This document shows, in pieces, positions 1 through 64,000 of a DNA stretch of 64,000 nt; position 1 is the first letter of the stretch, and each line of letters opens with the position of its first letter. Below the pieces are notes generated by a model. It did no database searches, was not told the origin of the DNA, and worked only from the letters and a program-made list of their open reading frames with translations. The DNA lies in contig OY740789.1 in the NCBI GenBank assembly GCA_963514005.1, forward strand, positions 52,824,001 through 52,888,000. Reading direction: 5' to 3'. The position numbers were made by a program, and so were the translations under genes. The DNA comes from Raja brachyura (lineage: Eukaryota).

Positions 1-1744
1 CATAACCGTCAATTTCTCCATCTTTCCAGAAATAAATTTAGTATGTCTTTCCAATAAATATGCTTTAACATTCCTAGTGCATGAGTCAAGGTTGCCGTCA
101 CCATTAGTTTCAAGCTTCCCTTCACTTCTGCTTTTCACTATACAGAAAGTACTTTGTTCTGTCTTCTAGGTCCACAAGGTGAATTGCATTACATTATTCT
201 TCATTGAAATCTATTTGCCAAATTTCTGTCCCTTCACCTTATCCTTAGCAATTTCATAGTTCCATATATACTGCTTTAAAACCTACTATTCAAAAAATTA
301 ATAGCTATTACCAGTGGTACTAAGATTAATGGTTTGAGAACGGTGGCAATAGGCAAAATAATTCAATGTAGTATTGGAAATCTGAAAGCTTGCATATGTT
401 ATTAATTAACTTCCCTCAATATCTCACCATTATCATTACTCACTCTGGATTGATTTTGTTTTTTTGTGAGGAATATCTGAGTTGTAAAGAGAAGTATATT
501 TTTTCTAAGAACAAAGTCAATATTAGCATCTTAACCACCTTCTTAAAAGTGAAGGGTTCTATCTTGGAAAGAATTCATGTTGATTAATTTCAGATACTAT
601 TGAACACCTACAATGTAAAATGAGGCTGAATTTGTCACAAATTGTTTATGCTTAAAGAAGGATGATTGAATTGAATGCAAGTTCATTGGTCTGGGTTTTG
701 CTGCCAAAATAACTGGTCAATGTGCACACCATTAATGAGTATAGTTTAGTTTATTACATCTACCAAGAAACAGTGAAAAGCTTGTTTTGTGTTATCCATT
801 CAAATCATACTATACATGAGTACAATCATAAGCAAATAAAAAAAAGTGAAACAATTATAGGTAGATCATCTTCTGGAAGAACATGCAAAGAGTCACCCTG
901 TTCTGGTGCCATCTTGCAACTTTCAAGTGTCTAAAGTTTGATCATGGCCTACGGAGATGTGTAATTTCTTATTTTCTCACTTTAAGGCCTGGTGTCCTGG
1001 CAGCACTGGCCCAGCACAACGCTGTTGGTTCCTTTTACCACTGCTCCCTGCAACTGCTGCAGGTTGTGCTCAATCTACTCGCTGCCCAGTTGCTGTGGGA
1101 CGTCCATTGGCCACCTCCACCAACACCACGACCCGCGTCCATTGCAAGCGCGCTGTCCATGGCGTCCAGCAACCACCTCAATGCTTCCGTACGCAGAGGT
1201 CACCACATCCCACTAATGTTGCTCATACATTCTACAACCTCACAATCCTCTGTGCCTAAACGTATTTCTCACACTCTGTCCTACTTTTCACAACAAACCC
1301 ATGCCTCCCCATCTCTGCCCCTCTCTATCTCTACCAACAGTTGCTCCCAGTCTCCTTTATTCTTTGGTCTCTTTTTGCCTATTGCTAAATTTCTGCATAA
1401 TACTTTTTTTAGTCAAAGACATAATATAACAAAGCACATATCTGCATTTAATAATCTCACTTGAATCTGATCACTACTTTTTCAAATTACTAGGTATTTT
1501 TCACGATTGTTAATGGACACCCTTGAAAGGGGGCATCAGTCTTGCACAAATTCACATTCTCATCCAAGTACCGGGGTAAGTTGAATGTAGTTCTCATGTT
1601 ATTGAGGATTTGGTCGATTTCAGTCCAGCTCTGCTTCTGAATAAATTGCAGAAAAAGTACGCCTGGTGCTTCAGTCTTCTCTCTGATTATTAATCTCAAG
1701 GTAATGGTCTAAGGATTTTAAACATTAAAATCAAATGTTTAAAT

Positions 1745-1870
1745 GTAGAAACAGGGAACTGCAGAAGCTAGTTTTCAAAACAAAGGCACAGAGCTGGAGT
1801 AACAGCTTGTCAGGCAGCATCCCTGGAGTATATGGACATGACATTTTGGTCGGGACCCTTCTTCGGACCA
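1745..1870 (-). mobile_element. Penelope 3'-end fragment, degenerate hammerhead core
   Basis: gaactgcag...gctggagtaac...caggcagcatc...gggacccttcttcggac. Confidence 0.7.
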
Positions 1871-2598
1871 AATCAAATCTTTGATTCCTCTAATATTTTA
1901 ACTTCTCTATCCTTTTGCTTATACAATTTTGGAAGAATTTTGCAGATATCAAATTTTAACTTGGAATCCATTATCTTTAATTTCACCTGCTTCTTTCTCG
2001 AATTGTATTTGATTTCAACGTTGCACTCATTTGCAAGGTTAATCATTTTCCCGCTTTGCTTTTTTTCCTTTGATCCATCAAGGCATATATAGATTTAATA
2101 TGTCTTTTGTTGCATTGTATTTTGTAAATATTAGTTCCACATATATCTTATAATGTTTATGGAGGACGTCCATTTATACTCATTGATTTGATTCTTGAAT
2201 AATCCTGTGGTCAGCTCCAATGCTCGTACGATACACCCACCAGGGGTTGTACGATGACAAAAAGGCAGAATATATAGTTAGACTCCAAATTCAAAGTGAT
2301 CAGTATTGTGTACAGATTCAGACTTCCAGAATTATCACGATCCATTTTGTCGTAGTTCCTGATACCTAGTTGATATATATAGCTTGATGCCGAAAAATTG
2401 AAACTTCATATCTTCAAAGCCAGCTCCATAGAGCTATCTGCAGCACCTTATATAATTCAAACCCGATTGTAAAGTTATTTAGGCTATGTAACTCCAGAGC
2501 AGTTTACAGACCTCTAGAAGTAACCAGAAACTATCTCAAGCTGCAATGCTTGGTAAATTTCAGCAGGATATTCAAGTATAAGTTTAGGGTGACATTGT

Positions 2599-2850
2599 TT
2601 ACAGCACCAGAGATGATCCAGACTTGGGTGCTGTCTGTACAGAGTTTGTACGTTTTCCCTGTGATTGCGTGGGTTTTCTCCAGGTGTTCCGGTTTCCTCC
2701 CACACTCCAAGGATGAATACGTTTGTGGGTCAATTGACTTTGGTAAAATTGTAAATTGTCCCTACTAGTGTGTAGGATTGTGTTAGTGTACAGGGTTATC
2801 ATGTACGGCGTTGGGCCAAAGGGCCCATTTCTACATTGTATCTCTAAAGT
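2599..2850 (+). mobile_element. HE1-like V-SINE, 5'-truncated
   Basis: Homologous to 5038-5335. Confidence 0.85.
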
Positions 2851-2934
2851 CTATAATTGCAGTGGTTTGGATCTAGTGGTTGGATCTCTTTGCTATTCAT
2901 TCTTATTACAGCTGGACATAATTTTGCTCAGCCA

Positions 2935-3270
2935 CCTCGTCTCCGTTCTAAATGGCTTACTCCTTATTCTTAAACTGTGGCTCCTGGTTCTGGACTTCCC
3001 TAACATTAAGAACATGTTAACTGCCTCTAGCATGTCCAAACCCTTAACAATCTTATATGTTTCAATAAGATCCCCTCTCATCCTTCTAAACTCCAGAGTG
3101 TCCAAGCCCAGTCGATCCATTCTCTCAGCATATGACAGTCCTGCCATCCCAGGAATTAACCTTGTAAACCTACTCTGCACTTCCTCAATAGCAAGAATGT
3201 CCTGCCTCAAATTAGGGGACCAGAACTGCACACTATACTCCAGGTGTGGTCTCACTAATGCTCTGTACAC
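2935..3270 (-). mobile_element. CR1-clade LINE fragment (ORF2 C-terminus)
   Basis: LVRPHLEYSVQFWSP...RFTRLIPGMAGLSYAER...RRMRGDLIETYKI in ORF 2893..3492. Confidence 0.92.
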
Positions 3271-4079
3271 TAGGGCTCTGCAACGTTTCGGGTTGAAATC
3301 CTCTTTAGTCTGTCTATTGGGTGAACATTTTATATCCTTCATGTATTTGAATGTTGAAGCTTTCAGCAATATTTTACATGACAAAGTTGCAGGGAAGCAG
3401 GGTGACTCAGAGAATTCCACTGATTCTAGTTGCACAATTTGAATCCTGATATTGTTGGTCAATTTCTTCAAATAATTATGAGTAACTGACAATCTCGCAA
3501 TTAGTCATCCAGCAAATCCGGGCAGAATTCCAAAACAAGATGTAACAATCTCATCATGCAACATTGGAATATTGTGGAATATTGATTCACACCCAGCCTG
3601 TTTTGCTTTGTTAAAAATGGCAGAATGCTTTCAAAAAACATTTAGAGAAAAGTTTTTTATGGTATATTTACATATTCATAGCCACCAGGTCAAAATTTGG
3701 GTAGACATTAATACAATGTGCAGAACAATTGCAATTGTACATAGCAACAACCAGGACTTGAAAATGGCTCTAAAAACTGGTGACTCTGTATACTGTCTCA
3801 GTGTACTACCAATATACATTTGTACTCTATCTGAGGCACTTATCTAAGTGCTTATGTATAGTGATACGTACAGATCTGTATAGAAAAATGAATTTCACGG
3901 TACAGGTGGCAATAAAGTACCATTGAACTTATAAGGATTTATAACATCTTAAATTGTGGTTTTTAAGTGCAGTTAAATTGGTTTCTTCAAGATGTGGAAT
4001 TTAAAGCATAGAATTATCACACCCTACCCCAGTGGCAGCCAGCCCACTGTATAATGGTAATTGTACTTTTAATTACAAC

Positions 4080-4550
4080 ATTATTAGGCATTAGCTAGGG
4101 AGAGTAAATTGGGAGCAGCTGTTATTGAGTAAGTCCTCATCTGAGATGAGGGAGTCGCTTAAAAACCAACTGATCAAAGATCAGGACTGGCATGTTAGGG
4201 ACAGGGATGCCAATGTAACGAGACCATGTAGGTTGTAAATTTGGTCAAAAAGGTAAAAAAAGCATACATAGAGTTTAGGAAGGTGAAATTCGGCAGGGCC
4301 TTTGATGAATATAAAGCAAGCAGGAAGGAATTCAAGCAGAGAATTAGTAGGACTGAGGCCATGAAACGTCTGAAGCAAATAGGATTAAAGAGAATCCCAA
4401 GGCTGTTTATGCATACGTTAAAAACAATAGGATAACTAGGGAGAGGATAGAACCACTCCAGGTTAAAGGAGGCAATTTATGCTTGGAGTCAGAGGGTGTA
4501 GTTGACGAGTACTGAATGAGTCCTTTCCATCTGTATTCACCAAGGAGAAG
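4080..4550 (+). mobile_element. Degenerate CR1 ORF2 fragment (endonuclease-RT linker)
   Basis: KAYIEFRK...EYKASRKEFK and aataggattaaagagaatcccaaggc (RIKENPK). Confidence 0.7.
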
Positions 4551-4554
4551 GTCA

Positions 4555-5010
4555 GAGAGTCCATTACACAGACCAGACTCCCCACCATTGACCCCATCCA
4601 CACTTCAGGGTACCTCAGGAAAGCAGCCATCATAATCAAAGACCTTTATCATCCCGATCATTCTGCCTCATCCCTGCTCCCATCGGGTGAAGATATAAAA
4701 AATTAAAAACACATGCCACCAGTCTCAGGAATACCTTCTTCCCCTATGTTATCAAACTTCTTAACAAGTCCTCCCATAAGCCAGAGCAGAGTCCCAATTT
4801 CCCACCCTACCTCATTGCAGACATTGGGCTTTTTCTCTAGAACGATTATACTACCATGTAGAGAAACTATATTCTGCACTCTGATATTTTTCCCTTTGTT
4901 ATTCCCATTATATTTCTTCGGCTTGATTGTATTCATGTATAATATCTGATTTGATTAGATAGCACGCAATCAATAGCTTCTCACTGTGCACGTGACAATA
5001 ATAAACCTAA
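4555..5010 (+). mobile_element. Rex1/Babar-type LINE 3' end
   Basis: Degenerate IIKD..HP...LPSG region homologous to 46380-46600; tail cactgtgcacgtgacaataataaac. Confidence 0.75.
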
Positions 5011-5037
5011 CCCGAAACCTTGTCAAGAATGTACGCT

Positions 5038-5335
5038 GGCGGCACGGTGGCGCAGCGGTAGAGTTGCTGCCTTACTGTGCTTGCAGCGCCAGAGACCCAG
5101 GTTCGACCCTGACTATGGGTGCTGTCTGTACGGAGTTTGTACGTTCTTCCCGTGACCGTAAAGATTTTCTCCAAGATATTTGGTTTCCTCCCACGCTTCA
5201 AAGACATATAGGCTTCTAGGTTAATTGGCTTGGTATGCGTAAATTGTCCCTTGTGCATGTAGTGTTAATGTGCGGCGATCACTGGTCGGTACGAACTCGG
5301 TGGGCTGAAGGGCTGTATCTCTAAACTAAACTAAA
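5038..5335 (+). mobile_element. HE1-like tRNA-derived V-SINE, near full length
   Basis: A box tggcgcagcgg, B box ggttcgacc, core ggtttcctcccac, CR1-like tail ending (ctaaa)n. Confidence 0.9.
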
Positions 5336-6596
5336 AAAAACTAATGTAGATACTTTTGAGATTATTAAACAAAGTGACTATTTCCAGAATTCCAGACTTA
5401 GGAGAAAGACAATCAAACTTGTTTTCCCAGAAGGAAGATAAATCGGGGACTTCAATGCAGTGTTTATAATGTTGCGGTCATGTTGGGGTAAACAAGTCAT
5501 AAAATTGAAGTTGTAGTAATGGAACTGAGAAACATGATTGTTAAATTGGTAAGCTCTGGAAATATCAGAAATTGGAAGATATTTGGTTATCCAATAATAA
5601 AGTTGTCTCACATCAAAAACAGTTCATGAATTATTTCTTGGGACAATGAATTGTATCTATCCCAAGGTGGAAAGGAATCTTACAAGGATAAATGTACGCA
5701 TATTAAAAACACAACAATGTAGCCTATAAACCTCCTCGCTTTTTGTCCCTGAGAAGCGTCATCTGTGGAATGCAGTCAGGCAGCTTTTGAAAATGTGCTG
5801 TGCTTGGAGCTCAACATTTTTAGGTGCGACATGAACAAGAAGATTTATGTTTTTAAATAAGTTTTAGTTTTCTGTAAATTGTGCAGAACGCTATGCGCGT
5901 TCATCACCTTTAAGAAATTAAAATATATTGGTGAGAATAAATCACAGTTTGTACTGTGTTGGTGTGTTTATAAGGGGCAGGTTAAGCTTGCAAACTTGGC
6001 TCCATCAAACCCCCCGCCCGAAATTAAAGCGCCTAATGAACAGTGAGCAAACATGGGCAGAGATCCCTGACGATCAATGTTAACCAATGTTATGTATTTG
6101 CACTTCATTTGAGACACGCAGGCACACACCAACAAACATGTTCCCTCTACACTTGTCCCATCTGCCTGCGTTTACCCCATATCCCTCTGAACCTATCGTA
6201 TCCAGGAATCTCCTACCAGAAATGGGTGAGAGCTTTATAACAACTTAATGGAATTTGTACCGTTTTCTGAGCTGAATATCAAATATATTTAAGCATGAAT
6301 GCATAAAATTCACATCCAATTGTTTATGTTTTTTAATTATTATTATGTTCCTTATTGGCCTGGGTTTTGTAATCTGTGATGGAGCAACTCTGCTCTCCAA
6401 TGACTTTGAAGGAATCTGCCCACAAATATCTAACCATCACTGAGTCAGACATTCCTGCCATCAGCTGTTGTCAAATGACAATCAAGGGGATTGTTGGTGA
6501 AGAACAACGCTGATGCCGTCAGGCCGACTGACCAGCCAATTGAAATACTCTGGTAGACCATTAACATAGAAGTAAAAGATACATTTCTTCAATGAA

Positions 6597-6735
6597 TAGT
6601 TTAGTTTAGAGATACAGCGCAGAAACAGGCCCTTCGGCCCACCGAGTCCGCAGCGACCAGCGTCCCCTGCACATTAATACAAGCCTATACACACTTGGGA
6701 CAATTTGCACTTATACCAAGTATACAAACCCACTA
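6597..6735 (-). mobile_element. HE1-like V-SINE 3' part
   Basis: (tttag)n agatacagcgcagaaacaggcccttcggcccacc. Confidence 0.8.
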
Positions 6736-6830
6736 TTTCTTTCCAAACTCCAGCAAGGAAAGCAGCCATGCCTATATATATATGAGTCTTGAAGCTAGAA
6801 ATAATTAATAATTAAAGCTAGAAAATATTA

Positions 6831-7414
6831 CTAGCCCAAGTGGGACCCGTTGGGTCCCATGTTCACACGAGAGGTCTGGTCCCCCAACGCAATATTCCAC
6901 CTCTCCACCAATTCCAATATTGGTGGCCAGTGGGGAGGGGGAGCGTAGGGGGGCGAGCGCTGGCCACCACATTCAAATGCAATTTCATGCCATTTCAAGC
7001 AGAGCGCAGGCCACCAAATGCAAATGCAATTTCATACCATTTCAAGCAGACCGCAGGCCACCACATTTAAATGCAATTTCATACCATTTCAAGCAGAGCG
7101 CAGGCCACCAAATTCAAATGCAATTTCATACCATTTGGGCTTTATACTCCGCCCCCCCCCCCACCCGGAAGGGGCATTACCTTCATCATGGTGATTGATA
7201 GGAGAGATGACCAATCGGGTGATCTCAAGATTTTTTTAACATTCATAACTTTTTTATTTTTCATCGATCGGAAAAAATCCTCGGGGCTGCCTCAGCGGAG
7301 GAGGACTGTGAGTAAGATGGCCAAAAATCATAGCAATATATGGTAGCATTTTTTCTAAAATCAATATAGAGCGCAGACAGGAAGTGGTCAAGATAAGACT
7401 TCTAGTTATATAGA
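6831..7414 (-). mobile_element. Non-autonomous Helitron
   Basis: Minus strand: A|TCTATATAACTAG ... GGGACCC-AAC-GGGTCCC hairpin, ACTTGGG, CTAG|T; TC start, CTAG end, subterminal hairpin, A/T target, no TSD. Confidence 0.85.
6962..7136. repeat. 47-bp minisatellite, ~3.7 copies, inside the Helitron
   Basis: Unit ggccaccacattcaaatgcaatttcataccatttcaagcagagcgca starts at 6962, 7009, 7056, 7103. Confidence 0.95.
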
Positions 7415-7459
7415 TAATGCATTTTACAATAGTTTGCTTTTTATTTATTTTTATTTTCT

Positions 7460-7745
7460 GTGACAGTGGGACAACGGTAGCGTTGCTGCCTTAGCGCCAG
7501 AAGCCCGAGTTCGATCCTGACTATGAGTCCTGTCTGTTCGGAATCTGTACATTCTCCCTGTGACCGTGTGTATTTTCTCCGGGTGCTCCGGTTTCTTCCC
7601 ACACTCCAAAGGCATACAGGTTTGTAGGTTAATTGGCTTTGATAAAATTTTAAATTGTCCCGAGTGTGTAGGATAGTGCAAGTGTACAGGGTGATCACTG
7701 GTTGGTGGGCTGAAGGGCTTGTTTCCGCACTGTATCTCTAAAGTC
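7460..7745 (+). mobile_element. HE1-like V-SINE
   Basis: B box gagttcgatcc, core ctccgggtgctccggtttcttcccacactccaaag, tail gtatctctaaag. Confidence 0.88.
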
Positions 7746-8749
7746 CTAAGTTATCCTTTATATTTCAATCTGAATGGAAACCAATCTCTAGTTCGTGCTA
7801 GAGTCCAGTTTTGCCCTCGTGTTTTATGCCTCTAGCTCCAATCTAGGATGCCACTGGGGACATCAGTAAATCTGCAGTGCACAGATGTATAGAGTAGGTG
7901 ACTGATGCATTGTTTGCCAGAGGTAGCACTTAACTTTCCCCGTGGACAGCCAACAACAGCATGAAGGGCCACAGCATTTTTCAAGTAGCAAGGTTACCCA
8001 AGGTCCAGTGTGTTATTGATGGTACCCAAATGGCCCTGTGTGCTTCAGTGTACAATAATTGTTCATTCATGACTGCAAAGGATTACCCCACTATTAATGA
8101 GCCACCATCTGCACAGAAGCATGCAGGTAAACGTCTGCAGCTTAAGCAGCATTTCTCATCCCTTTGTTTTAAGGCAATGTGCAATGCCACCCAGAAAAAG
8201 AGAGTGCAAAATTAGTTCCCAGGAGATTAATTTTAAGCCCTGCAGCTCAAACTCACGAGTCTCCATAGCAACTATGTCCAGGTAAAATAAGGTACACTCA
8301 TCCACCAAATTTATCCTCCAATATGCTATAGTGTTTGGTAATAACAGACTCGGATGTCTCACTGCAATACACTATAATAAAATAGATGTTGCTGAGATGA
8401 GAAAGTTATGCAACTGGAAATACCAGACAATGATCAGCTAAGAAATGACATGATAGGAGAATACATTGAATTAATTGCTACTGAAACATACTGTCAGGTA
8501 CTAGTTTGCAGGTACTTGAGGAACCACATTACCACATTCTCAGTATCTATCCACTCATTAAGGAGCAGTGCTCCCAGTTCTTCAAAATCCTGAAGAATAC
8601 ATCTTCACCTACAGTAACATGACATTTACTGAGCTGCTGCAGATGTCAGCCCTTGGCAAAGTCCGACTCCATAACAAGAAATGTCTCCAGAGACAGTTCC
8701 ACTGAAATAAATGCAAGTAAATGTCCAACCTGTGCTTATGAACTGTCTG

Positions 8750-8844
8750 AGTCTGAAGAAGGGTTTCGGCCTGAAACGTTGCCTATTTCCTTCGCTCCAT
8801 AGATGCTGCTGCACCCGCTGAGTTTCTCCAGCATTTTGTGTATC
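8750..8844 (+). mobile_element. 95-bp Penelope 3'-end insertion starting at the hammerhead motif
   Basis: CTGAAGAAGGGTTTCGGCCTGAAACGTT at 8753-8780; 15-bp TSD cttatgaactgtctg at 8735-8749 and 8845-8859; homologous to 31225-31320. Confidence 0.85.
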
Positions 8845-9379
8845 CTTATGAACTGTCTGTTTAGTTCCTCTTATAGTGTACATTTGGTCTACCTATGATT
8901 ACCTGCATAATACATACAATCAAGACTATCTTTCCAAAGTCACCAGCTCCAACATTTCTCCATCTGCAGTAATTGAACTGTTCCTGACAACTTCACAGCC
9001 AAACACTACAGTGAACATAGTGATGGAAGAAGTTGCCAATACATCATTTATCTAGCACTTGTTCACTCCCAATCTACTTACTTATACTTTGTTTGGGCTA
9101 GCCCGATTTTAGGTCTTGGTTTAATATTTAGATTTAGAAGCTAGATGTAAAGAAGGGGAAAGAACAGCCCTGGCAATCAAGACAGCTTTCAACCAAGTGC
9201 TGCACCGAGGTACTAGACAGATATGAGTCCTTAGATATACATTGGAAAATCCTTTAATATCCAACAAAGGAAGATAATTGTCATTGATGGTGAATCAGAG
9301 AAGCAGAATATTGGTGTTGCAATTTCATCTTGTTGAAATCTCTTCAGCTATCGGGGAACCCAGAGTCGGGAGATCAAGC

Positions 9380-9655
9380 ACCAAAAGGACATAGGCTTAA
9401 TCTGACGGGAAAGATTTAATATGAACCTGAGGGGCATATTTTTCACACAAGGGTGGTGGGCATATGGAACGAGCTGCCAAATGAGTCAGATACTATAACA
9501 ACATTTAAAATACATTTGGACAAGTGCATGGATAGGAAAGGTTTAGAGTGATATGGGCCAAAAACAGGCAAGTGCGACTAGTGTAGACAGGACACCTTGG
9601 TCAGCATAGGCAAGTTGGGCCGAAGGGTCTGGTCCCATACTGTATGACTTTATGT
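9380..9655 (+). mobile_element. CR1-clade LINE 3' end
   Basis: ttttcacacaagggtggtggg...ggataggaaaggtttagag...gttgggccgaaggg; tail shared with the SINEs. Confidence 0.8.
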
Positions 9656-9807
9656 AGCTTTTGGCATCATGGATTTAAGTTTCACTGGACAGTTGGACGC
9701 AAATAAGTGAATAGGTTCAAGAAAAAATAGACATGAAAACAGTAATGAATCGGGGCCATTGATTCTGTACACTCTCCTCACTCGCTCAGATGTGTGTCCT
9801 CCTCAAA

Positions 9808-10093
9808 GTTTAGTTTAGTTTATTGTCACATGTACCAAGGTATAGTGAAAAGCTTTTGTTGTGTGTTAACAAGTCATGCATGATTACAATCGAGCCATCC
9901 ACAGTGTCCAGATGCATGATAAAGTGAATAACGTTTAGTAGAAGATAAAGTCCAGTAAAGTCTGATTAAAGATGGTCCAAGGGTCTCCAATGAGGTAGAT
10001 AGTAGCTCAAGACCACTCTCTAGGTGTTGGTCGGATGGTTCACTTGCCCGATAACAGCTGGAAAGAAACTGTCCCTGAATCTGGAGGTGTGCA
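9808..10093 (-). mobile_element. Rex1/Babar-type LINE 3' end
   Basis: tttattgtcacatgtacc...gtgaaaagcttttg...aaactgtccctgaatctggagg; same family at ~29600-29865, 42948-43410, 47150-47520, 56874-57240 and a variant at 745-830. Confidence 0.8.
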
Positions 10094-13000
10094 TTGATGA
10101 TAGTTTGGTTTACGTTTCTTCTCTTTTCGTGGACTACCTTCTGCGAGTCAATTAGCAAAAGTATGAGTGAATACATGAATAAGTCGCATAGTCGACTAAG
10201 TGGACATAACCTGTTAGAGAGGAGACTATTTAAGAGCCAAGGGAAGAGACATGTACAAGTGAGTTTTGTTTTCCAGTGCACCCTTCCCCACAATAGCCAG
10301 TCATGAGAAGCACTTAAGGTTCTATAATCCCATAACTCCAATATCAATATATACTTTGTAGATGGCAGATGGTGGAATTCCTTCTAAAATGCAAGCTACC
10401 AAAGAGAAGCATTATTGACACTGAGAAGCTTGATTCCAGTGTGTAAATTAGGCTGACCCTCGAGACTGAGGCAAGGTCAACATGTAAAAGTTAGATGAAT
10501 GCCAATGACAAACTGCCAAAATGAAGGCCTCAGACCAAAATTAGGGCTTCACTGATACGATTGTCAAAAATGTTGAAATATCCATTGCACAAATGTTCTA
10601 TCTGTATTTGCATCATGCATCAGCTAAACCCAGCCTTTAATTATTTAGCACTGTTTCCACACAATGGTAGATTTAATCCAGATAAATAGTAGTATAACTA
10701 TGAAATTGGTTGCCACCTGCCTAGCTAATGGATTGGAATGAGGAAACAATGGAAAATGGCCCTGTTGAAGTCGTATGTAATTCAGTTTTGGGAAAGAAAT
10801 ATAAAATGATGTTAGCAATATTACTAATAGAATATCTTCAGATAACAAGAAAGTCGATTCAAAGAGAGTAGAGCATGCAAACAGGAAGGTGATGAGTGAC
10901 TATGAAGTGATGACAGTGAGCCGAGCTAGAAAATGGAGAGAGGGAACCATACCCGTACTTCTGAATACCAGCAAGTTCTGTAGTGAGCAGATTAAGTTGC
11001 AGTGGGCAAAAAATGTTCTTCAACATGGATCAAGCTGGCTGCTGCGGATTATATTTGGGAAGCTAAAAGGTCATTCGCAGATTGGCAGGTGACCTTGAGG
11101 GAGCAGGTAAGACCTAAGCTGGTTTTTCCACATTCCTGCTTACATTTTCTGTTGCCTTCATGTCGGTACAGGATGGTACTCAAAATGTAGCAGAGTATTC
11201 TTAAGAGACAACTTTAAATGCATAAATTAGAAAAATGAAATGCAATTGTTGGCAGAGAAATATGCACTTGGGAAGGCAGCCTTGTGATATTTGAAACTTG
11301 GCGGTTGCAGAAGTAGTCTCCAGTAAGAAATGATTTTCACTTTAACTAATATGATTAACTCTTTCACCAATTATTTCATAGAGAATGGAAAAGGCAGATA
11401 GTATGGGCGCTGTAGTTTTATTGAAAGGTATGCATATGAAGGAATCCAGGCCTTTGTTTTTATTTTTGTCTCCCCTGCTTGTAGATTAGGTAAGTTAATT
11501 GAACAAGTCACTAACTGCTGTTAACATGGGGGGTGGTAGGTGCAGGAAAATGGGCAGGGTTTAACCAGTTGTTCAAGCAGCTAGGCATTTTACTTCCAAA
11601 AACAGTCAAAAGTTCAAGTCACAGCAAGCCTGTCACTCACTGTCGCTCACTTCGGGAGCTGGCTCTGGTCTGCTTTCTGCCTGATGACCAGATGACTTGT
11701 CTCTGGGTCCTTTCTTCTCCACTGGTGACTGGGGGTGGGTGCTGCACAAAACTGAGTGAATGGTGGGCTCATGCTCTGCAAACCCCAGCTCCTTTGCACA
11801 TATTTGCAAGAGCACCGTGGAGTAAAGGGTTTCACTCATTGCTGTAGAGCGCACACGTGAGAGGAATTAGCACCGTCGGTCTCACACACACAGAGTTCCC
11901 ATTTTGTGGTGGCTGCATTTTGCATAACACAACAGCCCTCGAGAACCTGCAACTTTTTCTCAATGTCCTACTTCCATCTGCAGGCGTGTGGTATTGAAAC
12001 CAAAGAGTAAATATTTGAGAGTGTAAAATAATCTTCAAAGTTTTACTTAAATGCTGATTTTTTTTTCATCCTTATGAACATTATTTGCAAACATTTGCAC
12101 AATGCATTAGACATTTCCAAATGCCTGAAAGTCAAAAGTGACATAGGTAGATGGAATATCATTGAGTAAACTTGGATCATTGAAAAGATGGAAATAAATT
12201 ATTGAGAATTGTGTCCTTTAGTATGGCACTATCCTGGTAAATGATTTAATGTACTTCTGTGCTTATTTCCAACTCCATTACTCGATTCGTTTATGAAATA
12301 GTCATTTAAGATTAATTCACTATGGTATCAAAATTGAACAAGCTATGTTCAGTGCTACTTTTCATGAAGGGTGAACTATCCCCTGCCACTAACTGTTATT
12401 ACACAACTATATATTGCTGTCAGCTGCAGTCTTCAAAGCTTAAAAAAGTTCCTGACACCAGCTATTGCTTTTCAGCACCAATGCTTCCAGCTGCTAACTA
12501 GATCTCCTCATTGCTAAATATCTCTTCCCTGTAAAACTTCCTCTAGCATCCATTTTCAGTGGATTAATATCTCCTGTCATTGTTACTGAGCGCTGATACT
12601 TAATATTGCTACCTAAGACATTTTGCTTTAAAACATTCTTTTCAGCATTAAATCAAATGTACAAGCGTTGTTGCTATTTAAACATTTCATTTAAGGCATA
12701 ATGCATCATTTTTTCTCAAAAATACAGGGAGTTATTTGCATAATGAATAAAGTTTTTTTTTTGTCAATGAAATGCTCTGATCTCTCATTCTGTTACTGTC
12801 CTGGATAAAGGCCCATCAAGGCTCCCAACATTTTTTTTAAATTCCTGTGCCTAGATTATGTGTTTCATTCAACCCTTAAATTGCTTACTTAAATTTCTCA
12901 ATCAGAACACTGGAATTCAATCACATAAAGCTGCTAATATAGTTACTATGGATCCCATTTTCCACTGATTTTTTGATTGTGGGAATATTTTTCTAACTTA

Positions 13001-13606
13001 CACTTGATGCAACTTTTAATGAAATGTTATTTGGAATTGATTAATGTAAATGTCACAAATAACTTACAACATAACTAATACAAGCAATGATTATTTGCAA
13101 TAGTATTCTCAGCATCACAGTAATATTTTGAACGTTACCTGATCCCCCCACCCATCTTTGTCCAATCATGTAAGTGCATCTCACTCTTGTATTATCGGAT
13201 CTGCAAAATCATTGATTCTTATAATTTTCTGAGTTCTTGATTCGTATTTTCTGATATAGATTGTTTGGTTCTGGTCTCCCTAATATTAGAAGTGTACTGA
13301 TATGTTCATGTTAGATCACTTGTGACAAAGTTGGATTTTGAGCATGATTGAGAATGAGTTAAGTTGAATTGAACGTTAATATTTTTACAGAATAATGTTT
13401 CGTCGTACTCTGAATCGTATAATTACCGGGGCTGAGGGAGATAATTCTACAGAGCACTTCCTCGGCCATTCAAAGGATAAAACATGCTGCATCCAAGCTG
13501 TTAAAAACCACAGCAATCTAGGTATTTGCTGCAACCTGGTTTGCTTCGCGAATACTACGTTACAAACTAGTATGTGACCGTTAACAAAATAATTTACCAG
13601 ACAATA

Positions 13607-37994: not shown

Positions 37995-38250
37995 AAAAGA
38001 TACAGTGCGGAAACAGGCCATACGCTAACACTATCCTACACACTAGGGACAATTTGTAATCAAAGCCAATTAACCTACAAAGCTGCACGTCTTTGGAGTG
38101 TGGGAGGAAACCGGAGGCCCGGAGGAAGCCGATGTGGTCACAAGGAAAACATACAAACTCTGCACAGACAGCACCCGTAGTCAGGATCAAACCCGAGTCT
38201 CTGGTGTTGTAAGGCAGCAGCTCTGCCACTGCACCATTGTGCCACCCCAA
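37995..38250 (-). mobile_element. HE1-like V-SINE
   Basis: Reverse-complement homology to 5038-5335. Confidence 0.85.
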
Positions 38251-39029
38251 GTAATCCTGTAGTTTCCTGGAGTCTGAACAGTTAGGTTGCATAAATAAGC
38301 ATCCTACCTATCAAGACAGGCTAAAAGAGTTGGGAGTCCACATGTTAGAGATGCATAATTTTAGGGGTGAACTGTTCAACTTCAATAAATAGACTTTTGG
38401 GTTATGGCGGACTCAAGGTTTAAAGGGGTCAGACTGGCAATGGAACTTAGATCATACCAGCTACGATCCTACCAAATTGTGCAGGTGCCTTGAGGGCTTT
38501 CTTGGCCGATTCCGAGCCCTACCTCTTAGTAGACCAAGCAACTACTATGGTCAACTATATGGTTCTTATAGTTGGTCAATATGGACCATATAGTTGTCCA
38601 TATTAGAAACTAAGTTGAACACTTGTGTGCCTATTGACGATTGATTAAATCTTTATAGATAAATCCAATGGAAACACTGCAAGGGTTGCTTCTCTCTGGA
38701 AGGCATTATTTTGCTCTGCACCATTTAACTTTTCTCTCCCGTGGCCGAGCACCCTCATGTGAGTGATTTCAGTCACTTTGACAGGGTCGATTAGGATATC
38801 CAAAATGTGGATTCCATTTTCCCCGTTTCCCAAGAGAAAAAGGAATAATATGCCAAACTGTCACATCACATTTAAGAAATATGCCCTTCTACAGTTATAT
38901 AAGGTTTTGGTGATAACACACCTGGAGTATTCTACACAGTTTTGGTCTCCTTCTATAACAGAAGGAAACGCTTGCTACAGAGAGAGTGCAGCAAAGGTTC
39001 ACTAGATATGTTATTGGATTGCAACTCTA

Positions 39030-39295
39030 TCAGAAGGGAGCTTGTCGGATGGCTTCCAATCTCCTCCATCCCCCCCCCCCCCCCCCCTTTGCCTTTTCAT
39101 CTCTAACCTATTACCTGCATGCGTTGTCCTGGCCCTCCTTTCTTCACGCTTTCTTTTCCCACCCATCGACAATCAGTCTCGACCTGAAAAGTCACCTATC
39201 CATGTTCTCCAGAGATGCTATCTGACCTGCTGAGTTACTCCAGCATATTGAGTCTTCTTTTGCAAACTAGCAGCTGCAGTTATTTGTTTCTATGT
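39030..39295 (+). mobile_element. Penelope 3'-region fragment (hammerhead core partly deleted)
   Basis: C-rich region then cagtctcgacctgaaaagtcacctatccatgttctccagagatgct. Confidence 0.65.
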
Positions 39296-41339
39296 GTCTT
39301 TTTTCTCCATACATCATATCCAATAGAACCCTTAATCACAATAAACTGCTAAATATTATTTGAGTTTGAGAGTATGCTCTAACGAGTACTAAGCTCATCA
39401 CTGTTATTCTAGGGTTGTATAGAATGGTGCTCTCTTCCCTTGTTACCCAGCAGGGGGGTGGGGTGCCTGCAGTCATGTGCAGAGGCAGGCCTGGTTCGCC
39501 TCTGTGAGAAGATAAGACTATTCGAAGAGCTTTTGTAACTTAGTGGGCACCAGAAATGTGGCGACTCTTTATATACTGCCTAGGCGAGGTCTGCTGCATG
39601 ATTTCACCGGATTGTATGCAAAAACAAAGAATTTCACTGTACCTAGATACATGTGGTAATAAAGCATAATTGACTCATTGGAGATTGAAATATGAGGATG
39701 AGGATTTCGCTCCTGTTTCGTTGAGGTAAGGGATTAATACACTTTTTCATACCCATCTCTAGTAATGACCCAGAAGGTGTTGTGCACTGTAAGTGATGTC
39801 CTATATACCTGTTGTACATTACACCATCTCAGTCATAACCCCCACCACGGCAACCCGGTGGCATCCAAAGGTCCAAACCAAGGTTGGTGGGGATGATTTA
39901 GGGTGGAACAATTGGAGCTCATTGGGGAGGGGGTTGCAACAGATGTGGCATCAGAGGATCAGAGACCAGAGAGGGCTGCTTGTGGAAGAGGCTGGTTACT
40001 GCATTCAAGCCCAATCAGGTCCAAGGGTGAGTGGAGTTCAGCTGACTGGAGACCAGCACCGGGTTAGTAGAAAGTTGGTTAGAAATGGTCTCTTGGGTGT
40101 TATAGTGTTGGAAGATGTGGTAAATGTAAGTGGTTAAGATGTCTGTGAAAGATATTGGGGTATTTGGAGGTTTGGGGAGGTGACAATTATGGAATCAACT
40201 AGGGAATCAGTGAAATGCTGGTCAGAATTTCAAATGATTGTGGGAATGGGGCCAGGGGATGGGGAATAGGGATTGACAGAGTCCAAAAAGCAGAATGTAA
40301 TGGGACTGCTATCAGTCCAAACCCAGTTGGCCACAGATGAGCTTAACTAAGGCAGTCACTTCTCAGAACAACCACGTGCAGAAGAAACATTTGACGCCTA
40401 TTCAATTGTTCATGGCACCCTGGTCCTTTGCATAATGAATCTTGCAGTGAATGGTTCTTCAGCATAACATTGAGTGGGCCTATAGCAGTTTAACTATTTA
40501 ATGCCCCGTGACAGTCACTGCTCAATGTCTGGCTAGGGGTCCCAAAACCATGCAATGAACCGATCAGAATGAAATAACTCAGACCATAACAATTTTCTCC
40601 TCAGGAAACAAGGTTGCCGGTTTAATGAAAGAGTAGGATGCATGCTGCAATATTCTCAGCCTGGAGACTGACAAGGCACAGCTTTGTTGTTTTGATCCCC
40701 CTTTCTGCCGTAGTTAAGCAGCCTTCTTGCACCAAACCGGCGCCTGACTGAGTACTCCTATTCATTTACTGCAACTTTTTGATGGACTGCTCAGTATTAA
40801 GGGTGTATCATATTTCTTGGTCCAAAGTTAGGATGTTCTGCGCTCCTGCTAGTTGCCGGGATACATTCAGTTTTGACACTAATAACAGGTCAACACCAAT
40901 AGTGCCTTTTTGCGGAATGCCAGATGTACATTTTAAACAAACTACAATCTAATTTGCTCTAACACTTGATGCCAAATCACAAAGGGGGAGGTCCACCCAC
41001 GGAGCAGGAATCCCCGGAGCAAACTTCTAAACCAACGCAGGTTTGAGATTTAAATGTAATTTTTGAAAAGTAAAAACTGGCTCATGACGGCTACAAAGAA
41101 GTGATTTAATTTTGGTGTTGTTGCTTATGTTACAGCTTTTATGTGGCCATGAACTCTTTGACACAGGTTAACACAAAGCTAGCAACATCTCCAGAGACAA
41201 ATACCTTCTACGAGGGTTTCCCACCACCACACAAATCATTACTGGAAATTGCCGGGGAATCAGTAACCGTTTCTCCAAGGACTAACAGTATGGTTCACAC
41301 TACTGAGCACTGAAGGGTAATTATCAATGGGAAAAGGCA

Positions 41340-41680
41340 AGAATAAAACAACAGCAACAATTTCAGGGGTGAGGCCTCGGCGGCAGCGGTGAAGCCTCGC
41401 GACGATGATGCCTCGGCAGCGGTGAAGCCTTGCGGCGGCGATGCCTCGTGGGTCGACTTGTAGTCGATGGCCGATGAGAGCGTGGAGAACCACTGTGAGG
41501 GGGGAGGGGAAGAACAATGGAGGACCCGGCGTGGGGGGACCGCGGTGAGGGGAGAGGGGAAGAACAATGGACAATCCGGGGGGGAACAAAGAACAATGGG
41601 GACCCGACGTGGACTGCTGTGGTGGAGGGGAGGGGGCACAAAAGGGGGAACCGGCGTGCTTTGTAACTTTGTCAGCGGCG
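41340..41680 (+). repeat. GC-rich repeat with internal imperfect tandem units, probably part of a non-LTR element
   Basis: cggcagcggtgaagcct x2, ggggaagaacaatgg x2 plus a variant; ends ctttgtaactttgtc like 39529-39545. Confidence 0.55.
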
Positions 41681-41925
41681 ATCATCCCATACACTTGCAC
41701 TATCCTACACACAAGGGACAATTAACAATTTTTACAATTTTACTGAAGCAAATTAACCTACACGTTATTGGAGTGTGGGAGGAAACTGGAGCACCCGTGG
41801 AAAATCCACATCATCTCACGGAGAATATACAAACTCTGTACAGACAGCACCCGTAGTCAGGATCGAATCCGGGTCTGCGGCGCTGTAAGGCAGCAACTCT
41901 GCCGCTGTGCCACTGGGCCACCCGT
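41680..41925 (-). mobile_element. HE1-like V-SINE
   Basis: ggagtgtgggaggaaac...gtcaggatcgaatccggg. Confidence 0.85.
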
Positions 41926-42947
41926 GCGGGTTACTAAAGTACAAACGGTGACAATATACAAGTTTACGTATAGAAAGGGGATTTTGAATCCCTATGGTGC
42001 TGCTTCACGTAACAGACACAGAGAATTAGTTCCAAAGTCTATTAACAGTCTTGGGCTTGCATTTTCTCCATAAAAGTTGTTTGTGAAGTTCACTCAAGAC
42101 GATGGGTGTACCGCCAGTATGATTGCCACATTCAAAGGAAATGTGAGAAATTGCACCACGAGTTTTTAAGTGCAGAATGCCAGAATCAGAATCTGTCAAC
42201 AGCCCCAATGCTAACAGCAATTTCTCCTATATTTGTCAATGCAGCAACGGGGAAGGTACCCCATCGTAATCCATCATGTATCCCGAGAGACGAGACAAGG
42301 TGCTATATAAATGCAAATTTTTTTTATCTTTTACTTGTGATATATATCAAGCAAGAAATCAAGATGACTAGCATACTTTGGTCAGGTCCCAACTTGTTCT
42401 TGATTCATTCTGGTACAGCCTTTCCTGTTTTGTGCAAATCTGCGTTTGAGCAATGATCCTGTCTGTCTTCCCCCTGGGATATAGGGTGAAACTAGTGTAT
42501 GTCAGCAAATTCTTTAACTCATTGTGGGTGCTCGAATTTTTAAAATCAAAGTTAACATGGGATTATATTGAGAAAATATCAACTTAAGCACCTGAATAAT
42601 TGAAGTAATTTCCAAGCAAATATTTAGTATTTGTTAGTTTAGAGAGATAGCATGGAAACAGGCGTTTCAGCCCACTAGGTTCATGCCGCCCCATTCGCAA
42701 TAGTTCTTAAACCTGGTTTATTTTTATTTTTTTATTCCCTTACCCTGGTTAAAAGACATTCACCCTATTCTCCTCATGAATTTATACTCTCTAAAATCAC
42801 CCATGAGCCTCCTGTGCCCCAAGGAATAAGGTTCTAGCCCATCCAACCTCTCTCTATAGCTCAGATCCTCAGGACCTTATAACAGCCTCATAAATCTTCA
42901 CATTATTCCAAATGTAGCCTCACCAACATCTTGTACGACAGCAACAG

Positions 42948-43410
42948 AGTTTTAGTTTCGTTTATTGTCACGTGTACCGAGGTACAGTGAAAAGCTTTTG
43001 TTGCATTTCACCAGTAAGCAGAAAGACTATATATGACTACAATTGAGCCATCCAATGTGTACAGATACATGATAAAGGGAGTAATGTTTAGTGCAAGGTA
43101 AAGTTCGGTAAAGTCCGATTAAAGATCGTCTGAGGTACCAATGCGGTAGATAGTAGCTCAGGACTGCTCTCTAGATGTTGGTAGTATGGGTTGACAGCGA
43201 GGACAAAACTGTCCCTGAATCTGGAGGTACACGTTTTCACACTCTTGCACGTCTTGCCTGATGGGAGAGGGAAGAAGAGGGAGTGACCAGAGTGAGACTC
43301 ATCCTTGATTATACTGGTGTCCTTGCCGATGCAGAGTGAAATGTAGATGGAGTCAATGGAAGGGAGATTGGTTTGTCTGATGGTCTAGGCTGCGCCTATA
43401 ATTCTTTGCA
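42948..43410 (-). mobile_element. Rex1/Babar-type LINE 3' end
   Basis: Minus translation LPSIDSIY...IIKDESHSGHSLFFPLPSG...TSRFRDSF aligns with the C-terminus of ORF 45776..46600. Confidence 0.85.
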
Positions 43411-43851
43411 ATCCCACCTTCTATACTCAGTATCCTCACTAATGAATGTACCAGCAGCCTTCCTAGCTGTTTGCAGATTAGGGAAGAAACGTGGGCTTAT
43501 GGACTATATAAGTGTATGCTGTGAGCGAGCTCACTGGACTTCATCTAGGGCTGGGACTGGAATGGTGCCAGGACCCTCGAGTTATCTATGCCAGGCTACT
43601 GTGAAGGAGTCCCCAGTGTGCAGAAGACTCGGGACTTGTTGCTATCAACTGCCACTCCTATCAGTGAAGACCGAATGAGCAGAACACTTGCGATTAATTT
43701 AATCCTTTATAAACCTTTTACTGTATTTCACTATACTTTAATAACCTGTTGTAACTTTGGAGTGTTCTTTCTCCATTATTGACCCAAATTCTGAAAACCC
43801 GCCTGTATGATTACAAAGCCCAAGTCCTAATCATTTCTACATTCAAAGGAA

Positions 43852-44500
43852 ATAGAAACATAGAAACATAGAAACTAGGTGCAGGAGTAGGCCATTCGGC
43901 CCTTTGAGCCTGCACCGCTATTCAACATGATCATGGCTGATCATCCAACTCAGTATCCCGTACCTGCCTTCTCTCCATACCCTCTGATCCCCTTAGCCAC
44001 AAGGGCCACATTTAACTCCCTCTTAAATATAGCCAATGAACTGGCCTCAACTACCCTCTGTGGCAGAGAGTTCCAGAGACTCTGTGTGAAAAAAGTCTTT
44101 CTCATCTCGGTCTTATCCCCCTTATCCTTAAGCTGTGACCCCTTGTCCTGGTTACCAATCTTTTGGTAAACTCCACTGAACACTTCCCTCTAGACTGTGA
44201 CACAATCTTTTATGGATCACATCTTGTTTTCTATTACCTGGCCAATTTTCCATTCCCATTGCCACCGTCTCTTTTACACCACAGACGTCAATCTTGATCA
44301 GGTGCCTATTATGTGGTGTTTCTCAAACGCCTGATGGACATCAATATATACCATATCAACCACATTTCCCTCATCAACACTCACTGTAACTTCATCAAAA
44401 GAACCTATCACGTTAGTTGAACATGATTTGTATTTGATAAATCCACGTGGCTTTCACTCATCAATCCACTCCTGCCTAAGTGACTACTAATTTTGTCTCT
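43852..44500 (-). mobile_element. CR1 3' end (43852-44150) and older CR1 RT fragment (~44230-44500)
   Basis: (atagaaac)n tail, FFTQSLWNSLPQRVVEA...; second piece resembles KSC.TN..FFDEVT..VDEG..VD. Confidence 0.8.
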
Positions 44501-44521
44501 GATTAATATTACTCTTCAGCT

Positions 44522-44810
44522 TTGAGATATAGCTTCAGCCCACCGAGTCCATGCCGACCATCGATCATCCATACACTAGTTCTGTTATCCAATTTTCACA
44601 ACCTACACACAAGAGGCAATTTTACAGAAGTCAATTATCCTAAAAGGTTGCACGTCTTTGGAATGTGGGGTGAAATCAGGGCACCTGGAAGAAACCCACG
44701 TGGTCACAGAGATAAATTACAAACTCCATACAGACAGCACCCATGGTCGGGATCGATCCAGGCCTCTGGCACTGTAAGGCAGCAACTCCATCACCCTGCC
44801 ACTGTGCACT
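44522..44810 (-). mobile_element. HE1-like V-SINE
   Basis: Reverse-complement homology to 5038-5335. Confidence 0.8.
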
Positions 44811-45105
44811 GACACTGTTATTGCCAGAACCTTCCTGTCATCCGATCTTAAGCTGCCCGGTCGGTTATAGTTCCTGTGGTCACCCTTTTTATATAAGGCT
44901 GTAATATTTGCAGCAAGTCACTGTTCAGCCATCACTTGTCTGGTAGTGTATGGCCAGAGCCTCTGCAACGCACTCCCTCAGTTCCCTCAACAAGCCCAGG
45001 GCAGCACAGTGGCGCAACTGGTAGATCTGCCTCCCACAGCGTCAGAGTCCCGGGTTTGAACCTGACCTCAGTTGCCGTCTGTGTGCAGTTTGCATTTTTT
45101 ACCTA

Positions 45106-46939
45106 TGTAGTGACAGATGTTTATAGCATTTCAAGGATTTAGTCCTTTAGTCACTATAATTGAAGACAGGGGATCAGAAGATAATCGATACGCACCCACA
45201 AGCGCTCCACGAGACACTCAATGCCATCGAAAGATGAATCTTCCAAACACAGTCTCTCGATTAATAGCTTATTTATTGTAGTAGTAAAAACAGTAAGATA
45301 TTCATCCAAACTTCTTCTTGTATAAATACATTTCAATTCAATAGTGGTCATGCTCGTCCATGGTCGAAAGCTATGACCTCTCCCCCATTCTTCTTCAAAC
45401 TAAACTAACTACTAGTTAGTCTAAAGTCACCAACCTGAATGACTACCGCCCGGTTGCCCTAACTCCAATACCAACAAAGTGCTTTGAAGGGCTGGTCCTC
45501 TCCCACATCAAATCCAACATCCCTGCATCATTGGACTCTCATCAATTTGCATACAGGGCAAATAGATCCACAGAGGATGCCATCTCTGTGGCTCTTCACA
45601 CTGTCCTGACCCACCTGGAAAGACAGGGCACCTACGTGAGGATGCTCTTCATTGACTATAGCTCTGCCTTCAATACGGTCATCCCACTAAGCTCACCACC
45701 AAACTCCACCAGCTAGGCCTCAGCTCACTGATATGCGATTGGATCCTGAATTTTCTGACGGAGCGACCACAGGCAGTGAGACTGGGGCCGCACCTATCCT
45801 CCACTATCACCCTGAGCCCCGGCACACCACAGGGCTGTGTACTGAGCCCCATGATCTACTCCCTCTTCACCCACGACTGTGTCCCTGCATTTGACAACAA
45901 CACCAATGTCAAGTTTGCAGATGACACAACGGTGATCGGGCTGATCACCAATGGTGATGAAACAAACTATAGAGCGGAGGTGCAGAACCTGGCAGACTGG
46001 TGCTCACGGAACAACTTGTTGCTAAACACCTCCAAGACCAAGGAGCTGAATATCGACTTCAGGAGGTCACAGAATGGGGAATACGCCTCAATCTCCATCT
46101 ACGGAGACAGTGTGGAGAGAGTGTCCAGCTTCAAGTTTCTGGGTACTCACATCTCAGAGGACCTCACATGGTCCATCAACACCGCTGCACTGGTCAAAAA
46201 GGCACAGCAACAACTGTTCTTCCTAAGAACATTGAAACGGACTGGTCTGCCCCAACAGCTGCTGACGACCTTCTACCACTGCACCACAGAGAGCATACTA
46301 ACATATGGCATCTCTTTGTGGTATCTCAACTGCACGGAGGCGGAGAGGAGAGCTCTTCAGCACGTTGTCCACAGAGCGCAACAGATTATTGGGACACCGC
46401 TACCAGCCTTGGAGGGCATCTACCACACACGGTGCCTCAGGAAGGCCTTCAGCATACATAAAGACTCCTCTCACCCTTGTAATGAACTGTTCGAACTACT
46501 CCCTTCCGGCAGACGTTACAAGGCCTCCTACGCCCGCACTACCAGACTCAGGAACAGCTTCATTCCCAGAGCTATAGCGGCTCTGAACCGGCCCTGCTGA
46601 GTGCCCCCCCCACTCCCATGGACTGTCTCCCCCGGCCTCGCACTTTAGTCTGTATTGACGTTACTGGTCAAATGTTCGTTTTTACAAACCTTGTTCTCGG
46701 GGGTTGCAAACCGAAATCTCGAAGTTGCTAACCAAATCTTGTTGCACTTTTGTGTAATGACAATAAAAGATATTATTATTATTATTATTATTATTACTAG
46801 TGTGTCATTGCGAGAATCCCAGCCACAAACACGCCTCAAGACTACATATAAATCCCACCCACATAATTACAGGCAGATAAAATTTAAAGGTAACTGGTTA
46901 TAGTTATAACATACTGAGTTGAGCTAAATAGCTACTACA
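45106..46939 (-). mobile_element. Solo LTR (~450 bp) interrupted by a LINE
   Basis: Ends TGTAGT...ACTACA (TG/CA, 6-bp inverted); 5-bp TSD accta at 45101-45105 and 46940-46944; AATAAA on minus near 45272 suggests orientation. Confidence 0.75.
45417..46794 (+). mobile_element. 5'-truncated Rex1/Babar-type LINE (RT C-terminal half, one frameshift near 45685)
   Basis: [50 protein letters not shown] motifs; AATAAA and (TAT)n tail; candidate TSD tactagt at 45410-45416 and 46795-46801. Confidence 0.9.
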
Positions 46940-47149
46940 ACCTATGTGACCGTGTGTGTTTCCTTCGGTTACTCCAGTTTCCTCCCACATCCCAAAGACA
47001 CATCCCAAAGGGTCGGTAGGTTAATTGGCTGCTGTAAATTGCCCTTAGGGTACAGAGTAGATAAGAAAGTGGCTGAACATAGAACCTGTGTGAACAGGTG
47101 ATCGATGGTTACTGTAGACTAGGTGGAACTTGAACAGATCTTTAAACTG

Positions 47150-47520
47150 GTTTAATTAATTACTCATGTGTACTGAGGTACAGTGAAAAGCTTTTTGTTG
47201 TGTGCTATCCAAACAAGACTATACCTGATTACAATCCAGCTGTCCACTGTGTACAGATAAAGGATAAATGGTACAACATTTAATGCAAAATAAAGTCTGA
47301 TTAAAGATACTTCAATGGTCTTAAATTAGATAGATGTGGGAAGGTCAGAATTGCATTCTAGCTGGTGAGAGGACCATCCAATTGCCTGATAACAGCTGGG
47401 AAGAAAATGTCCCTGAATCAGAACATGTGCATTTTCAAACTTCTGTGCTTCTTGACTGATAGGAGAGGGGAGAAGAAGGAGTGATTGGGGTGAGATTCCT
47501 CCTTGGTTATTGTCGGCCAG
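47150..47520 (-). mobile_element. Rex1/Babar-type LINE 3' end
   Basis: Homologous to 42948-43410. Confidence 0.8.
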
Positions 47521-47559
47521 TGCCTTCTCATTAGAAACTTTTAGCTCATCAAGGATCTC

Positions 47560-48490
47560 AATCACTGTTTCCTTTGCTGAGACTCAAGCTACATTTTACT
47601 CCTTGACTACTCATTTGGAACCATAGCCAATGTCCTTCTTCTCCACGAGTCAATTTCCAGTCCAATATCTTATCAGCTCCACAATCCTTTTTTACAATAC
47701 TTTTTTATTTACTTACCTATATAATATTTTGGATTCCCTTTTATGTTTGTGGCCAATCTTTTCACATGGCCTCTTTCCTATTTTCTTTTTCACTTCCCCA
47801 TAAATGTCTCACTTGTACATTGGCCCTATTGTGTAGGATGCTAAACTAGGATGCCATAGAACTAGTGTGTAGGTAATGGATGGTGTGGATTCGCTGGGCT
47901 GAAGGGTCTATTTCCATTCTGTATCTCTAAACTAAATTAGAAGTAAACTAAGTGGAGCAAGTACTTGGTTTTCACTTTTGTCGTCAAGCCTGGCATCTGC
48001 TGTGCGCTTCTCTTCTCTGTTCTGATTTAATCTCTACTTCTGTTTTGGTCATCCACTGAGCTCTGACTTCAGTTTTCCCTCATGGGAATGTAATTCAATT
48101 GTGGCTGAAACATCTGCACTTTAACAGGCTTCCTCTGTTCAATTACACTTTTTGCCTGCCCAGCACTGAATTCAATTCATCCAAGCTAGATTTGTTCTCA
48201 TGCCAATGAAATTGGCCTTTATCCAATTGATTAGTTTTACCTCAGAGAGGCTGAGATTATTTCCCATGGCTATTCTACACGTGATATTATGATCGCTCTT
48301 TCCTAGATGCTCCCCCAGTGGTACTTGTTCCACTTGGCCTGGCTCATTTCCCAGAAACAAGTCGAGCAATGCTGTCTTCCTCATTCAGCCAGAAACACAC
48401 CGAAAGAGAATATTCTCTTGAACACCCTTCAGAATCTCATCCCTTACTTAGTTCCTTAAGTTATTGCGGCTCCAATCTATATTCATGGAG
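47560..48490 (-). mobile_element. Degenerate CR1 ORF2 fragments (endonuclease end and linker), with a SINE tail at ~47810-47945
   Basis: LLDLFLGNEPGQV...GEHLGKSDHN in ORF 48172..48384. Confidence 0.75.
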
Positions 48491-48704
48491 TTTAGGGTGG
48501 CACAGTGGCGCAGCTGGTAGAGTTGTTGCCTTGCAGTGCCAGAGATCCGGGTTTGATTCTGATTACGAGTGCTCTCTGTATGGAGTTTGTACGTGGGGTT
48601 TCCCCGAGTACTCTAGTTTCCTCCCACATTACAAAGACATATAGCTTTGTAGGTTAATTGGCTTTGGTAAATTGTAAATTGTCCCTAGTGTATAGGATAG
48701 TGTT

Positions 48705-48838
48705 CTTCTTGCATATGGCGTGCACAGCCTAAAGTTGTAGGTCAACGTGTTCTATTTAATCTATTTGTTTCTGCACATCGGGTTGATTGCATTAGTCAAA
48801 ACAGGGTGGACCACGTGAAGGTTCCAATCTCCCACTCC
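48705..48838 (-). mobile_element. Short non-autonomous retroposon, copy 2 (HDV-like ribozyme head, (GAA)n tail)
   Basis: 11-bp TSD aggatagtgtt at 48694-48704 and 48839-48849; interrupts a V-SINE. Confidence 0.9.
48785..48838 (-). ncRNA. HDV-like self-cleaving ribozyme motif, copy 2
   Basis: GGAGTGG-GA-GATTGGA-ACC-TTCACGT-GGT-CCACCCT-G-TTTTGA-CTAA-TGCAATC; canonical 7-nt L3 and CUAA J4/2; one mismatch each in P1 and P2. Confidence 0.78.
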
Positions 48839-49269
48839 AGGATAGTGTTAATGTTCAGGGTGATTGCTGGTCGACATGGACACGGTGGGCCGAAGCGCCT
48901 GTTTCCAGGCTGCATTGCTGTAAAGCAATAATGGAATGACCTTAGTGACTTTAAAGTCTCTTAACATTCTCATCACTTTAAAGTCTCTAAAGTCATTCCA
49001 TCATTGCTTCACTGTGTCCATTGTGCATCTCTGCAATTTTCCTGCAGATTTGCTTATCAATATCCCACCAGCTGGTGATTTACAGAACAATCCCAATGAT
49101 CGTAATGAGCCTTAACCAGTGAATATGAGGTCCTCCAGAGGGTCCAGGCATGATATGATGACAGACTCGTGTAGATGGGGCATGTTGATCGACGTGGACA
49201 ATTTTGGTTGATGGGCCTGTTTCCACACTATCTGACTCTATGGCTCTATTGATGTATTGATTGTAAGTG

Positions 49270-49782
49270 ACCAGTGATCACCCCGTAGACTAGCACTATC
49301 TTGCATACAATTTTTACCAAAGCCAATTAACCTGAACTTCTTTGGAGTGTGGAAAGAATCTGGAGCAGAGAAAACCCATGTGGTCTCAGGGAGAACATGC
49401 AAACTCCATACAGCCAACACCCGTAGTCAGGATTGAACCTGGGTCTCTGCCATTGTAAGGCAGCAACTCTACAACTATTCCAATATGCCGCCCTGAACCC
49501 AATCTACCTGAACCCATTTCATTTCCCCCACATTCCCATCACTTCCCCACTCTAGATTCTACCCTTCATTAGCATACTGGGGGCAATTTACAGTGGTTAA
49601 TTAACATACCAACCTGCACGTCATTTTTTGGGGGCTGGAACTGGGGCGCCCAAAGGAAACAGAGTGCATAGTCACAGGGTGAACACGCAAACTCCACACA
49701 GACTACACCAGAGGTCAGGATTCAACTCGGGTCACTGGAGCTGTGAGGCAGCAGCTCTACTAGCTGCACCACTGTGCCGCCT
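49270..49782 (-). mobile_element. Two adjacent V-SINE copies (~49270-49495 and ~49560-49782)
   Basis: Two B-box/head regions: ggattgaacc...gccgccc and ggattcaactc...ccactgtgccgcc. Confidence 0.8.
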
Positions 49783-50089
49783 AAATAGGGATGAAGTGAA
49801 TGTGTCATGGTTTGAACAAACAGCTATGTCTGTAATTCATTTGTAACATAATAATGTAGCCCAATAAAGAACACAGTCTCCAAATTGACGATTGGGATAA
49901 TTAATCAGCAACAGGCCACATTCAGTCCTTAGCTGGAACTACAATAGTGGATGCTAAAGTCAGTCTTGAGACACTCGGATTAAAACTGGAAATGTTGTCC
50001 AATATTGTCTGTAGTCCAGTGATATCCATGGGATAATGTGCATTTTCATTGCACTGGAGCAGGCGATTAGCTACAATAATGGACAAACC

Positions 50090-50545
50090 CTCAGAAAATT
50101 TGGCAGGAATTCCATAAGTACATTAATATAATAAGTGGCAGGACCCTGAGGAGCATTGATGTACCAATAGATTTTGGGATGCAAATCTATAGCTCCCTAA
50201 AAGTAGCAACACAATTAGATAGGGTGGTAAAGAATCTGGGTGCTTACTTGTCCAGCAGTCGGGGCACTGAACATAAAGGTCGGGAGGAACTGATCCAGCT
50301 CCATAAAACTTTGGATATACATTTGGAGTATTGCTTTTAGTTTTGGTTGCCCCACTTCAGGAAGAACATGGAGGCTTTGGAGTGGATGGTTTGCATGATA
50401 TTGTCTGAATTTGGGAGTTTCAGCTATAAGGAATGGTTGGACAAATTAGTATTGTTATATTTGCAGTGTCAGAGACTGTGGTTCAACTGATGATCATATA
50501 TAAAATTATGAGGAACACAAATATGATAGATAGTCAGAGGTTTTT
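50090..50545 (+). mobile_element. Degenerate CR1 ORF2 C-terminal fragment
   Basis: catttggagtattg...ttttggttgccccac (HLEY..FW.P) and tataaaattatgagg (YKIMR). Confidence 0.75.
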
Positions 50546-50577
50546 TTCCCATTTTTACATTTTTAGCTTTCATTTTT

Positions 50578-63429: not shown

Positions 63430-64000
63430 TTAAGATCAGTATTTGCAAAGATTACAATGATATTGGATGTGTTATTCAAAAGAGAATGAATAGTCACTTG
63501 TTGCTACAGTATCTTCGCAAAACAAGTCAGAGCTATCTCTTGGACAGCACAACAACCCAACAACAATGTTGGCAACATTATCAGCACAATGTTTCAATTT
63601 TACCATGTGCCTTCAGGTCACACAAGACACTAGTGTACAATTAAGACGGTTATTATAACCTTTTGTGACTTTCCTCGCTATATGTTCCTACTTGGCAAAT
63701 TCTGTAGTTGCAGCTCAGAAGTCAGTAAATGAAATCCATGTGCTGTTTGCATCATCTCAAGTTCGAGATGTAGCAGATTGCAGTATAAACACACTGGAGT
63801 ATAAGTCACTGAACTCTAGTGTTCCTCTCATAGCAAATTGATAGCATAATTTTATTATGCTATGAACAATGACTACAGGGAATGTGCAAGATCTGCACAG
63901 CTCTACATATAATCCATTTGACTAAATGTAACACTTCCATTAGACGAGTGTATAATGAAAGCAGTACTGGATGCCAGCAAGGACTATAACATTTCAGTTT

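Follow-up and report, generated by a model that had tools for sequence, protein, structure and literature searches.

Two copies of a short element, lying in different host repeats of the 64,000-nt window (the whole stretch of DNA that was analyzed), begin at exactly the same base, and the question raised by the second of them is what fixes that 5′ end. Searches of the window with BLAST and nhmmer recovered copy 1 as the only other copy, and the features of the two insertions are as follows.

48705..48838, minus strand: copy 2, 134 nt long and without a coding frame
48705..48711, minus strand: short (AAG)2 tail of copy 2
48712..48784, minus strand: 3′ body of copy 2, putatively the LINE 3′ end bound by reverse transcriptase
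48694..48704, no strand: copy of the target site duplication (TSD) on the 3′ side of copy 2, 11 bp
48839..48849, no strand: TSD copy adjoining the first base (G1) of copy 2, 11 bp
48495..48915, plus strand: V-SINE host of copy 2, with tRNA-like head and V domain; limits approximate
32101..32238, minus strand: copy 1 of the element, 138 nt, 86% identical to copy 2, G1 at 32238
32090..32100, no strand: TSD copy on the 3′ side of copy 1, 11 bp
32239..32249, no strand: TSD copy adjoining G1 of copy 1, 11 bp
32027..32314, plus strand: host of copy 1, a Penelope-type terminal repeat family; limits approximate

Copy 2 is a real, exactly bounded, TSD-flanked insertion that starts at G1, and the coordinates, 11-bp TSD, and start given in the original prediction proved exact. 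The insertion interrupts its V-SINE 3′ of the V domain, which was assigned by eye against the Ac1/MER6 sequences printed in the available part of the supplement of PMC6887750. An exact 11-mer at both ends arose by chance in 3 of 3,000 random intervals, and after in silico excision of either insertion, the host aligned across the site with other copies in the window. In both copies the first two TSD bases extend the tail repeat in phase, a microhomology of 2 nt. A filled allele is represented by one X3 contig, in which 33 bases of the element run into the unique flank on the right; among the contigs listed, none bridges the site with unique sequence on either side of it, and joints lacking the element may derive from other V-SINE copies and were excluded as empty-site evidence. 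The two insertions are independent, as had been proposed, each having its own host and its own exact 11-bp TSD, and both are younger than the hosts in which they are nested. The (GAA)n end described for the element applies to other copies, where contigs of public runs showed longer tails, better than to copy 2, which has only about two units with one substitution.

A putative ribozyme occupies the first 54 nt of the element. Its parts in copy 2, as paired segments or single stretches, are listed below.

48785..48838, minus strand: minimal (P4-less) HDV-like ribozyme fold, 54 nt, predicted by helix check and covariance model
48838: G1
48832..48838 with 48803..48809: P1
48823..48829 with 48785..48791: P2
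48820..48822 with 48810..48812: P3
48813..48819: L3
48802: P1.1 G
48796..48801: 6-nt loop
48792..48795: J4/2, with the predicted catalytic C at 48795

Read from its 5′ end, the head consists of a 7-bp P1 opened by a G1·U pair, a 2-nt J1/2, a crossing P2 of 7 bp, a 3-bp P3, and a 7-nt L3 able to pair with the G that follows P1. A 6-nt loop then replaces the missing P4 and separates this P1.1 G from the predicted catalytic C, which is the first base of J4/2. These are the modules of a minimal HDV-like ribozyme, and the head is predicted to adopt such a fold, P4-less and with a theta/CPEB3-type core, two traits that the original prediction did not mention. In copy 2, P1 has 6 of 7 pairs (A-C at element position 3), P2 has 6 of 7 (G-G at position 15), P3 has 3 of 3, L3 has 7 nt, and J4/2 reads CUAA. 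Copy 1 pairs fully in P1 (7/7), P2 (7/7), and P3 (3/3), and has an 8-nt L3 with one extra base and a J4/2 of CUGA; the predicted catalytic C is thus retained in both copies. The helix check thereby reproduced the nonoverlapping defects noted earlier. The U·G/U-A variation at P1 position 5, offered as a pair maintained between copies, is real but affects one strand only and falls in a CpG context, with CCG in copy 1 and CCA in copy 2; it therefore does not count as covariation. With one P1 and one P2 mismatch since insertion, copy 2 probably has little or no ribozyme activity left. The Rfam scan of the window gave no matches at the gathering threshold and one chance match (E value of 3.8) in 48600 to 48950. 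Nested single-strand folding, a method that cannot model pseudoknots, did not place the head above shuffled sequences (z scores of +1.13 and −0.27).

Relatives of the head were collected with a core pattern taken from copy 2, from which the 5′ strand of P1 was left out. The pattern retrieved 52 public loci (44 metagenome, 6 viral, and 2 genome), 51 of which were parsed and reduced to 34 distinct sequences; L046 could not be fitted by the fuller parse and was left out. A perfect 7/7 P1 was present in 23 of the 34 distinct relatives, compared with a mean of 4.3 and a maximum of 9 in 500 shufflings, while the 8 with P1 below 6/7 are decayed or chance matches. In 16 of the 34, a tRNA 3′ end lies within 1 nt of G1. 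A tRNA at the cleavage site is the hallmark of theta ribozymes, for which cleavage in vitro has been shown (available sections of PMC10879173), and the tRNA-abutting relatives belong to the theta ribozymes, a P4-less HDV-like class. The table of that paper contains 410 occurrences of the 13-nt P3/L3 core found in copy 2. In both window copies, target-site DNA and not tRNA adjoins G1; in its predicted mode of action the head resembles theta ribozymes, but it falls outside that class when the class is defined strictly by linkage to tRNA.

P1 covaried among 15 of these relatives, with 23 two-sided changes (0 of 500 shufflings scored as high), and a covariance model was built from the 15 with the window copies excluded. 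Scanning the window with this model gave exactly two strong sites, both beginning at G1, at 51.6 bits for copy 2 (a match spanning model positions 1 to 57, with a score that is partly circular in that the training set was chosen by the copy 2 pattern) and 41.7 bits for copy 1, which is not an exact match to the pattern. The next-best site reached 15 bits. One relative, L047, shows 85% identity across 47 nt. A direct transfer from phage to animal was not supported, the extra L047 identity beyond the constrained core amounting to a few bases among 34 pattern-picked candidates. Exact element motifs were absent from metagenome contigs and from viral contigs, and two exact-motif matches in prokaryote genomes, extending no more than 19 to 21 nt, were treated as chance.

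To describe the family beyond the window, contigs from four public runs were aligned to 48250 to 49300. Summed depth reached 0.84 million to 1.15 million over element positions 14 to 49 and 0.87 million to 1.18 million over positions 86 to 121, with unique flanks at about 5 to 13. This roughly 10^5-fold excess, in line with the high copy number suggested earlier, corresponds to a rough estimate of 10^5 copies, the figure being a depth ratio against unique flanks and not a copy number. Two copies per 64 kb extrapolate to about 5 × 10^4 per 1.6 Gb, the same order. Family depth was equal in X12, with the unique flank about 5% different.

The ratio of 5′ to 3′ bin depth was 0.93 to 0.97 in all four runs, and such near-equal depth is unlike a pile of 5′-truncated LINE tails. 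Depth fell to about 0.25 to 0.3 in the middle bin, the part in which copy 2 diverges most; deletions with varied junctions could produce the same drop. On the 3′ side, 570 to 683 contigs per run exit the element at 48703 and pass through more tail units into unrelated flanks. On the 5′ side, 24 of the longest 32 among about 185,000 pieces were other copies, and all nine other-copy pieces with at least 200 foreign 5′ letters stop at 48833 to 48839, within 5 nt of G1, in a table that favors the longest pieces and lacks upstream letters, is therefore biased to full-length copies, and can neither count truncated copies nor rule out a sequence common upstream of G1. At all eight element positions listed, one of them in the ribozyme, most other copies have the same base as copy 1, so the differences of copy 2 at these positions are private decay.

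Taken as a whole, the element is probably an internally deleted, non-autonomous LINE derivative (a SIDE of the RIME/NARTc kind), most likely from the Vingi branch of the Ingi group, that was released by self-cleavage and inserted by TPRT in trans. The TSD and simple-repeat tail are hallmarks of TPRT, and the family has no open reading frame, many dispersed copies, and a head fully explained by the ribozyme and not by a small RNA. The Rfam scan of the element found no tRNA, 5S, or 7SL head, which rules out a Pol III SINE. A donor copy would first be transcribed, through read-through or from an internal start. The 54-nt P4-less ribozyme would then, judging from its fold and its active relatives, cut just 5′ of G1, so that the RNA begins at G1 regardless of the sequence upstream. 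The remaining 3′ part of about 80 nt (hairpin, ACGA, and (AAG)n) would be bound in trans by an autonomous Vingi-type APE-RT. Nicks staggered by 11 bp and tail priming with the 2-nt microhomology would yield a full-length copy between 11-bp duplications; the junctions show this anatomy, to which a Vingi-type enzyme is the presumed contributor.

The same element could owe its fixed 5′ end to the +1 start of an internal promoter, as in Pr77, with an inherited ribozyme that is redundant or unneeded, and the original claim that the precise end comes from self-cleavage and not random truncation has to be divided accordingly. Random truncation is disfavored as the main pattern by the depth ratio and by the nine pieces, within the bias of their table, but self-cleavage is not established as the source, since a fixed start is expected for any full-length short element and the same 77 nt of L1Tc/NARTc act as both promoter and ribozyme (PMC3383444, available text). 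Both window copies also carry fold defects. Yet the element start falls exactly on G1 in the two copies, as well as on position 1 of the model, and nonoverlapping defects together with the copy 1-like majority are expected if an intact master decayed after insertion, with the reservation that only one of the eight positions falls in the ribozyme. We consider a promoter-defined end unlikely, and the self-cleaved Vingi derivative remains the preferred reading.

Several comparisons bear on the likely identity of the partner LINE. First, loci L003 and L044, on eukaryote-looking metagenome contigs, carry a Vingi-like LINE 5′ end (2207 to 2860 in L044) in which the same minimal ribozyme is followed directly by an APE endonuclease frame. 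Relatives of this frame are proteins of about 1,000 amino acids with APE and RT domains on contigs of 3.2 to 5.3 kb, and none of the nine APE-RT relatives scanned had a Pfam match to RNase H. Vingi is defined by APE and RT without RNase H (PMC13708176, in the part available), and the L003/L044-type proteins fit Vingi, an assignment made by architecture and not from a tree with named references. Second, L034/L019, likewise on metagenome contigs of eukaryotic look, contains at 919 to 1067 of L034 a 125-nt insert with a 12-bp TSD; the insert combines an L044-element ribozyme head (89% identity, inverted) with a 3′ end that reads as a Vingi-like C terminus. This C terminus was the best of 112 9-mers starting with W and is followed by ACGA and a trinucleotide repeat, the same ending that follows the stop codon in L059 and closes copy 1. 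Third, the 5′ ends of Vingi-2_Gav and Vingi-2_SPur, as printed in the accessible supplement of PMC5786205, have the same 7-nt L3 as the element. In the available text of that paper, bipartite derivatives lacking open reading frames are reported only for RTE, Ingi, Vingi, and R2, and L1Tc, of the Ingi clade that is sister to Vingi, has TSDs of 11 to 12 nt (PMC3383444, same limits).

In copy 1 the 3′ body folds as a long hairpin (z score of −1.66) that is disturbed in copy 2 by private changes (z score of −0.31), and it had no significant DNA match to the 19 loci tested. When scored as the end of a Vingi frame, the copy 2 body was equaled by 9 of 6,700 stop-terminated peptides and the copy 1 body by 659 of 6,700, and the majority base at position 97 abolishes a key residue of this putative Vingi C-terminal remnant. 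The 64-kb window contained no Vingi-like remnant, neither the window nor the fetched loci contained an autonomous partner with matching ends, and no Vingi-like proteins were present in viral contigs or plasmids.

With a 3′ body that has no demonstrated homologue, the ribozyme-headed bipartite element could have had a partner from another clade (RTE, Ingi proper, or Nimb/I) or could be a hybrid of a Vingi head and a swapped tail. Ribozymes at the 5′ end are reported in RTE, Ingi, R1, R2, R4, and LOA, RTE makes most bipartite elements (PMC5786205, text as available), and R2/R1 hybrid SIDEs are known (PMC3414825, likewise in part). Against this, no LINE-type frame other than the Vingi-like one was found immediately after this type of ribozyme, and both the ACGA-plus-trinucleotide end and TSDs of 11 to 12 bp agree with the Vingi-like examples, which makes a non-Vingi partner or tail quite improbable. 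A chance fold, or 5′ truncation of a longer element that by coincidence ended at one base in both copies, would agree with the Rfam result and with there being only two copies readable in full with both flanks, yet is largely refuted, and is very improbable, given that all HDV-like modules are present in order, that no third site in 64 kb exceeds 15 bits, that 5′ and 3′ depths are near equal, and that TSDs adjoin G1 twice.

As a probable Vingi derivative, the element resembles several known systems, and the general scheme of a ribozyme head joined to a LINE tail is not new. NARTc and RIME, the partners of L1Tc and ingi in trypanosomes (PMC3383444 and PMC4035085, available sections), are likewise LINE derivatives without open reading frames, have an HDV-like ribozyme, which in their case cleaves 5′ of the +1 position, belong to the Ingi group, and have TSDs of 11 to 12 nt. 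They differ in having a 77-nt head with demonstrated promoter and cleavage activity and a poly(A) tail, whereas the element has a 54-nt P4-less predicted head and a (GAA)n tail and resides in an animal genome. In Drosophila, the R2 SIDEs and their R2/R1 hybrids (PMC3414825) follow the plan proposed here, with a 5′ ribozyme and a LINE 3′ end, copying in trans, and no Pol III SINE character, but they insert specifically into 28S rDNA, reach low copy numbers, measure about 500 bp, and are headed by a large P4-bearing ribozyme; the element is dispersed, about 135 nt long, and present in on the order of 10^5 copies. The non-autonomous Vingi derivative Vingi-1_EE and the Vingi-derived SINE parts of SINE2-1_ACar and SINE2-1_AMi (PMC5786205) would share with the element the internal deletion of a Vingi, and printed Vingi 5′ ends share the L3 heptamer. 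The printed Vingi heads differ in being longer, with a P4-like segment, and Vingi lies outside the six ribozyme-bearing clades named in the available part of that paper. The element fits the bipartite non-autonomous LINEs of that paper, with formal membership hinging on the partner.

In structure, the head resembles the theta and minimal HDV-like ribozymes of gut phages (PMC10879173, accessible text), which also lack P4 and have the same 7-2-7-3-7-3-7 layout; the element differs in having no upstream tRNA and an animal retroposon as carrier. About 99% of theta-type ribozymes in that source come from phages, and the eukaryotes in its search, as given there, were human, mouse, and protists. Nothing in the present data shows that the likeness to theta reflects common descent rather than convergence. 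The CPEB3 ribozyme (bioRxiv 10.1101/2022.09.22.508989, in part) has a similar 7-nt L3 containing ACGU and a weak P1.1 made up of a G-C and a U-U pair, but is single copy, intronic, and 67 nt long with P4.

The literature searched contained no account of a high-copy animal retroposon with a P4-less ribozyme; repeat databases such as Repbase or Dfam may already list the family, its ribozyme unnoticed. It departs from the known scheme in that the head lacks P4 and the element, carried by an animal, is dispersed, very high in copy number, and about 135 nt long. If the master element cleaves, minimal HDV-like ribozymes would extend from mostly phage settings to a very abundant animal retroposon, and Vingi would join the LINE clades headed by ribozymes. 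Tens of thousands of dated copies would then show how mutation in nature has sampled a 54-nt ribozyme, in the manner of a mutational scan, and selection against self-cleaving RNA within genes would become directly testable. The element may also provide a naturally minimal pair of cis signals for the LINE clade used in RNA-only gene insertion (PMC13708176, available text). A broader conjecture is that P4-less theta-type ribozymes, rather than being peculiar to phages, are the standard 5′ device of an animal Vingi lineage, that the 135-nt element is a retroposon close to the minimum size that processes its own RNA, with roughly 10^5 copies that are among the largest ribozyme populations of a vertebrate genome and active enough to be selected against in sense introns, and that the theta ribozymes of phages, the Vingi heads, and CPEB3 inherited their shared core from one ancestor, CPEB3 having been domesticated from a Vingi head; as a joint proposition this is possible but doubtful.

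Several further observations were made on sequences outside the element. The 5′ ends of Vingi-2_Gav, Vingi-4_Crp, Vingi-2_SPur, and Vingi-1_BF and the body of SINE2-1_AMi (supplement of PMC5786205, as available) have the look of HDV-like ribozymes; two of these sequences have a CPEB3-type L3, a likeness to ribozymes on which the accessible text of the paper does not remark. Vingi-like fragments of eukaryotic LINEs in L055, L056, L057, and L059 lie on short contigs of prokaryote metagenome-assembled genomes and are probably contamination. The likeness of the printed Vingi heads may extend to the CPEB3 ribozyme as a whole. Within the window, the 377 frames of at least 55 amino acids had Pfam matches to retroelement domains only, giving no sign of a host gene, and positions 45420 to 46600 (plus strand) contain an RVT_1 fragment of another LINE, which we take to be Rex1/Babar-like, with 21 to 26% likeness to Vingi-type proteins.

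Further minimal HDV-like folds, a group that is partly decayed, were present in L036 (1308 to 1364), L011 (1022 to 1080), L043 (592 to 650), L009 (384 to 440), and L015 (52 to 108), on contigs of eukaryotic look in which no tRNA, downstream long frame, or TSD was found. L025 carries four theta-like ribozymes (3211 to 3264, 4992 to 5047, 8667 to 8723, and 9240 to 9295) in one tRNA-rich stretch of 10 kb, and three of the four were missed by the search pattern. In L045, a minimal HDV-like fold with a perfect P1 (3022 to 3077) and no tRNA nearby lies directly before a 361-amino-acid frame that by eye resembles a DNA polymerase sliding clamp. A repeat located about 250 nt behind a GIY-YIG frame has 73% likeness to the host of copy 1. 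That repeat contains a hammerhead-core motif, and hammerhead-core-like motifs occur in the Penelope-type family hosting copy 1 at window positions 8753, 13607, 31228, and 33610 (plus strand) and 59859 (minus strand). Hammerhead motifs of such a kind have been described (PMC4209133, in the text available).
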